64,000 bases of DNA from a virus, in IMG/VR virus record IMGVR_UViG_3300021431_000125. One strand, written 5' to 3'. The position numbers and the translations under genes were made by a program. Below, in pieces: positions 1 through 64,000 of the stretch (positions are counted from its first letter, which is position 1; each line of letters begins with the position of its first letter). The notes under the pieces were generated by a model that saw only the letters and a program-made list of their open reading frames with translations, made no database searches and was not told the DNA's origin.

Positions 1-128
1 TCACAATCTGGACATTTGATATAATTGTCTGGGTTAATTTCATTTACAGTGTATTCAAATACACATCCGCATTTGGGACATATGGTTGTAAATGATTTTT
101 GTTTTCCGTGTTTATAGATTATCGCCAT
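1..128 (-). CDS. partial small Cys-rich (zinc-ribbon-like) protein; N-terminal part only, continues past window start
   Basis: ATG at 126-128 (minus) then ...CPKCGC...CPDC pairs; runs off window edge. Confidence 0.35.
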   Translation of the reverse strand, partial: MAIIYKHGKQKSFTTICPKCGCVFEYTVNEINPDNYIKCPDC

Positions 129-384
129 TTTGGTTGTCGTTTAATGTTATATAAACAGTGTCCGCCTTAAGAGGACGATTGATGTAGATAGTATCGGTTT
201 GGTAAACGGTATCAGTTATCGTAACCGTGTCAATTATGACTTGTGGGTCAACGTTAGTTGGTTCAGGGTCATGTTTGACCAGGATGAAAATTATCAACAA
301 CAGAAACGCTATGGCACAAATCTTCCAGGCGGCGCTTTCAGCATCACTCATTATTACCATAAAGCTCACTATTGGTTTGGTCAA
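112..384 (-). CDS. small membrane protein (one predicted TM helix)
   Basis: ORF track 90 aa; hydrophobic stretch AIAFLLLIIFILV. Confidence 0.4.
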   Translation of the reverse strand: MTKPIVSFMVIMSDAESAAWKICAIAFLLLIIFILVKHDPEPTNVDPQVIIDTVTITDTVYQTDTIYINRPLKADTVYITLNDNQNGDNL

Positions 385-498
385 TAACGAAGGTTTCCTT
401 TTGTGTCTGCAAAACAGTGCTTTTAGTCAGGAAAACTATTGAAATAATGGCAAAAATCAAGCCAGCTATTAAACCAGTTGTATTCATAAGCCAGGATT

Positions 499-801
499 TT
501 ATATCATACTGTTTATTTTTCCGACAAGCGTCTCTTCGGATATAGCACCGACACTCTTATCTGCGATTTCTTTGTTTTTGACATACATAAACGTCGGTAC
601 GCTGCGTATTTTGTACTGGGTTGCAAGCTCTGGGCTCTCATCAACGTCAACATCAATGATTTTGACCTTGCCTGCGAATTTTTCTGCTACATTATTGACG
701 ATGGGTTCCATTGCTCGGCATGGCGAGCACCAGGGAGCTCCGAATTTTACAACTACTACTGGGTTGTTGTCCAAAATTTCATTAAATTCCTTTAATTCCA
801 T
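499..801 (-). CDS. thioredoxin
   Basis: 100 aa Trx-fold length, active-site motif APWCSPC (CxxC) at expected position. Confidence 0.9.
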   Translation of the reverse strand: MELKEFNEILDNNPVVVVKFGAPWCSPCRAMEPIVNNVAEKFAGKVKIIDVDVDESPELATQYKIRSVPTFMYVKNKEIADKSVGAISEETLVGKINSMI

Positions 802-823
802 TGTATTTTTGGTTTTGAATTTA

Positions 824-1138
824 TTATTTTTTCTTCCTATTCCCGTGTTTTACGTTAGGGGATTTTTTCTTTTTCCTTATACATTTATGCTTGGTGCGCG
901 GCGCATTGTCATACTGTTCCTTTTCGGAAGCTTTTAAAAGTTCCATGAACTTTTTTTGGTCTTCCTCGGACATGTTATCATAAAGTTCACTGAATCCGCT
1001 TAACTGCATACCAATCCTGGTTTCAATCTCAGTAAGCTTCTGGTTTGCGAAATTCAACAGTTCTTCACTTTTTTTGTACCCCTTTTTAAGCTTGATTGAG
1101 GGTTTTGTCTCGTTACTATTCGTTGTACTGTTTTCCAT
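824..1138 (-). CDS. hypothetical protein, Lys-rich C-terminus
   Basis: ORF track; same-strand packed array. Confidence 0.5.
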   Translation of the reverse strand: MENSTTNSNETKPSIKLKKGYKKSEELLNFANQKLTEIETRIGMQLSGFSELYDNMSEEDQKKFMELLKASEKEQYDNAPRTKHKCIRKKKKSPNVKHGNRKKK

Positions 1139-1169
1139 ACTTCGGTTTATATTGTGTTATATGTATTCT

Positions 1170-1186
1170 TAATATACAGAAATTTT
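1170..1186 (-). promoter_or_regulatory. class-II element, extended -10-like TGTATATTAA (mRNA sense AAATTTCTGTATATTAA)
   Basis: 31 nt upstream of ATG 1138. Confidence 0.4.
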
Positions 1187-1187
1187 T

Positions 1188-1487
1188 TTATTTTATCGAA
1201 ACTTTCTGATTCGCGGAGTCATTGTCGCAACACGGTCTGCTCTTAAGCAGATTTGTCAAATCGTTGATAGCCTCGTTCTTTGTTTTGTATTGGTCGATAT
1301 GGAATGGGTGTGCACCTTCAATGGAAACATTCAGGTAATATATCGGTTCTGTTGGTATTTCACGACCGAATGGATAATGGTCAATACCAATAAAAGAATC
1401 AATTGAAAAAGAGGTTATTTTATTGATATTGAACCAAGTATCACCACCGTCTTTGGCGAAAAAATCTTTATTAATCCAAACTAACAT
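1188..1487 (-). CDS. hypothetical protein
   Basis: ORF track; packed array. Confidence 0.5.
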   Translation of the reverse strand: MLVWINKDFFAKDGGDTWFNINKITSFSIDSFIGIDHYPFGREIPTEPIYYLNVSIEGAHPFHIDQYKTKNEAINDLTNLLKSRPCCDNDSANQKVSIK

Positions 1488-1771
1488 ATTTTAATTGATT
1501 TTACTGTTTTGCCGCCACCAGCTGGTCTACTTGAAATGAATTTTTCAAAAACATCGTGTATTTCCAAACGTTTTGAATAGTCTTCTTCCACAAAAACAAT
1601 TGTATCACCATGGGTTGTTTTTCCACCTATCTTCACAAATGTATCCCCAGTAATATTGTCTATCTCCTTATAGCACCTAATTGATATAAACGCGTTATAA
1701 TTATATATAACTAATTTACCTGATATTGTAAAAGTATCCCTATCAACCCATGTTAGGCTTTGTCTTTCCAT
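1481..1771 (-). CDS. hypothetical protein
   Basis: ORF track; 4-bp overlap with neighbours. Confidence 0.5.
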   Translation of the reverse strand: MERQSLTWVDRDTFTISGKLVIYNYNAFISIRCYKEIDNITGDTFVKIGGKTTHGDTIVFVEEDYSKRLEIHDVFEKFISSRPAGGGKTVKSIKIC

Positions 1772-2826
1772 TACCCACCGATTTTTTCGATTCTGAAGGT
1801 ATCACAGAACATACAGTCAACATCCCCGTTACTGAAATGGTAATCCATTTCATTAGGTACAAGGTTGTTGTATAGTTTATAGACTAAAGCGTAATACGGT
1901 CCCTGCACGCACATCAGCTCACTGTTGGTAACGGTCAGGCTAAACGGCTTCGGGTGTTCATGGCGGGCATAGAAAGTAAAGTGTTTACGGTTTCTGGCAT
2001 TTGAGAAAAAGTTATATCCGTCCAACGTATATGTTTTAACGTGCACATCTATACCGATAGAACTTTTGCACATTTCAGGAAAATGTTCAAGTTTATCGTA
2101 ATCACCGTATGATGTCATATCCGAAAGTTCAATCGTAATCTCATCGGCATTGATTGAATTGATTTCATACGGAAAATTGAAGTAGCGACCCATAAGGTCA
2201 AGTATCTTGTAAACCATATAAGTCTCTACAGTGAAAACCCTGGACGGATTCAGCTGTCCGAAGAAAACCTGTCTGAAATATTTGCTGTTAATCACAAGAG
2301 GGTTGTCCGTGAACTTTTTGATGAATTCGTCATAAGTCGCGCTGTTGAACATGATGTTTTTGTCAACGTAATTCATAGCCTGAAAGTTGGCTTTACACAA
2401 GTCAATCGACACAAGGGTCTTACCGATGTTGCCTTCATGGAAAATATTCTTGGACTTTTGCTTGTATTCATTTTTGTTGACACCGTAACGGTTCATGTCC
2501 ATTTGGTTGAACTTTATATATGCCTCGTTTTCTTTCACTGCGTTGATGACAGTGTTGCGTATGTCCAAAAACCCTTCAACAAATGATTGCGGATTACCGT
2601 CAAATTGTTCTTCAATCAAAAGGCAGAGTTTGTCCCATTTTTCAATCGTATTAAAAACCTTATCATAGTTTTCTATGTGATAGAAAAAAAGTTTTTCGTT
2701 TACAACTGGCATTGGCAACCTGTGCTCGTTCACAAACCTTGTAGCCATTGGGAATGTCCACAAATCTTTATAAACGGTGTTAGAGTCAATACAATTTTTA
2801 ATCTGTTTTATAATATCAGTATTCAT
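1771..2826 (-). CDS. hypothetical protein (351 aa)
   Basis: long ORF, no motif recognised. Confidence 0.6.
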   Translation of the reverse strand: MNTDIIKQIKNCIDSNTVYKDLWTFPMATRFVNEHRLPMPVVNEKLFFYHIENYDKVFNTIEKWDKLCLLIEEQFDGNPQSFVEGFLDIRNTVINAVKENEAYIKFNQMDMNRYGVNKNEYKQKSKNIFHEGNIGKTLVSIDLCKANFQAMNYVDKNIMFNSATYDEFIKKFTDNPLVINSKYFRQVFFGQLNPSRVFTVETYMVYKILDLMGRYFNFPYEINSINADEITIELSDMTSYGDYDKLEHFPEMCKSSIGIDVHVKTYTLDGYNFFSNARNRKHFTFYARHEHPKPFSLTVTNSELMCVQGPYYALVYKLYNNLVPNEMDYHFSNGDVDCMFCDTFRIEKIGG

Positions 2827-3076
2827 TAGATTGTTGAAATGTTTATGTTTTCAAAATTTACAACTACAGTCACTATGTTCCTGTATCCGCTTACTCTGAG
2901 ACTGTCTCTGATATCGTCAGCAGTCTGTTGGTCATTGTATAAGTTGGAATCGAGAACATTTTTAAACCAATCTATACCGTTGCCGCTGATTTTGCAGAAA
3001 CTGTTGTCCTCAGGGTTATGGATTACATACCGAACGCCACTTTGTTCCATAAGATGTATCTGTTTAATTTGTTATT

Positions 3077-3243
3077 TAATATTTAACTATTTCTTCAAGT
3101 GCTTCATCATAAAAAACCTCAAAGCCATCCGACGTGTGCACGATATTGATGAAAAAAACAGCAATATTGTAGCCTCTTGATTCAAATTCGTTCAAAAGTT
3201 TTGTGACTTCAAGTTTATCTGAACAGTGTTTGCTTATTATCAT
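3077..3243 (-). CDS. small hypothetical protein (53 aa) directly downstream of class-I promoter element
   Basis: hand-translated ORF MIISKHCSDKLEVTKLL...; ATG 5 nt after GGTTATA. Confidence 0.3.
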
Positions 3244-3248
3244 ATGTC

Positions 3249-3275
3249 TATAACCGAATTTAACTTGTTTTTTCC
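3249..3275 (-). promoter_or_regulatory. class-I promoter-like element GGAAAAAA-N12-GGTTATA (mRNA sense)
   Basis: plus strand TATAACC-N12-TTTTTTCC; 5 nt upstream of ATG 3243; 28/29 identical to copy at 3544. Confidence 0.55.
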
Positions 3276-3327
3276 TTATTAATTATGTACTACCCAAAAT
3301 TTAAAAATGTATTCAGTAAAACCGTCT

Positions 3328-3543
3328 TCATCGTTCTACTTTTTTAGGAAAGTGCATATGCCCAACGTGCCATTTACCACAATGTGAGCATTTGTATGCT
3401 TTATACTTTGGATTCAAATTATTTTCAATTATAAACTTTTTAGCATCATATTCAGTGTCATATTCAACTTTGGACACCATTTTGTTTTTACCCTTGTGAG
3501 TCCAGTGTTCATTAAGACAACTATTTAATTTCCTTCTGTTCAT
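3328..3543 (-). CDS. small zinc-binding protein
   Basis: CSHCGKWHVGHMH motif; start may be internal Met (3480) because promoter element abuts annotated ATG. Confidence 0.5.
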   Translation of the reverse strand: MNRRKLNSCLNEHWTHKGKNKMVSKVEYDTEYDAKKFIIENNLNPKYKAYKCSHCGKWHVGHMHFPKKVER

Positions 3544-3570
3544 TATAACCGAATTTAACTCGTTTTTTCC
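3544..3570 (-). promoter_or_regulatory. class-I promoter-like element
   Basis: TATAACC-N12-TTTTTTCC; abuts annotated ATG 3543. Confidence 0.55.
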
Positions 3571-3576
3571 TTGTGT

Positions 3577-4395
3577 TTACCTGACAGGAATTGCACCAAT
3601 ACTGTCAAAACGTTCCCTACCATCCTCATTGGTTAGTTGGAAACCATCAAAGGCTTTCCAATAATGACGTGTGTAAGTAGCTGGAATATTTGGATTTGTA
3701 CGTTCTCCAGTGTATTCAAATTCCTCTTCAACACGGTAAATGAACCGACCGAATTTCTTTCCATCCTCATAATCGTTCCAGTCAACACCAGTCATTTCCT
3801 TAAGGAGGTTAATCTGCTCGTCTGCGTTCAGGCTTTCAAGTTGTTTGTGTGAAATTCTAGCCTGAGCTGCCTGTTGTTTTGAGTTACGGATACAGTCAAT
3901 CTGCCTGTAAAGGAACCAGGCAAACACATCATTATATGTAGGTAGATTCCAACACTTACAGTCAAACTGATATAGTGGCATATCAACAATAGTATCAATA
4001 ACTTGATATGTAGGGATATATTTAATCGCGTGTTGAGTCATTAGATTATTGAACTTTGCCGTTGCCAATGAAGCTATGACAGACAACATTTTGGTAAGTC
4101 TGTAACCGAAGAATGACTCTGTATTCTCATTCTCGAAATCAGTGATAACCAATGAAATCTCATCTGACTGAACATAGCCGAATTTGGCACCTTCCACTTT
4201 GGAACATACATATTTGGCTGTCTCATTCATCATATCAATGAAATTATCGTCAAACGGTTTCTTAAACTTGTCCTTAATCATAGTTGAAAAACTTCTACCG
4301 TCGAGCATGACCATTACATATGACTTAGGCATAAGCTTGTAATCGGTCAAGCCACGGAAATACTCCATTCTGTCTTTTAATGTGTTAAATCTCAT
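3577..4395 (-). CDS. Thg1-like protein (tRNA-His guanylyltransferase family 3'-5' nucleotidyltransferase)
   Basis: SYVMVMLDGRSF...KPFDDNFIDMMNETA and catalytic SDE (YVQSDEISL) align with Thg1 palm motifs; FDCKCWNLP...FAWFLYRQID region also conserved. Confidence 0.85.
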   Translation of the reverse strand: MRFNTLKDRMEYFRGLTDYKLMPKSYVMVMLDGRSFSTMIKDKFKKPFDDNFIDMMNETAKYVCSKVEGAKFGYVQSDEISLVITDFENENTESFFGYRLTKMLSVIASLATAKFNNLMTQHAIKYIPTYQVIDTIVDMPLYQFDCKCWNLPTYNDVFAWFLYRQIDCIRNSKQQAAQARISHKQLESLNADEQINLLKEMTGVDWNDYEDGKKFGRFIYRVEEEFEYTGERTNPNIPATYTRHYWKAFDGFQLTNEDGRERFDSIGAIPVR

Positions 4396-4578
4396 ATTCT
4401 GTATCCTTTAATGTCTGTATAATTTTTGTCGGGGTTTATGTCAAAAGCGCAAAACCATTCACTCCAGTTGGTGTCACTGTATTTTTCAAGGAATCTGGCA
4501 TATTCTTCACATTTGAATTTGTCGTGGAAGTATATTATGTGTGCATGTGACGTCAAGGGGTACCATCTTCCTCCGAAC

Positions 4579-5034
4579 TTATACATGATTTTGTACATTC
4601 CAGTATTTGTTAAATATGCTTATTCCGTCAACATTGCCATATTTGCCAGGCTTAATGTACATGTAACAATCTGTGTCACAGATAAGTTCATCTATAATGT
4701 CAGGATGTTCTTTGCATACACGCTGGAACAGTTTGTTTATCTCTCGTTTCTGCCAGTACCGAACTAATGCAACTATTCCAAGTTTATAGTTAAACCATTT
4801 GCCTATCTTATCAAGAGTTAGTTGAAACTTACTACGTTTCACGTTAAATTTACCGTTCCAGAACAGCCACGAGCCTCCCCATAGCATGAAAAAATCAGTA
4901 CGATAACACCCGAATTTCTCCTTACCACAAACAAAAATATGCAGTTCTCTCAAACCTTTGTCAAGTTCACGTATAGTTTTGTTAAACTCATCACCATACT
5001 TCTGGAACCATTCATCACCCCATATGTGCATCAT
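4579..5034 (-). CDS. hypothetical protein
   Basis: ORF track. Confidence 0.5.
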   Translation of the reverse strand: MMHIWGDEWFQKYGDEFNKTIRELDKGLRELHIFVCGKEKFGCYRTDFFMLWGGSWLFWNGKFNVKRSKFQLTLDKIGKWFNYKLGIVALVRYWQKREINKLFQRVCKEHPDIIDELICDTDCYMYIKPGKYGNVDGISIFNKYWNVQNHV

Positions 5035-5043
5035 ATCTGAAAT

Positions 5044-5910
5044 TTAATATATTATTTCATCTGTTTTTAAATCCCTTAGCAACCCTTCGTCGTCAATGTA
5101 GAAGCACTTGTGACAGTCAATGCAAATGTTGCTGTTGTATACGGCAGGTGCGTCTATTACCCAGGTGTTCCAGGTGTGCTCCTCAATATTATGGTCAAAA
5201 ACCTGTTTTAACTGTTGTGTATGTCCGAATATTTGTACATAAGGGGTAGGGGGGGCCATAAAAAATTCATGGCAGTCACTCCAAACAATTGACCCGCATT
5301 CGCAATGCCCTCCACGATAAAATCCTATATCGTTTAGGGCATATCTGAATTTGAAATCCCCTTTGTTGAACATGTCGGTTAACGTTTTGCATATGGTTTC
5401 GGCACTGGTGGATAACACGTTATAATTCTCAATCAGTTTGTTTCTCTCAATCCATTCATTCTGGACGCCAGCGTGTGAAAACAGGAATACCCTGTCACTG
5501 GCTGGTGTTGCTTCTGAATCCGTTAGCTGGTACATTTTACCAGGTATTGTTGCCATGTCGATTATTTTGAACAATTCATGGTTTGATGTGAATATGTCAA
5601 ACAATTTGTTGGTATATTTAACATCAAACCTGTTGGCTGATACGTTCCATCTGTCATTCACACTACGGCGATAATACGACAAATCGTGATTGCCAATGAG
5701 CAATGTTACTATATCCGAATGGGACTTGGCGAATTCCACAATTTCCTCAAAGTTATTGATTGAGTCTAAGTAACTGATGCCTTCATATTCATAAGGGTCA
5801 TGGTAATCCCCTAAAAAGACAATCTTTTCACATTCGTCCACAAATGGGAGGATATCTTTCCAAAACTGCCTGCCATGTACGTCTGGCACCAATATAATTT
5901 TCTTTTTCAT
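5044..5910 (-). CDS. calcineurin-like metallophosphoesterase
   Basis: MPP motifs PDVHGR, LGDYHD, GNHD in order. Confidence 0.8.
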   Translation of the reverse strand: MKKKIILVPDVHGRQFWKDILPFVDECEKIVFLGDYHDPYEYEGISYLDSINNFEEIVEFAKSHSDIVTLLIGNHDLSYYRRSVNDRWNVSANRFDVKYTNKLFDIFTSNHELFKIIDMATIPGKMYQLTDSEATPASDRVFLFSHAGVQNEWIERNKLIENYNVLSTSAETICKTLTDMFNKGDFKFRYALNDIGFYRGGHCECGSIVWSDCHEFFMAPPTPYVQIFGHTQQLKQVFDHNIEEHTWNTWVIDAPAVYNSNICIDCHKCFYIDDEGLLRDLKTDEIIY

Positions 5911-6305
5911 ATTTCAATTAGTGATATATTGGTTAATATATCGTGTTTAATCATAAAATGGTAAGTTGTGATAAGTTCACAATTAACATAACACTCGGAA
6001 ACTCCAATAATTTTATATGGACATTTAGGTGAATTTGTCATAGCTAAGAATAAGTCAACTCTAATTACTTTACTACCTTTAAGTGCGTTTACATCTTTTT
6101 CATCAAAATATGACCCAAAATATTCTTGTATTTTTTCAATGTCAGTTGTTGTTAATTCACCATCATAATCTAAATCAAATGTATAACATAACATTTGTTT
6201 TCTCGGAAGATATTGTCCCTCTGTTTTCCATATATACAAAGCTTCGGTGTTATATTTAATTTCTACATCAAATTTTAATTCCAGGCTTTCTCTAGTGTAT
6301 TTCAT
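5907..6305 (-). CDS. hypothetical protein
   Basis: ORF track. Confidence 0.5.
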   Translation of the reverse strand: MKYTRESLELKFDVEIKYNTEALYIWKTEGQYLPRKQMLCYTFDLDYDGELTTTDIEKIQEYFGSYFDEKDVNALKGSKVIRVDLFLAMTNSPKCPYKIIGVSECYVNCELITTYHFMIKHDILTNISLIEI

Positions 6306-6646
6306 CGCTTAATTATTTCCATAGGGACAAAGACATCATATCCGTCGTCGTCTTCAAAATGATTAATTGTTTCCTCATATTGATGCCCCCATTTATGACG
6401 CACATACACAAACTCTCCATTACCCCATCTTGCTTTGCTGGCGTTTCTGCATTCGCCTTCATAGACCTTTCCAAAGACAAGTTCTGACTTCGGAATTGCC
6501 CTGACTGAGGCTGGCGAAACATTCTTTTCGTTGGCGAATATGTTAATGTTCACCTGTAATTCATTGTTTGTCATAAATACTGTCAATATAATACATACAA
6601 CCTTTTTTTGTACTTGAATGATATAAATCCTTGTCGTTGATATCAT
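6302..6646 (-). CDS. hypothetical protein (start probably internal Met ~6574)
   Basis: ORF track; overlaps upstream gene. Confidence 0.4.
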   Translation of the reverse strand: MISTTRIYIIQVQKKVVCIILTVFMTNNELQVNINIFANEKNVSPASVRAIPKSELVFGKVYEGECRNASKARWGNGEFVYVRHKWGHQYEETINHFEDDDGYDVFVPMEIIKR

Positions 6647-7001
6647 TTACCACCCAATCCCATTTTGTTTTCCTTATCGTATATCCTTTATAAAGGTAGT
6701 ACCCTTTAAAGATTCTCCATGGTTTGTCCGAGATTAGCTTGTTGATGAATTTTTTCCATTGTGGGTCGCTTTGCGGTAATTCCTTGCTTGTGTCGTCCAT
6801 ATCGAACAAATAGTAAAACGGAATGTGCAAGTTCCATACAATCGCTTGTTTAAGATTATATACCCTATTCTTACATTCTTCGGTCAGACCACAACAATGC
6901 ATGGCACAACCATAACAATCATCCGTCATACCCATCAGATTACAATGTCCGCCATCAGGATGCCCCATATATATTCCATTATCTTTAATAACTTCAATCA
7001 T
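6561..7001 (-). CDS. Cys/His-rich putative metal-binding protein
   Basis: HPDGGHCNLMGMTDDCYGCAMHCCGL. Confidence 0.5.
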   Translation of the reverse strand: MIEVIKDNGIYMGHPDGGHCNLMGMTDDCYGCAMHCCGLTEECKNRVYNLKQAIVWNLHIPFYYLFDMDDTSKELPQSDPQWKKFINKLISDKPWRIFKGYYLYKGYTIRKTKWDWVVNDINDKDLYHSSTKKGCMYYIDSIYDKQ

Positions 7002-7461
7002 TATGCACAGTGTTTAAAATGTCAATAGCTTTATAGCATTCACGTGTAGTTAAGCCATGTCTGTTGTCGCAATACACAAAATGTCTTATCTGTTCCTCCA
7101 GCATGTCCCTGTCATCATCGAGTATGGCATATGACTCCAAAGGTTCATGGTCTTTTTCGTAATCGTCAATCCACGCTTTAATTTCCTCGCCCCTTATACG
7201 GCTTGCGCAGTATGGTGTGACACTGGTGATTTTATATTTGAACCCGCATTCTTCAAGTCTTTTTTGTGTTTCGTTAGCATTACCGCGCCATGAAGACGAG
7301 AGTACAACCTCTGCGCCAGTTTCTTCGATAATATAGTTAAGGAACACTACAGCCCGTTCATCAATAAACTGGTCAGAATCAAGTTTTTTGGATTTTATAC
7401 GGTATACAGCATAATCCTCGGAATTCATAATGCCGTCGATATCAAGAAACAATGCCTTCAT
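6994..7461 (-). CDS. HAD-superfamily phosphatase-like protein
   Basis: motif I FLDIDGI, motif II VLSSSW, motif IV ILDDDRD. Confidence 0.6.
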   Translation of the reverse strand: MKALFLDIDGIMNSEDYAVYRIKSKKLDSDQFIDERAVVFLNYIIEETGAEVVLSSSWRGNANETQKRLEECGFKYKITSVTPYCASRIRGEEIKAWIDDYEKDHEPLESYAILDDDRDMLEEQIRHFVYCDNRHGLTTRECYKAIDILNTVHND

Positions 7462-7470
7462 ATGTGTTTG

Positions 7471-7773
7471 TTAATATATAAGGAGTTCATATCCTAAAGA
7501 TTCTATGTAATCCCCGATTTCTGATATACTAAAATCACTCAATTTTTGATGATAGTATTTCCCAATTTCCCTGTTTTTCTCATTCTCTTTAAAAAACGTA
7601 GCTCTTTCATACTCATCCATGGATAACAGGATATCTTCAAGACACACGTTTACGTGTTCAGCGCCATCCTGTTCCAGTTTCTGCTTTTCATATAGCGGAA
7701 GTGTATCGATAATTTTTTTCAGATTGATTAATGTATTCATGACTATATAACCGTTTTTATGATGTTTTTTCAT
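7471..7773 (-). CDS. hypothetical protein (start 7773 or 7740; track extends to 7815 through promoter elements)
   Basis: ORF track; class-I and class-II promoter elements lie in the annotated 5' end. Confidence 0.45.
   Translation of the reverse strand: MKKHHKNGYIVMNTLINLKKIIDTLPLYEKQKLEQDGAEHVNVCLEDILLSMDEYERATFFKENEKNREIGKYYHQKLSDFSISEIGDYIESLGYELLIY
7746..7771 (-). promoter_or_regulatory. class-I promoter-like element
   Basis: TATAACC-N12-TTTTTTC. Confidence 0.5.
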
Positions 7774-7775
7774 TA

Positions 7776-7792
7776 TTAATATACAGAAATTT
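7776..7792 (-). promoter_or_regulatory. class-II extended -10-like element
   Basis: TTAATATACAGAAATTT on plus strand. Confidence 0.35.
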
Positions 7793-7808
7793 CGTGAACT
7801 TGGTAAAA

Positions 7809-8429
7809 TCACCACCAGAGATGGAGAAAATATTTTGCAAACAAATCCAGACCGTTTTGTACTTTGACATTTTCGCGTTCCAAAATTTCACAACGTTTAT
7901 CCAATAGTTCCTGGTCATAGTTTTTGCCGTGCACAATATCATAATTGCCGTCTGGACGTTTCCTTTCCTTGTAATAACCAACCCAGTCAATACCCAATGA
8001 CTCATCAAGTTCATCGTCGTATTTGTCATAGTTGACTATATGGTCAAAAGCATAAATCATCTGGTCGATTGCGTCAAGCCAGTCTTCAAATTTATCAAAC
8101 TCTGGAGGGTAGCCATTAACAACTTTCTTGAATTCGACAAGCCTTGGCAATATGTATTTTGCTATAGTGTGGCCAAGATTCCATAGTTCGGTGTCGTCAA
8201 ACCCGCGCTCGATGCGTTGAGTTTTGTATTTGACGAGCCTTTCAACCTGTTTTGCCTGGTCGTTTGTCTGCCAGTAATAATCGTCAAACGCTTCGATACA
8301 GCTTCCGTTGCAGTTTGGAACGTTTATAGGGTCTACAGCATTAGCGGATTTCAATACCAAGTTCTTCAATTTAGCGTATTTGTTACGCTCTTTGTTTCGT
8401 TCACGGCTTCTTTTGTTCATAAGATTCAA
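7809..8429 (-). CDS. hypothetical protein
   Basis: ORF track. Confidence 0.5.
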   Translation of the reverse strand: MNLMNKRSRERNKERNKYAKLKNLVLKSANAVDPINVPNCNGSCIEAFDDYYWQTNDQAKQVERLVKYKTQRIERGFDDTELWNLGHTIAKYILPRLVEFKKVVNGYPPEFDKFEDWLDAIDQMIYAFDHIVNYDKYDDELDESLGIDWVGYYKERKRPDGNYDIVHGKNYDQELLDKRCEILERENVKVQNGLDLFAKYFLHLWW

Positions 8430-8672
8430 ATCAGTTTTAATTAAAGTGTATTGTAATTAATGTTTAATGGTACGAAATTGTCTTGTATTTCCGCCTCTTC
8501 AATATAAGGACCTTCGAATTTGAAAAGTTCAAGTTGATGATTATACACGTTATCTTTAAGATATTTCAAAAGTTCTTCTAATTCATGCAAGTTTTTTTCG
8601 GCATTAACCTTATCCGAATACCATTTACTGGTCTCCGTGTACCAGTGTTCCCATTCGCAGGTGTCAGCGTTA

Positions 8673-9305
8673 TTATAGCACAAGGTTGCTCTGTATATTT
8701 TCATTATCAAGATTTTTAAGTTGGTTAATAAGGGTTGTTATGTATTCTACAGCCCCTTTGCTTTTATAGTGTATCTCTTTTTCGGTTTCTGTTGAATTCT
8801 GGTCTATCGGAAACATCATTTCTTCATAAAACCGTTTCCAACTTCTTAGATGCATCAATAACTCGTCGACATCAAAATACAGTTTTTCTTTGAGTGGCGG
8901 GTTTTTTTCCTTTTCTAAGACCTTGTTGTAAACTTCCTCAAAATCGTTTAAATTGAAAGGTGTCATCTTATTGATTTTATAGCATTTTAAACCAAGCTTG
9001 TTACCGATTAATATTCTTACAATGTAAAGATATTCGATATCCCAGCTTATGTTATATACGTTTTCATAACCGCTGTCAATTGAACATATTGATTTTGCGA
9101 CATCGTCTATAGTAAAGAGAGACTTGTCGTTCTGTATGTACTTCTCCAGTTGGTTTTCAAGTTTTTTACCGACACCTGCTGGATAACCGTCATAGTGATG
9201 GTATATGTACGTCGGGCAAATCCTACTGCCTTCTTGCTCTATGATAATACTACATCTGGTTGCTATTGCCATATCATTTGTTTTTAATCGGAAGTTTTTT
9301 GACAA
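8673..9305 (-). CDS. hypothetical protein
   Basis: ORF track. Confidence 0.5.
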   Translation of the reverse strand: MSKNFRLKTNDMAIATRCSIIIEQEGSRICPTYIYHHYDGYPAGVGKKLENQLEKYIQNDKSLFTIDDVAKSICSIDSGYENVYNISWDIEYLYIVRILIGNKLGLKCYKINKMTPFNLNDFEEVYNKVLEKEKNPPLKEKLYFDVDELLMHLRSWKRFYEEMMFPIDQNSTETEKEIHYKSKGAVEYITTLINQLKNLDNENIQSNLVL

Positions 9306-10200
9306 ATCTTCTTATATCCTCAATGTCGTTAATTTCGTCAACAACGCCCTGGATTCCTGTAGCCAGTTCAGATAGCATTGTTTTGAGCTCATCGGTTGAC
9401 AATTTCACAATATCATTCAAACAGTCTAGGTCTACATAATCGTCCAAGTTGGTCTTGTCTGTTTGAATACCTTGTTTGAGCTTTTCAGTTCTTTTTGTAA
9501 AATAATCATGAATGTAGTTCAAGTCATATCCCTTCAAATTTTCTTTGTATTCTGGATATATATCGGACAGTGCGGTATTCAACGCCTCATCAAAAAGCTC
9601 CTTTCCGTAGTTTTCTTCAGGTATAAACAAGCAAAATTTGCGAAATGTAGCAATTGTGTCATGTAAGCTTGCAACATTATTCGTGCGAATCATTGGATAA
9701 TATCTGCTGCCGAGTTGAGAATAAATCTGAATTGAAGTTTTTTCAACTCGGAATTCTGAACAAATCCTGTTTATGCGTTCGACATTGCAGAATGCATATT
9801 CATCATTAAGCAAAACTGTATAAACTGGATGGTTTGACAAATCAAGTGTGTTGTTGATAATATCCACGTCAGTAAACTCCAATCCCTCAACTGGTATACA
9901 GTTATGGAGACTGATGAAAGCATAACCGTTTATCCGAAACAGTTTATACTCAACACCGCTTTCGGTATAATATATGATGTTTGTTCCGAAAACATTTTCA
10001 AAACATTCTTTAATTTGTTCCTCACTAGCCTTGGTAATCCCAAGTATATGATATGCACTGTCATATTTCATATGCCCAATGTCGTCTTTCCCGCCTGTAA
10101 AGAACAGCATGTCTTCTGGAAAATGTACCTCGACGCTGTCAGCGTCCTTGGGATTTAAACTATAGTGTCCAAATTTCAATAAAGTTCTTTTCGTTTTCAT
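9274..10200 (-). CDS. hypothetical protein (308 aa)
   Basis: ORF track. Confidence 0.55.
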   Translation of the reverse strand: MKTKRTLLKFGHYSLNPKDADSVEVHFPEDMLFFTGGKDDIGHMKYDSAYHILGITKASEEQIKECFENVFGTNIIYYTESGVEYKLFRINGYAFISLHNCIPVEGLEFTDVDIINNTLDLSNHPVYTVLLNDEYAFCNVERINRICSEFRVEKTSIQIYSQLGSRYYPMIRTNNVASLHDTIATFRKFCLFIPEENYGKELFDEALNTALSDIYPEYKENLKGYDLNYIHDYFTKRTEKLKQGIQTDKTNLDDYVDLDCLNDIVKLSTDELKTMLSELATGIQGVVDEINDIEDIRRFVKKLPIKNK

Positions 10201-10826
10201 TGTCCGTCTTTTTTAATAAGTTCAAAACTATAAGCATACATGTAAGGATTTTCATCCCAAAACTGGTTTCCGTTGATTTTCTTAATAAGGCATTCAAACG
10301 CTTCTTTGGCTGTTGGAAACCATTGCCTACTGGTGTATTTTGGTGTATGTATATCAAACGCATATTTCGGAAGACCGTTTTCCTCCTGCACTTTATCAAT
10401 GAAAATACCTTCTCTCATACAGTCTTCCTCACTAATATCCTGCAGTTTTTCAAGTTTCACATCAGTGACTCTAAGAAAATGCTGCATATACTGACCACTG
10501 ACAAACATCTTGTTATTCCAGCCTGGTAATTCATGAACAGGATAATAACCAGTTATAGTAATACCGTCAAATGTTTTAGAGCCAAATATAAGTGTGTCTG
10601 GTTCACTGTAAAGACTTTCAATTTCTTTGTATGGCTGGGCAACCCCAAGTACATAATCCACATTATACCACGGTTTCTTGAATTGTCCGTTCCATATCAG
10701 TTCCTGATTCTCATTTTCAACCAGTATCTTGTGAGCACGTCTTCTGGTCATTGTCTTAGTACCGTTAAGTACTGCCTGTTGAAGACCGTATTTGGTGCTG
10801 AACATAATTTTATTAATATTAGCCAT
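10197..10826 (-). CDS. ASCH (PUA-like) domain protein
   Basis: N-terminal IMFSTKYGLQQAVLNGTKTMTRR fits ASCH GxKTxExR signature. Confidence 0.55.
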   Translation of the reverse strand: MANINKIMFSTKYGLQQAVLNGTKTMTRRRAHKILVENENQELIWNGQFKKPWYNVDYVLGVAQPYKEIESLYSEPDTLIFGSKTFDGITITGYYPVHELPGWNNKMFVSGQYMQHFLRVTDVKLEKLQDISEEDCMREGIFIDKVQEENGLPKYAFDIHTPKYTSRQWFPTAKEAFECLIKKINGNQFWDENPYMYAYSFELIKKDGQ

Positions 10827-11739
10827 TGTTTTTATGTTTTAATATATCATTTTTAATATTAAACCAAGCATGGTTAAGCATGAATGGTATATTTTTATCC
10901 GTACTGCCATACAATCCACATGAGAAGAAATCATGGCATTCCAATACCCAAGTACCTTTATTGGTTACAGCAACATCAAGGGTATAAGCCTCTGGTGCCT
11001 CAGTGTATTGGTCAATGAATTGATAAATTCTGTCAGCTTTAGGAAACACGAATGGGTCACCAGAATAATTCTTTACGTCAATACCTTTTCCTTTATATAC
11101 AAACACACGCCATTCTGACTCAATATCTTCCAATATTGTTGATACCTGGCAATTGGTAAATGCTTCGAATGACCTATGGTGGAAAATCTTATGCACTTGG
11201 TAACCATTATGCATTCTGGCTTCCAAAGTCATGTATTTATCATATAAATCAGGAATCACATCATAGAAACCGTTGCGTTCATCCTTAATAGTATCAAGTG
11301 ACTTAACAAAGAAACGATTAGAGTTTTTATCATTCAACGGTAAATGCATGTTTACATAACCAAAGTAATTGTAAACATCTTCACCAGACATAAGATTACG
11401 GCATATTCTACCTGAATACAGTTCAGGCATCAATTGCTCAGGCACGTTAATAGGTTTTGGGAAGTAATCAGTACCAAACACCTGCTTAGCAAATTCTTTT
11501 ACAAATTCAACACTACCGACTGGAGTGATGTCTGTAACATCTGATGCATCTTCATTTTCAGATGACTTATGTGTATCGACAAATCTTTTAATGTTTTCCA
11601 ATAAACAAAAGTCAATATCCATTGCTGACTGTTGTGAACCGCCATATAGCCAACTGTAATATTCACTGAGTTCAATCAAAGTTTTTGAAAAATCATGAAT
11701 AACCCGTCCATGATTGTCTATTTGTATCAAAAATTTCAT
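10819..11739 (-). CDS. hypothetical protein, weak ATP-grasp-like C-terminal pattern
   Basis: WRVFVYKGKGIDV ... YTLDVAVTNKGTWVLECHDF resembles ATP-grasp C-domain; weak. Confidence 0.5.
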   Translation of the reverse strand: MKFLIQIDNHGRVIHDFSKTLIELSEYYSWLYGGSQQSAMDIDFCLLENIKRFVDTHKSSENEDASDVTDITPVGSVEFVKEFAKQVFGTDYFPKPINVPEQLMPELYSGRICRNLMSGEDVYNYFGYVNMHLPLNDKNSNRFFVKSLDTIKDERNGFYDVIPDLYDKYMTLEARMHNGYQVHKIFHHRSFEAFTNCQVSTILEDIESEWRVFVYKGKGIDVKNYSGDPFVFPKADRIYQFIDQYTEAPEAYTLDVAVTNKGTWVLECHDFFSCGLYGSTDKNIPFMLNHAWFNIKNDILKHKNNG

Positions 11740-11761
11740 TATATTTTACAATATTGTGTTA

Positions 11762-12010
11762 TTAAAATTCTTCTAATTTAATATAATAAACATATTTTTT
11801 GTCTGGGCGCTGACCTGCTTCACAAGGGAATGCTCCAGCACTGGAAACGCATTTCCTGCAAATATCCCACCATATACATTTGGTACACTCTTCCTCACCA
11901 CCTGTTCCTTCAACACATTTAACTTTCATTTTAGGCACATTGTCTTCGGTCAACAGAAACACCTCGTTAATACTTGGGCATGTCCATTCAGTTTTAATAT
12001 CATATGTCAT
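11762..12010 (-). CDS. small Cys-rich protein
   Basis: CPSINE...CVEG...CTKCIWWDICRKC. Confidence 0.45.
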   Translation of the reverse strand: MTYDIKTEWTCPSINEVFLLTEDNVPKMKVKCVEGTGGEEECTKCIWWDICRKCVSSAGAFPCEAGQRPDKKYVYYIKLEEF

Positions 12011-12183
12011 ATTCAGGATTCCTTTCTAGATATATTTTTAACTTTTTGTCAAGTTCAGCATTAACTCCATAAGTATACCAAAGCGTTTCACTTAATTCAT
12101 TAAAAGTTTTACAATGATATTTCTTCAAATAGTTATTGAGTTCGTCAAAATTACTAATTAACACATTTCCGTCACTGTACATA

Positions 12184-12576
12184 TTAATTTAAATTAATTG
12201 AATAACCAACAATTGTCAATTTTTCACTTTGTCTGTCATAATAACCCTGAGGCTCTATCCTAAAGTGTTTGTTTTCTATTTCTTGGGTATTTATACCTTC
12301 AGCCAAAATTTTACCTTTCGGTATTTCCGTATATATAGTGCAATCAGCGGTGAATGAATCATCTTCTTTACGTTCTATATGGTCAAGTGTACCGACGGCA
12401 TCTTCCAACAGGAATGGATTAATATCAGTGCCTTTGTCCATATGTACCAATTTAGTCTCTGTATTAGACATATATTCCTTTATAGCCTTATCCAACACTT
12501 CTGGGGATATTATGGCACCATTTCCGTTAATACGGGGTTCAGATACCTTACAAGTTAGTTTAATTTTATCTTCCAT
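12184..12576 (-). CDS. hypothetical protein
   Basis: ORF track. Confidence 0.5.
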   Translation of the reverse strand: MEDKIKLTCKVSEPRINGNGAIISPEVLDKAIKEYMSNTETKLVHMDKGTDINPFLLEDAVGTLDHIERKEDDSFTADCTIYTEIPKGKILAEGINTQEIENKHFRIEPQGYYDRQSEKLTIVGYSINLN

Positions 12577-12578
12577 AT

Positions 12579-13526
12579 TTATTGTTCAAAAGTCTTTATA
12601 TATACTTCCTTGATTGCCATCCACCCTTCATCGTTTAGTTTACGGGTTCCGATTCCAGCAAAGTTCTTTGTTAAAACAGGGGTATCGCTTCTCTCCCATT
12701 TTCCGTCGCTGTATCTGCCCCAAACACATTTATCCTGGTCATAGAAATTGACAATTTTTCCTGTGTCAATAGCCATCTGGACAGCCCATCCTGTACCACC
12801 GTCAACCACTTTGTTTTTGAAGTGACCGACTGCAAATATTTCCTCTGCATTTTTCACCTGCATCCAGTTTCTGGCTAAAAGGTTCATGTATTTGTAAGGC
12901 TGCCTGTGAAGCGTCTCATTTGCCTTTAGAACGTGTTTCTTGCCTTCCTCGAACTCTTCCTCACTAATCTCGTGATTTCCGTTCTCCGTGCGTTTTCCGT
13001 GCCAATAATGCTCTGAAACCACACCGTATTGACCACCGATTTCGCCCCACACGGTATCACTGCCGACAGCGCCGCCAGAATGGTTTACATACGTACCCTT
13101 ATAATTGAGCATCTGACAGAAAATATCATGCCACTCCTCGGAGAAACAGATGTTGTTGGGTACAGGATATGCAGTGAACATTTCAACCATTTCACCCCCA
13201 GTGTAACCGTTAAGTGTCGTCTCGTTTATCTTGTTCCGATAGGCGACTTTAAACAGTTTGTCTGGCATTGACCTGGCTACCTTGTACAGGGTCTGTATAT
13301 TGGAGATAATGTCTTTTTCGGATATGGTTCTGTACCCTTTGATTCTGAGGTCTTTTGTTGGCAATGCATATGAATTCCCCTGAAGACCTTCCCCTATTCC
13401 GTAAACAGCCCCGAACTTTTCTTTGGCTACTTTAGCTGAGCCTGCACCATGCCTGCCCTCTGGATTGCTGCCGAAGACAAATATGGTGTTATTGTTTGAT
13501 TCGATTTCACCTTGATAAAATTTCAT
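12579..13526 (-). CDS. tandem SLOG/DprA-like Rossmann-fold protein
   Basis: two halves each with G-S-x-x-x-G-x-(H/V)G-x-x-(S/A) (IFVFGSNPEGRHGAGSAKVA; VNHSGGAVGSDTVWGEIG); second half continues LARNW...GGTGWAVQMAIDTGKIV like DprA/Smf. Confidence 0.55.
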   Translation of the reverse strand: MKFYQGEIESNNNTIFVFGSNPEGRHGAGSAKVAKEKFGAVYGIGEGLQGNSYALPTKDLRIKGYRTISEKDIISNIQTLYKVARSMPDKLFKVAYRNKINETTLNGYTGGEMVEMFTAYPVPNNICFSEEWHDIFCQMLNYKGTYVNHSGGAVGSDTVWGEIGGQYGVVSEHYWHGKRTENGNHEISEEEFEEGKKHVLKANETLHRQPYKYMNLLARNWMQVKNAEEIFAVGHFKNKVVDGGTGWAVQMAIDTGKIVNFYDQDKCVWGRYSDGKWERSDTPVLTKNFAGIGTRKLNDEGWMAIKEVYIKTFEQ

Positions 13527-13538
13527 AATCTATTGTTC

Positions 13539-13754
13539 TTATATTATATAACCAATCAACAAGCCACAGCCGATACAACCCAATCCCATCGAAACCAGCA
13601 ATATGGTTATGTTGGTGTAGAGCGTCGGGGATATGCATTTCTTGGTTGAACGTTCATATTCCGATATAATCGCCGATATTTTAGCCCGAACGATTGTTGC
13701 AATTATGAAGCACACAAGTGACAACAGGGTTATTATAAAATTAACCATAATCAA
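13539..13754 (-). CDS. small membrane protein (2 TM)
   Basis: hydrophobic 71 aa. Confidence 0.4.
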   Translation of the reverse strand: MIMVNFIITLLSLVCFIIATIVRAKISAIISEYERSTKKCISPTLYTNITILLVSMGLGCIGCGLLIGYII

Positions 13755-14192
13755 TCAGTTTTTAGGGTTATTAATTTCGTTTAGAATTTTCTTCACATTA
13801 GTTTTAAGGTCTGCTGTTCTGTCTTTGTATTCATTCACAAGCCGCTCCAGGTCTTCTGTTCCGATTTCATTTTTGACAATCGCGCTTTTATATTGTGTTG
13901 CCAACAGAAAAGCCATAATTCCATTAGGCAATGGGTTGAAAATGTTGTCCCAACAATCCTGTGTGTTGTATTTGCACCCATCAAGAGATTCATTCATGCA
14001 ACCTTTACACTTGTCGTCAAACTTGGATTTCATCCATGGTTCCAGTTTGCTGACATCCACCGACAGCCTGGACGGGTCTTTCGGAAAATCCTCCAGATAT
14101 TCGTTTTTGTCTAGATAATATCCGTTGAACAGTTTACGGATACGCCTTTTACAGTTTCTTAAACTAGTGAAAAAATCCATAATAAATATCAA
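13755..14192 (-). CDS. hypothetical protein
   Basis: ORF track. Confidence 0.5.
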   Translation of the reverse strand: MIFIMDFFTSLRNCKRRIRKLFNGYYLDKNEYLEDFPKDPSRLSVDVSKLEPWMKSKFDDKCKGCMNESLDGCKYNTQDCWDNIFNPLPNGIMAFLLATQYKSAIVKNEIGTEDLERLVNEYKDRTADLKTNVKKILNEINNPKN

Positions 14193-15025
14193 TTGTGTTT
14201 TAAATACAGGCTTTCATATACATTGTCATGTGTTTTGCCCTTTAGCCGTTTGAATGAACTGTTTCCGCTTTTAATGTACAAATGTTCACTATACAGCTCT
14301 TTCGGTATGTCAATCGTCATGTTGTCCTCACCGCTTACACCATCGTAGCTGAAGGCATATGAGCACTTGGCTGCAGACATGTAGCCGAAAAACTCTTTCT
14401 GGGAAAAGCATGAATCGTACATGCCTTTGGTGTTCGCGTATGGTGGGTCAAGATATATGAAATCATTCTCGTTTGTCGGGTTAATCTGTTTATAGTCAAC
14501 ACACATAAAGACAACATTGTTCCGATTAAATGCTTCCGACCAACCTTCAAGTATGTTTTCAAAAGTCTCTGGTATGATACCATCACGATTCATGTGATAA
14601 GGCGAATTGAACTCGCCTTTTGAATTATAGCGTATCAGCCCGTTATAACACATTCTGTTCAAGACTATGAAATCAAAGGGGTTATGGTCTTTGTTGAATT
14701 TATCCCTAAGTTTGCTATAAAACTCACTTTTGTCGGCGACACTATCCAATTGTTTCATAGCAAACCACATCATTGCATAGTATGCTGACAATGATTTATG
14801 ATTATCTTTAATCAAGTTCAAGACAGAAATCAAGTCTTCGTTATGGTCAGTTAACACATATCTTCCTACCTTATGTTCACTATCCATAAGTGCTCTGGCA
14901 ACAGAACAGCCCCCACAGAAAGGCTCGTAGTAGGTAGTGATTTCTGTAGGGAATTTTGATATGATTTCAGATGCCTGGCTCCTTTTGGAACCCGACCATT
15001 TGATTACAGGTGGAATTGTTTTCAT
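14189..15025 (-). CDS. Dam-family (D12 class) N6-adenine DNA methyltransferase
   Basis: IKWSGSKR, FCGGCSV (motif I), IYLDPPY (motif IV). Confidence 0.85.
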   Translation of the reverse strand: MKTIPPVIKWSGSKRSQASEIISKFPTEITTYYEPFCGGCSVARALMDSEHKVGRYVLTDHNEDLISVLNLIKDNHKSLSAYYAMMWFAMKQLDSVADKSEFYSKLRDKFNKDHNPFDFIVLNRMCYNGLIRYNSKGEFNSPYHMNRDGIIPETFENILEGWSEAFNRNNVVFMCVDYKQINPTNENDFIYLDPPYANTKGMYDSCFSQKEFFGYMSAAKCSYAFSYDGVSGEDNMTIDIPKELYSEHLYIKSGNSSFKRLKGKTHDNVYESLYLKHN

Positions 15026-15360
15026 TAAGCTATTTTTATCTGTTTTTTGCTAACATCTGGTTTTGGGTGTGGCACTTCATCAAAATTCAGTTCATCCAAA
15101 GCATCATATATCTTTTTGATATTTGAAATTGATTCTCTATTTGTACACCAAAGGGTTTCAGTTATTGAGTTACTGCCACTAACTTTATATCTGATATTCA
15201 ATTCTCCAATCAAAAGGTTTCCAACCCTTACACTTGGGTCAAAGAACACATTTGTTATTTCTGGTGTTATTTCAACCAATTCCTGGGAATCATAAGCCTT
15301 TAATTCATCGCCATCATATACTTTAATTATCGTGTCTAACAGTATGTACTTTGATTTCAT
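15025..15360 (-). CDS. hypothetical protein
   Basis: ORF track. Confidence 0.5.
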   Translation of the reverse strand: MKSKYILLDTIIKVYDGDELKAYDSQELVEITPEITNVFFDPSVRVGNLLIGELNIRYKVSGSNSITETLWCTNRESISNIKKIYDALDELNFDEVPHPKPDVSKKQIKIA

Positions 15361-15800
15361 AGTTCACGTTTTGATTGTCTGTCAATATCCCTCTCTTTAA
15401 TATCCCTGCGCTTGTCGTATGTTTTTTTGCCACTGGCAATAGCAACCACCACTTTGCACATGTTTCTCTCATTGATGAAAAGTTTATATGGCACAACAGT
15501 CATTCCTTTGATTTTAACCTGTTCGTATATTTTCTTCAATTCACTTTTGTTCAAGAGCAGTTTCCTGTCCCTGTTGTAATCCTTGACTGTATACGTGTCG
15601 TGTTCACGTTTTGGAGTCACCACCGAATTTTTGAGAAACAACTCATTTCCAACAAAATGGCAATAAGATTCAGAAATGTTGACACGCCCATCTCTGATTG
15701 CGCTGATTTCCGCGCCGTTCAACACAATGCCAGCAATATAGGTATCCTTGAACTCATAGTTGAAACTTGCCTTTTTGTTTGTAATTTCAAATCTTTTCAT
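15357..15800 (-). CDS. smpB: SsrA-binding protein SmpB
   Basis: NKKASFNYEFKDTYIAGIVLNGAEISAIRDGRVNI and C-terminal tail GKKTYDKRRDIKERDIDRQ match SmpB throughout; 147 aa. Confidence 0.85.
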   Translation of the reverse strand: MKRFEITNKKASFNYEFKDTYIAGIVLNGAEISAIRDGRVNISESYCHFVGNELFLKNSVVTPKREHDTYTVKDYNRDRKLLLNKSELKKIYEQVKIKGMTVVPYKLFINERNMCKVVVAIASGKKTYDKRRDIKERDIDRQSKREL

Positions 15801-16246
15801 CTTTTATCTGATATGTCTTTAACCACACCGAAACCGTCTTTCACGCAATTAATCACTAACTGTGCTGCGGCATATATTGGATATTCACTGTAGCATACAT
15901 ATGGAGTACTGTCAGGGGCTTCCTGGTATTGGGCAAAATAAAACGGTGCATCTTTCCAGAAAATCAACCCCTTGTATTCAGGGTGCCATTCGATTAGTTT
16001 ATACTGTAGTTCCGATAGTGTATATGTAGGTGTAAACGGATAATTCATTTGCTCAGCCAACGACTTGTCTTCAGAGACATATTCTGTTCCATCGAAATCG
16101 ATTATCCAATATTTGTTGTCACCCATGGGAACACCGCTATCAACGAATTTCTGCATCCATTCCTTATTCAGGAAATCTTGTTCTATTTTATCCGATAATC
16201 TTAGCATAACACAGCTTATTATATTACAATAACCGAAATTGTGCAA
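15797..16246 (-). CDS. hypothetical protein
   Basis: ORF track. Confidence 0.5.
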   Translation of the reverse strand: MHNFGYCNIISCVMLRLSDKIEQDFLNKEWMQKFVDSGVPMGDNKYWIIDFDGTEYVSEDKSLAEQMNYPFTPTYTLSELQYKLIEWHPEYKGLIFWKDAPFYFAQYQEAPDSTPYVCYSEYPIYAAAQLVINCVKDGFGVVKDISDKR

Positions 16247-16264
16247 CTTTTTCCACGATTCCTG

Positions 16265-16714
16265 TTAATTGATAAACACAGGTTCAGGCACAAAACCAGG
16301 AGATTTTGAACCGTCATCGTATTCCAATAGCTCACAGCCAATAATCCTGAATAGAATTCTATTCAAAGTTTCCTCGGTACAATCTCCATCACCAAGGTCT
16401 TTTCCGCGAGTCCAATCTTCCAATGGTTTAAAATATCTATTTGAACATTCCCCGCAAATCCAGTTATTTTTAACTGTAATAAAATATTCGTGCTTTTCGG
16501 TAAATAGTATTAGTTTATACCTTTTATCCTCTCTAGTTGATTTAAGGATAGCAACCCTTGAATTCCTATCACCATTGAACATACAACAAATTTGTTCAAA
16601 AGGTGTTTTGAAAATTGGGAAATCGGTAATGAATTCATCAACCGTTCCTTCTCTCCACCCTTCTTTGTAAGTATCAATTATCCAACCAGAATCAATTCTT
16701 TCTTGTATTGTCAT
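16265..16714 (-). CDS. hypothetical protein
   Basis: ORF track. Confidence 0.5.
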   Translation of the reverse strand: MTIQERIDSGWIIDTYKEGWREGTVDEFITDFPIFKTPFEQICCMFNGDRNSRVAILKSTREDKRYKLILFTEKHEYFITVKNNWICGECSNRYFKPLEDWTRGKDLGDGDCTEETLNRILFRIIGCELLEYDDGSKSPGFVPEPVFIN

Positions 16715-16715
16715 A

Positions 16716-17180
16716 TTATATTACTTTTAATTTATGTCTATATTCACTAATTATTTCATTCAATATAATGGAGTCGGAAGCGTAATAACAGTCATTTTCC
16801 ACATATTCGCTACCTTTAGGTATAGTACATTTTACTGCCACAAGCCTCATATAAGAACGAGAGGCATATTCATATAGTTGCCATAAGGCTGTTTCTTCAT
16901 TTTTATACGAATGAAACGCTTCATGTACCTCATAGAAATAACACCTATGCATATCATCATATCCAACTCTAAAACCAAGACCTAACTCTGGTTTACGTTG
17001 GTATGTTCTACCAATAGCATATTCGAAATTCTGATATAGTGATTTAAGCACTTCGTTATTATCTTCTGTGATTGTATATGTATAACTTTTTAGTATTTTA
17101 TAACAGGTTATATCTTTTTCCGCAATTTTAATAGCCCTTTCTGGCGTTTGGTGTGGTTTTAATATTAAGCACATAATCAA
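16716..17180 (-). CDS. hypothetical protein
   Basis: ORF track. Confidence 0.5.
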   Translation of the reverse strand: MIMCLILKPHQTPERAIKIAEKDITCYKILKSYTYTITEDNNEVLKSLYQNFEYAIGRTYQRKPELGLGFRVGYDDMHRCYFYEVHEAFHSYKNEETALWQLYEYASRSYMRLVAVKCTIPKGSEYVENDCYYASDSIILNEIISEYRHKLKVI

Positions 17181-17698
17181 TTATCAAATTTTATAGTTTT
17201 CAATATGTTTATTAGTTCCTCATATTCATAGTTACGAAAAGCTGTCATCGCATATGTATGTGGATTGGTATGGTTGTATCCATATTTGTCAATGTATTCC
17301 TGGCATGCGCGTTTTGTAAGGAAAGCACCAGTCTCGTCCGACAATTCACATTTTTTATCAACCGATATTAGACGGCATTGCATATCAATATAAGTCTTTA
17401 TGAAATCGACCACATCTTCGGGCCATTCCTTGTCAACCTCATCCCAGACATTCTTGGTTTCGTCATCGCAGTCTTCAATCCATTCGTCTACATAAGCCAC
17501 AGTTTCTTCCAATGTGTTAACAACACCATCACCAAGATAGATACGTGGTTCACCACATCCATCAGGAACACCTATTTCTTTTTCTTCAATGACACCCCAA
17601 AACACAGGATTGGCATTACCGTCAGTCGGCTGGGTCAAAAGTTCATGCTGGAGATTTTTCAAAAACTCGTATTGTCCTTGTGTTACTTCTATTTTCAT
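17177..17698 (-). CDS. hypothetical acidic protein
   Basis: ORF track. Confidence 0.5.
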   Translation of the reverse strand: MKIEVTQGQYEFLKNLQHELLTQPTDGNANPVFWGVIEEKEIGVPDGCGEPRIYLGDGVVNTLEETVAYVDEWIEDCDDETKNVWDEVDKEWPEDVVDFIKTYIDMQCRLISVDKKCELSDETGAFLTKRACQEYIDKYGYNHTNPHTYAMTAFRNYEYEELINILKTIKFDN

Positions 17699-17943
17699 AA
17701 TTCTATCTTAGTTCTATATTCACTTTTTTTAAGCATTATAACACAACAATCGTAGTTCGTGCCATATAAAAGTGTTCTGTCTGTAACTTTATACATCTGT
17801 TTAGCAATGCATATATTTTCATTGACATTTGGAACCACGTCACTTGTGGTTACAAGAACTTGTTCAATGTCATTTGAATCATCGTATTGGCAATAGAATT
17901 GAAGCCTCATATTATGAATATACAAAAAAATAACCAAAATGCA

Positions 17944-18273
17944 TTAATAAAACCAATAACAATTAATATGGTCTTCAATTGCTGGGGAACTGTCAATATG
18001 TGACCGTTCATACCTTGACATGAACTGTTGGATTTCACGAAGGTTTTTCTTGTCCAAGGTTATGAATTTCAGGTAACACGAATGCGGACCACTATCAACT
18101 TTAATGACAGCCCAAGAATCTGACATCAAATGGTGGTCGACACAGACATCGCCATACTTGTGGAATATGACGTCAAGATGCCGTGCAACCGCTTTTTTTA
18201 TCCTTGAATCAATGAAAGCCTTTAATCTTGTATATGGGTTTATTTTGGACAAAAAACATTTAATTTTCTTCAT
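17944..18273 (-). CDS. hypothetical protein
   Basis: ORF track. Confidence 0.45.
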   Translation of the reverse strand: MKKIKCFLSKINPYTRLKAFIDSRIKKAVARHLDVIFHKYGDVCVDHHLMSDSWAVIKVDSGPHSCYLKFITLDKKNLREIQQFMSRYERSHIDSSPAIEDHINCYWFY

Positions 18274-18387
18274 ATGTCATATACATTTAGTTCCATTGGC
18301 TGTCATTTTTTTCTTTGTACTTGAAATAGCCGTACATTAATGCGGCGCCGATAATCATTCCTACAATCATAATCATGTGTTTTTAAA

Positions 18388-18699
18388 TTATTTATCAAAT
18401 TTAATTGAAAGATTCAATTTGTCTTCTGTTTCAACTGCGGTCAAGGATTTGTTCCATATAAGGATGGTGTCACCAACAATTTCAGTGTGAGTGACTATTT
18501 TCCATACATGGTTTAAGGATACCTTGTTTTTTGATGAAGTTTCCTTTTCAACCTTATGAATCGGAACCATCCCGTTTTCCTGGACAATCATACAGTTTGT
18601 ATCAATAGGTATGTCCACTGGGCTTGCTATTGTGACTACATAACCGTTACCAATAACACATTGGCGGTTTGTTACTTGATATTCATTAAACGGACTCAT
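18388..18699 (-). CDS. hypothetical protein
   Basis: ORF track. Confidence 0.45.
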   Translation of the reverse strand: MSPFNEYQVTNRQCVIGNGYVVTIASPVDIPIDTNCMIVQENGMVPIHKVEKETSSKNKVSLNHVWKIVTHTEIVGDTILIWNKSLTAVETEDKLNLSIKFDK

Positions 18700-18707
18700 T
18701 ATCAGTT

Positions 18708-19100
18708 TTATTTACCGTAATAAAACCATTGAGGTGTTACCACCACAGCGACATAGCCATCATCGCATCCCTTAATACAGTCGCCAAAAACATCACTTTG
18801 AAACCTAAATCCTCTGTCATACGTGCCGTCACCGTCGTATGGGCGTTCCCCGATATCAGCCTTTTTAAGCCACCCCCACACAAAATCGGTTATCTCTTTT
18901 TTATCCATTGTGTAGGGAAACCATGATACTTCATCTGAAGTTTGTTTACTGTCATTCCAGTAAATAAACATCCTTAGACCATATTCTTCGTCTTTAATTA
19001 CCCTGTATCCGTAATACTTGGTATGGTTTTCATCAGCCAAATCGAAGCATTTGGCTAAATTGTCCTTTCCGTTGAGATAGATACTCATTTTACCGTTCAT
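18708..19100 (-). CDS. hypothetical protein
   Basis: ORF track. Confidence 0.5.
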   Translation of the reverse strand: MNGKMSIYLNGKDNLAKCFDLADENHTKYYGYRVIKDEEYGLRMFIYWNDSKQTSDEVSWFPYTMDKKEITDFVWGWLKKADIGERPYDGDGTYDRGFRFQSDVFGDCIKGCDDGYVAVVVTPQWFYYGK

Positions 19101-19108
19101 AATCCATA

Positions 19109-19456
19109 TTATATTTTAAGTGATTGGTGCTTGATAAAATTGTCGACGCTTAAATAAACAGCGTTATTGTTGATAACCAAATCATTCCCACACCAAGTGT
19201 ACTGTCCTAAAATGTTCATAAGGTCATGAAGCTGGAATTCAGTAAGAGTGACTGGTTCTTCAATTCCGTTAATCAAATATTTCTCTGTCCTGTTTCGGTA
19301 AAAGGCAACTGAATCGGACACATGTTTTTTAACATCCCACACCTGGTCTACCTTCTCAAATAGATTCCTGTAATGTGTTTCAATACAATTCCACCCATAT
19401 TGGGTTAGTTCAACCCATACTGAGTCGTTCAGATTCATTTTTATTTCAAGAGACAT
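19109..19456 (-). CDS. hypothetical protein
   Basis: ORF track. Confidence 0.5.
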   Translation of the reverse strand: MSLEIKMNLNDSVWVELTQYGWNCIETHYRNLFEKVDQVWDVKKHVSDSVAFYRNRTEKYLINGIEEPVTLTEFQLHDLMNILGQYTWCGNDLVINNNAVYLSVDNFIKHQSLKI

Positions 19457-19461
19457 AGCTT

Positions 19462-20397
19462 TTAAAACAATTCAAATTTAACAAGCGCGTCAGTTAGCTT
19501 ATCCAGGTCGCAACTCCAATGGCTTTTGTTATATGAGGCGTAATAGTCATTTACCTTGTAATCCTCGATTTCGCAACAATCCGCCCGAATTCCCTTGTAT
19601 GTCAGGAAAGGAATTGCTGGATAAAGTATTGTCAGTAATTTGTCAAATTCGTCAAACTCACACGGTTTATCGCCACCGACCGACTGTTCGTGACCGTCAT
19701 ATGACCATTCAGTGCCACCAGTTATCCACGGTTCACCATATAAAAAGTTGCCTTTGACACAAAAACCGACTTGGTTGGCAGCACTATAGACATAAGCTCT
19801 TGTACGTTCAGCACTGTCAGCTTCATATACATTCCAGATTTCACGGTGTTTGCTTTCAACCAAAATATCACACTCAATATCCAGACTATTGGCAATTTTG
19901 GCTGAAGCCACCGCTTTTATTTTCTCCACATCGACAGGTTCAAAAATACAGGTTTCTATTGTGGATTTTGCACTGCGAGTCGGATTGGCGAATGACCTTA
20001 TCATGTCGTTTTTGATACACAGTTCGCGGTTATCGTCAAAATCTATAATGGTGAATTTGTACGAACTATCGTGTAACATGCAATGATAACGGTTGACCAA
20101 AGTGTATATCAGATTAGCCAAATCATTGTTAGTCAAACACAAGCAATCGACAAATACCGTGGCTTTTTCTGGTTTGTACGAAAACCATATGCTGTCGTCA
20201 TATGAACGCTCATAATTTGCTGTAAAAACAGCCTCTCTAAGACGTTCTTCAAGTTTTTTAATTGAACAATCATATGTACTATCCAAATTCAAGTATTCAG
20301 CCTCTTCTTTTTTCTGAAGCTTTTCGCTAACCAAACGCTTGAAAAGCGTGGTTTTACCACTGCCTGGCAATCCATGTGCAATCAAAAACTTTTTCAT
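19462..20397 (-). CDS. P-loop kinase, polynucleotide-kinase (T4 Pnk N-domain)-like, with unassigned C-terminal domain
   Basis: N-terminal FLIAHGLPGSGKTTLFKRL Walker A as in Pnk/zeta-type kinases; class-I promoter 30 nt upstream. Confidence 0.6.
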   Translation of the reverse strand: MKKFLIAHGLPGSGKTTLFKRLVSEKLQKKEEAEYLNLDSTYDCSIKKLEERLREAVFTANYERSYDDSIWFSYKPEKATVFVDCLCLTNNDLANLIYTLVNRYHCMLHDSSYKFTIIDFDDNRELCIKNDMIRSFANPTRSAKSTIETCIFEPVDVEKIKAVASAKIANSLDIECDILVESKHREIWNVYEADSAERTRAYVYSAANQVGFCVKGNFLYGEPWITGGTEWSYDGHEQSVGGDKPCEFDEFDKLLTILYPAIPFLTYKGIRADCCEIEDYKVNDYYASYNKSHWSCDLDKLTDALVKFELF

Positions 20398-20426
20398 GTT
20401 ATATACATTTAATGCTTTAACAAAGA

Positions 20427-20453
20427 TATAACCGTATCTTAGTTATTTTTTCC
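20427..20453 (-). promoter_or_regulatory. class-I promoter-like element upstream of Pnk-like kinase gene
   Basis: TATAACC-N12-TTTTTTCC; 30 nt to ATG 20397. Confidence 0.6.
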
Positions 20454-20470
20454 GCAAAAATATTCAAAAA

Positions 20471-20803
20471 TTACGTAATACGGATTAGTCCATCATCCTT
20501 TACGTTCTCTGTGTCGTTTGTATAGTAACTTACTGGAGTCTTGTGTATGAAACTAACATGATAGTCATTTGCTGACAAAATTTCTTTTCCGTGTTCCTGT
20601 GTGGTAACAAATTGATAACATGTGTATCCTTCAACAGTTCCTGTTTTAACTTCACCATTACTGTCGTTATAAGTAATGATATCACCGTCAACTCCCTCAT
20701 CGTGGTTGGTATTCAGGTTCCAAAGAACCCCGTCTCTAACTTCCCAACGACAAAAATCACTTAATTCATAAACATTGTCTTTGACTTTGATTTTAGTTTT
20801 CAT
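20471..20803 (-). CDS. hypothetical protein
   Basis: ORF track. Confidence 0.5.
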   Translation of the reverse strand: MKTKIKVKDNVYELSDFCRWEVRDGVLWNLNTNHDEGVDGDIITYNDSNGEVKTGTVEGYTCYQFVTTQEHGKEILSANDYHVSFIHKTPVSYYTNDTENVKDDGLIRIT

Positions 20804-21001
20804 CCTTTATAATCTTATTATTAATTATTTTTAAAATAACATACCTATTTGGCTCATTATGTATAGGGTGTTCTTTGATAATATTTTCTTTGATTAATTC
20901 AAGTTCAAGTGTTTCGTTACTTTCAGCAACAACACATGCGTCATATTGGTCGTATAATTGATAATCCTTCATGTATTCTACCTGTTTAGTGTAAATATGT
21001 T

Positions 21002-21244
21002 TTAATTTTCTATTTTAACCTTGTCATATGGACATTTTTTCCCTGGATAATTACAGGTGAAACAAAGCCCATCACCAAAGAATCCCCAATGTTTGCAGTT
21101 ATTGTATATGTAATCACGCTTTTTCTTATTTTGCACTTCAGACGGCTTAAACCCATCTAATGAATAACCACATAGGTACAATCGTTTACCATTCAATGTG
21201 CCAGCTTTTAACTTTGAATTAATTGGTATCTTTATAAAATTCAT
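21002..21244 (-). CDS. small Cys-rich protein (C-terminal part of track ORF 21002-21406)
   Basis: CKHWGFFGDGLCFTCNYPGKKCPYD; upstream part of track ORF overlaps neighbour. Confidence 0.35.
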   Translation of the reverse strand: MNFIKIPINSKLKAGTLNGKRLYLCGYSLDGFKPSEVQNKKKRDYIYNNCKHWGFFGDGLCFTCNYPGKKCPYDKVKIEN

Positions 21245-21566
21245 CAACCATTGCCTGGGCATCTTTGTTAAATTGGCAAACAAGCTTTGTAAGGTCAAAA
21301 TCATCATAAAATATCTCAACTTTAGGCTCCAATAGATACGCTGGTACCACCTGTTCTCCAACGATGAATGATTTGTGCTCTTTAATGAATTGTTCTTTTG
21401 CCTCATTTAACAAATTTAATACTTTGGCTTTTATTGTTTCTCTGGTTGGCGTATCGTTATGTTCATAAAGAAATTCTTCAACTATTGAATTGAGATGTTC
21501 ATTAAATGTCTTCGCCAAACGAATGTTCTGAACAGAATCTAGTGTTTTTTCATTGAAATGTATCAT
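21219..21566 (-). CDS. hypothetical protein
   Basis: ORF track. Confidence 0.45.
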   Translation of the reverse strand: MIHFNEKTLDSVQNIRLAKTFNEHLNSIVEEFLYEHNDTPTRETIKAKVLNLLNEAKEQFIKEHKSFIVGEQVVPAYLLEPKVEIFYDDFDLTKLVCQFNKDAQAMVDEFYKDTN

Positions 21567-22102
21567 TATATAGACCTATATTCTCCATAATGTTCGAGTG
21601 AACCGAATGAAAACAATGCCTGCTTGGTGTTTTTGTCGAACACTGTTATAGCCAACAGCCCTTGGCAACCGCTGTAATAGGAGATAACCCTTACCTCATC
21701 ATCCCAATGATTGTTCGCATAATCACATACAATATCAATAAAGGGTGTGCTAATTGGATATTCAACAGGCTCGCCTTGGGCATTGTAGCCGCGCTTGCAC
21801 TCCAGTCTGCCGTTTTTGCTGCCGAAATATGTAAGTATTCCGCTTCCGTTTATTAGTGCGTGTTCATATCTGATGGACAAGTTCATGTTTTCGTTGGCAT
21901 GATATGAACGATAGTTTTCCTTTGTGATTTTGTTTTCATACTCATCCTCATCAAACGCCGCCATCCAGCACATCACATTTCCTAACGTATCATTGCAAGC
22001 TTGTATCTCGATATGGTTGTCTGATGTATATTCGGTAGCGTTTTGAAGGAATTCATCCTGAACTTTGGTGATTTCTTTCTTTAATTTTTCCATAAAATTC
22101 AA
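21566..22102 (-). CDS. hypothetical protein
   Basis: ORF track. Confidence 0.5.
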   Translation of the reverse strand: MNFMEKLKKEITKVQDEFLQNATEYTSDNHIEIQACNDTLGNVMCWMAAFDEDEYENKITKENYRSYHANENMNLSIRYEHALINGSGILTYFGSKNGRLECKRGYNAQGEPVEYPISTPFIDIVCDYANNHWDDEVRVISYYSGCQGLLAITVFDKNTKQALFSFGSLEHYGEYRSI

Positions 22103-22104
22103 TT

Positions 22105-22569
22105 TTATTTGTCTCTATTTAAAAGTTTGTTAATATATTCAATGTTTTTCTTTTTTTCATCAATTTCGCTTTCAAGTTTTTTTTGGATTTGTGTTAGCAC
22201 AAAATCGTTTGGATGTTTGACACATTCCGCAATCTTGTGTACAAATTTGCTAAATTTACTTTCGATTTGTCCTTCTCGGTGGCTGCCAAACATGACACAG
22301 TCATAGGTTATAATATTTTCCGTTGGCTGGTTGGATGGAAAAACATAAAAAGCATAAAGCCAAGGAATATGGTCTTCATCCACCGAATAATCCGCATAAA
22401 AAATCACAGTGTCCGTATTCTTGAAAGAGTTTGTCTCTGAATATTCGGTTAAAACCTGCTGGTACTTCTCCATGTCAATGACATATGGTATGTCGTATTT
22501 AAGTCCAGTGTCAAGAATGTCCTCCATGTACTCATTCTGGTAACTGTCTGTTCCTTTATCGTATTTCAT
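22105..22569 (-). CDS. hypothetical protein
   Basis: ORF track. Confidence 0.5.
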   Translation of the reverse strand: MKYDKGTDSYQNEYMEDILDTGLKYDIPYVIDMEKYQQVLTEYSETNSFKNTDTVIFYADYSVDEDHIPWLYAFYVFPSNQPTENIITYDCVMFGSHREGQIESKFSKFVHKIAECVKHPNDFVLTQIQKKLESEIDEKKKNIEYINKLLNRDK

Positions 22570-22763
22570 GTTAAATCAATTGGTTTTAGTTGGTTAAAAT
22601 CATATTTCTTTCGGAATTCTTCAATTTCCTCTGGTGTGAGAACCTTTATGTTGTTATCCTCGTCTATAAACATATAGGATTCCCCGTAAACAAGGGTATT
22701 ACGCAGAACCTGTTCACAGATATCCTGTGCTTTCATTTCAATTTCAAGGTCAGTCATAACGTT

Positions 22764-23063
22764 TCAGATTTCTTCACTTATTACGATGGCTCCTTGTATC
22801 CATATGCGTTTACCGTCAAGGTCGAAGAACACCTGGTTGTCCGCACCGTCGTCACGTATGTCGAATTTGCCTTTGTATGTCCTGATGGTATCTCCGTTAT
22901 AACTGTATACCGTCAATGTACGGTTGAGACCGCCACCCCAGTCACTGCCAATGCTTTTTATTTCACGTTTGCAGCTTTGTGGACCAAAAGCAAAAAATAC
23001 AAAAACCAAACCAACGATAATAAGTATAACCACAAAAATACCAAAAAATGTTCTTTTTTTCAT
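22764..23063 (-). CDS. small N-terminally membrane-anchored protein immediately downstream of sigma factor
   Basis: FFGIFVVILIIVGLVFVFFAF TM then ~70-aa soluble domain; start overlaps sigma stop. Confidence 0.5.
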   Translation of the reverse strand: MKKRTFFGIFVVILIIVGLVFVFFAFGPQSCKREIKSIGSDWGGGLNRTLTVYSYNGDTIRTYKGKFDIRDDGADNQVFFDLDGKRIWIQGAIVISEEI

Positions 23064-23599
23064 ATTCTAAAATATTTTCCGTAATTAAAATTCAATTTGT
23101 CTTTAATCCTATAATATCTGGACTTGATTGTACTTTCGGGCATCCCAAACATTTTGGAAATCTCCTTGAATGTATATTCGTCGATAGCGACAAGATTCAC
23201 CAAAGTACGTTCCTCTTCAGTCAGGCAGCGCATGATTTTCAGAATCAAGTCCTGTTTCTCATAATCGGTAGCCAAATCAAAATCGTCGCTTAATTCAGGA
23301 AGGAATTCACTCTCTATTGGAAGATACCGATACTTCATATCCTTCTTGTAGCGGTTAATGATTTGCCTCATAATTATCCTGTGCATCCATCCCTCAAAGG
23401 TTCCGTCACCCCTGTATTTTTTGATATTGGCAAATATTGACACGAAACCTTCAACCAACACATCCTGGGCAATGTCATCGTCAGCCGAATATCGTCGGCA
23501 TAAAGCATAAAACTTAGGACTGTACTTGTCATATAAGGCTCGTTGCATTGAAGGGTTGTTGTTTCGACACCCTTCTATAATGTTGTCTATATTATCCAT
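23060..23599 (-). CDS. ECF-type (sigma-70 family group 4) RNA polymerase sigma factor
   Basis: region 2 ALYDKYSPKFYALCRRYS..DIAQDVLVEGFVSIF...FEGWMHRIIMRQIINRYKK and region 4 LTEEERTLVNLVAIDEYTFKEISKMFGMPESTIKSRYYRIKDKL. Confidence 0.85.
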   Translation of the reverse strand: MDNIDNIIEGCRNNNPSMQRALYDKYSPKFYALCRRYSADDDIAQDVLVEGFVSIFANIKKYRGDGTFEGWMHRIIMRQIINRYKKDMKYRYLPIESEFLPELSDDFDLATDYEKQDLILKIMRCLTEEERTLVNLVAIDEYTFKEISKMFGMPESTIKSRYYRIKDKLNFNYGKYFRI

Positions 23600-23608
23600 A
23601 AATCAAAC

Positions 23609-23878
23609 TTAAAGCGATTTCCAAACCACAACGCTATCAAAACTACAAGAGTCATAATACACAACGCGCAATTCCGTGTTGCCGCGATACACATCGATTG
23701 CCTGGGGTTCTTTATTGTAAGCTGAAATAACCCACAAAATGATAGCCAAGCCGACCAGATTGAACAGGAAACTCCATATCATGATTATGATTGGAATGTT
23801 TTGACTTTTGAATGACAACAAATATCCCAAGCACCCAATGCATATGAAACTTATCGCTATAAATAAAAGTATTGTCAT
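23609..23878 (-). CDS. small membrane protein (2 TM)
   Basis: hydrophobic segments. Confidence 0.45.
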   Translation of the reverse strand: MTILLFIAISFICIGCLGYLLSFKSQNIPIIIMIWSFLFNLVGLAIILWVISAYNKEPQAIDVYRGNTELRVVYYDSCSFDSVVVWKSL

Positions 23879-24189
23879 TTGGCGTCGTAATATATCATGT
23901 TTTCCACAGAGTATTCACCATAGTTTTGATGGTAATCGCTGTTCAATTTCTTGCACCTTTTCTCGGCTTCCTTTTTTGTATGCCCACGGCTCCATATGCA
24001 GTCAAAGTACCCGTTCCTGTATCTGACAATCCCCCACACAGGGGCTTTATCCATGTCAATGTCCAGTAATGTGGTAGGATTGCCGTTGGCTGTTTTGGGT
24101 TTCTGAGTATCAGTTTCCGTCTCCTTGTTGGATGACCCGAACAAGAAACCGACTATAAAACTAATGACTATTAATAATAAAATATGCAT
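23875..24189 (-). CDS. small membrane-anchored protein
   Basis: N-terminal TM LLLIVISFIVGFLF. Confidence 0.45.
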   Translation of the reverse strand: MHILLLIVISFIVGFLFGSSNKETETDTQKPKTANGNPTTLLDIDMDKAPVWGIVRYRNGYFDCIWSRGHTKKEAEKRCKKLNSDYHQNYGEYSVENMIYYDAK

Positions 24190-24204
24190 GGTTTTGTTTT
24201 TTTA

Positions 24205-25518
24205 TCAATTGGTAGAGCTTTTCATGGGGTTGGCGCAAAAACCTATTCTTTTTTTAACCTTGTTGAGTGTACTAGTACCGCCTACGGGATTACTGGAATA
24301 TGAATATGGCTTAACATCTTCAGTATCAGGGTCATCATAACAATAATTAATCCCAAACTCATCTTCATTAACGTCACGTAATGGGTTGGTTTTTTCAGTA
24401 ACACTAAAATTGACTGTCATGTAATCTGGAGTCAGGTTTCTGTAATATATGATAAGGTCTTTGACTGCCTGGTCTGTGACTGAAGATACATTCATCCATT
24501 CAATGTCAATGTCTTTAGAATCAACATACAATCCATATTCTTTACTGTATTTCAAATCATCAACTTTGAAATTACAAGTACCCAAACGATTCCATGCCTT
24601 AGGCTGGTTCAATTCACAACGAACACATTTGTTCGAAAACGGTGTATAAAAAAACTGACTTACAAGCCTGTCACCATTGGCGAACATTAAATTAAGGGAA
24701 CCTCGCCTTTCTTCATTGTAACCGATATTCAAATCGTCAAAGGTGTCAATAAGACTGTATCCATTGTTAAGTTCAAACACAAGACTGCGTAGGCAATCAT
24801 AGTTCAAAGCGTTTACATAGGCAAACAAAGTTATCCTATCAACGCTCTCAATACATTTCTCAGTATTGATATTGTCGTGCATGTAGTCGGCAATGTCATC
24901 ATATTTCGGTTCAGAGAACGAAAAACTGTAGTGAAAACGACCAGGTCTGTTGTATATGTATTGTGACAGGTTCGAAACGTTGTTGCAGGTTATGATAAAC
25001 ATCTTTTTGGTCATGTTGATGCCGTCAAAAGTGGACAACATTTCATTTTGTGCACTCCCGCGTTGCTCATCATGTACAAACATTTTCTCAAATTCATCAA
25101 ACAGGAAAACACATTCCTGGCTAATCTGTGTCATAAATGTTGGTAAAGACGGGTGATAGAAATTCACGTTGATTACAGGATAGCCAGCGTTTATCATGTT
25201 GATACACATTTGCTTGGCGAATAAAGTTTTACCATTGCCCTTGTTACCCACAAGCATGATACCTAAGCTGCGGTTGAACTCCTTGTAGGTCTTCATACAC
25301 TTGGCGATTTTGTTCTGGTCGCTCCCATAGACTTTTCCGTTGATTTCAGGTCTGGTTGTCTTTACTACGAAAGGACCGTTGTCATCCACCATAAACTGGT
25401 AAAAGTCAGGTTCAAACTGGTCGTAAACCTCAATGTTTTCACCATATACTCTGTATTTGCCTTCTGTCTTTATTATTTGCATAGTTCTATTTTTTTTTCT
25501 ATTAACATTAATATACAA
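24205..25518 (-). CDS. classical AAA-family ATPase (start more likely internal Met at 25482)
   Basis: Walker A LVGNKGNGKT, Walker B VFLFDEFEK, sensor-2-like NRPGRF. Confidence 0.8.
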   Translation of the reverse strand: MYINVNRKKNRTMQIIKTEGKYRVYGENIEVYDQFEPDFYQFMVDDNGPFVVKTTRPEINGKVYGSDQNKIAKCMKTYKEFNRSLGIMLVGNKGNGKTLFAKQMCINMINAGYPVINVNFYHPSLPTFMTQISQECVFLFDEFEKMFVHDEQRGSAQNEMLSTFDGINMTKKMFIITCNNVSNLSQYIYNRPGRFHYSFSFSEPKYDDIADYMHDNINTEKCIESVDRITLFAYVNALNYDCLRSLVFELNNGYSLIDTFDDLNIGYNEERRGSLNLMFANGDRLVSQFFYTPFSNKCVRCELNQPKAWNRLGTCNFKVDDLKYSKEYGLYVDSKDIDIEWMNVSSVTDQAVKDLIIYYRNLTPDYMTVNFSVTEKTNPLRDVNEDEFGINYCYDDPDTEDVKPYSYSSNPVGGTSTLNKVKKRIGFCANPMKSSTN

Positions 25519-25523
25519 ATTTT
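25508..25523 (-). promoter_or_regulatory. class-II extended -10-like element upstream of AAA ATPase
   Basis: mRNA sense AAAATTTGTATATTAA, 26 nt before Met 25482. Confidence 0.4.
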
Positions 25524-25541
25524 ATACGTAACGCATAAATT

Positions 25542-25942
25542 TTATTTACCTGGTTTCAGTTTCATGTCATATTTGATTGCATCATAGAGTTTGGACGGTG
25601 TTGTAACGTTCATTATTTTTCCGTCAGAAAACGTTATTTCACATGGTTTTATGGAATTATCTTTGATACTGAAGTGCTTTGATTTGCCAAAATTACATTC
25701 CCACATCCACCAATTGATTAAATCAACCGCATATTCTGACGAATAGTCAGGTGTGGCAAAATCTTCGGCTATCGCGTTTACAAGGCTGTCGAATAAATTG
25801 CCATACGGTGGTTCATACGAAGTCGAATATATGTAATCCCTTTCACAGCCAGCATTGGTATATGCATTGGAGATTTCTTCACCAAACCGCTTGACGGTCT
25901 CATAATATGACTTCATTGAATTAATCAGTCCAACAAATGTTT
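25542..25942 (-). CDS. hypothetical protein
   Basis: ORF track (start MKKKTF). Confidence 0.5.
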
Positions 25943-26115
25943 TCTTTTTCATGTTATTCGTTGTTACGGTTAGCGTGTTTGACATTCAAAGTCCACCACT
26001 TGTCTTGGAATTTGTGCATTGTACGGCGGAGAGCCAGTTTTGCAAGTTTCTCTTCTCTTTTGATTTGCTTGGGAGTTTTCTCTTTTACTATATTTTCCAT
26101 AATCTGTGTTGTTTA

Positions 26116-26349
26116 TTAATTTTTGAGTTTTGATAAATTTCCGAATTTTGACAGCAGCATATTCTCCATCTCGTCGTCTGAAATTGTCGGCTGTTGTTTG
26201 TATTCATTAAAATACGATTCGCGCGATGCTTGACCTACAAGCACTTTGGCTGGTTTTGACACTTTGAATGAGGAAATGCGTTCCTTTTCACACAAGGGAC
26301 AGCAGTTTTCGGTATAAACCAAATGGTGTTTTTCACATGTTTTTTTCAT
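26116..26349 (-). CDS. small zinc-finger protein
   Basis: CEKHH...CCPLCEKE. Confidence 0.45.
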   Translation of the reverse strand: MKKTCEKHHLVYTENCCPLCEKERISSFKVSKPAKVLVGQASRESYFNEYKQQPTISDDEMENMLLSKFGNLSKLKN

Positions 26350-26359
26350 AATTCAAGTG

Positions 26360-26737
26360 TTATAAACATTTCAATGACTTTAAATATGAATTCAAATATG
26401 AAAGTATGTTTTCCCTTCCGTCTGGATTGGATGAATGGCATTCGAATTTCGGTAACGGCATGTTGTATTTCATACAAGTCTCAACCAAGACTTTCGCACA
26501 GTCAAGTCCAGTCTTTTCTTCACCCAAATCGTGGTCGAAGCAAACCAGCGCGGGAAACAGTTCCGCAGGGTCGTCCATAACCTTTGACATCCAGTCACAG
26601 AATTTTTCATATGTTTTAATCCACACGACCGCAGGTTCACCTTTAAAATCGTGTGAGTTTTTCTGTATCACTGGATACCAGTCGTAACTGAAAGGATTCC
26701 TCCTGTCATCTAACCATATAACCAAATTGTTGAACAT
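26360..26737 (-). CDS. hypothetical protein
   Basis: ORF track. Confidence 0.5.
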   Translation of the reverse strand: MFNNLVIWLDDRRNPFSYDWYPVIQKNSHDFKGEPAVVWIKTYEKFCDWMSKVMDDPAELFPALVCFDHDLGEEKTGLDCAKVLVETCMKYNMPLPKFECHSSNPDGRENILSYLNSYLKSLKCL

Positions 26738-26780
26738 ATGCCTTTATAACCGAAATATGTCTGTTTTTTCTGTGATTTTG

Positions 26781-27809
26781 TCATTTAATTGGTATCAGTG
26801 TTTCGGAATCAACATCCAATTGTCTGCAATTGTATTTAACAGCCTCCCTTGATGCGTTGGCATAACAATATATACAGAAATGCGGACAAGTGTTGTATGC
26901 CCCTATATCTTTGCTTAACATGCACCCACATTCCTTCCGTTGTCCTCTGTCTTTCCACCAATTGGTTGATACTTTATCGATAGACAATAACCCGCCATAA
27001 TTCAGAAAATTCAAAAAGGAAATATCATTAGCTGCAATTTTCTTGAATTGCTCACTGTCAATACACCTGTTATGCTGGATACCATATTGTTCAAGGTTGA
27101 ACTTTTCGCCACAGGTAGCCAGTTCAATCTCCCAGCCATCCTCTTTCCATTTGTCGCGTAGAGCGGCTATTCTGGACGCTACGGCATTCATCAGGTCTGG
27201 GGTGTATTCACTGTCCAGTATCGTTTCGTTGGTGAAACCGTTGCCGTATTTTAATAGGTTGGTTTGGACTTTTTTGTAGCAGTTGATGTCAACAAAACTG
27301 AAAACAAGTTTGTTTGTATACCCCTTTATTTTGTTTCCAATGTTTTCAATCCTGCCGATGAGTTCATCCTGGTTCATCGGCATAAGCGGGTCAAACCGCC
27401 AGATTACCCTGTCGGCCCCTACAGTATTCGACAAGTTGATAAATGTCTCAATACGCTTGTCAAGCGGCGGCAAATTCGGTTCAAACCCCTCTTTTTCATA
27501 GTCGTTCAAAGTGTATTGGAAATATGTGTGTATACCCTGCTCGTCAAGTTCCTTTTGGAAATCTATGATTTCCTTGTGGGGATTCTTTGTCCAGAACACA
27601 ATACCTTTCACTTTCTCATATGATATATATTGAGGTATGTTAGTATAAGGGTTGTTCCATACAGAATAGCCTGCTTTCCAACGGTTCATGAACCAGTTGA
27701 AATGAAAAGCGGGAATATCGGTGGAACGGCTGACGGACAATATGACAGGTGCTATAGCATCAACTGTATTGCCGTTCGGTAGTGTGAGTTTAACTTTTTC
27801 GTGCGTCAT
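26781..27809 (-). CDS. hypothetical protein with C-terminal Cys cluster (DUF1848-like, low confidence)
   Basis: CGCMLSKDIGAYNTCPHFCIYCYAN. Confidence 0.55.
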   Translation of the reverse strand: MTHEKVKLTLPNGNTVDAIAPVILSVSRSTDIPAFHFNWFMNRWKAGYSVWNNPYTNIPQYISYEKVKGIVFWTKNPHKEIIDFQKELDEQGIHTYFQYTLNDYEKEGFEPNLPPLDKRIETFINLSNTVGADRVIWRFDPLMPMNQDELIGRIENIGNKIKGYTNKLVFSFVDINCYKKVQTNLLKYGNGFTNETILDSEYTPDLMNAVASRIAALRDKWKEDGWEIELATCGEKFNLEQYGIQHNRCIDSEQFKKIAANDISFLNFLNYGGLLSIDKVSTNWWKDRGQRKECGCMLSKDIGAYNTCPHFCIYCYANASREAVKYNCRQLDVDSETLIPIK

Positions 27810-28452
27810 ATAATAACAATAATTTTATTCAATTTCTTTGAAGACCTGTGCATCTCCTGCTGGCACATCGCCATAGTCAGTAACATAATAACGCTTATGG
27901 GTTTCGTTATCTTTCATTTCAATACGTATTTTTCTGACAACTCCTGAAACAATGTTGCCAGTTTCGGAATCTTTGAAACAAATCATATCGCCAGGTGAGA
28001 AATTGAGAAAACCCTTTACATTATATTCAAATACCATAGTTATTGTGCATTTTAGTTATCATAGTCATCAAAATCTTCAGGATGGTAAGTATATTGCATT
28101 GAAAAGCATAACCACCCTGCCAGTATTCGCCATTCACTTATATCAAAAAACGGTAATACATGAAAATCCCATATAGGCGGCTGTATGGTAAAATGAATAC
28201 TTAAATGTTTTGTTAAGTAAAAATCTTTTTTCATGTTGTTTTAATAATAAAAATGGAATAGCGATTTAAGGTTATCGAATTTCTCGTCTTTGTCAATCGG
28301 TTCAATGGTTCCGTCTTCGTTGACTTTGACTACCATCCAACCAACGATTTCATTTGTGTTGTCATCAACCAGGGCTGACACTTTGCATTTTTCGGCGAAT
28401 CCAAAGCATTCGGTTAACTGGTCAATAATGGGTTTTAATTCTACTTTCATAA

Positions 28453-28887
28453 TTAAATCTTAATTTTTCTTGTTTTGTTTGGAATTAGAAATTTATTAAA
28501 TTTGGTCTTAACATAAAATTCCAGTTCTTTATCTGTTGCAAAGTAAAATTTTTGCGTACTGCCGTCAAGAAAATGTATCGTCAAGCAAGGCGCATTGTAC
28601 CATTTGTTGTCTTTGAACAATATGTGTTTGTTGGTACAATCCTCAATGTACTCAGGAGTACCAAAAAATGTATGTGTATATGTCCAAATATCGTTTTTAG
28701 CTTTATATATCGGAAACAAGCCACCGCCGAAAAACGAAAAATATCTGTCCCTTTCAGCAATCTCTGGCTGCACTTCACCGAATACTGGCTGGTATTTCTC
28801 ACCTTTAGGTATCAATGAAACTTTTTCACACAATGAAAGTTTTGAAACAGTAAGATGTGAAATATTATTATAAAGTGTTTCAGTCAT
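28453..28887 (-). CDS. hypothetical protein
   Basis: ORF track. Confidence 0.45.
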   Translation of the reverse strand: MTETLYNNISHLTVSKLSLCEKVSLIPKGEKYQPVFGEVQPEIAERDRYFSFFGGGLFPIYKAKNDIWTYTHTFFGTPEYIEDCTNKHILFKDNKWYNAPCLTIHFLDGSTQKFYFATDKELEFYVKTKFNKFLIPNKTRKIKI

Positions 28888-28895
28888 TTGTTTGT

Positions 28896-29339
28896 TTATT
28901 TGGCTTTCAGCTTGGCTAGTTCAGCTTCAAGCTCTTTGATTCTTTTCTCTTTAGCCAACTCCTTTTCCCTCAATTCAACCTTGTTGTCAACATATTTGAT
29001 GACAATCTTGTATATCCTGTTCTCTATGGAATCATCGTCTTCAAACCCTTTATGTTCATAAACAAAATAATTGTTTTCATAACCAGACCATTTTTGTTCA
29101 AAGGTACCGACACCAAACTGCTTTTCAAGTTGTTGGAAATACACACAGAGTTCTTCAGGTGTCTTACCAAACAACTCGTGCCCATCCAAACCTTCCTCTA
29201 CCTTGATTTCTTTTGGTATAAAGTCCTCATCTTTGACACATTGGTCGAACATCACAGCAAGCTGTTGTTTGTTGTAAAAGTGCCCATATACATAGTAAGC
29301 ACTCTCAATTACAGCATTTTTTATCCTATTCCTGTTCAT
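28896..29339 (-). CDS. hypothetical protein with C-terminal coiled coil
   Basis: ELREKELAKEKRIKELEAELAKLKAK. Confidence 0.5.
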   Translation of the reverse strand: MNRNRIKNAVIESAYYVYGHFYNKQQLAVMFDQCVKDEDFIPKEIKVEEGLDGHELFGKTPEELCVYFQQLEKQFGVGTFEQKWSGYENNYFVYEHKGFEDDDSIENRIYKIVIKYVDNKVELREKELAKEKRIKELEAELAKLKAK

Positions 29340-29619
29340 TGGTCTGATTGTTTAGTCGGTCAATTTCAGCAGCAATAAGTGCTCCAGCTTTTACCAATTC
29401 CCTTATACGGTTGTCTGGAGTTGGCTTGTACCAGTCAAGTGACCAGTCCTCTGGCCATCCAACATAGTCAAGTCGTTTTCCCCTGTATGGGTAAGCGTAG
29501 CAAGCAGCAGCGTGAGCTAATTCGCCGTTAATGTGTTCATTGTCATGTTCAGCATTCCAACCTTCAACTTCAATCTGACGTTTTCTTTCGTCAGCAATCA
29601 ATTCTACACCTGTTTTCAT
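29326..29619 (-). CDS. hypothetical protein
   Basis: ORF track. Confidence 0.45.
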   Translation of the reverse strand: MKTGVELIADERKRQIEVEGWNAEHDNEHINGELAHAAACYAYPYRGKRLDYVGWPEDWSLDWYKPTPDNRIRELVKAGALIAAEIDRLNNQTNEQE

Positions 29620-30434
29620 ATTTAAAAATTTAATTCAATTTCACTTCCGCTGTATGTGTCATAGGCTTCATACACTTCCTTCCCTCGCCAGTCATATGTG
29701 TCCCAGTCTTCCATTTCCATGTTTTTCACAATCTTACTGATTTCCTTTGACAGTTCAGCATCGGTAACGTCATCGGAACACGGGATTTCCACAGTAGTGA
29801 ACAGTTTTTTTACAATATTGATTTCCATATTATTAACTTAAAAATTTTTCTCTAAATGGACTGTTGTCCAAAGTATGGTTACTCTATCAATCCTGCATTG
29901 TCCGTTAACAATAAACTTGTCGTTAAAATATACACTCAGCCTTTCCACCACCTCATCACGCGTATATTCATGTTTGTCAAAATAAAAGGTGCATTCCTCA
30001 TTGTTGTCTTTATTGCTATAGAACGACAAGCCGTCTTCATGGTCAGAATACGGGAAAACCTTGAACAACCCTTTTACACCTTCAATTGCGTCATGTAAAC
30101 TAATTTCGTGCATTATGCTAAATTTTCAGTATTCTCAAACAAATTGCTTCTTATCCTGCCTTTGACTCGACCGTTCACTTCTGTCAGCCAGTCCGAATAT
30201 GTTTTGGCAGTTGTGTACCAGTAGTCAATCACATTGCAGAATTCATATCGCGGATTGATTTCCGAAGTCTTGTCTGAATAGGCATACTGGTCACCGACAA
30301 TGTCAAGTATTGTGATTTTGTGCCCTTCACAATTAACCAGGATATCTCCCTTTTCATATAATGGGTTATAAAAGCCGTCCATGTTATTCTCTATAATAAC
30401 CTTTTTGGTTTAATTTTTCATTTAAGCCGTTAGT

Positions 30435-30452
30435 TATAATATACAAAAATTT
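30435..30452 (-). promoter_or_regulatory. class-II extended -10-like element
   Basis: mRNA sense AAAATTTTTGTATATTAT, ~50 nt before ATG 30382. Confidence 0.35.
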
Positions 30453-30455
30453 TCG

Positions 30456-31250
30456 TTATTCAACGGGTTTTGGACAAAGTTTCACCAACTCGCTTCTCAA
30501 ATTGTTGAATTTTTCCTGGTACTTCTCCTTATAATAGTCCCATGTGGGGGTTTCAGCATTTTTTATTTCCCACCACAAATCGTTGGCGCATGAATAATCG
30601 TATATCTTGCCAGTCTGTGCAATCTGTATTGCAAACATGTAGATGCGCATTGAGTGCCACAGCGATTTTTGTCCAATCCTTAAATCATAGTCTTTTTCAA
30701 CAGTCAGCTTTTTCTTGGCTTTTACCCACGAATTACTGCAGACAGCCGATACCGATTCACGCAGTTTCCATTTGTCAAGTTTGAAATACTCCTGGTACAT
30801 GCCTTTCGAATCACCTTTCAGGGTCGGTGAAAAAATACACTCCAAGGCGGCTATATCGTGTTTTTCAATTTGTGCAATGAAGTCTTTTTCACACACAAAC
30901 TGATAGTCTACGTTGGCAAATTTATCTTTATATTCGAAAATATGTCTTGGATATTGCGACAGCAAATTATAAAAACTGTCGGGTACCACCACTAAAAAGT
31001 CAGTATCTGAAACGCCTTTTTCATAAGTACCATATACACGAGACCCACGGGCAACAGCGAACAAATATGTGGCGCTTTCAAGCTCATTGACCAATTCTGT
31101 TTCATATTTGTCAACATATTCATCCAGAATACTTTTCAATACTGGAGTGACGTAACTGTTTTCATGTATATAAGGGCTTGCTGCATTTTTGTTATACAAT
31201 TCCCTTAGGACATCTACCTGTTCCTTCAAGATTTCATATTTGTTTTTCAT
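30456..31250 (-). CDS. predicted nucleotidyltransferase (Pol-beta superfamily; COG3541/pfam10127-like)
   Basis: LFAVARGSRVYGTYEKGVSDTDFLVVV = hG[GS]x9-13DhD NTase signature plus helical C-domain. Confidence 0.6.
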   Translation of the reverse strand: MKNKYEILKEQVDVLRELYNKNAASPYIHENSYVTPVLKSILDEYVDKYETELVNELESATYLFAVARGSRVYGTYEKGVSDTDFLVVVPDSFYNLLSQYPRHIFEYKDKFANVDYQFVCEKDFIAQIEKHDIAALECIFSPTLKGDSKGMYQEYFKLDKWKLRESVSAVCSNSWVKAKKKLTVEKDYDLRIGQKSLWHSMRIYMFAIQIAQTGKIYDYSCANDLWWEIKNAETPTWDYYKEKYQEKFNNLRSELVKLCPKPVE

Positions 31251-31289
31251 GATAATATAACCAATTTCCGCCTGTTTTTTCCTGAAAAT

Positions 31290-31592
31290 TCAAAGATTGT
31301 TAACCATCCAGTCGTGAAGTTTCTCGTTCAGCCGTTTTTCCTCGTCAGTTAAGTTTCCGTTTTTGTCTGGATAATGGTAATGGGTGTAATAGTAAAGCTT
31401 GTTAAACAGCTTTTCACACTGTTTTTTGTCTTCTTTGGTTATGATATGGTATATAATACTGGAAACCAAAGCGTGACATTTAACCTTTTTGGCAAGTGTC
31501 TTCTGACTAACAGCCGTAAAATCATAAGCGCCACCCAATCGGTTGGTCAAGTCATAAAGCTTCCATAGCATTTCAGTCTGCCATTTTGTCAT
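31290..31592 (-). CDS. hypothetical protein
   Basis: ORF track. Confidence 0.45.
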   Translation of the reverse strand: MTKWQTEMLWKLYDLTNRLGGAYDFTAVSQKTLAKKVKCHALVSSIIYHIITKEDKKQCEKLFNKLYYYTHYHYPDKNGNLTDEEKRLNEKLHDWMVNNL

Positions 31593-31616
31593 ATGTTCGC
31601 GTTGTATGATTTGATT

Positions 31617-32336
31617 TCATAGTTCAATATCTTCTCGGCAAGGTTTTTCAAGCTTCCCCAATTCGTTAGTAACCACATCCTTGAACGTTAATACATTTTC
31701 ACCTTTGTCTTTCATTTCCTTGTATTTAACTCCAAGGTCAAAAGATGAACAAGCGTAGTGTTCAAGCATATCAGCTAACTTACCCTTGAATACCATCAAT
31801 CTATGATAATCATTTCTGCCTCTGTATTTATCCTCATTAATGAGTGTGTCAACATCAAGATTCTTCCACATTTTCATTTTAGAAAATATTTCATCAATAG
31901 ACCAGTTATATTCAATAGGCTGCATTATCAATGTATACTCTTTGTGAATCCTATCCTTGATTTCATTAAACACATCACCCTCATAGTCAAGATTTCTGAC
32001 CTGCATCATCTTCTCGCCATTCCAAGTACCATCTAAAGCTGCATTTAATTCAATATTACGAGCAGCGGCTTTTTTATTTTTGGCTGTATTACCCAATGCC
32101 GTGATAAGTTCCTTGGCAAATTGGTCGAACAAATCAAACGCAAACTTCACAGCTTCAGCCTTTGGAAGCACGGTTTTGTCGTTATAGATTTCCTCATTCT
32201 TATCTTTTTCAGCCTGCTCATAGGCTTTAATATAGATATAACGATAGAATTTTTCCTGGTCTTCTAAATTAATAAAACTAGGATTTATTTTATCCTCAGG
32301 AAACTCTTCCAATGCTCTTTGTTCTGATTTTTTCAT
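31617..32336 (-). CDS. hypothetical protein
   Basis: ORF track. Confidence 0.5.
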   Translation of the reverse strand: MKKSEQRALEEFPEDKINPSFINLEDQEKFYRYIYIKAYEQAEKDKNEEIYNDKTVLPKAEAVKFAFDLFDQFAKELITALGNTAKNKKAAARNIELNAALDGTWNGEKMMQVRNLDYEGDVFNEIKDRIHKEYTLIMQPIEYNWSIDEIFSKMKMWKNLDVDTLINEDKYRGRNDYHRLMVFKGKLADMLEHYACSSFDLGVKYKEMKDKGENVLTFKDVVTNELGKLEKPCREDIEL

Positions 32337-32354
32337 TATATTTCAAATTATATG

Positions 32355-32756
32355 TTAAAACAAATTTTCAAGACAATACTTTATGGCTGCTTCGCAGGCT
32401 TGTTCTTTTTTATCTTTATTATCATTCAATCTTATTTCCGTACAAGGAATTGATAACTTAAAAATAATAGCGGAATAAGTCCATTTACTATTATCAAATT
32501 GCGGAGGAGCAATTATATCAAGATTATGAACTTCCCTCAACCACTTCATTGCCATTTGGAGAGTTGGGGCAGAATAATTTCTAACGCCCATATTTTTATA
32601 CCAATCCTCCCAATGAGAGTTTGTATAACCTGGGTCTAATCCCAAGTCGAATCCAAAGTGTGTTTCGTAATATCTATTGTTACACGGCTCATCAAACCCT
32701 TTCTCTTTCAACAGTTTTGCTGTATTATATGATACATAATCCTCAAATAAATCCAT
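32355..32756 (-). CDS. paralog family A member (LKEKGF / KWLREVH / EAAIKYCL family)
   Basis: YVSYNTAKLLKEKGF...LQMAMKWLREVHNL...EQACEAAIKYCLENLF. Confidence 0.55.
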   Translation of the reverse strand: MDLFEDYVSYNTAKLLKEKGFDEPCNNRYYETHFGFDLGLDPGYTNSHWEDWYKNMGVRNYSAPTLQMAMKWLREVHNLDIIAPPQFDNSKWTYSAIIFKLSIPCTEIRLNDNKDKKEQACEAAIKYCLENLF

Positions 32757-32962
32757 ATCAAATCATGTTAAGTGATTTTATATATTCATCCCATTCCTTA
32801 TTCCTTTTTTCTCGAATAACTCTAGTGTCCTTATGCCATTGGAGAAGCTTTGGACAGTTCATGTGGTAGTGTTTCTCGCAATGGTCGACACAAGCCATAT
32901 CAGTCCAAACCCGTTCGGTACAAGTACCGTTGCGGCAAGGCATTGAGTCCTGGATTTGCTTA

Positions 32963-33385
32963 TCAACGTCTTTGAAAAACTCTTGATACTCTCTGTTCTC
33001 TCGTTTTATTTTTTTTGTCTCTTGCGATTTCTGCTTTCCTAAAATTGTCGTCTAAAACATCTTTCATGTTGTATTTCAGCCAAAAAGGGTCAAGACTCGG
33101 TGGAACATCTTCAAAAGTTTCATCTGAACTGTCACCCTCGTCTTCCGCTTCAACAAGTTCCATTTTGCCCCAATCAGTATTTGCATGTTCAATATAACGG
33201 AGAAAATCTTCAACCGCATCCATAAATCCAAACGAAACTGTACTGTATCCATCTCCGTTTACACTGTTTGTGGCTTTGATGTCCCAAATCTGTCCTTCAA
33301 AACCGTTGTTTCCAATTTCAATTTCAACGTTCATGTCATAACGGTACAGACACAAAATAAGCTTAAAGTAATCTTTACTGGTCAT
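32963..33385 (-). CDS. hypothetical acidic protein
   Basis: ORF track. Confidence 0.5.
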   Translation of the reverse strand: MTSKDYFKLILCLYRYDMNVEIEIGNNGFEGQIWDIKATNSVNGDGYSTVSFGFMDAVEDFLRYIEHANTDWGKMELVEAEDEGDSSDETFEDVPPSLDPFWLKYNMKDVLDDNFRKAEIARDKKNKTREQRVSRVFQRR

Positions 33386-33695
33386 CTTCTTTTTTCTTTT
33401 TCAAATAATCAAAATCCAAAGTCTCGCCAATTCAAAATTAGCGTATACTTCTTTGCACATACTTAAATTTTATATATTTTAAAAAACAATCCAGTCAGTG
33501 ATTTTTATGTCTTGTACATATAAACCGTTTACACCGTCATGGCTTTTAATGAACTCCGCTAGTTCTTTGGCTTTATCCTCCGAACTGCATATACTGTTAA
33601 GTTCATGTGAACCGTTAGTGTAAATGGTTTCCACCGTCCATACAATGCCGATTTTGTTCCCTACTTCATTTTCCATCCCGAAGTTTTTATTCTTT

Positions 33696-34055
33696 TCAAA
33701 CATTTTTGGTCAAGGGTGTATTGTAATTAAGGCGCCTGATATTCTCCAAATCTTCTGGAGGTATTTCGTTTCTCAGTTTTACATAAAAATCTTCCATAGC
33801 CTGTTCCGACTGGAAACAAACCAGAGCATCCATAACTTCATCAAAACAATGCACAATGCCAGCCTCAGTCAATTCTCTGTCAGCAATGCCGATTTCGTTA
33901 TTAGACCATTCAAATGTCCACAAATTGCAACTGTGATTAGTCTTCAGTTTATCTTTAATCAAGGAAATTCTTTCGTCCTTTTTCAGATTAAAATGGTCTT
34001 CCCTTCCATCGGACTTACCGATATACTCTTTTAACCTATCAGTATATGATGACAT
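33696..34055 (-). CDS. hypothetical protein
   Basis: ORF track. Confidence 0.45.
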   Translation of the reverse strand: MSSYTDRLKEYIGKSDGREDHFNLKKDERISLIKDKLKTNHSCNLWTFEWSNNEIGIADRELTEAGIVHCFDEVMDALVCFQSEQAMEDFYVKLRNEIPPEDLENIRRLNYNTPLTKNV

Positions 34056-34060
34056 ACAGC

Positions 34061-34999
34061 TTACTTTATGTTCTCAATCATTTCGATATTATCCATGTAC
34101 CACTTGTGGAAATTGTGGTATTCAACATCACCGACTTCATTAACCACATTACGAAGGTCATCGTAGTCACAATGCTTGATTTTGACAATGATGCGGTTAC
34201 CGTGCGGGTCTTTGATTGGGATGACTGGTCTTGCAACAATGCCTTCTTCGATAAAATCAGGATTGTCAACATTAGGAACCTTGGTTTTGAAGCCTTCAAT
34301 CACCATTTTCTCAGCCTCCTCGATAGTCATTTGACCAAGATAAGGGACAACATCCAAACCGAGATTGCCACAGTATTCGTCCAACATATTGATTGGAATC
34401 CACCAACCCTGCTGGTAGATATCAAATACACTGAAACGGTTATTCTCCTTGTCATAGTTGCCGCCGCATTTCTGGATTTTCTTTCCGAAAAACTCGCCAT
34501 AGATGTATACAGGAACCTCTTCCAGCTGTACACCATAGAAATTGCCGTTCACTTTGAAGTCAACCTCATTGATGTTTGCGATAGGTTCACCACACTCAGC
34601 CCAATAATACTGAATCTGGTTTTTGCCATTCAGAACTGGGGTGAAACGGGCACTCTCTGGCGGAAACATTTCAGTCAGGATTGGTTTGATTCGTTCAATA
34701 ACCTGGTCAAGCATGGCTTTCTGACCCGTTCCGACAATATCGGCGTTATCAGTCTTGCCGCCACAGAAACATTCGCCTGTTGATGGAAGATAGATAATTT
34801 TCGAATTCGTACCGTCAATCTTTGAGAAACAGTCGAATTTCAAATCCTTGATATACTCCATGTAATCGTCGGAGAAACAACCCATTATAATTTTGTTTTG
34901 GAATTTAGCCCAAATCTTGTTCGGAAGTTCCACCTTGTTAAGGTTTTTGTAACGACGGTACAAGGTGTTGATTTTAGTATAAGTTAATGTCTTTTGCAT
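34061..34999 (-). CDS. Rnl2-family ATP-dependent RNA ligase (covalent nucleotidyltransferase superfamily)
   Basis: motif I FSKIDGTN (KxDG), III IYGEFFG, IV EGIVARP, V IIVKIKH in correct order and spacing. Confidence 0.75.
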   Translation of the reverse strand: MQKTLTYTKINTLYRRYKNLNKVELPNKIWAKFQNKIIMGCFSDDYMEYIKDLKFDCFSKIDGTNSKIIYLPSTGECFCGGKTDNADIVGTGQKAMLDQVIERIKPILTEMFPPESARFTPVLNGKNQIQYYWAECGEPIANINEVDFKVNGNFYGVQLEEVPVYIYGEFFGKKIQKCGGNYDKENNRFSVFDIYQQGWWIPINMLDEYCGNLGLDVVPYLGQMTIEEAEKMVIEGFKTKVPNVDNPDFIEEGIVARPVIPIKDPHGNRIIVKIKHCDYDDLRNVVNEVGDVEYHNFHKWYMDNIEMIENIK

Positions 35000-35052
35000 A
35001 ATTAAATTGTTTTGGTGTATAAATGAAATTGTATGATTTTTTCTTTGAACAA

Positions 35053-35826
35053 CTATGCTTTTACTTTGAAAAGCTTTTCAACCGCTTTCTTGGTGTTGGT
35101 GGGGTTCATCGCATTGGTAACCTCCTTGCTCCATATGCACTCGAACCTGTCTTCTGGCATTTCATATTCCGAAACCAGTACAGTGTGCCCCTTTCTTGTC
35201 ATGTCCACACACCAATCATAAAAACGGTCATAGTCAAATCCCCTGGAGAACTGGTATTCCTTGGTGTTCCGATAAGGCGGGTCGCAATATATCAGTGAAT
35301 TGGGCGGAATCTCGATATCGTAATAATCCCCGCTTTGCCATTGCACATCCTGAAGATATGGAACCTGTTTCATTGTGTTGGCGATATTCTCCCTGATGTA
35401 GTCACGTTCCTTGCCGTTTGAGCCCATCACTTTGTGTCCAGAATACCCTCCATCGAAGAAACGACCGTTGAAGGAAGCCATATACCCAACCCAGCCGATA
35501 AGGTCGTCACTGTATTTTCCGTCCTCTACAAAAGTCTTTACCATATCCAGAAACTTCAGGTCGGTTTTTCCGTTGAAACAGTTACGCACATCGGAATAGA
35601 AATCCTTCACTATCTCAGTAGGCATTTTTTTGCCCGCTGTAAGCGATTTCCACATGGCTATAAGGTATTTGTTCTTGTCCGATGCAATACGCGGTTCTGG
35701 GACGTGCTGAAGCACCGAACAGCTGCCACAAAACGGCTCAACATACCGCTGCCCTGGCTTGCGATAGCTCATGATTATAGGCAGAATATCCTTAACAATT
35801 CGGTTTTTGTTACCTTGATATTTCAT
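35053..35826 (-). CDS. second Dam-family (D12 class) N6-adenine DNA methyltransferase
   Basis: YQGNKNR, EPFCGSCSV (motif I), IYCDPPY (motif IV). Confidence 0.8.
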   Translation of the reverse strand: MKYQGNKNRIVKDILPIIMSYRKPGQRYVEPFCGSCSVLQHVPEPRIASDKNKYLIAMWKSLTAGKKMPTEIVKDFYSDVRNCFNGKTDLKFLDMVKTFVEDGKYSDDLIGWVGYMASFNGRFFDGGYSGHKVMGSNGKERDYIRENIANTMKQVPYLQDVQWQSGDYYDIEIPPNSLIYCDPPYRNTKEYQFSRGFDYDRFYDWCVDMTRKGHTVLVSEYEMPEDRFECIWSKEVTNAMNPTNTKKAVEKLFKVKA

Positions 35827-36017
35827 TATTCTCTTTTTTTGTTTTATACACTTCTTTGCATAAATCGTCTATTTTCCCGCAAAGTGCCGATAAAGGCTCA
35901 TATGACGTGCAATAAAGTTTCCCGCTCAAAATTATGTGCCCAAGCAAGACGGTTTCCTGACGTGTCAGTTCAAGCACATAGTTTTCGCTGTCTTTTGTAT
36001 TGGAACACATGGTTTTT

Positions 36018-36308
36018 TTAAATTTCAGTGCTGTCATCTTCATACTGTTCATGAAGCCAGATGAGGAAATCATATCTTCCACCGAAAGTGTCCGTCTCTG
36101 GCCACCAGTGGTCATGTTCCTCAAGGGCGCCGAATTCAAGCGCGTTGTCGAGAGTAAACTTTGGGAACACGTCGCGCGGGTCTTTGCCGATATACTCCTT
36201 AACATAAGGGGTCAAAGTGAATTTGTTGCTGTGCCTCTGGGCATACTTCTTGTAATTGTCAACCAGAATGTTGATGGCTTCTCGTCTTGTCATTTTCTTG
36301 TTTTCCAT
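36018..36308 (-). CDS. hypothetical protein
   Basis: ORF track; overlapping 35810-36205 long form judged spurious except short C-terminal ORF. Confidence 0.45.
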   Translation of the reverse strand: MENKKMTRREAINILVDNYKKYAQRHSNKFTLTPYVKEYIGKDPRDVFPKFTLDNALEFGALEEHDHWWPETDTFGGRYDFLIWLHEQYEDDSTEI

Positions 36309-36438
36309 TTTTATTTGTTGTTTTTACTGTTTACATTAAGACTGGAGTCACGGATGAAGTCAAAATCTTCAAGCATCTCTTGAGAACAAGTGTACTTTTC
36401 CATTTCGTTTCAGTTTAAATTATGGTTTATGTTTACTG

Positions 36439-36450
36439 TTAATATACAAC
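36439..36450 (-). promoter_or_regulatory. class-II extended -10-like element
   Basis: mRNA sense GTTGTATATTAA, ~35 nt before small ORF ATG 36393. Confidence 0.35.
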
Positions 36451-36462
36451 TTTTTTTGAAGA

Positions 36463-36488
36463 TATAACCGAAAACATTCGGTTTTTTC
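36463..36488 (-). promoter_or_regulatory. class-I promoter-like element just downstream of terminator hairpin
   Basis: TATAACC-N12-TTTTTTC. Confidence 0.55.
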
Positions 36489-36494
36489 AACAAA

Positions 36495-36521
36495 AATGGA
36501 GGGAATTTTTTCAACCCTCCA
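36495..36521 (-). terminator. factor-independent terminator of gene 36511-37452
   Basis: GGAGGG (36498-36503) / CCCTCC (36515-36520) stem, 11-nt loop, followed on minus strand by ATTTTTGTTG; overlaps stop codon. Confidence 0.55.
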
Positions 36522-37452
36522 GTTTTATGTATTTTGAAAATATACCTTCAGACACTTGTTTATATTGCTGTTCTTTCCTTTTTGCGACATTCCTTTCAAA
36601 TTTCTTATATTGGCTGTTTCTTCCAACCAAATGATTATGATATTGCGGGAAATTGGATATACACCATTGTACAAGAAACCCCAGGGTTTCAAATTCAACT
36701 AATCTTCTACCTGTTATTTCACTATCAACATACCACATTTTCGTTTCATCATCCTGAAATAAGAATATCAAATTTCTGGCACTGGGACCATAAAAAATAA
36801 CTTGATATTGTTGGTCTCCCCAATGGTATATTTGTATACCGCTGGCTTGGAATAATACCGCACAATCGCCATATCCACTCTTTTCAGCAACACTGGCATC
36901 GTCGGCATCAAAAGCAAAATCATACCCCGCACCATACTTGTAGTTTGTTGTACCAATACCTGGGGTATAAGCTAAATTGTCTATATCGACACCATAACTA
37001 AATCCCTCTTTATACAGTCCAGGTATATTGCTGCTACTAGTCATATGAACAAGCCATTCGTTATGTACTTCTCTTCTAAAATCAGCTGCACAGAATAAAG
37101 GTACTTCAGTGTCACCATGATAGCTTACATATTGAATGAAATCCTCACAAAATGGCTTTAAATCAGTCTTGAAATATTCAGATAACGCTTCTGCCATTTC
37201 ATAATCATCCCATTGGAGTATATCTTCAGGAACTTTATCTTGTTCAACCATCTGTTCAATCGTTTCATAAGCATTTTTGTTGTTTTCCAGATAATCACGG
37301 AACAGCCATGGTAGTTTGCAAGCGCATTCCCACGCTTTTTCAGCATCGTCCATGGCAAGAAATTTCTTCAATGGAACCATGTAGTCTTTGTCTAGATATT
37401 CGTTCAACGCCTTTTTTACAATACTGGCTATGTGTTTTTCGTTGATATTCAT
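36511..37452 (-). CDS. hypothetical protein (313 aa), first gene of leftward unit from the divergent control region
   Basis: ORF track; followed by terminator hairpin. Confidence 0.55.
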   Translation of the reverse strand: MNINEKHIASIVKKALNEYLDKDYMVPLKKFLAMDDAEKAWECACKLPWLFRDYLENNKNAYETIEQMVEQDKVPEDILQWDDYEMAEALSEYFKTDLKPFCEDFIQYVSYHGDTEVPLFCAADFRREVHNEWLVHMTSSSNIPGLYKEGFSYGVDIDNLAYTPGIGTTNYKYGAGYDFAFDADDASVAEKSGYGDCAVLFQASGIQIYHWGDQQYQVIFYGPSARNLIFLFQDDETKMWYVDSEITGRRLVEFETLGFLVQWCISNFPQYHNHLVGRNSQYKKFERNVAKRKEQQYKQVSEGIFSKYIKLEG

Positions 37453-37470
37453 AATAAAGAGTCACTAAAG

Positions 37471-37489
37471 TCAAATATACAATAAATAG
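37471..37489 (-). promoter_or_regulatory. putative leftward promoter of divergent region (TGTATATTTGA)
   Basis: ~25 nt upstream of ATG 37452. Confidence 0.3.
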
Positions 37490-37510
37490 TCGAGTCTGTG
37501 CAAAAAATTT

Positions 37511-37622
37511 CGCTTTAGAAGGTCCTTAAACTTAAGGATGAAAAAGAAAATATAAAAATTAAATTTATATTTTCTTTTTTACTTACACCTAAAGTATATT
37601 ATAATATAAGGGACCTTTAGCG
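37511..37622. promoter_or_regulatory. nested inverted repeats in divergent intergenic region (possible operator/bidirectional control region)
   Basis: outer arms CGCTTTAGAAGGTCC (37511-37525) / GGACCTTTAGCG (37611-37622); CCTTAAACTTAAGG palindrome (37524-37537); inner 16/17-bp arms AAAAAGAAAATATAAA (37541-37556) / TTTATATTTTCTTTTTT (37564-37580). Confidence 0.45.
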
Positions 37623-37650
37623 TACACACGCACGTTTTATATTTAGCCAC

Positions 37651-37664
37651 TATTTATATTAAAA
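37651..37664 (+). promoter_or_regulatory. putative rightward promoter of plus-strand island (TATTTATATTAAAA)
   Basis: -10-like TATATTAA 22 nt upstream of ATG 37678. Confidence 0.35.
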
Positions 37665-37677
37665 TACTTGCATACAA

Positions 37678-38457
37678 ATGGACAACGAAAAAAACACGAT
37701 ACTTAGCGAGGTTTACAAATACTACACAAACACCAGGAACTACCTTAACGAAAGCCTCAATGAAGACGGATATTGTGTCACTGTCGACGACCAAATGTTC
37801 AATGACATACTTGACATGATAAACACAGGCACGTATAGTGAAACAGAGCCAGGGCATATTCTCATTCCAACCGAAGGCGGTTATACGCTCCATATCACAC
37901 CGAACGGTGGCATATACCTTGACGATGAAAGAGGCAATGAAATGGAAGTCAGCATTGACCAGCAGAAACTTAACCAAATAATGAACACCATTGGTTCAAG
38001 GGAATACAAACAAGTTTCTGAAAACAGGAACAACCCGTTCACCAACGTGGAACAAGACCCTGAATCTGGGTTCATCAAATTTACCAAAAAGGACAACGTT
38101 TCTGACGACGATGCCAAAAAAGCGATGAGAACGGCAGTCAACAAATCCAAAGAAAGACACGATGCCAAGCGTCAGGAAACAACCCCGTCTTCAATAAAAG
38201 ACAAGAGAAACGACCCAGAATACATGGGAAAAGTCCACGGCTATTGGAACAAAAGGCGCGACAACATGGCAGAGCCCCACGGATATGGCACAAGCGGCAC
38301 TCTGTCAATGTTCAAGGAAAGTACAGACGAAGCCGACATGTATGACCCAGCAGCGGACAAGCCAGACACGACAGTCTACCCACCAAAAGGTCTCGGCATC
38401 AACGAAGCCAGACTAAACAAAATCATATCAAGAATAATCAAAAACAAATTCAGATAA
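37678..38457 (+). CDS. plus-strand island protein 1 (259 aa, charged/low-complexity, C-terminal GINEARLNKII motif)
   Basis: only plus-strand coding run in window; TATATTAA -10-like element 22 nt upstream. Confidence 0.6.
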   Translation: MDNEKNTILSEVYKYYTNTRNYLNESLNEDGYCVTVDDQMFNDILDMINTGTYSETEPGHILIPTEGGYTLHITPNGGIYLDDERGNEMEVSIDQQKLNQIMNTIGSREYKQVSENRNNPFTNVEQDPESGFIKFTKKDNVSDDDAKKAMRTAVNKSKERHDAKRQETTPSSIKDKRNDPEYMGKVHGYWNKRRDNMAEPHGYGTSGTLSMFKESTDEADMYDPAADKPDTTVYPPKGLGINEARLNKIISRIIKNKFR

Positions 38458-38459
38458 AA

Positions 38460-38855
38460 ATGAACAAAAATATCAGGACTTTAAACGAAGCGCAACTGTG
38501 CGACTTGGTAACCAATATCACCAAACAATGCCTTATGGAATCAATGGGTCTCGACCCAGAAAGCGGCGAAGACGAATATGGAATGGAGCAGGATTATTTT
38601 AATTCACCTGGCAATGTTGCTGACAGTTACGGTTCAGATGTACCAGACGAGGAATTCTATGACGATTTCTTTGACAACCCAGCTGAAGAGGCTTTCGGTG
38701 ATGACACCGACAGTGAACTTGATTCATATGACGACGGTGGATACGACACATTGCTTGAAAACAAGGAAAAGGAAGACTTTGCTGAAAAACAGGAAAAACT
38801 TTTCACTTTTATCACTGAAAATTGGGATAACCACGCCAATAACCTTATTAAATAA
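38460..38855 (+). CDS. plus-strand island protein 2: highly acidic Asp/Glu/aromatic-rich protein (possible DNA mimic)
   Basis: 131 aa, DEEFYDDFFDNPAEEAFGDDTDSELDSYDDGGYD; N-terminal IRTLNEAQL motif shared with neighbours. Confidence 0.6.
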   Translation: MNKNIRTLNEAQLCDLVTNITKQCLMESMGLDPESGEDEYGMEQDYFNSPGNVADSYGSDVPDEEFYDDFFDNPAEEAFGDDTDSELDSYDDGGYDTLLENKEKEDFAEKQEKLFTFITENWDNHANNLIK

Positions 38856-38870
38856 AAAACGTTATCGAAA

Positions 38871-39137
38871 ATGAAAAAAGTAATAAAACTGACTGAGGCA
38901 AACCTCAAGAACATGATTAGAGAGGCTGTCGTTGAAGCGGTCAACGGCGGTTGGGAAGTCGACGACAACGAAGCTAGGAAGGCTTATGAATTTGCAGCCG
39001 ACACCCTGGGTAAAGAAACAATTGACAGTGCTATAATAAGAGCAATGTCAGACAATACGCTTGCCGAGATACTGGCATATGTTTTCCGTATGTATGATTT
39101 CAGAGAATGGGATGAATACAAACAAAACAGTTATTAA
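38871..39137 (+). CDS. plus-strand island protein 3 (88 aa)
   Basis: N-terminal IKLTEANLKNMI motif shared with proteins 1 and 2; followed by terminator. Confidence 0.55.
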   Translation: MKKVIKLTEANLKNMIREAVVEAVNGGWEVDDNEARKAYEFAADTLGKETIDSAIIRAMSDNTLAEILAYVFRMYDFREWDEYKQNSY

Positions 39138-39167
39138 AACAATAAACTTAAAACAACATAAACAGGT

Positions 39168-39201
39168 TAAGCGGACAATATGAAAATATGCCCGCTTTTT
39201 T
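39168..39201 (+). terminator. factor-independent terminator of plus-strand island (between convergent genes)
   Basis: AAGCGG...CCGCTT stem with internal ATAT/ATAT pairing then TTTTTT (39196-39201). Confidence 0.55.
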
Positions 39202-39673
39202 AAAATGTGTATGTAGTTAAAGTATCACATTATCACCACACGTTTTTGTTTGGTTTCATTTTTTGTCTTTTCTGGAATTTTGACAAGTGCTCCGATTCTG
39301 AAATGAATGTCATCAATTAAGAAAATCTCGTGTTTAATGAGGTTTTCATATCCGTAATCACTGATTATCTCATTGAGGAACATGGATACCTCATTATCCG
39401 CATCAAGAGTTCCGAAATTTCGCAGTAAAGCACTTGTTTTGTATTTCACTATTACTTTTTCCATGATGGCAGTTAACAGTTTATCTTGATTGCACAGTTT
39501 TGTTCTACCAGTTCAATGAGTTCATCCATGGTCACATCCATTTCTTCGAATACTGGGGAGTAGTCGCCCCTGGTTGTTATGTCATCAAACCTTTGGCTGG
39601 CTTTTCTGTCGTTTTCGAACATCAGCTTGTCAAACCAGTAGTTTTTTGAAACCTTTACTTTCATGCTGGCAGA

Positions 39674-40465
39674 TTACTTGATATTGATAAACGGTATTGA
39701 ATTTCCCATCATGTAGGTAGGTAAAGTACCGTTCCATTTCTGCACAGCCTCATATTCCACAAGTTTCGGGTTGTTGGCAAGGGAGTTGGCTTTGATTCGC
39801 ATGGCTTCAGCTTCAGCTTCGGCTGCAATCTTTGTCTGTTTTGCCTTTTCCTCAACCTGGATAGTGACATTCTTGGCTTTCAATGCAGCCTGTTCAGCGA
39901 CCTGTTTTTCCTTAATGGCTGTTTCAAAAGCATCGTCAAAATCGATATCAACAAGCTGGAACTGAATGTTGGTGAAATATCTATTGTCCAGTGTCTGTCT
40001 CAACACCTCTTCAATATTCCTGCGTACAGCGTCGCGGTTTTCCACAATCTGGGTTGCGGCGAAATTGCCAAAAGCCTCTTTCATTGCCGAGCGGATATAA
40101 GGCACAACGATACGGTTATGGTAATCATCGCCGACGTTTTTCATGAGCTGGCTGACATTTTCCCGAACCAGGTCGTAGTTGATGGTATAGTCAACGACAG
40201 AGGTCTGCACGTCACGGGTGTATGAGTTTTCCTGACCGTCGAATTTTTTCTGCTGGATGTTGACTTTCTTCACCTTCTGCACAAAAGGCAGTTTCATGTG
40301 GAGACCGTCGTTGATTACACTGTCGCTCATTTTGCCGAATGTGCTGAGCACACCTCTTTCAGTGGATTTGACTGTGTAGAAAGTTGAGGACAACACCACA
40401 AGTGCAAACAGTCCAAGCACACACCATAGAATAAGTTTCGTTCTGTTCATTTCGTTCTGTTTCAT
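39674..40465 (-). CDS. SPFH / band-7 (prohibitin/stomatin-like) membrane protein
   Basis: N-terminal TM, then STERGVLSTFGK...SPFH core and C-terminal Ala/Glu-rich coiled coil (AEQAALKAK...AAEAEAEAMRIKA). Confidence 0.8.
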   Translation of the reverse strand: MKQNEMNRTKLILWCVLGLFALVVLSSTFYTVKSTERGVLSTFGKMSDSVINDGLHMKLPFVQKVKKVNIQQKKFDGQENSYTRDVQTSVVDYTINYDLVRENVSQLMKNVGDDYHNRIVVPYIRSAMKEAFGNFAATQIVENRDAVRRNIEEVLRQTLDNRYFTNIQFQLVDIDFDDAFETAIKEKQVAEQAALKAKNVTIQVEEKAKQTKIAAEAEAEAMRIKANSLANNPKLVEYEAVQKWNGTLPTYMMGNSIPFINIK

Positions 40466-40492
40466 TTTTATTTTAATTTATTTAATTATTAA

Positions 40493-40957
40493 TTAGTTAA
40501 TTTCATATTTCTGATTGACATTTTCGCTAAGTGTCTCGAATATCTGGTTTATTGTACTAATCTCCTTTGCTGAATATTGTATTGTGCGTTCGAGTTCGGT
40601 TTTTCGCGTCCTGAGCAATCTTGATATTTTTTCAATACGCTCGTTTTTGTATTGCTGCTCGTTCAACCAAGGAGTCACCCAAAAATAGATTGTTCCGTAT
40701 GATTTATATGAGTACACCTGCATTTCAAGTTTACCGTCGTCATATTTGTATATTGCAGCGTTTTCCAACTCATAGTTGTCTTTGGTTATTTTTTCCGTAC
40801 TGAGATAGTGCTCAAGTTCATTGGCAATGTACTGTGCGGAATTAATCACATCTAGATTCATGGTTTTAAGCAAGTCACAATTCCAATCAATGGATTTGTT
40901 GTATGCTTCAACAAATTGTTCTATATCCTCTTGTTTATTGGGATTTTTGTCTTCCAT
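40493..40957 (-). CDS. hypothetical protein
   Basis: ORF track. Confidence 0.5.
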   Translation of the reverse strand: MEDKNPNKQEDIEQFVEAYNKSIDWNCDLLKTMNLDVINSAQYIANELEHYLSTEKITKDNYELENAAIYKYDDGKLEMQVYSYKSYGTIYFWVTPWLNEQQYKNERIEKISRLLRTRKTELERTIQYSAKEISTINQIFETLSENVNQKYEIN

Positions 40958-41212
40958 ATCTTATAAAATTGTTTGGGTTATGTTTTTGGATTCTTCTTCT
41001 GTCAGGAACACGAGGTCGTCACAAAGTATCGTTTCGTGGTTTCTCAAATAGACACAAACAACATCGTCGAAATAACAAGGGTTGCCAACGTGGTCTATGT
41101 CATTACAGTCAATAACTGCTATCACTTCACCAAAGTTATATAGTTTTACTTTCATTTCAATTTAGTTTTAATAACTGAATGAATGTTAGGGATTTCATCT
41201 ATGTATTTTAGA

Positions 41213-41407
41213 TTAATATAATCTACTGATGCCTTCCCATCCCTCAACATCAAACGACTTTCCGCATGCCGCACAGGTGACGTAAGGAGATTTGGTACCG
41301 CTGATATCTGTGTATCATCTAATGTCACCCTTTTCCAATTCAAGTCTTGATTTGCAGCATGGGCAAATTCCAGTTACAGTTATTTCATGGCGTTCAAGAA
41401 TCTTCAT
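41213..41407 (-). pseudogene. zinc-ribbon protein ORF interrupted by in-frame TGA (41315-41317); pseudogene or stop-codon readthrough
   Basis: MKILERHEITVTGICPCCKSRLELEKGDIR-TGA-YTDISGTKSPYVTCAACGKSFDVEGWEGISRLY in one frame gives paired CxxC...CxxC; track ORF 41152-41343 is an overlapping frame. Confidence 0.35.
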
Positions 41408-41434
41408 ATATAACATTTTTGGATTTAACAAACA

Positions 41435-41461
41435 TATAACCGAAAACAGCGAATTTTTTCC
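41435..41461 (-). promoter_or_regulatory. class-I promoter-like element
   Basis: TATAACC-N12-TTTTTTCC; 28 nt to ATG 41407. Confidence 0.6.
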
Positions 41462-41479
41462 GTAAAATTTCACAATTAT

Positions 41480-41668
41480 TCAGTCAACCCATAGCCAATC
41501 CAGGAATTTCAGCCACATGGACAGTAAAAAAGGCATTGTATATCCAAACAGGATATATTCAAACCCCCAGAGGAAAGGTATTTCAACTATTGTTATAAGC
41601 GGTAACAATATTACTCCAACAATGAATCCCGTTAGCAGTTTAATGACATTAATCAGTCTGTTTTTCAT
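41480..41668 (-). CDS. small multi-TM membrane protein
   Basis: FIVGVILLPLITIVEIPFLWGFEYILFGYTMPFLLSMW. Confidence 0.4.
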   Translation of the reverse strand: MKNRLINVIKLLTGFIVGVILLPLITIVEIPFLWGFEYILFGYTMPFLLSMWLKFLDWLWVD

Positions 41669-41872
41669 TTTAAATTTCAAACAAGTTTTCAATTGCAACA
41701 CAGCCAACGACCTTGTCAACAAAACAGCATTCAGTGCCGCACATAGTGTAAGGCTCGCTTGTGATAGTAACTTCAATCGGTTCGCATCCAGGTTTCCCCT
41801 TTCCGTCTAGATATGATGCATACAAGACTATCTTACCTACCTTGATATTTTCTTTTCTAATCATTTGTTGTA

Positions 41873-42439
41873 TTATTTAAATTCCTCGATTTTGATTCTA
41901 TGTGAACACCAGTAGGTCTCATCACCACCCTCATATCCTTCCTTGATAATTTCCTCGGTGGCGAGGTTACGAACCAGGACATTTATAACGGCAATACCTT
42001 CTTTTTTGTATAAGGTCAAGTCAATACCCTTGGCAAAATTAACACAGTCGCCGTTTTTGATATCACGTGAAATTACGGAATTCTTCAGCCAGGAACTATG
42101 ATGCTGTTTGACCCACTCATACACACATTCAGCCCTTTCTGACATTACGGTGCCGACCGTATGCAATATCGCGTGGTAAGTTTCAACAAAGCCGCTTATA
42201 ATGTTAGTGAACGTGTTGTACTGGCCAAGGGCACTTGCATCTTTTTTATCGTAATCATAATGCACATATCCGTGACCGTTGTTCAGACTATACGGTATGT
42301 CAGCGCAACTGTGTGTCGGGTCACACACAAGCTTGCCTACCAACTCAAGGTTTTCGTTGGCATATACTATGACTTCGTATCCGTCCTTGCACACAAGTCT
42401 GTCGCCAATATTTATTTCAATTCCGTTGTCGTCTTTCAT
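41873..42439 (-). CDS. hypothetical protein
   Basis: ORF track; class-I promoter 29 nt upstream. Confidence 0.5.
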   Translation of the reverse strand: MKDDNGIEINIGDRLVCKDGYEVIVYANENLELVGKLVCDPTHSCADIPYSLNNGHGYVHYDYDKKDASALGQYNTFTNIISGFVETYHAILHTVGTVMSERAECVYEWVKQHHSSWLKNSVISRDIKNGDCVNFAKGIDLTLYKKEGIAVINVLVRNLATEEIIKEGYEGGDETYWCSHRIKIEEFK

Positions 42440-42467
42440 TGTTCTTTATTTTTTTAGTTTTACATCA

Positions 42468-42494
42468 ATATAACCGTTTTCACTCCGTTTTTTC
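42468..42494 (-). promoter_or_regulatory. class-I promoter-like element
   Basis: TATAACC-N12-TTTTTTCC; 29 nt to ATG 42439; flanking 24 bp identical to copy at 63477. Confidence 0.6.
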
Positions 42495-42712
42495 CGTAAA
42501 ACATTCTAATTTGTTTTGTTTGACGTATTCCCAGGAAATTTCTTCCTCAGTGTCTTTATTTACACTGAAAGCTGTCACATCCTGGTAAGATTGACCAGCC
42601 ATTTCACGGGCAATTCTCTTACATTCACCCAAGTCATCAAAAAGTCCAACTAACCAAGGTTTACCTTGGAAGTCAGTACCGTCTTTGTGCCTGTATGCAA
42701 TACTGTACATTG

Positions 42713-43135
42713 TCATTTCGTTTTTTTGGTGCGATGCTTTACTGCAGTTTCAGACCATGTTTCAGCAATGTTTTCAGCTAGTGATATCCAGTCGAATTTG
42801 CCGTCATACATGGATGTAGCCATACCAGCCCCTCTATCACAACTGTACCCGTTATAGGAGAGATAGTCTACCAGTAAGGTATTCTCGTATTTGTTTTTCA
42901 CTATAAGAGCTAACATAACGTATTCCTTTCCATCTTTTTTGTACGAAGGGCGCAAAATACGTTTTACCTTAGACGGTATTTTGGTGTACATGAATTTCTC
43001 TTTGTCACATTCCAATTTTTCGTATAGTTCTTTGTCAGATATCATACCGCGGCATATAAGGGTAATCAATTGTTTTGCTTCCTTCAGTTTCGGATTGCAA
43101 GTAAATGGCATTGGGTTCTTCAAAAGGTATTTCAC
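42713..43135 (-). CDS. hypothetical protein
   Basis: ORF track. Confidence 0.5.
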   Translation of the reverse strand: MKYLLKNPMPFTCNPKLKEAKQLITLICRGMISDKELYEKLECDKEKFMYTKIPSKVKRILRPSYKKDGKEYVMLALIVKNKYENTLLVDYLSYNGYSCDRGAGMATSMYDGKFDWISLAENIAETWSETAVKHRTKKTK

Positions 43136-43547
43136 AAATAACCTTGCCGCCTAATGTAAGGGCTATTGTGCGTTTTTCAGTCTGTCTGTTATAATGCCAG
43201 GCAATTCTCAGGTTGTTCTCAATGTATTGTTTAATCAAATCTTCATTCATAACATATTAATTCGTTTTACATCTAAACATGGGGTCGACCTCAACATATT
43301 CCAGGTAGTTGTTCATTACGTCACTATAAGTCGGCAAATCAATAACCATATTCTTCCCGATACTTGCTATAACATGTTTTGCAAACCAATCCCAGGTGTC
43401 AGCTACAGCCTGATGGTACCCTTCCTCATAACCTTTCGTGTAACCAGTCCTCGCTGATACAGCCTCGTCGGAAGTCCCCTTGTAGGCTTTTCTTGCGCCA
43501 TCTGTAATTAAAATTTTTCTGTGTGTCATATCTCATTAATTTCCTCT

Positions 43548-43964
43548 CTATTTTATATTGTACATACCTTCTGGCGCTTCAAGGGCAAGACCCTTTCCAA
43601 CCAGTCCACGGTAGTCGAAATGGTGTGCGTTAAGCCAATCGTTTCCATGATATCTTCCATCAAGTGCAGATACATCCGTATCTTTATCACACTCTGAAAG
43701 ATATTCAACTCTTTCTTCCTCAGTCATACTCGACATCGGACGGAGATATGGTTTGACATTCTCCAGTGTGAAACCATCATTGATATCGTCTTCAACCATG
43801 TTCATGATTGGCACAGGGCCATAATCACCAAGCATCGCTTCGATGTTTGCGGATGTTAATAGCATATCTTCCTCATGACCCATGAACGAAGTGTGTACCA
43901 TGACACCATAAGGTAGTCTGGCACAGAGGTCAGTCAATAACAGTTGTTCATCATTTGTTTCCAT
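43548..43964 (-). CDS. paralog family B member (C-terminal DWLNAHHFDYRGL..GLALEAPEGMY domain)
   Basis: shares N- and C-terminal blocks with 50333-50728; C-terminal block also in 63775-63990. Confidence 0.55.
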   Translation of the reverse strand: METNDEQLLLTDLCARLPYGVMVHTSFMGHEEDMLLTSANIEAMLGDYGPVPIMNMVEDDINDGFTLENVKPYLRPMSSMTEEERVEYLSECDKDTDVSALDGRYHGNDWLNAHHFDYRGLVGKGLALEAPEGMYNIK

Positions 43965-44188
43965 TTAGTTATTCCTTTATGTTCATTATTACAGTTTTAT
44001 TTTCTTAGGCTTGCTGTTATCAGGCTTGCTGTTATCAGGCTTTTCCATGTATACCCAAATTTCATCTCTTTTATCCACGTTAACCATTGATACGATTCTC
44101 CAACCTTTATCAATTAATTTAGTGATTTCCACTTTTGTAATTGCGTACTGAAAAGTATCGGTAGTGCTTGATATTTTAATACATTTGT

Positions 44189-44494
44189 TCACTTCCATAG
44201 TTTAAGCCTATTATCAATCCAATTTTGTAATGACCCGTTTTCCTTGTCACCTTGTTTCCTGTTCCAATAGTCTGGACAATAACAATCACCAGCAACGGTT
44301 TGGTATGGATGTTCATCTCCATTATGAGCCCAGCAGTTTCCTTCGCCAAGTTTTTCAACGACACCTTTCGGTGTTACAATCCAGCTTCTGTTTTTAGTTG
44401 CCTGATACCACCAACAGTTTATGCAATATCCATGGTTCATAATGCGATTTTTTTTCATTGGAGAGATTGTTACACAAATATTCCAGACTCTCAA
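44189..44494 (-). CDS. Cys/Trp-rich hypothetical protein
   Basis: ORF track. Confidence 0.4.
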   Translation of the reverse strand: MRVWNICVTISPMKKNRIMNHGYCINCWWYQATKNRSWIVTPKGVVEKLGEGNCWAHNGDEHPYQTVAGDCYCPDYWNRKQGDKENGSLQNWIDNRLKLWK

Positions 44495-44808
44495 TCAAAA
44501 TTTACCGACCAATCACTGACATCGAAATTCGGTTTCCAGTTGTCATTATTCCCACAATCTTTTTTTATGCCACAAGGAATTTGTTCCACTATGTTTTTAA
44601 GCCAGGCGATAATATCTTCCTTGTTGTCATATGGCACAAACGCCTCAAGATAATCAATCGCAATATTCAACATTTTCGTGTTGTTAACCTCGTTCAATTC
44701 TGGATGTTTATAATTGATAAAATTCACCAGTTGTTTGTTGTCTGGGTTTTGCTCTTTTATTGTTTTGAGTGTTACAAGAGCGTCTTCATATTTTGTTTTA
44801 TAGTCCAT
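44491..44808 (-). CDS. hypothetical protein, N-terminus related to family C (MDYKTKYEDAL)
   Basis: ORF track. Confidence 0.45.
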   Translation of the reverse strand: MDYKTKYEDALVTLKTIKEQNPDNKQLVNFINYKHPELNEVNNTKMLNIAIDYLEAFVPYDNKEDIIAWLKNIVEQIPCGIKKDCGNNDNWKPNFDVSDWSVNFD

Positions 44809-44829
44809 GTTATTTAATTCTGAATTAAA

Positions 44830-45177
44830 TTACCAACAGATACTGTATTGGTAAGGGTGCACACTTAGGCAGTTTATACTATCGCCGTAAATCGGGTAAT
44901 ATCCACCGCAAGCCGTTCTTGATGTTTTCGAATCCTTGTAGTCAATTAGATAGATTATCATACCCATCATCAGTTCCTCCGTTCTTTCGTCAATGAAAAC
45001 CCTTATCCTGTCTGGACGTAAGGTTTCTTTGTCATACAGTTCGGTATAGCCTGGGTGTGATTTTTCAGCCTCTTTCAGAATAAGCTCGGTGTCAAATATT
45101 GTGGCAGCTTCACAACTATATGTCTTGCCCATATATTCAAAGCAACCATTCTCGATTTTTATTTCCTCTTGTTTCAT
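44830..45177 (-). CDS. hypothetical protein
   Basis: ORF track; class-I promoter 30 nt upstream. Confidence 0.5.
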   Translation of the reverse strand: MKQEEIKIENGCFEYMGKTYSCEAATIFDTELILKEAEKSHPGYTELYDKETLRPDRIRVFIDERTEELMMGMIIYLIDYKDSKTSRTACGGYYPIYGDSINCLSVHPYQYSICW

Positions 45178-45206
45178 AATTTAATTTTTTTTCATTAATT
45201 CATACA

Positions 45207-45233
45207 TATAACCGAAAACAACGGTTTTTTTCC
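45207..45233 (-). promoter_or_regulatory. class-I promoter-like element
   Basis: TATAACC-N12-TTTTTTCC; 30 nt to ATG 45177. Confidence 0.6.
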
Positions 45234-45703
45234 GTAAAACCGTTTATATTATATGCTCCAAATACTGCCACCAGGGTATTTTTTCCTGAAATCTTCAGTT
45301 GTTTTGCATTCGTCGACCACTTCACCGATGCAATTCACCACTTCGTGAGTGTCAGGTACATATGTATATTCAGGGGGTATTGAATCAAAACCGAATAGGT
45401 ATTCCTCGAATTCGTCTGAGAAAAGTTCATTTAATGTCTCTGGTATCAAAATCATGTTTAAATCAAGTTTTTAAGACAATATAGTATTGTTGATTCACAA
45501 GCTTGTCCAAATGGTGTCATATCTATCAATCATCTAATAAAAAATGAATCATAACCGTGATAGGCCAGAAAGCTATACATACCCCATCAACAAATGAATC
45601 TAAAAAATCATCATTGTCATACAATATCCCCAACTTATCACAAATCATTATTCCTAACAATGCATATACAATGAATGACAAACCAATCAATACTATCATA
45701 GTC

Positions 45704-46045
45704 TTATTTTTCTTTGGAGAACAATTTACTGTAATGCCAGGGTACATACACAGGTTTCTTGCCTTCAATATGGCAATACCACAAAGTATCAAAGCGATGT
45801 TTGTTTCCACACCAGACAACATACTTGTTTTTCATCCAGTTGCTTAGCACTTTTATCACTTTAAGCTCATGAATCTCCCCGCATTTACTGCAGCCTATTG
45901 TTATGGTGTCTGGACAAAATTCCAGATTGTCTTTAATTCGCATAACAAGTGTGAATACGCCGACAACAATCAAACCAATAGCAACGCCAATAATTTCAAC
46001 CAGGGCAAGAATACCAATCATTTTAAATACAAAATTTATTGTCAT
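45704..46045 (-). CDS. membrane protein with C-terminal Cys cluster
   Basis: 2 TM then CPDTITIGCSKCGE...WCGNKH. Confidence 0.4.
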   Translation of the reverse strand: MTINFVFKMIGILALVEIIGVAIGLIVVGVFTLVMRIKDNLEFCPDTITIGCSKCGEIHELKVIKVLSNWMKNKYVVWCGNKHRFDTLWYCHIEGKKPVYVPWHYSKLFSKEK

Positions 46046-46109
46046 GCCAATTTTGTTTTATTTTAAACACCCGTTTTCCAAACCCAGTTCGCACAGACGA
46101 CGGCTTTGT

Positions 46110-46415
46110 TTAATTGTTGTGTAATAGTTTTTCATATTCACTAATTAAATACTTATACCTATGTGAATCCATACATTTTCTGTGCTCTTCATATGTCGGA
46201 GCCACTTTAAACATGTAGTCTGGATAGAGAAAAGAAAACCCAAAGTCCATGCGGAAACCGAATTCCCTTTCTGCTTCATCTTCGATAATGTGCTTTTGGT
46301 TTATTAACCAATCCATTGCTTCTGGCTGTGCCACCCCATCGTATTGTATTTTACGGTTATACTCATAGACAGCCTTACTTATTTGTTCTTTTATAAAACG
46401 TTTATCTTTTTCCAT
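46110..46415 (-). CDS. hypothetical protein
   Basis: ORF track. Confidence 0.45.
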   Translation of the reverse strand: MEKDKRFIKEQISKAVYEYNRKIQYDGVAQPEAMDWLINQKHIIEDEAEREFGFRMDFGFSFLYPDYMFKVAPTYEEHRKCMDSHRYKYLISEYEKLLHNN

Positions 46416-46416
46416 A

Positions 46417-46728
46417 TCAGTAACATCCGTTTGATATTACAAATTCTTTATTACACTCAGGACAGCAATGTATTTCTTCCCAGTCGTGATATGTTCCGTC
46501 CATTGTCCCGCCAAGCGTTTCGTTACAGTATATTGGGTAGTGTTTGTCGTTAACATCATATCCGTCATCACAAGCAATCAACCCAATCGGGACTTTATGG
46601 TTGCAGTATGGGCAGACATAATCAAAGTTGTTGTCATGGCGGGCATATTTCAGTCTTTTCGTATCAACATTCGGAAAATGGAACTTTTCGTCTGGGCTAT
46701 AGTATTTGATACCGTTTTTTTCGTACAT
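46417..46728 (-). CDS. Cys-rich zinc-binding hypothetical protein
   Basis: CPYCNHK...CCPECNKE. Confidence 0.45.
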   Translation of the reverse strand: MYEKNGIKYYSPDEKFHFPNVDTKRLKYARHDNNFDYVCPYCNHKVPIGLIACDDGYDVNDKHYPIYCNETLGGTMDGTYHDWEEIHCCPECNKEFVISNGCY

Positions 46729-46757
46729 AATATTTGTGTTATATAGATTTGCTCAGT

Positions 46758-47165
46758 TCAAGATTTGTCGGACAATAAAGTGTGCACCACACAAGGTTTG
46801 CCGTTTTCCGAAACACGTCTCACTTCAGCAACCCTGGTGTATATTGGCTTGCTTTCGTTTTCAAATACATCGTAAACTATAACCGACATGATGATAATCG
46901 CATTCTGGTTCTTATTCGACAACTCGCAAATCCCATATAAATCAGTAGGGGCTTGTATTGTGCCGTCGGGCATGACAACATCCTTGGCAGTCATTATACG
47001 GTCAACACAATATATCGCCGACTGCACATGATTGAAAAACAAAGCGTCTTTCAAACGTCCTGAAGTGTAATATGAACCAGAATCGACACACAAAACATCC
47101 TGTTTGTCAAATTCCTGACCATTTAAACTTACAACAGCGACACTGATAAAAATCTGTTTTTCCAT
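46758..47165 (-). CDS. hypothetical protein
   Basis: ORF track; class-I promoter 28 nt upstream. Confidence 0.5.
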   Translation of the reverse strand: MEKQIFISVAVVSLNGQEFDKQDVLCVDSGSYYTSGRLKDALFFNHVQSAIYCVDRIMTAKDVVMPDGTIQAPTDLYGICELSNKNQNAIIIMSVIVYDVFENESKPIYTRVAEVRRVSENGKPCVVHTLLSDKS

Positions 47166-47192
47166 TTCAATGTTTTTTAAATTTTACATATC

Positions 47193-47219
47193 GATAACCG
47201 AAAACAGCCTGTTTTTTCC
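47193..47219 (-). promoter_or_regulatory. class-I promoter-like element (GATAACC variant)
   Basis: GATAACC-N12-TTTTTTCC; 28 nt to ATG 47165. Confidence 0.55.
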
Positions 47220-47384
47220 GTAAATAAACAATTATTGCCGTTTAAAGTATTTTTTTGCCAACTCCAAAACATCATCAGCGATGGCATCCGCAATATCAAA
47301 AATACGGTTAAGCGGCAGTTCTTCTGTCGTTGTTGTTTTAAACAACAGTGTGGCTAAATGCCTTTTGAAGTCTTCCTTTTCCAT

Positions 47385-47885
47385 CTATACAAGGTCGTCA
47401 AAATGTTTCAAACAATATTTCAATGCCTTTTCAGTCGCTTCCTCGTATTTCTTGAATACAAGAAGCACATCGAACGGTGTGTTGCCGTCCATCCCAGTGC
47501 CGTCAATTTCGACAATCCACCCGTCTTCACCACTGTCTTCGAAATAATACGGGACAATGCCGATACGTATGTGATGTACGTCCCTAAGCCATTTGAGAGC
47601 CATTTGGTGGGTAGGCTTAGGGTATGACACTTGATAGTTGGCATTGCTATACGGGTTATCATTTGCCACATCATAACAATGTTCACAGTGCCAATTAAAA
47701 CCTTTCTCTTTCAATAGTACCGCTACTTCAAAGCTTACATAGTCTTCTGGTATGTATATTTCTTCCATTATGTCAAATATTTTAACCTTCCTTTGCGTGA
47801 ACCGCGATATTGATAAGTTGTTTGTTGTAAAATTTCTCTCCGCGATGTGCCAATATTTCCAGTAATTCTTTTGGAAAATACTCAT
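47385..47885 (-). CDS. paralog family A member (true start probably Met at 47765)
   Basis: YVSFEVAVLLKEKGFN...QMALKWLRDVHHI...EEATEKALKYCLKHF. Confidence 0.55.
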   Translation of the reverse strand: MSIFQKNYWKYWHIAERNFTTNNLSISRFTQRKVKIFDIMEEIYIPEDYVSFEVAVLLKEKGFNWHCEHCYDVANDNPYSNANYQVSYPKPTHQMALKWLRDVHHIRIGIVPYYFEDSGEDGWIVEIDGTGMDGNTPFDVLLVFKKYEEATEKALKYCLKHFDDLV

Positions 47886-48033
47886 CAGGAACCTCTACCC
47901 AATAATCTTCAAAGGAGCATTGGGCACCCATGTAGTATTCTTCAGCACACGGTATATCTTGGATATGGAAACTTAATTTCATGTTATTTTCTGTTAATAT
48001 ATGCTAAAATGCCATCCATAAGAATTGTTTCAC

Positions 48034-48639
48034 TTATGTTAACTGCGGTTTCTGGCATTGACGTGCGACCTCCAGCAGCCTGGCTGAATGCTCCTTAGCC
48101 CATTCAGCAACATTAAGTCCATCACCATGCAAATATTCTTGCCATCCGTCACTGAACGCACTGAACAGCTCGTGTTCAAATTCTGTAAGTTGAACGTCAC
48201 CGTCTTCGTCAATCACACCCGTCTTGTTTTCCATATCGTTGACAGCGTTCATATACCCTTTTCTGTATTGCACTTCATCCGCATTTTTATATGCTTCATC
48301 CAATTGTTCCGCAAAATTCTTCGCATTTTCAAGCCAGGCAAGGGTGGCATTTATGTCACGAACACCAAAATAGATAGGTGATTCTTTCACCAAATTGACA
48401 AGTTCCTTTCTTATCCTTTCGTCTTCGGTTTCCTGGAGGTCGGGAAACATTTTGGCAAACATGCCCCGTATGTCGTCTTTTGTCACATGGGTGCATACAT
48501 AGTCATCACTTAAATTGTCAAGCGCCGATTTTGCGTATTCGAACGCTGCATCATAGCCTTTGGCTTTTTCTTCTGTTGTCATATTGTTGCTGTTTTTTTT
48601 AATTAGATTTAATTTGGTATCAGTTCGGACAGAAAACAC
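48034..48639 (-). CDS. hypothetical protein with family-C-like EDERIRKELVNLVKE repeat
   Basis: ORF track. Confidence 0.5.
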   Translation of the reverse strand: MFSVRTDTKLNLIKKNSNNMTTEEKAKGYDAAFEYAKSALDNLSDDYVCTHVTKDDIRGMFAKMFPDLQETEDERIRKELVNLVKESPIYFGVRDINATLAWLENAKNFAEQLDEAYKNADEVQYRKGYMNAVNDMENKTGVIDEDGDVQLTEFEHELFSAFSDGWQEYLHGDGLNVAEWAKEHSARLLEVARQCQKPQLT

Positions 48640-48811
48640 CAGTATTTGATGCTGTATTTGTCACACAGCCACTTCCAGTCCCTTTCCACCTGTCGAGCTT
48701 TTAATGTCAATATTTTGCCATTGTTTGTCAGGCATACAATGTCTTTGTCGAAAAGGCAAAGGCCATCTGGTGCATTCCAATGGATAATGGATATTTTTTC
48801 GTTCATTAAAA

Positions 48812-49231
48812 TTATTTTTTACAAATTTCAAGGTTATCTAATTTGTTTTCATATTTCTTTTTAAGACGTTCATATTCTGCTCTATCATGTTTCTCCTTAG
48901 TCTCAGCAATCCGACGAGCCGTCTCTTTTTCCCGTTTTTCTTTTTCTTTGCGTTCTTTCTCCTGTCTGTCCTTTATCTGCTTGGTAATTTCCTCATCAGA
49001 CGTGTAGAGGTATTCGATACCACAACGCCAGTGTTCCTCTTCGTATTCGTTTCTGCAACGACCACTGCACTCAAACCAAATAATGCCGTCTTCATAAGTA
49101 ATACCGCTGAGGTTCATAAACCAACTGACGTTAAACTCTTTCAATTCACAAAGTAAATTGAAAACCTCTTCAGCTCGTTTGTCTACCTTTTCCTTTAATT
49201 TAAGGAAATTCATTACTTCATTATATTCCAT
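48812..49231 (-). CDS. hypothetical protein with Lys/Glu-rich coiled coil
   Basis: ORF track. Confidence 0.45.
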   Translation of the reverse strand: MEYNEVMNFLKLKEKVDKRAEEVFNLLCELKEFNVSWFMNLSGITYEDGIIWFECSGRCRNEYEEEHWRCGIEYLYTSDEEITKQIKDRQEKERKEKEKREKETARRIAETKEKHDRAEYERLKKKYENKLDNLEICKK

Positions 49232-49650
49232 AGTCTTAATTTTCTTGGTTCGTTAAACGGTCGTATAATCCCTTTGAAATTTGAGACAAATAAGTTGCTC
49301 GTCTTTTACTGTAAGCATTGCGTTGCGGTATTCCTCTATTTCTTCGTGGCTTAAATCAGTACACAAAGCCAGCCAGTCACACCCTTCCGCTATTAACGTA
49401 TGGAGCATTAACCCCAAATCTTTTTTGTTTAAGTAAATTTCGTTATCTTCCATATATTATCCAATTTTAAAAAGTTCTTTCCATCCAAGCAGGGTAAGTT
49501 CCAAACCTTCAGCATGGGCTATATTGGGTGAAAACTGGCAAAAGGCTGCGTTATATTCCAAATCATCATAGGTTTCGTAATAATGTTTGGTAACCTGTCC
49601 AGATTTTCTTGTTATTCTCAGGCAATATGTTTTCATTGTTGTTAACCGTT

Positions 49651-50127
49651 TTACGCCTTTTTTTTCTTGTCCTTAATGTAATTTTCAGCCGCCTTAACAC
49701 ATTCGTCTGGCACATATGCCCACTCGTCTGGTTCGACAGGAAAAAACAGGTCGGTTATCCATGTGTAATTGGAATATTCCATCAGTAGACAGTATCCCAC
49801 ACTGTATCTGCATATAACAAGGCTGCCATCCTTAGGTCTAACTTTGATTGTGGAAGGATGTTTCTTTCGGAATATCCTTTCGAGAAAACTCGGTTTGTAA
49901 GGTTGTTCGAATTTGACCCATTTAGGTGTGAAAAACCCATCTATAGACCATTCCATCTCAACCTCATCACGGTGTACATAAAAATCACCGTACTTGTACA
50001 ATACGGTTGTCTTGTCATCACCTTCAAATGTCTCAGCCAGTTTTTCACAAACCCTCAGCCCCTTGGCATGACTTTTGTCAGTGACATTTTTTTGCAGAAT
50101 AATCACCCAATCCAAATGTGTTCTCAT
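49651..50127 (-). CDS. hypothetical protein
   Basis: ORF track. Confidence 0.5.
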   Translation of the reverse strand: MRTHLDWVIILQKNVTDKSHAKGLRVCEKLAETFEGDDKTTVLYKYGDFYVHRDEVEMEWSIDGFFTPKWVKFEQPYKPSFLERIFRKKHPSTIKVRPKDGSLVICRYSVGYCLLMEYSNYTWITDLFFPVEPDEWAYVPDECVKAAENYIKDKKKKA

Positions 50128-50332
50128 GGTTCTTTGATTTTAAACCTAAATATACAAATACCTTTCCTCGCCAATTTCCATTCCTGCAACTTTTTTCTCT
50201 ATTTCGTCGTAATCCCAGTATACAAGCGGCTGCAACCAATATGGTTGAGTTTCATCGGGCTTAATTTCATATGCCAGTTTTCCATTTTTCTCATCTGGCA
50301 ATCGTTTCAGAATATATTTCATTTCAAATTGT

Positions 50333-50728
50333 TTACTTTTGATACATGTCTTCGGGTGCTTCAAGCGCAAGCCCCTTTTCAATCAACCCATGGTAGTCGA
50401 AATGATGCGCATTAAGCCAATCAAACATTTTACTTTCGTTGTCCAAAGTAAGCTTATCTGTAAACATCATTGGACAAAGGTTCACACAAGCAAAATTAGC
50501 AAATTCGCTCTTTTCCTCCTCGGTCATGGTTGACATTGGGCGAAGATATGGTTTAATGTAATCCAACCCTCTGAAATTAACAACTGGTGATTCTATCTCA
50601 ACACCCCACAGTTCTTCGTTAAACGTGCCGCTGCCACTCATTTCCTCATAATATACCTGGATAATTGTATGGGAAGTTAGTCTGCCACACAAATCTTTTA
50701 AGAGGAGTTTCTTTTCGTCTTCAGTCAT
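50333..50728 (-). CDS. paralog family B member
   Basis: LLLKDLCGRL...IKPYLRPMSTMTEEEKSEF...FDWLNAHHFDYHGLIEKGLALEAPEDMY. Confidence 0.55.
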   Translation of the reverse strand: MTEDEKKLLLKDLCGRLTSHTIIQVYYEEMSGSGTFNEELWGVEIESPVVNFRGLDYIKPYLRPMSTMTEEEKSEFANFACVNLCPMMFTDKLTLDNESKMFDWLNAHHFDYHGLIEKGLALEAPEDMYQK

Positions 50729-50939
50729 TGTCTTTTTGTTTTGGTGAATATGAATTAAATGGACATTCCAGGCAAGGATACGGTACTACATCGTCTAATT
50801 CCTTAAAGCCTTTCTCTTTGTCTACTATGTCACAATGCGCGATAAAACGGTCTAACGGGATTGGAAAGTCTTCCCAAAAATGGCTGCAGGTTTTACACAG
50901 GTCTTTTTCTTTCATCTTTAATCTGTAATATATTAAATC

Positions 50940-51395
50940 CTATATGAATTTGTTAAGTGTATATTTTATAGCATCTTCGCAAGCTTCCTCGTATGTCTGG
51001 TATTCAACACAGTCGAATTGGTCAGGTGCATCATACAGATACCTTCCGTCAAGTGTGTGTATTATGCTGTATGACCAGAAATGCCATTCTTCAATAACCT
51101 TTCCGTCGGCATCCTCACTTTCATCATTAATCAGACTGATATCAATGAACAAATTATGTTTTTCCCTTAGCCATCTCATGACTAAAGCCTGTGTCGGTAC
51201 CGTGTCATAATAATGCCTACAGGCTTCGTCAAAACCCTTTTTCTTCAAAAGCAAAGCTGTTTCTGGAGAAACAAACTGTTCCCTTATTTCCGTATCATTC
51301 AATTTTGTTAACATAACTGACATAAAACATGTGGTTGTCCCCGTTGACAATGTAGAAGTTCTCATCGTCGTCACCGACCACAACATAATCATCAC
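50940..51395 (-). CDS. paralog family A member (start probably ~51314)
   Basis: FVSPETALLLKKKGFD...LVMRWLREKHNL...YEEACEDAIKYTLNKF. Confidence 0.5.
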   Translation of the reverse strand: MMIMLWSVTTMRTSTLSTGTTTCFMSVMLTKLNDTEIREQFVSPETALLLKKKGFDEACRHYYDTVPTQALVMRWLREKHNLFIDISLINDESEDADGKVIEEWHFWSYSIIHTLDGRYLYDAPDQFDCVEYQTYEEACEDAIKYTLNKFI

Positions 51396-51705
51396 CGTCG
51401 ATACTAATCTTTCCGTACATCAGCAGCCTGCTGTCACCCTTTTCGATGTTGTGGTGGCTGTCGTTTTCGAATACAGCATCAGCTGGCTGTGTAAGGATTT
51501 TTCCCAGACCGTCAAGTCTGGATTCGGTATAGTCCCTGTAACCAAGCGGTGTTGCTGGAATCCAATTTCCATCTTCAGTTTCACACATTTCCCTTATCTC
51601 GCGTTCATCAATGGAAGGCTTCCATCCGTCAGGTGCAGCTTTGTACTCACCGTTTGGCACAAAAGCCGACTCGTAAAGTTCTTTGTTTTTAATGCTGATT
51701 TCCAT
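51295..51705 (-). CDS. hypothetical protein
   Basis: ORF track. Confidence 0.45.
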   Translation of the reverse strand: MEISIKNKELYESAFVPNGEYKAAPDGWKPSIDEREIREMCETEDGNWIPATPLGYRDYTESRLDGLGKILTQPADAVFENDSHHNIEKGDSRLLMYGKISIDGDDYVVVGDDDENFYIVNGDNHMFYVSYVNKIE

Positions 51706-51729
51706 ATTAATCTAAATTTTTTAAATTCA

Positions 51730-52182
51730 TTAAAAGTCATAATTGAAAATGTCGTCAGTCGGGTCATAATCCCTTATCATCTTGTTGGCGACATGGCTCA
51801 ACTCTGGGAGAAAACTGTAAGGAGCTTTTTTCACTGGTTTTATGTCAAACAAGTGTACAATACTGTCAACAACAGGACTCTTTTCCCTCATGTCAATCTG
51901 TATCATGCCGTCCCCGCGTACAACAAAAGGTGTTTCACCCCTGTCGAACGCATCCTTGTTCTTGACATGCGCCAGCATCCTTTCATCAGGAAAAGCCATC
52001 TTGACAAAATATTTGACATTGGCAATAGCCAAAGCGTCATATACCGCCTGTTCCTCGTCAGTCAGTTTAAACCCATCGACGTTGTCCAGACACCATATCA
52101 CATAGCCTATGTGTTCAAGTATCACTTTCTTTATCGGCTGTCCCTTGTATTTGCCGAACTGAAAAACCCTGTCTTCTTTCAT
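51730..52182 (-). CDS. hypothetical protein with N-terminal FGKYKG motif (DUF3820-like)
   Basis: FQFGKYKGQPIKKV. Confidence 0.5.
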   Translation of the reverse strand: MKEDRVFQFGKYKGQPIKKVILEHIGYVIWCLDNVDGFKLTDEEQAVYDALAIANVKYFVKMAFPDERMLAHVKNKDAFDRGETPFVVRGDGMIQIDMREKSPVVDSIVHLFDIKPVKKAPYSFLPELSHVANKMIRDYDPTDDIFNYDF

Positions 52183-52200
52183 AGATTCTCCAAACTGAAA

Positions 52201-52800
52201 TTAAACACTAATCAGCGACTGCAGTTTCTCCTTGTGGCTTTCAGTCTGCGGTGTTCCAGCGAAGTTGTAGTAATTGAACAGGATTATCAGCATTTCGTCA
52301 GTAACCTTACAGTCTGTGTATGAATAATACACTGTCGCAGTAAGCGAATTTGCCCTTGATTTGAAGAACATCTTACTTTCATAGTCGAAATCCTTGTAGT
52401 ATACATCGCGACCGTTGACAACAATCGGAAACTCATTATGCACGAATTTCTGTATTGTCATAAGTCTCTGTTTTCCGTCAATGACGAGGTTGACCTGACC
52501 GTTTCGGCTGGTGTGGTCTTTCATGTCCTGCACAATAACCAAACTATCAATGGGTTTCTCAAGCAGGATGGACATGATGAACTCACGCTGCTGGAAAAGT
52601 TCCCACACGTAGGGACGCTGAAGGTTGATGCCGTATGTAGGTAAATAGACATCGAAATCATATACCAAATCACGCTCTGGGTCAGGATTTTCCAAAGCCT
52701 CAACTAGTCTGAAATCAAGCAATACCCCCTTGTTTATATGTATTTTCTTTGGAATCTTGTGTAAATTGTTACACTGTTTTATTTCGTCAAGTAAACTCAT
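52201..52800 (-). CDS. DUF262 / ParB-like nuclease-fold protein (GmrSD N-terminal-domain family)
   Basis: ...QRPYVWE...SILL...LVIDGKQRLMTI = DGQQR signature of DUF262. Confidence 0.6.
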   Translation of the reverse strand: MSLLDEIKQCNNLHKIPKKIHINKGVLLDFRLVEALENPDPERDLVYDFDVYLPTYGINLQRPYVWELFQQREFIMSILLEKPIDSLVIVQDMKDHTSRNGQVNLVIDGKQRLMTIQKFVHNEFPIVVNGRDVYYKDFDYESKMFFKSRANSLTATVYYSYTDCKVTDEMLIILFNYYNFAGTPQTESHKEKLQSLISV

Positions 52801-53279
52801 ATCTTTATTTTGTTTTCAATGTACCACTTCATACCAGCCTCTATAGCGCTACAATAAGAATCGTAAGTGTTATCCTTGGATGGGAAACCAGGCTGATATA
52901 TAGGTTTGGCTCCCGTAATGTCAAGGTTACTTGTGTCACTTATTTCAAAACACCAACCCAGTGAAGTCAGGAACGGGTGGATTTCAACTTCATGCTCACA
53001 CAAAAACCACTTCCACGCTAACTGTATAGTCGGACGGGAATATACATTTTCAGTGTTATCACTGTTGCGGTTCCAGGTATCCCAGATTTGACCTCCGTCA
53101 ACGACTTCAATTTCATCCCCCCTACCTTCGTCCTTAAGGTCAAGTTCCTCGTCGAAACTGATTCTCTTACCGTTATGCTGAATGTCTGGTACGTACTCAC
53201 TGCTACATATGGCATTGAAACCGTTTTCTTTAAGGAGCTTGGCGGTCTCAAAGGTTACATAGTCTTCATTTATTCTCAT
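52797..53279 (-). CDS. paralog family A member
   Basis: YVTFETAKLLKENGFN...IQLAWKWFLCEHEV...; class-I promoter 28 nt upstream. Confidence 0.55.
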   Translation of the reverse strand: MRINEDYVTFETAKLLKENGFNAICSSEYVPDIQHNGKRISFDEELDLKDEGRGDEIEVVDGGQIWDTWNRNSDNTENVYSRPTIQLAWKWFLCEHEVEIHPFLTSLGWCFEISDTSNLDITGAKPIYQPGFPSKDNTYDSYCSAIEAGMKWYIENKIKI

Positions 53280-53306
53280 ATATTTAATTTTTTTTGATTA
53301 TATCAC

Positions 53307-53333
53307 TATAACCAAAATTAAGTAATTTTTTCC
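53307..53333 (-). promoter_or_regulatory. class-I promoter-like element
   Basis: TATAACC-N12-TTTTTTCC; 28 nt to ATG 53279. Confidence 0.6.
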
Positions 53334-53561
53334 GCAAAATACCAAAAATAATAATCCATAGACACATTAGTTGTGTTACGAATTTTTTTCATTATTAAAC
53401 GATTTTGTGGTTTTGGATAAAGATAAATGCCCTTTTCGAGAACAGGTAAATCTTTTCGTACACGTTTCCTGTTTTCCTTGAAATAATTCTCAGTTAATTT
53501 GTTATAACACTTAATAGCATCACAAGCATCTCTGAAGTGTCTAACAATTTTACCATCAATT

Positions 53562-53792
53562 TCAATAACTACCACCTACTGTAATTTTAAATGGTTTAGC
53601 ATCAGGAAATTTAATCCGATATAATTTGTTACCACATGACGTATATAGTTTACCACAAACCTTACATCTGTAGTTTTTCCACACCTTACCTTTTCCTGTT
53701 GTACCAGTTTCAGGGAACCTGCTACCCTCGATATATTCAAGGTTTTCGCCACAATGATGAAACAATCTTAATAACCAACTCATATTAGCCAA
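53562..53792 (-). CDS. small zinc-ribbon protein
   Basis: CKVCGKLYTSCGNK. Confidence 0.4.
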   Translation of the reverse strand: MANMSWLLRLFHHCGENLEYIEGSRFPETGTTGKGKVWKNYRCKVCGKLYTSCGNKLYRIKFPDAKPFKITVGGSY

Positions 53793-54014
53793 TAATTTTC
53801 ATATAAATCTACATTCCTTGTTTGGCTATTCGTCAAGACGGCTGTCATAAAAAATCACATACTTGTCGCCCTTGTAGACAACCTGTATGAAAAAATTCGA
53901 GAGTTTAAATCCTTTGTCAGCCCATTTCAGGATTGTTTTTTCGACTTCACATTCGTCTTTGAGAAATTTTGATTTGATTTCCATGTTAATTAATTTTTTT
54001 TGTATTGTTTATTC

Positions 54015-54040
54015 TATAACCAAAACTTACAAATTTTTTC
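54015..54040 (-). promoter_or_regulatory. class-I promoter-like element
   Basis: TATAACC-N12-TTTTTTC; upstream of small ORF starting 53985. Confidence 0.55.
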
Positions 54041-54123
54041 TGTAAAACGGAAAACTATTTACATTTGGGTTATGGATTCAACCAATTCCTGTGTCTCTTT
54101 CCTTATATCCATAGTCACGTTTA

Positions 54124-54492
54124 TTATTTGTGATAATCATAATTACAGGACTTTCCTTTATATTCCCAGGAAACAATCTCATGCTCGTCTGGATTTATTC
54201 TCTTGTCCGCCTTAAATCCAGACAGCCCGCTTTTCACGTACACACCGTCTGTTTCGTTCACAAAGGGGACAATAGTGTCACGCAGATGGTCGATAACCTC
54301 ACCCAAAGTCCAGGTTGTGCCAAAACTTTCATATTTGCGATACAACGTTTTCATGATATTGAAAATTTTCTTCATGTCCCACTTTTCACTATCAAAGTAA
54401 AAATGCCCTTCAATAGCATTCCATTCCTCACGGTTGGACGGGCGAAAACCCATGTCACCGCTGTAACTGTACATATAACTAACAAGTTTCAT
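54124..54492 (-). CDS. hypothetical protein
   Basis: ORF track. Confidence 0.5.
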   Translation of the reverse strand: MKLVSYMYSYSGDMGFRPSNREEWNAIEGHFYFDSEKWDMKKIFNIMKTLYRKYESFGTTWTLGEVIDHLRDTIVPFVNETDGVYVKSGLSGFKADKRINPDEHEIVSWEYKGKSCNYDYHK

Positions 54493-54673
54493 ATTTCAAT
54501 TTGTTTTAAAATTAGTTTCACTTTTTTGGTCAGCTTTCCAATCGTTAAAACATTGTTTACTGCAAAAAACTAACCCCTTGTAGACGATAAACCCGTCATT
54601 TTCAAGCTCTTTTTTGCTTGGTTTGTTGCCAGCATATTGGTTTATTGCAAATCCGCAATAATCACACGTGACT

Positions 54674-55102
54674 TCATACCATTTTTCTATCATAGTTTTT
54701 AGTGATTTGTTCCATAAAAAAATTAACACCAGCCTCAGCAGCTTCTTCGTAGGTTTTAAAAACCATATCCTTTGAAGGAATACCAACACTATAAATAGTT
54801 TTGGCTCCTGTAATATCGGTATCATCGGCATTCTGAATTTCAAAATACCAACCAATACTGCAGAGATATGGGACAATTATGACGTGATGTTCCTCGCGAA
54901 CCCATGCCATAGCCATAGCAATGGTAGGTAGCGTAGCCAAATATTGGTTTTCGGTACAAATCTCAGAATTACATACGGGCCATGTGCAAGGCATAAGACC
55001 ATAACTTTCGTATTTAGTGTTAAACACGAAATGGCATTCACCATCAAAGCCTTTCTCTTTCATTTTAATAGCCGTTGCCTGGCTTACATATTTTTCTTTC
55101 AT
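54674..55102 (-). CDS. paralog family A member
   Basis: YVSQATAIKMKEKGFD...AMAMAWVREEHHV...YEEAAEAGVNFFMEQI; class-I promoter 27 nt upstream. Confidence 0.55.
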   Translation of the reverse strand: MKEKYVSQATAIKMKEKGFDGECHFVFNTKYESYGLMPCTWPVCNSEICTENQYLATLPTIAMAMAWVREEHHVIIVPYLCSIGWYFEIQNADDTDITGAKTIYSVGIPSKDMVFKTYEEAAEAGVNFFMEQITKNYDRKMV

Positions 55103-55128
55103 GATGTTAAATTTTATTATTACAATAG

Positions 55129-55155
55129 TATAACCAAATTCAGGCTATTTTTTCC
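55129..55155 (-). promoter_or_regulatory. class-I promoter-like element
   Basis: TATAACC-N12-TTTTTTCC; 27 nt to ATG 55102. Confidence 0.6.
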
Positions 55156-55165
55156 ACATATATCG

Positions 55166-55660
55166 TTATTTTTTCAGTCCCATTCTTAGTGCCGTTGCAA
55201 CAAAAGCGCAATAGTCACCATAGTTCATTGAACCGTTATTTAACTTATATTCAGCTTCCTGTAAAGCTGTTCTTGGCTCAGCTTGTTTGCTATAGCGAGA
55301 ACATTCCCAATCTAAGGCCATAGCCTCATAATCCTTTTCGCCTTTAAACTCCAGATGGTGTGAATTGTGCGTTCTGTGCCATTTCTGCACTTTAGCATAA
55401 TCGCGCAATATTAGTTTAAGCCAAGGCTTTTCAAAGTCGTGGAAAAGATATTTGAATTTCCAGCAATGAAGTTCCTTGGCAACTAGATTGAAAGCCAATA
55501 CATGATAAAACCAGTACTTGAAAGTGCTTCTCTGTTCTTTGGTGAACTTTTTAAATTTTTGTTCGTTAATCATTTCAATATTTATTAAAATGGCGTTTTC
55601 TTTCATATTCAACACCAGCTTTAAACTGGTTTCTGAGTGAATTTTTGGAATATGCCCCAA
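55166..55660 (-). CDS. hypothetical His/Trp-rich protein (start probably ~55573)
   Basis: ORF track. Confidence 0.45.
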   Translation of the reverse strand: MGHIPKIHSETSLKLVLNMKENAILINIEMINEQKFKKFTKEQRSTFKYWFYHVLAFNLVAKELHCWKFKYLFHDFEKPWLKLILRDYAKVQKWHRTHNSHHLEFKGEKDYEAMALDWECSRYSKQAEPRTALQEAEYKLNNGSMNYGDYCAFVATALRMGLKK

Positions 55661-56186
55661 TAGGCAGCTGTCCAGGACAGTAATACGTTATTACAGGTTC
55701 ACTGTCGACTGACTCTTCCATAGCCTCAGTCATTTTATCAGCATCGATTTCTTCAATGTGTGCCCACTGGTCACCATCAGTACAGTTTATACATCCTTTT
55801 ACGTTGTTACAGTCATTACATCTTTGTTTTTCAATTATAGCTTCAACATAACGACGGATGCATTTAGCCTCCTCAATACGTCCAATGTCTGATGGTTTGG
55901 GGTCTTTTCTTTTCCAATCCTCATCCCATTTAATGCGTTCATTAATGAAATCAAGAATTAAATCAAGACTTGTTTTTTCAACTGTTTTAGGCTTTTCAAC
56001 ATATTTATACCACACATAGTTGGCAAATTTACGTGACTCATCACTGTTGTGTGCTTCATTGTCAATACCATGTATGTAATCATACCAATCCATCATTTCA
56101 TAATAAGTGGAATCGGTAAGGTTTTCTTTCCAGTCAGGATTTTTCTGTCTGTATAGTTTAAACAGTTGTTCGTAATTTTCTTCCAT
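55575..56186 (-). CDS. hypothetical Cys-containing protein
   Basis: ORF track; class-I promoter 35 nt upstream. Confidence 0.5.
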   Translation of the reverse strand: MEENYEQLFKLYRQKNPDWKENLTDSTYYEMMDWYDYIHGIDNEAHNSDESRKFANYVWYKYVEKPKTVEKTSLDLILDFINERIKWDEDWKRKDPKPSDIGRIEEAKCIRRYVEAIIEKQRCNDCNNVKGCINCTDGDQWAHIEEIDADKMTEAMEESVDSEPVITYYCPGQLPIGAYSKNSLRNQFKAGVEYERKRHFNKY

Positions 56187-56220
56187 TTATTTGTTATATT
56201 CAATTTGTTTGATTCACTTA

Positions 56221-56247
56221 TATAACCAAATTCAAACTGTTTTTTCC
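56221..56247 (-). promoter_or_regulatory. class-I promoter-like element
   Basis: TATAACC-N12-TTTTTTCC; 35 nt to ATG 56186. Confidence 0.6.
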
Positions 56248-56254
56248 TTAAGTT

Positions 56255-56611
56255 TTATTTGTTTTTGCAATTAACCAAATGGGGAATATATTCAATTTCG
56301 TTAAACTCAGGAGTGCCAATATCACCTTTATGCACAAACTCCACGTTTTCACCATCATCAAATTCCACCCAAGACCCTCGTCCATAATCGTCAGATTTTG
56401 AATCTATCCATTCGATTCTCTCGATATCCTTTCTCCAACGTTTGTATTCTCTGGTTTTATTGTCGAAACCTTCCACAAACACATCAGGAAGCTGTGATAT
56501 GTCCTGTACAATGCCTTCTTGGTAAATTCCGTCTTGTTCGAAACGCACAGCGTCACCAAGATGAATATTATATTCTTTTATGAATTTCGCCATATTACCG
56601 TCATTTAGCAT
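56255..56611 (-). CDS. hypothetical protein
   Basis: ORF track. Confidence 0.5.
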   Translation of the reverse strand: MLNDGNMAKFIKEYNIHLGDAVRFEQDGIYQEGIVQDISQLPDVFVEGFDNKTREYKRWRKDIERIEWIDSKSDDYGRGSWVEFDDGENVEFVHKGDIGTPEFNEIEYIPHLVNCKNK

Positions 56612-56614
56612 TTC

Positions 56615-57661
56615 TCATTTGACTCTGTAGCTATCAATCTTTTTAATGATGCTAACATTGTTAATTAAAGGCTGTCCATCAGTATCTTTACCGACATAAT
56701 CACCCTTTACAAGATAACACGGTCTATCATCATATTCAATCAAATGTTGTTGAGTATATAAAGTAGTTTTTGTTATAGGTAAACTTAACCCTAAAACAAT
56801 ATCTCCTTTATCTGTTTTAAAAGCAGGATAAACAGACACTCCATTTTCGGTACCAACTTCTATTTCTCCCTGGTAAATCTTAGATTTTTCATCAGTCGGA
56901 ATTTCACCAAAACGAATATATAGTTGTTCTTGTTTACCTTGTTTTTCAAGCCAGGCAATGCATTCGTCAATCTCAAAAGTAGCAGCATGGTGAGTCTTTT
57001 GTAATTTGAGAAAGTGAATACAATTTTTCCTTATCCTCTCATCTTCTTCACTCCACTCATACTTAGGCTGAGGTCTAAGGGATTTGAGCCAGTCTTTATC
57101 CTCGGATACAGCGAATCTTGTCCGCGTGAATGTTGCCCCTTTCTTGCACATTCCTTCAAGACGTTCCAAAATACTATTTAGATGTTCTTCATCCTCTTCG
57201 CTCCACTCAGCAGTTTTCTGCTCACCTTGCTTTTCTTCCAGCATCAGTTTATCCAAATCTGACAGTAATATGTAATCACACTCACGCCCAAGGACTGAAT
57301 TAAGACTATAATCATTACCATCCTTTATCAGATAAATTAGTTTGCCTTCACCGTTTCCAGCAATACCGTCTTTCCAATGGTTCCAAATGGATGTTTTCTT
57401 TGTTTCTTTCATGCCTTGCTTTTCAAGCCAAGCAATAGCATTTGTTATTTCTTTATATCTATCGGAATCTATTGAATCGAGTGCTCTAAGAAAAGTGAGT
57501 TCATTATTTATGAAGTTCCTTATCTCCTCATCCTCACTCTCTTTGAGTGCAGGATATTCATACTCTATGAAGTCCACAAGTGCTTTGTTGTCTTTATTTG
57601 CTGCCTTGATTTTCTTTATGTCCTTAAGAGCCTTCTCGTATTTTTCTTTGTAATTTTCCAT
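56615..57661 (-). CDS. family C repeat protein (348 aa; WLEKQGK / WLKSLRPQPK / EEDE.IRK modules)
   Basis: internal repeats IAWLEKQGMKE..., DWLKSLRPQPKYEWSEEDERIRK, CIAWLEKQGKQE; paralog of 59721-61241. Confidence 0.6.
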   Translation of the reverse strand: MENYKEKYEKALKDIKKIKAANKDNKALVDFIEYEYPALKESEDEEIRNFINNELTFLRALDSIDSDRYKEITNAIAWLEKQGMKETKKTSIWNHWKDGIAGNGEGKLIYLIKDGNDYSLNSVLGRECDYILLSDLDKLMLEEKQGEQKTAEWSEEDEEHLNSILERLEGMCKKGATFTRTRFAVSEDKDWLKSLRPQPKYEWSEEDERIRKNCIHFLKLQKTHHAATFEIDECIAWLEKQGKQEQLYIRFGEIPTDEKSKIYQGEIEVGTENGVSVYPAFKTDKGDIVLGLSLPITKTTLYTQQHLIEYDDRPCYLVKGDYVGKDTDGQPLINNVSIIKKIDSYRVK

Positions 57662-57662
57662 T

Positions 57663-58118
57663 TTACTCTCCTTCCTTTATATACCCGTTTTCAAGTAGCC
57701 AGCAAACCATTTCGAATGCAGTTTCGATAAACGATTTACCTTTTATATCATGGTCACTATAAATGTCAATTAAACATTTATCTCTATTGGTAGCAATGTA
57801 TCTCAAAGAATTATCATTAGCAAACTGCCATTCTAAATCATAGAAATAGGCACTTCTTTCATCAACTGGAACTGATATAACTTTAGGCATCAATTTTATT
57901 AATGCTCCAAGAGACCAGCAAGGAATATCATAACCATATCTATAAGAAAAAAGATTATACCTAATGGCAGATGCAAGTCCCACTGATACAGAAAAATCTT
58001 CATCTTTTGCATCTTCTATGTGTTCTCCCGTAAATGAGTAATACATGTCAGAAGTTAAAGGGTCAAGACCCAATTCTATTAGTTTCTTACTCTGTTCTAT
58101 TGTTGTATAATGTATCAT
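57663..58118 (-). CDS. family D protein (MIHYTTIEQSKKLIELGL...WLLENGYIKEGE)
   Basis: paralog of 61234-61914 N-terminal 150 aa. Confidence 0.5.
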   Translation of the reverse strand: MIHYTTIEQSKKLIELGLDPLTSDMYYSFTGEHIEDAKDEDFSVSVGLASAIRYNLFSYRYGYDIPCWSLGALIKLMPKVISVPVDERSAYFYDLEWQFANDNSLRYIATNRDKCLIDIYSDHDIKGKSFIETAFEMVCWLLENGYIKEGE

Positions 58119-58372
58119 TTTTAGTCTACTTTCATTCTTTATAGATTTTTAACAAGTTTCCATTTATCCTGGTCTTTAAAATAAATAACCCAATTTGCTA
58201 TATGGGCATCATTTTCTATTTCTTCACTTGTGACAATATAAGAATCCTCCTGGACACTCTCAACAGTAGCTTGAGAAAATCCGTCGGAGATGACATCACC
58301 TACTTTAAATTTAATATCTTCGCAAATGATATTCATAATCGTTTAGCTGCAATACGAATTTTTATACACATT

Positions 58373-58476
58373 TATCAGTACCTAACAAATGTTCATTGCC
58401 TTCATAAGGAATACAATAAGCATATATCAGTACCTAACAAATGTTCATTGCCTTCATAAGGAATACAATAAGCATA
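58373..58476. repeat. perfect 52-bp tandem duplication (2 copies)
   Basis: TATCAGTACCTAACAAATGTTCATTGCCTTCATAAGGAATACAATAAGCATA x2, 58373-58424 and 58425-58476. Confidence 0.9.
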
Positions 58477-58857
58477 ACTAGAACCCATACATTGATACTT
58501 ATAAATTCCTTCTTCCATGCGTTCAAATAGTTCTATTCTCCATGGGGAGTCATCGTCTCTTACAAGTACCCTATCAAAAGGCTTAAAGTTATATTCTATT
58601 ACGGGTGCTTCTTTTACGAGTGTTTTAAATGTAGTCCAATCCCTGTTTTCTTTAGAAGGAAATAACATACATTCACCATTATGTTCCTTATACAATTTTC
58701 CCTCTGAAGTAAACGTTGAGTAATATCCGTTAGTGCTTTTTACTAATATAGGATATTCTTCACTGTCATTAGCCCCATGAAAGAAAACATCTCCAAATAT
58801 AGGTGAATAAAGTTTAGTTCCTTTTGGACAATCTTTTAAAATTTCTGCTATATTCAT
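58402..58857 (-). CDS. hypothetical protein whose 3' end carries a perfect 52-bp tandem duplication
   Basis: ORF track; duplication 58373-58476 changes C-terminus (GTDICLLYSL vs GTDKCV). Confidence 0.5.
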   Translation of the reverse strand: MNIAEILKDCPKGTKLYSPIFGDVFFHGANDSEEYPILVKSTNGYYSTFTSEGKLYKEHNGECMLFPSKENRDWTTFKTLVKEAPVIEYNFKPFDRVLVRDDDSPWRIELFERMEEGIYKYQCMGSSYAYCIPYEGNEHLLGTDICLLYSL

Positions 58858-58943
58858 TTTATTTAAAATAATTATAATGTTTACTACAAGTTATTATGCC
58901 AATAGTTATATTCCATTGATTAACATTAAATTGATTTTTCATT

Positions 58944-59336
58944 TCATAATTCTTTTAAATTAGTTTTATCATCTTTATACTGTTCAATAAGCCATTTAAG
59001 AAAATCCAACCTACCTGTATTCCATTCACCTTCTGGCCACCAATACTTACTATATGGAGTTTCATAAGGTCTAGATGGAGTTTCATAAGGTATAGCATTA
59101 AATAGGCTATTAGCATTATTATTAGTAAATAATGGAAATATATTTTTAATCATACAAGGAACAGTTATGCCATAATGTTCTAGAGCATAACGAATGGTTA
59201 TACACAAACCTCCATAGTTTTCCTTAATAGAAAAATATCTGTGATGTTTTAAAGCATACTCAAGAATATCTTTCTTATAAACACATTTAAGTGTTTTAGG
59301 AAACCAACACTTTTGTATTTCTTTAATTATGTTCAT
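58944..59336 (-). CDS. hypothetical protein
   Basis: ORF track. Confidence 0.45.
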   Translation of the reverse strand: MNIIKEIQKCWFPKTLKCVYKKDILEYALKHHRYFSIKENYGGLCITIRYALEHYGITVPCMIKNIFPLFTNNNANSLFNAIPYETPSRPYETPYSKYWWPEGEWNTGRLDFLKWLIEQYKDDKTNLKEL

Positions 59337-59339
59337 AAT

Positions 59340-59708
59340 TTAAATTAGATTGATTAAACAATATTTTATCGCTGCTTCACAGGCTTGTTCATAAAATATT
59401 GAACAATTTTGATAAACGGTAGTTTTATTTTTGTAGATAGTATAATTATAATCCTCATGAACAATCATATCTGTTTCGATTGTCGGAAATATTGAAATAT
59501 CAATATCATAAGATTCTCTTAGCCATTTAAGAACCATTTGATGAGTTGGCGCTGATATAAATGGAATATCTTTCTCATTCCAGCATATATCTGGATTATT
59601 AGTTGAAAATCCTCCTTTGGAATCATATACCCCATAAGTTCGCTCATTGAACCCTTTTTCTTTCAGAAGTCTTGCAACTTCAAATGATATGTAATCTTCG
59701 GTAATCAT
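59340..59708 (-). CDS. paralog family A member
   Basis: YISFEVARLLKEKGFN...QMVLKWLRESYDI...YEQACEAAIKYCLINL. Confidence 0.55.
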   Translation of the reverse strand: MITEDYISFEVARLLKEKGFNERTYGVYDSKGGFSTNNPDICWNEKDIPFISAPTHQMVLKWLRESYDIDISIFPTIETDMIVHEDYNYTIYKNKTTVYQNCSIFYEQACEAAIKYCLINLI

Positions 59709-59720
59709 AATAAATTATTT

Positions 59721-61241
59721 TTAATAATCAGTACAAAGTGCAAGTCGGATTGTGTCTTCTCCAAGAATTTCTATTGCTTTTTTAGCAAGTTCTTCCGATT
59801 TAAAGTAAACATCGAGACAAGGTGTACTAGTTAAATATCCAACTGTTATTTCACCATCGAGCATCGATATATAATATTTATGCTTTACTACATCACACCA
59901 ATCAGGTTGCCACCCATCGTTAAGATATTTAGCAACATTCATGAGCATATTAATAGCACGGAGTTTTTCAAATTGCCGTTTACTGGTTGCATTACATCGA
60001 TAATGGCAACCTTCATCCCCATCATTATAAAATTCAGCATAACCACCAAGGTCATCTATGGTATGAATAAAATTATCTTTAAATAACTCTCTCGCTACAT
60101 CTTTATAAGTAAGTTTCTTCTCAATCCTCTTCAATTCCTTCTTCCCAGCGTCCCATTCATAACCCGCTTCTTGCATCTTTTGGAACAGGCGGTCACGCTG
60201 TTCTTTGGTGGCTGGTTTAGACGATTCTTTATATCCACAATGAATTGCATCATCAGCAGTACAGAAATTATTAGTAATGCTTACACAACAATAAAAATGT
60301 GCCTCTATACCATCAGTATTTTTATATATAAATGGACAACCATTCTCACTGGCAAGTATATCACCGTCCTTTGCGTCTTGAATTGTCCAAAGATGAAATT
60401 GAGACTCGCAAAATTTCTTTGATATTTCACGTGTCTTTTCATCATCACAATATTGCACTATATAATTTCCTTCTATACTTATAATTTGACATGGATTATC
60501 TATAGTAATCCAATCTCCTTCACTGAACTCTTGTTTTGGTTGAGGTCTAAGGGATTTTTTTTGGAAGAAATCAATTGCAGCACTCCAGCCATCATCAAAG
60601 GTCGGCTCATCGCTATGATATTCAATTTTATCAAGAACATCATTATAGGCATTTTTCTTTGCTTGAGCAAGTTCTTCATCAGTAACAGTAAAATTCTGTG
60701 GCTGGACACGTTCTTTAAGGGATTTGAGCCAATCTATTTTGTCTTGTGCAATATTCTTTTCAAATACAGTTGAAGAGTTTGATTTAATTGCCTCTATTTC
60801 ATTAATTACCTGCGCCCACATCTTTTCATCATCTTCACCCCAAAGAATTTTTACACAATTCTGATTATCAGCTTTTTCTTCATTCATAACATCAAGCATA
60901 GTTTTACCTTGGTCAAAAGCTTTCTTTTGTATGCAAGGAAAGTTGCAACAATTAAGCATAGGATGATTGCATTTTTCGCAAGGGTCTTGAGTTTCTTTAC
61001 CCTGCTTTTCAAGCCAATCAATCCATGGTGTTACCTTTTCATCTGTTATATTTTCACTTACAAAAGGAGATTTAAGGAAATTAATTAGACCTTTCCTTAT
61101 CTTCTCATCCTCGCTCATTTCGAGTTCAAGAATCATTCTTTCTGCCTTTTCTCTGCAGTCGGCTAACATATAAGGATATAAGTCTTTGATAGACTTTGCT
61201 AAATGTTCATACTTCTGTTTGTAATTTTCCATTTTATTCAC
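59721..61241 (-). CDS. family C repeat protein (506 aa, Cys-rich central part)
   Basis: MENYKQKYEHL..., PWIDWLEKQGKETQD, KIDWLKSLKERVQPQ, KKSLRPQPKQEFSEGD repeats; paralog of 56615-57661. Confidence 0.6.
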   Translation of the reverse strand: MNKMENYKQKYEHLAKSIKDLYPYMLADCREKAERMILELEMSEDEKIRKGLINFLKSPFVSENITDEKVTPWIDWLEKQGKETQDPCEKCNHPMLNCCNFPCIQKKAFDQGKTMLDVMNEEKADNQNCVKILWGEDDEKMWAQVINEIEAIKSNSSTVFEKNIAQDKIDWLKSLKERVQPQNFTVTDEELAQAKKNAYNDVLDKIEYHSDEPTFDDGWSAAIDFFQKKSLRPQPKQEFSEGDWITIDNPCQIISIEGNYIVQYCDDEKTREISKKFCESQFHLWTIQDAKDGDILASENGCPFIYKNTDGIEAHFYCCVSITNNFCTADDAIHCGYKESSKPATKEQRDRLFQKMQEAGYEWDAGKKELKRIEKKLTYKDVARELFKDNFIHTIDDLGGYAEFYNDGDEGCHYRCNATSKRQFEKLRAINMLMNVAKYLNDGWQPDWCDVVKHKYYISMLDGEITVGYLTSTPCLDVYFKSEELAKKAIEILGEDTIRLALCTDY

Positions 61242-61914
61242 CTTTCATATAGTTTCTGAAAACTTCGATAAATCCATCAATCATACCGCTTTCACCTTCC
61301 ATTTCATCATACCATGTATAATCGTCGGCATTTTTTCTTAACCATTCAGCCGCTTTCTCAATAAAGGTATCAGTGCGGGTGTATTCAATGTTTTCTTCTC
61401 CTGGCTCAGGCTCTTCTGTCCAAACATCATCAAAGAAAAGTTTACTTTTATCGAATTTTGCATCTTCTTCGCTGACATCGAAAGATTGAATGTATATTTT
61501 CTCTGGTGCTTCGTTTGCTTTCATAATTTTTTCTCCTTTCTGTATATACCCGTTTTCAAGAAGCCAAACTACCATGTTATAGGCGGCTTCAATATAAGTA
61601 TTGTTTTTTACACGATGGTTGTCTGTTACTACTCCATTATGGACAAACGTTATATCAACACTAACACCTGTTCGGTTGGAATTAGTTTGTACACCGTCAG
61701 GCATCACCTCCAACAAGGCACCAAGAGACCAACAAGGGATGTAGTTAGTCTTGTCCTTAATTTCATGATAATTCTGGCAAAGCGTTACGCCATTGAACGC
61801 CGCTAGTCCATTACAGTAGGTATTGTCTTTAACAATAGACATGTCAGCTGTATCAGGATTCAATCCTAATTCTACCAATTTCTTACTCTGTTCTGTTGTT
61901 GTATAGTATATCAT
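61234..61914 (-). CDS. family D protein with C-terminal acidic extension
   Basis: MIYYTTTEQSKKLVELGLNP...WLLENGYIQKGEK then KANEAPEK... extension shared with N-terminus of 62704-63165. Confidence 0.5.
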   Translation of the reverse strand: MIYYTTTEQSKKLVELGLNPDTADMSIVKDNTYCNGLAAFNGVTLCQNYHEIKDKTNYIPCWSLGALLEVMPDGVQTNSNRTGVSVDITFVHNGVVTDNHRVKNNTYIEAAYNMVVWLLENGYIQKGEKIMKANEAPEKIYIQSFDVSEEDAKFDKSKLFFDDVWTEEPEPGEENIEYTRTDTFIEKAAEWLRKNADDYTWYDEMEGESGMIDGFIEVFRNYMKGE

Positions 61915-61916
61915 CG

Positions 61917-62234
61917 TTATTCTTGTTTTAGTTTCTCTAATGCCATTTGTAACGCTATAGGAACTTTCTCATTGTACCAGTCTCTAACAATCCGTCTGCA
62001 ATCGTCTTTAGATTTCCCGTAGAGAATGTCACTTTCTATAAGAGTGTAATCTTTACCGTCAGAATAATGCTTACCATCTTCGTCTTCTGGTATATGAAAA
62101 CAACTTAAGAATATGATTGAACATATTACTGAATTGTCAGGATAATATCTTGTGTCACAATTTATAACCTGAAAGTCAAGGTCTTCTTTCCCTTGGCAGT
62201 CTTTTGTCCATACTGCATTTTTTGTAACATCCAT
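61917..62234 (-). CDS. hypothetical protein
   Basis: ORF track. Confidence 0.45.
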   Translation of the reverse strand: MDVTKNAVWTKDCQGKEDLDFQVINCDTRYYPDNSVICSIIFLSCFHIPEDEDGKHYSDGKDYTLIESDILYGKSKDDCRRIVRDWYNEKVPIALQMALEKLKQE

Positions 62235-62249
62235 CCTATTCTCCTTTTT

Positions 62250-62714
62250 TTACTGTTTCTTTCGAATAATTAAATCTACCTCGTCGTTCCAAGATAGTCC
62301 TCCATATCCTTTATCGAAGCAATCTGATTCAACATAAGAATTGCCGTGTGTACCAGGTAACACCCTACCGTGAATGTTCGCTCCCTGTCTTGCCATCCAT
62401 TCTGCCCCTGCTTTAAAGGCATCTTCAATTGCCTGTGAAGGAAACCATACATCGTGCTCTCCATTGACTACTCGTGCTTCACCATCATAAGGGCAATCAT
62501 TTTCATAATAATTCTCTGCCGCCTCATCAAGGTTGGGGAAAATGGAAGTCTGCTCCTGCTGGAGAGATTCAATAATAGAAATGCCTTGAATAAATCCCGC
62601 ATCTCTCCCGTGTTCCCATTCATCATAATGCCTATCGTGAACAGTCGGTATTAGATGTTTTCTAATCTTGGCTTTCAGCTTTTCCGCGTCAATGTATTTC
62701 ATACTATTCCCCAT
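62250..62714 (-). CDS. hypothetical protein
   Basis: ORF track. Confidence 0.5.
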   Translation of the reverse strand: MGNSMKYIDAEKLKAKIRKHLIPTVHDRHYDEWEHGRDAGFIQGISIIESLQQEQTSIFPNLDEAAENYYENDCPYDGEARVVNGEHDVWFPSQAIEDAFKAGAEWMARQGANIHGRVLPGTHGNSYVESDCFDKGYGGLSWNDEVDLIIRKKQ

Positions 62715-63165
62715 TCATATAGATGTTAAAATCCTGTTCAGGTTTATCAATATACTTCCAATAAAGAACATCTTCCCAATTTGTTCTACCTTCCCATCCT
62801 GTGTCTGAGAAGTAGTAGCATAAATCATATAGCCATATACCGTCTTCCATATTTTTGTTTCTGCAAGCAGTAAGAACTTTTTCACCACTTTTAGGAAACT
62901 TTATTTTTGTACTAATCCATTCTATATTAATTTTCTCAATATTGGGTATATCTTCAAGCAGTTTGTCTTTTATCTCTTTAAGATACTTGGCGTCTGTGTG
63001 CTCATTAAGAGACTCAAGAACATTGATTGCATTATTCAATCTCTTGATATGCTCTTTTGTCAAGCCGATAGACCCATAGTTCCACAGCCAATCACAAGTC
63101 TTATATTTCTCTGGCACTTCGTTTGCTTTCATCATCTTCACTGCATTCTGTTGGTTTCTGTTCAC
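62704..63165 (-). CDS. hypothetical protein
   Basis: ORF track. Confidence 0.5.
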   Translation of the reverse strand: MNRNQQNAVKMMKANEVPEKYKTCDWLWNYGSIGLTKEHIKRLNNAINVLESLNEHTDAKYLKEIKDKLLEDIPNIEKINIEWISTKIKFPKSGEKVLTACRNKNMEDGIWLYDLCYYFSDTGWEGRTNWEDVLYWKYIDKPEQDFNIYMNGE

Positions 63166-63168
63166 CAG

Positions 63169-63459
63169 TTATTTTTTAATCAATTTATCTCCAAGTCTAT
63201 AATATTCATGCCGTTCTAGAAACATATCAAATATTGTTTCATGAAAGCAAGTAATCCAGTTGAATGGCTCCTGTGGATTTAGTCCTTCACCGACGCAAAC
63301 TCCTTTGAGAAATGAAAGTATAATGCGAATGTTGCTTACATCATCAATACCGATTGACTTGTTGGATTCCCACATTTCGTCAAGAATATCTACAGCATCG
63401 CAACAAATCTTGACTTTTTTAAACTTTTCGGTCAGTTCGTTTATTCTCTTGTATTCCAT
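63169..63459 (-). CDS. hypothetical protein
   Basis: ORF track; class-I promoter 30 nt upstream. Confidence 0.45.
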   Translation of the reverse strand: MEYKRINELTEKFKKVKICCDAVDILDEMWESNKSIGIDDVSNIRIILSFLKGVCVGEGLNPQEPFNWITCFHETIFDMFLERHEYYRLGDKLIKK

Positions 63460-63488
63460 ATTTCCTGGATTTTTAAATTTTACATCAA

Positions 63489-63515
63489 TATAACCGTTTT
63501 CTGTCAGTTTTTTCC
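63489..63515 (-). promoter_or_regulatory. class-I promoter-like element
   Basis: TATAACC-N12-TTTTTTCC; 30 nt to ATG 63459. Confidence 0.6.
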
Positions 63516-63774
63516 GTGAGAAGGAATATTATCTTCAAGATTAAATTCTCTCAGATAAAGGTCTCTACAACATGACTCACTTAAACCGCCTTTATAGTAG
63601 GCATATCTTTTATCAATACCATTCATTATCCTGTTGGCTTCATTCTTGTCTGTGTATATTGTAGTTGAATAGGGTACATACTCAATATGCCCTGAAGATG
63701 AATACCAGTCATCATCATCCACTTCCCAGACCTCCATCCATATTTGATAGGTTTTCATATTTGTATTTTACTAA

Positions 63775-63990
63775 TTAAAATTTGTACATACCTTCAGGCG
63801 CCTCAAGAGCAAGACCTTTCTCTATAAGTCCTCTGTAATCGAAGTGATGAGAATTAAGCCAATCGATGGCATCCATTGAGAATGTTGAAGGATATTTGAT
63901 TCTTCCTGCTTCATCAGGATAACCATTGTAGATTTCAATGCAGTAAGAAGTGCTATGATGACCCTTCCAATCCTCCTCACAATATCTCAC
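63775..63990 (-). CDS. family B C-terminal-domain protein
   Basis: DWLNSHHFDYRGLIEKGLALEAPEGMYKF. Confidence 0.45.
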   Translation of the reverse strand: MRYCEEDWKGHHSTSYCIEIYNGYPDEAGRIKYPSTFSMDAIDWLNSHHFDYRGLIEKGLALEAPEGMYKF

Positions 63991-64000
63991 ATTTAATAGT

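What the first reader, a model, noticed from the sequence alone, without database searches (positions are those of the whole stretch)
37678..39137. Lone plus-strand three-gene island: paralogous N-terminal L-x-E-A motif, an extremely acidic putative DNA-mimic protein, own promoter and terminator
All other genes in 64 kb are minus-strand. This island diverges from a palindrome-rich control region and ends at a strong hairpin terminator (39168-39201) convergent with the minus-strand array. The three products share a short motif: protein 1 C-terminus GINEARLNKIISRII, protein 2 N-terminus IRTLNEAQLCDLV, protein 3 N-terminus IKLTEANLKNMI. The shared (L/I)-x-E followed by A matches the (L/I)xE cleavage rule of T4-type prohead proteases and the arrangement of T4 internal-protein capsid-targeting sequences; this is speculative. 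Protein 2 (131 aa) is Asp/Glu/Tyr/Phe-rich (for example DEEFYDDFFDNPAEEAFGDDTDSELDSYDDGGYD), a composition typical of DNA-mimic anti-restriction proteins such as Ocr or ArdA and of ejected internal proteins. Protein 1 is long, charged and low-complexity. Together the island looks like a cassette of packaged or ejected anti-defence proteins, or another co-targeted set, that is regulated separately from the surrounding early genes.
Basis: partly seen in the sequence, partly recalled or inferred. Interest (0 to 1): 0.75.

Follow-up and report, generated by a model that had tools for sequence, protein, structure and literature searches.

The report
Late-gene cassette of capsid-targeted phage proteins
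A small block of genes in a giant rumen phage carries the same short "address label" and the same late-gene switch as the phage's head-assembly genes, so its products are probably loaded into the capsid, and the label recurs in about ten thousand uncharacterised protein families.

Summary
P1 (37678-38457), P2 (38460-38855) and P3 (38871-39137) are the only credible plus-strand genes in 64 kb. They have their own promoter region and a conserved terminator.

Relatives occur only in uncultivated jumbo phages of 330-412 kb, mostly from rumen samples. These phages encode a T4-type portal and a gp21-type prohead protease. P3 carries a canonical ~26-residue N-terminal tag, MKKxI(K/R)LTE-amphipathic helix-LxE. 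The tag's most conserved residues form two (L/I)-x-E sites, which is the T4 gp21 cleavage rule.

In relatives, P3 homologues and other tagged small proteins sit beside the prohead protease. P2, the C-terminus of P1 and the divergent 313-aa neighbour carry weaker versions of the tag. The island and that neighbour are driven by mirror-image (A/C)TATTTAT(A/T) boxes. The same box precedes head-module genes. The 19 early-type promoters in the window are different.

Best reading (about 0.6): a late cassette of proteins targeted to the prohead core and trimmed by the protease, like T4 internal and core proteins. P2's acidity matches T4 core protein gp67, so the DNA-mimic idea is unsupported. There is no proteomic proof. 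The tag matches 9,782 protein clusters and appears undescribed.

The parts
36511..37452 (-). Divergent partner gene (313 aa, pI 4.8). It begins with a short tag-like N-terminus, MNINE|KHIASIVKKALNE|YLDK. It is conserved upstream of P1 in most relatives.
   Evidence: Homologues are present in L004, L006, L007 and L008. Its core domain also occurs in a 540-aa protein between terminase and portal in L034 and in an 868-aa protein in L084. No Pfam, PHROG, PADLOC or NCBIfam match.
37481..37489 (-). Late-type promoter box CTATTTATT, 29 nt upstream of the ATG of the 313-aa gene. It mirrors the P1 box.
   Evidence: The equivalent minus-strand box is present in L004, L006, L007, L008 and L013.
37541..37579 (.). 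Central perfect palindrome AAAAAGAAAATATAAA-N7-TTTATATTTTCTTTTT between the two divergent promoters. It is a putative island-specific operator.
   Evidence: The exact-pattern scan finds it only upstream of P1, in L004-L007, L013 and L014 among the 94 loci then held. L008 carries it with a wider spacer. It is not repeated in the window.
37650..37658 (+). Late-type promoter box CTATTTATA (extended form GATATTTATATTAAAA in relatives), 28 nt upstream of the P1 ATG.
   Evidence: The same box lies 25-45 nt upstream of portal, scaffold-like, protease and tagged genes in head modules L009, L011, L012, L034, L054, L058, L063, L074 and L076.
37678..38457 (+). P1 (259 aa). It has a conserved alpha/beta N-terminal half, a charged helical middle and a disordered segment. 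Its C-terminal tail is tag-like, GINE|ARLNKIISRIIKNKFR (nt 38398-38454).
   Evidence: 26 homologues, all from metagenomes. (AlphaFold pLDDT 55). (C-terminus against tag, E 1e-3). No PDB or fold match.
38460..38855 (+). P2 (131 aa, net charge -28, pI 4.05). Residues 1-27 form a divergent tag (LNE10 ... LME27, the same 17-residue spacing as the canonical tag). After it come conserved blocks, an acidic linker rich in insertions and deletions, and a conserved C-terminus, FITENWDNHANNLIK. P2 is fused to P1 in two relatives.
   Evidence: Fusions P0022 and P0024.
38871..39137 (+). P3 (88 aa), a five-helix protein with a canonical N-terminal tag, MKKVIKLTE|ANLKNMIREAVVE (nt 38871-38948). Its homologues lie beside the prohead protease in other genomes.
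   Evidence: (pLDDT 80; residues 1-8 extended, helix starts at E9). (32 bits, E 7e-10 against an independent tag profile).
39169..39201 (+). Intrinsic-terminator-like hairpin AAGCGGaCA...TGcCCGCTT followed by a T-run. It closes the + unit against the convergent minus-strand genes.
   Evidence: -9.3 kcal/mol, z -2.35. Hairpins at the same position in L002, L004, L006, L007 and L008.

Best explanation
The island P1-P2-P3 and its divergent 313-aa neighbour form a late-expressed cassette embedded in an early-gene array. The genome is an uncultivated T4-like jumbo phage, probably infecting rumen Prevotella or Segatella.

Proposed mechanism, with each step marked as shown or inferred:
1. Shown by sequence: two mirror-image late-type promoter boxes, (A/C)TATTTAT(A/T), flank a conserved palindrome and face the 313-aa gene leftwards and P1-P2-P3 rightwards. 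A hairpin terminator ends the rightward unit.
2. Shown for P3, weaker for P2, the 313-aa gene and the P1 C-terminus: the products carry the lineage's ~26-residue tag. The tag has a short basic leader (MKKxI(K/R)), an L-T-E site, an amphipathic helix and a second L-x-E site.
3. Inferred: the tag docks the protein to the scaffolding core while the prohead assembles, as the 10-residue T4 capsid-targeting sequence does.
4. Inferred: the gp21-family prohead protease cuts after the glutamates and removes the tag, leaving the mature proteins inside the head.
5. Open: afterwards they either act as core or internal structural proteins or are ejected with the DNA. P2 resembles T4's very acidic gp67 in charge.

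P1 and P2 act together, because they are fused in some relatives.
For: Lineage has the machinery:
- Relatives of P1 and P3 lie on contigs of 330-412 kb.
- Protein P0024 (a P1-P2 fusion) and the P3 homologue P0039 both list a longest contig of 399,780 bp, so they are probably from one genome.
- In L009-L012 the P3 homologue lies directly after a PF03420 protease and near a Portal_T4 gene.
- That protease is 31% identical to T4 gp21 (E 8e-23), and it keeps the blocks that align with T4's HP and GVSSRG segments.

Tag biology:
- Several small proteins between portal/scaffold and protease all begin MKKTIRLTESEL.
- Of 77 IMG/VR loci picked only by the tag pattern, 20 hold the protease within 10 kb. 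That is p = 2e-8 against a rough 6% random expectation; the 77 loci are not all independent.
- The tag starts within the first 12 residues in 143 of 162 tagged genes.
- In 48 tags not selected by the scan pattern, E9 is 100% conserved, E26 98%, L/I7 98% and L/I24 93%. These are two T4-type L/I-x-E sites (T4 rule: PMC9026906).
- In the P3 model the helix starts exactly at E9, after an extended leader.

Late regulation:
- The box (A/C)TATTTAT(A/T) precedes almost every head-module gene, P1 in every relative, and the 313-aa gene in mirror orientation.
- In loci without head genes it lies within 70 nt upstream of 53% of tagged genes and 16% of untagged genes (Fisher p = 2e-14).
- The window holds only 8 copies of the box. 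No copy precedes any other gene, and none of the 32 long upstream regions of minus-strand genes contains its TATTTAT core.
- The early genes instead use GAAAAA-N11-15-GGTTAT: 19 copies, all on the minus strand, 0.17 expected by chance.

Island as a tagged-gene hotspot:
- L002 carries two other canonically tagged genes (157 and 220 aa) in the same island.
- P3 sits in the island in the window, L013 and L014, but in the head module elsewhere.

T4 precedents:
- The internal proteins share only a capsid-targeting sequence (PMC3012670).
- In the IPIII targeting sequence, residues 8 and 10 govern processing (PMC9026906).
- gp67 has pI 4.05 and net charge -25.
- gp21 and Alt undergo C-terminal processing (PMC9026906). 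T4 gp21 ends ..LAE|AMKKAL. The jumbo-phage proteases end [LIV][NST]E-KIxKIKxILNS, which resembles the P1 tail.
Against: - There is no virion proteomics and no cleavage data for any member, and there is no cultured relative.
- The window does not contain a head module, so the protease is shown only for relatives.
- The motifs of P2, the 313-aa gene and the P1 C-terminus are not individually significant against an independent tag profile.
- The tag is conserved well beyond the first glutamate and is far longer than T4's 10-residue sequence, so it could be an interaction helix with another role.
- Canonically tagged genes also occur as singletons in Prevotellaceae chromosomes with no phage head genes nearby.
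- The 'late' label for the promoter box rests on its association with structural genes, not on expression data.
Confidence: 0.6

Rival explanations
1. The tag is a general interaction or oligomerisation helix of late proteins. It might bind a chaperone or a tail or baseplate assembly factor, or form a hetero-oligomer of P1, P2, P3 and the 313-aa protein. It would not be a capsid address and would not be cleaved.
For: The conserved part forms an amphipathic helix (hydrophobic moment 0.3-0.6; helix 9-25 in the P3 model). Conservation extends 17 residues beyond the first glutamate. In the P1-P2 fusions the P1 copy has decayed, as expected if the two helices merely hold P1 and P2 together. Tagged genes are scattered over many genome positions, and only about a quarter of sampled loci are near the protease.
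Against: The most conserved residues are two glutamates, each with L/I two positions before it. A packing helix would conserve its hydrophobic face instead. The tag sits at the extreme N-terminus in 88% of cases. Tagged genes are enriched next to the protease and scaffold genes specifically.
Confidence: 0.2
2. P2 is a DNA-mimic anti-restriction protein of the Ocr/ArdA type. It would be either expressed on its own or delivered with the DNA, and the island would be an anti-defence cassette.
For: Net charge -28, pI 4.05, 27.5% Asp+Glu with many aromatic residues; it is the most acidic protein in the window. In T4 the packaged internal proteins include a restriction inhibitor, IPI* (PMC3012670).
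Against: No match to Ocr, ArdA or any family in Pfam, PHROGs, PADLOC or NCBIfam. The acidic region varies in length and breaks into short conserved blocks, which suggests disorder rather than a rigid DNA-shaped surface. Equal acidity is found in the T4 prohead core protein gp67. P2 is covalently fused to P1 in some relatives.
Confidence: 0.1
3. The strand switch and the motif have no shared function. The island would be an inserted moron block with chance resemblances at its protein termini.
For: Three of the four motif copies are individually non-significant. An IS1595 transposase sits in the island in L002, which shows the site accepts insertions.
Against: The arrangement, the promoter boxes, the palindrome and the terminator are conserved across relatives with only 45-66% protein identity. 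P3's tag is highly significant. The three weak copies rank 2, 4 and 7 of 343 ORFs and lie at the expected termini.
Confidence: 0.05

Closest known systems
T4 capsid-targeting sequence (CTS) and internal proteins IPI, IPII, IPIII and Alt
   Same: Both are short N-terminal leaders that start MK and end in L/I-x-E. Here L7-T8-E9; in the T4 IPIII targeting sequence, residues 8 and 10 govern processing. In both cases otherwise unrelated cargo proteins share only the leader, the cargo genes lie in variable loci away from the head module, a gp21-family protease is present, and expression is late. T4 Alt also has a C-terminal propeptide, as proposed here for P1 (PMC9026906, PMC3012670).
   Different: There is no sequence similarity to T4 proteins. 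The tag is about 26 residues rather than 10. It contains an amphipathic helix and a second (often a third) L/I-x-E site. It is sometimes repeated or internal because of gene fusions. The family is far larger (9,782 clusters). Packaging and cleavage have not been shown.
T4 prohead core proteins gp67 and gp68
   Same: Small proteins encoded between portal and protease. gp67 has a helical N-terminus with LIE sites and an extremely acidic remainder (pI 4.05, net charge -25), like P2 (pI 4.05, net charge -28). The tagged small genes here occupy the same portal-to-protease slot.
   Different: P2 shows no detectable similarity to gp67. P2 lies in a separate island, not in the head module, and it has conserved non-acidic terminal blocks.
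Propeptides of inner-body and ejection proteins in phiKZ, 201phi2-1 and SPN3US
   Same: Jumbo phages in which many head-internal proteins are processed after glutamate by a diverged gp21 homologue, with redundant cleavage sites in the propeptide (PMC9026906).
   Different: Those proteases use S/A-x-E, and no shared linear tag has been described for them. The present lineage is a different, T4-portal-type branch. Its nearest isolates are Microcystis phage Mel-JY01, Flavobacterium phage immuto and Rhodothermus phage RM378.
Ocr and ArdA DNA-mimic anti-restriction proteins
   Same: Strong negative charge.
   Different: No homology. P2's acidic part varies in length and is probably disordered.
Encapsulin cargo-loading peptides (recalled from my own knowledge, not tested here)
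   Same: A short terminal peptide, at either the N- or the C-terminus, that addresses diverse cargo to the inside of an HK97-fold shell.
   Different: A different sequence, no proteolytic removal, and not a virus.

Membership tests
T4-type CTS-bearing prohead-core or internal proteins | The phage encodes a gp21-family (Peptidase S77, PF03420) prohead protease. | tested here: met
   Met in relatives only. PF03420 genes are present in L009-L012. The L011 protease is 31% identical to T4 gp21, E 8e-23. Homologues occur in 20 of 77 tag-selected loci. The window itself holds no head module, so this is inferred for this genome.
T4-type CTS-bearing prohead-core or internal proteins | A short terminal propeptide that ends in the protease's L/I-x-E site. 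| tested here: met
   P3 LTE9, P2 LNE10 and LME27, the 313-aa protein INE5 and LNE18, P1 INE243. Across independent tags, E9 is 100% and E26 98% conserved, each with L/I two residues before.
T4-type CTS-bearing prohead-core or internal proteins | Expression together with the head genes (late). | tested here: inconclusive
   The island shares the (A/C)TATTTAT(A/T) box with head-module genes and lacks the early element. No expression data exist.
T4-type CTS-bearing prohead-core or internal proteins | Physical presence in proheads or virions, with the propeptide removed. | not testable with these tools
   Needs virion mass spectrometry. There is no cultured relative in the phage collection.
T4-type CTS-bearing prohead-core or internal proteins | Sequence homology to T4 IPs, gp67 or gp68. 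| tested here: not met
   P2 against gp67 gives no alignment. P1, P2 and P3 have no Pfam or PHROG hits. They work like the T4 proteins but are not members by descent.
DNA-mimic anti-restriction proteins (Ocr, ArdA) | Homology to the Ocr or ArdA families. | tested here: not met
   No Pfam, PADLOC, PHROG or NCBIfam match for P2.
DNA-mimic anti-restriction proteins (Ocr, ArdA) | A rigid fold that displays a B-DNA-like array of carboxylates. | tested here: inconclusive
The alignment shows an acidic linker rich in insertions and deletions between short conserved blocks, which argues for disorder.
Rho-independent terminator | A GC-containing hairpin followed by a U-run at the 3' end of the unit. | tested here: met
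   39169-39201, -9.3 kcal/mol, z -2.35. Hairpins lie at the same position in five relatives. The consensus scanner missed it because the loop exceeds 8 nt.

The most novel reading that the evidence does not exclude
The ~26-residue tag MKKxIRLTESDLHRIVKESVxxxLxE would be a sequence-readable capsid-loading and cleavage signal used by a large uncultivated clade of T4-like jumbo phages of Prevotella and Bacteroidales. The whole packaged, and possibly ejected, protein repertoire could then be read directly from genomes. That repertoire spans thousands of unrelated cargo families, including this island. Host chromosomes that carry tagged singletons could encode proteins that ride into, or sabotage, phage capsids.
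Probability: 0.45. Interest if true: 0.85.

Novelty: new variant of a known kind. Interest (0 to 1): 0.68.

Why it matters
Proteins packed into phage heads and injected with the DNA are the first phage weapons to reach the cell. T4's IPI* and Alt are examples. They normally have to be found by proteomics on cultured phages. If this tag is a loading signal, the packaged proteome of an abundant, uncultivated group of gut and rumen jumbo phages could be listed from sequence alone.

That would give a large candidate pool for anti-defence and host-takeover effectors. It would also give a portable tag for loading foreign proteins into such capsids, as was done with the T4 capsid-targeting sequence. 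The work further defines the early and late promoter elements of this phage group.

Tried and rejected
- DNA and protein searches of GenBank phages with the island, P1, P3, the 313-aa gene, a 503-aa window protein and the consensus tag found nothing useful.
- Pfam, PHROGs, PADLOC, NCBIfam and PDB sequence searches of P1, P2, P3 and the 313-aa protein found nothing significant.
- The P3 model was good (pLDDT 80), but Foldseek against viral and PDB libraries gave no hit at E <= 0.001.
- The sigma-70 promoter scan found no more sites than chance (12 found, 10.8 expected) and missed the terminator.
- tRNA and Rfam scans of the window found nothing.
The 44-residue version returned only short fragments.
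- My first local tag HMM was circular, because it was trained on the island proteins. I replaced it with an independent profile, which weakened the case for P2, P1 and the 313-aa gene.
- The test of whether tagged genes prefer the minority strand was negative (27% against 25%).
- An early 'one tag per polypeptide' idea was dropped after many proteins with two to four tags were found.
- Context look-ups of two short tagged proteins (L016, L017) were uninformative.
- Literature searches for the motif string and for capsid targeting in huge phages found no description.
Full report
OBSERVATION. The three plus-strand ORFs are real: P1 37678-38457 (259 aa), P2 38460-38855 (131 aa) and P3 38871-39137 (88 aa). 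The window is 37% G+C and is packed with about 117 minus-strand ORFs. A codon-usage score trained on long minus-strand genes gives P1, P2 and P3 values of 0.46-0.61, against a minus-gene mean of 0.355. Every other plus-strand ORF of 50 aa or more scores below zero, like antisense sequence. The island is therefore the only credible plus-strand coding unit in 64 kb. There are no tRNA genes and no Rfam families in the window.

The 225-bp region upstream of P1 holds a perfect 16-nt inverted repeat at 37541-37579 (-14.1 kcal/mol as RNA, z -6.4). Downstream, a hairpin at 39169-39197 with a T-run folds at -9.3 kcal/mol (z -2.35). That is moderate rather than strong, but stronger hairpins occupy the same position in relatives.

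P2 has net charge -28 and pI 4.05, and it is the most acidic protein in the window.

The shared motif is present. A regular expression finds it in exactly four adjacent genes. The fourth is the divergent 313-aa gene 36511-37452(-), which begins MNINEKHIASIVKKALNEYL.

WHAT THE GENOME IS. Nothing in GenBank phages resembles the region. P1 has 26 homologues, all from metagenomes, on contigs of up to 360-400 kb. An IMG/VR contig is 98% identical. Sample names point to rumen and bovine material.

Relatives carry a Portal_T4 portal and a Peptidase_S77 (PF03420) prohead protease. That protease is 31% identical to T4 gp21 (E 8e-23) and keeps the blocks that align with T4's HP and GVSSRG segments. The portal's nearest cultured relatives are distant T4-like phages of Microcystis, Flavobacterium and Rhodothermus.

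T4-like 'Jug' phages of 360-402 kb that infect Bacteroides or Phocaeicola were described recently (PMC12880540). The phages here may be related to them. Tag-bearing genes, and an IS1595-type transposase like one found in the phage island, also occur in Prevotella and Segatella genomes. This suggests a Prevotellaceae host.

CONSERVED ANATOMY. Loci L004 and L006-L008 repeat the same layout: a ~313-aa gene on the minus strand, about 210 bp of spacer, then P1 and P2 on the plus strand, all inside an otherwise minus-strand array. In L013 and L014 the divergent gene is a 489-512-aa protein instead. In L002 an IS1595 transposase takes its place. P3 is in the island only in the window, L013 and L014. 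L002 instead has two other genes in the island (157 and 220 aa) that begin MKKTIRLNEGEL and MKKIVRLNESEL.

In two relatives P1 and P2 are one protein. The P2 start (MSKKVTKINEQQL) is still visible inside the fusion, and the P1 C-terminal motif has decayed. P1 and P2 therefore work together.

THE KEY CONTEXT. P3 homologues at 63-64% identity lie in head modules, directly after the prohead protease. One of them probably comes from the same 399,780-bp genome as a P1-P2 fusion, because both proteins list that length as their longest contig.

The neighbouring small genes there (102, 107, 117 and 281 aa) all begin MKKTIRLTESEL. A profile of the tag found 9,782 cluster representatives at E <= 0.001 among 1.84 billion proteins. 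Pfam has no family for it.

A scan of IMG/VR for [IV]RLTESDL gave 77 loci, many on contigs of 330-412 kb. In these loci:
- 162 of 1,616 genes carry the tag, and in 143 of them it starts within the first 12 residues.
- 20 loci hold the protease within 10 kb (binomial p = 2e-8 against a rough 6% random expectation; the loci are not all independent).
- The recurrent order is portal, scaffold-like gene, tagged small genes, protease, tagged genes.

This is the slot that gp67 and gp68 occupy in T4.

In 48 tags that were not selected by the scan pattern, the most conserved positions are E9 (100%), E26 (98%), L/I7 (98%) and L/I24 (93%). These make two L/I-x-E sites that bracket an amphipathic helix. 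T4 gp21 cuts after L/I-x-E. In the 10-residue targeting sequence of T4 IPIII, residues 8 and 10 govern processing (PMC9026906). The P3 model (pLDDT 80) has an extended leader at residues 1-8, and its first helix starts at E9.

REGULATION. The box (A/C)TATTTAT(A/T) lies 25-45 nt upstream of almost every head-module gene. It also lies 28 nt upstream of P1 in the window and at the equivalent place in every relative. A mirror-image copy lies upstream of the divergent gene.

The window has only 8 copies of the box on both strands, about the number expected by chance, and no copy precedes any other gene. None of the 32 long upstream regions of minus-strand genes contains its TATTTAT core. The early genes instead use GAAAAA-N11-15-GGTTAT: 19 copies, all on the minus strand, with 0.17 expected by chance.

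Outside head modules, 53% of tagged genes have the box within 70 nt upstream, against 16% of untagged genes (Fisher p = 2e-14). The island is therefore co-regulated with structural genes. The central palindrome is specific to the P1 upstream region and may add island-specific control.

CAVEATS. Against a tag profile built only from the IMG/VR loci, P3 scores 32 bits (E 7e-10). The 313-aa protein, P2 and the P1 C-terminus score only 2.5, 1.7 and 0.6 bits, although they rank 2, 4 and 7 of 343 ORFs and match at the expected termini. In profile-profile comparison the P2 family aligns without gaps to the tag (E 4e-5, probability 70%). P2 shares the canonical 17-residue spacing between its two glutamates. 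The P1 C-terminus aligns weakly (E 1e-3, probability 22%).

The window has no head module. There are no proteomic or expression data. Canonically tagged genes also sit as singletons in Prevotellaceae chromosomes.

P2 AND THE DNA-MIMIC IDEA. P2 matches no anti-restriction or other known family. Its alignment shows conserved blocks (ESMGLDPExGED, EEFYDDFFxNPAEE, FITENWDNHANNLIK) separated by acidic spacers rich in insertions and deletions. It also shows conserved LLE and ITE sites.

T4's prohead core protein gp67 has the same pI (4.05), net charge -25 and an N-terminus with LIE sites, although the two proteins share no sequence similarity. High acidity is therefore expected for a core protein and does not point to DNA mimicry.

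P1 has a conserved alpha/beta half, but the model is poor and matches no known fold. The jumbo-phage proteases end in a conserved [LIV][NST]E-KIxKIKxILNS tail, and T4 gp21 ends LAE-AMKKAL. These give a precedent for P1's C-terminal INE-ARLNKIISRII tail, given that T4 gp21 and Alt undergo C-terminal processing (PMC9026906).

VERDICT. The best-supported reading (about 0.6) is a late cassette of proteins addressed to the prohead core by a lineage-specific tag and trimmed by the gp21-type protease. This works like the T4 internal and core proteins, but the proteins are not their homologues. Whether they end up as structural core components or as ejected effectors is open. An anti-defence role is untested.

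The main rivals are a non-cleaved interaction helix (0.2) and a DNA mimic (0.1). The tag itself appears undescribed: the motif string occurs in no paper I could search, and no Pfam family covers it. It spans roughly ten thousand protein clusters.

Noticed in passing
window, 19 sites, e.g. 3250-3274, 20428-20452, 36464-36488, 45208-45232, 56222-56246 (all minus strand): An early-type promoter-like element, GAAAAA-N11-15-GGTTAT (extended form CGGAAAAAA..TT(C/T)GGTTATA), occurs 19 times, always on the minus strand, against 0.17 expected by chance. It is absent from the island's control region.
   Followed up: partly
L111 9995-10258 (Segatella bryantii DSM 11371); L109 9392-10420 (Prevotella sp. 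MA2016); about 30 Prevotellaceae and Bacteroidales MAG loci, L096-L127: Canonically tagged genes occur as singletons in bacterial chromosomes with no phage head genes nearby. A recurrent bacterial family has an N-terminal '..SNHGTWLWTWYD..' domain followed by an internal tag. They may be phage-derived morons or host proteins that exploit the tag; this remains unexplained.
   Followed up: partly
L002 4826-5749; L109 10421-11407: An IS1595-type transposase replaces the 313-aa gene in one phage island. A protein with a very similar N-terminus lies next to the tagged gene in Prevotella sp. MA2016, which hints at exchange between phage and host.
   Followed up: no
P0022, P0024; L009 4133-4978 (281 aa): Fusion between adjacent tagged genes appears frequent. 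In the P1-P2 fusions and the 281-aa protein, the start of a downstream gene ('..AIMKKTVRLTESEL..' in the 281-aa protein) sits in the middle of the protein. Most of the 150 best profile hits have two to four tag copies.
   Followed up: partly
L009 3332-4081, L011 4212-4955 and protease homologues in about 20 loci: All gp21-type proteases of this clade end in a conserved tail, [LIV][NST]E-KIxKIKxILNS. It may be their own core-docking and self-cleavage segment. T4 gp21 ends LAE-AMKKAL.
   Followed up: partly
L034 8937-10559; L084 46-2652: The core domain of the 313-aa neighbour recurs inside larger late proteins. One is encoded between terminase and portal. Its N-terminus resembles that of the tagged L105 protein, which has a sub-threshold ADP-ribosyltransferase (Tox-ART-HYD1) hit.
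   Followed up: no
window 39674-40465 (-): An SPFH/Band-7 protein with an N-terminal membrane segment (PF01145, E 5e-30) lies about 0.5 kb downstream of the island, beyond two small minus-strand ORFs, on the minus strand.
   Followed up: no
window 13527-14188, 33386-34060, 49789-50720, 53280-53561, 54046-54673: These gaps contain only antisense-like plus-strand ORFs. They may hold minus-strand genes with non-ATG starts, or non-coding elements.
   Followed up: no
L009 and L010, bases 1-978 (portal, 1141 aa); L015 1961-3706: One relative has an intein-containing portal (PF14890 together with Portal_T4). A Cas12f/TnpB-like gene sits in a structural region of another.
   Followed up: no
window 23060-23599 (-); L004 11583-11993: The window ORF's N-terminus looks like an ECF sigma factor by eye (no family scan was run). 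In L004 a called gene has recorded Pfam hits to sigma-70 region 4. Both lie in the early array and are candidates for the factor that reads one of the phage promoter classes.
   Followed up: no
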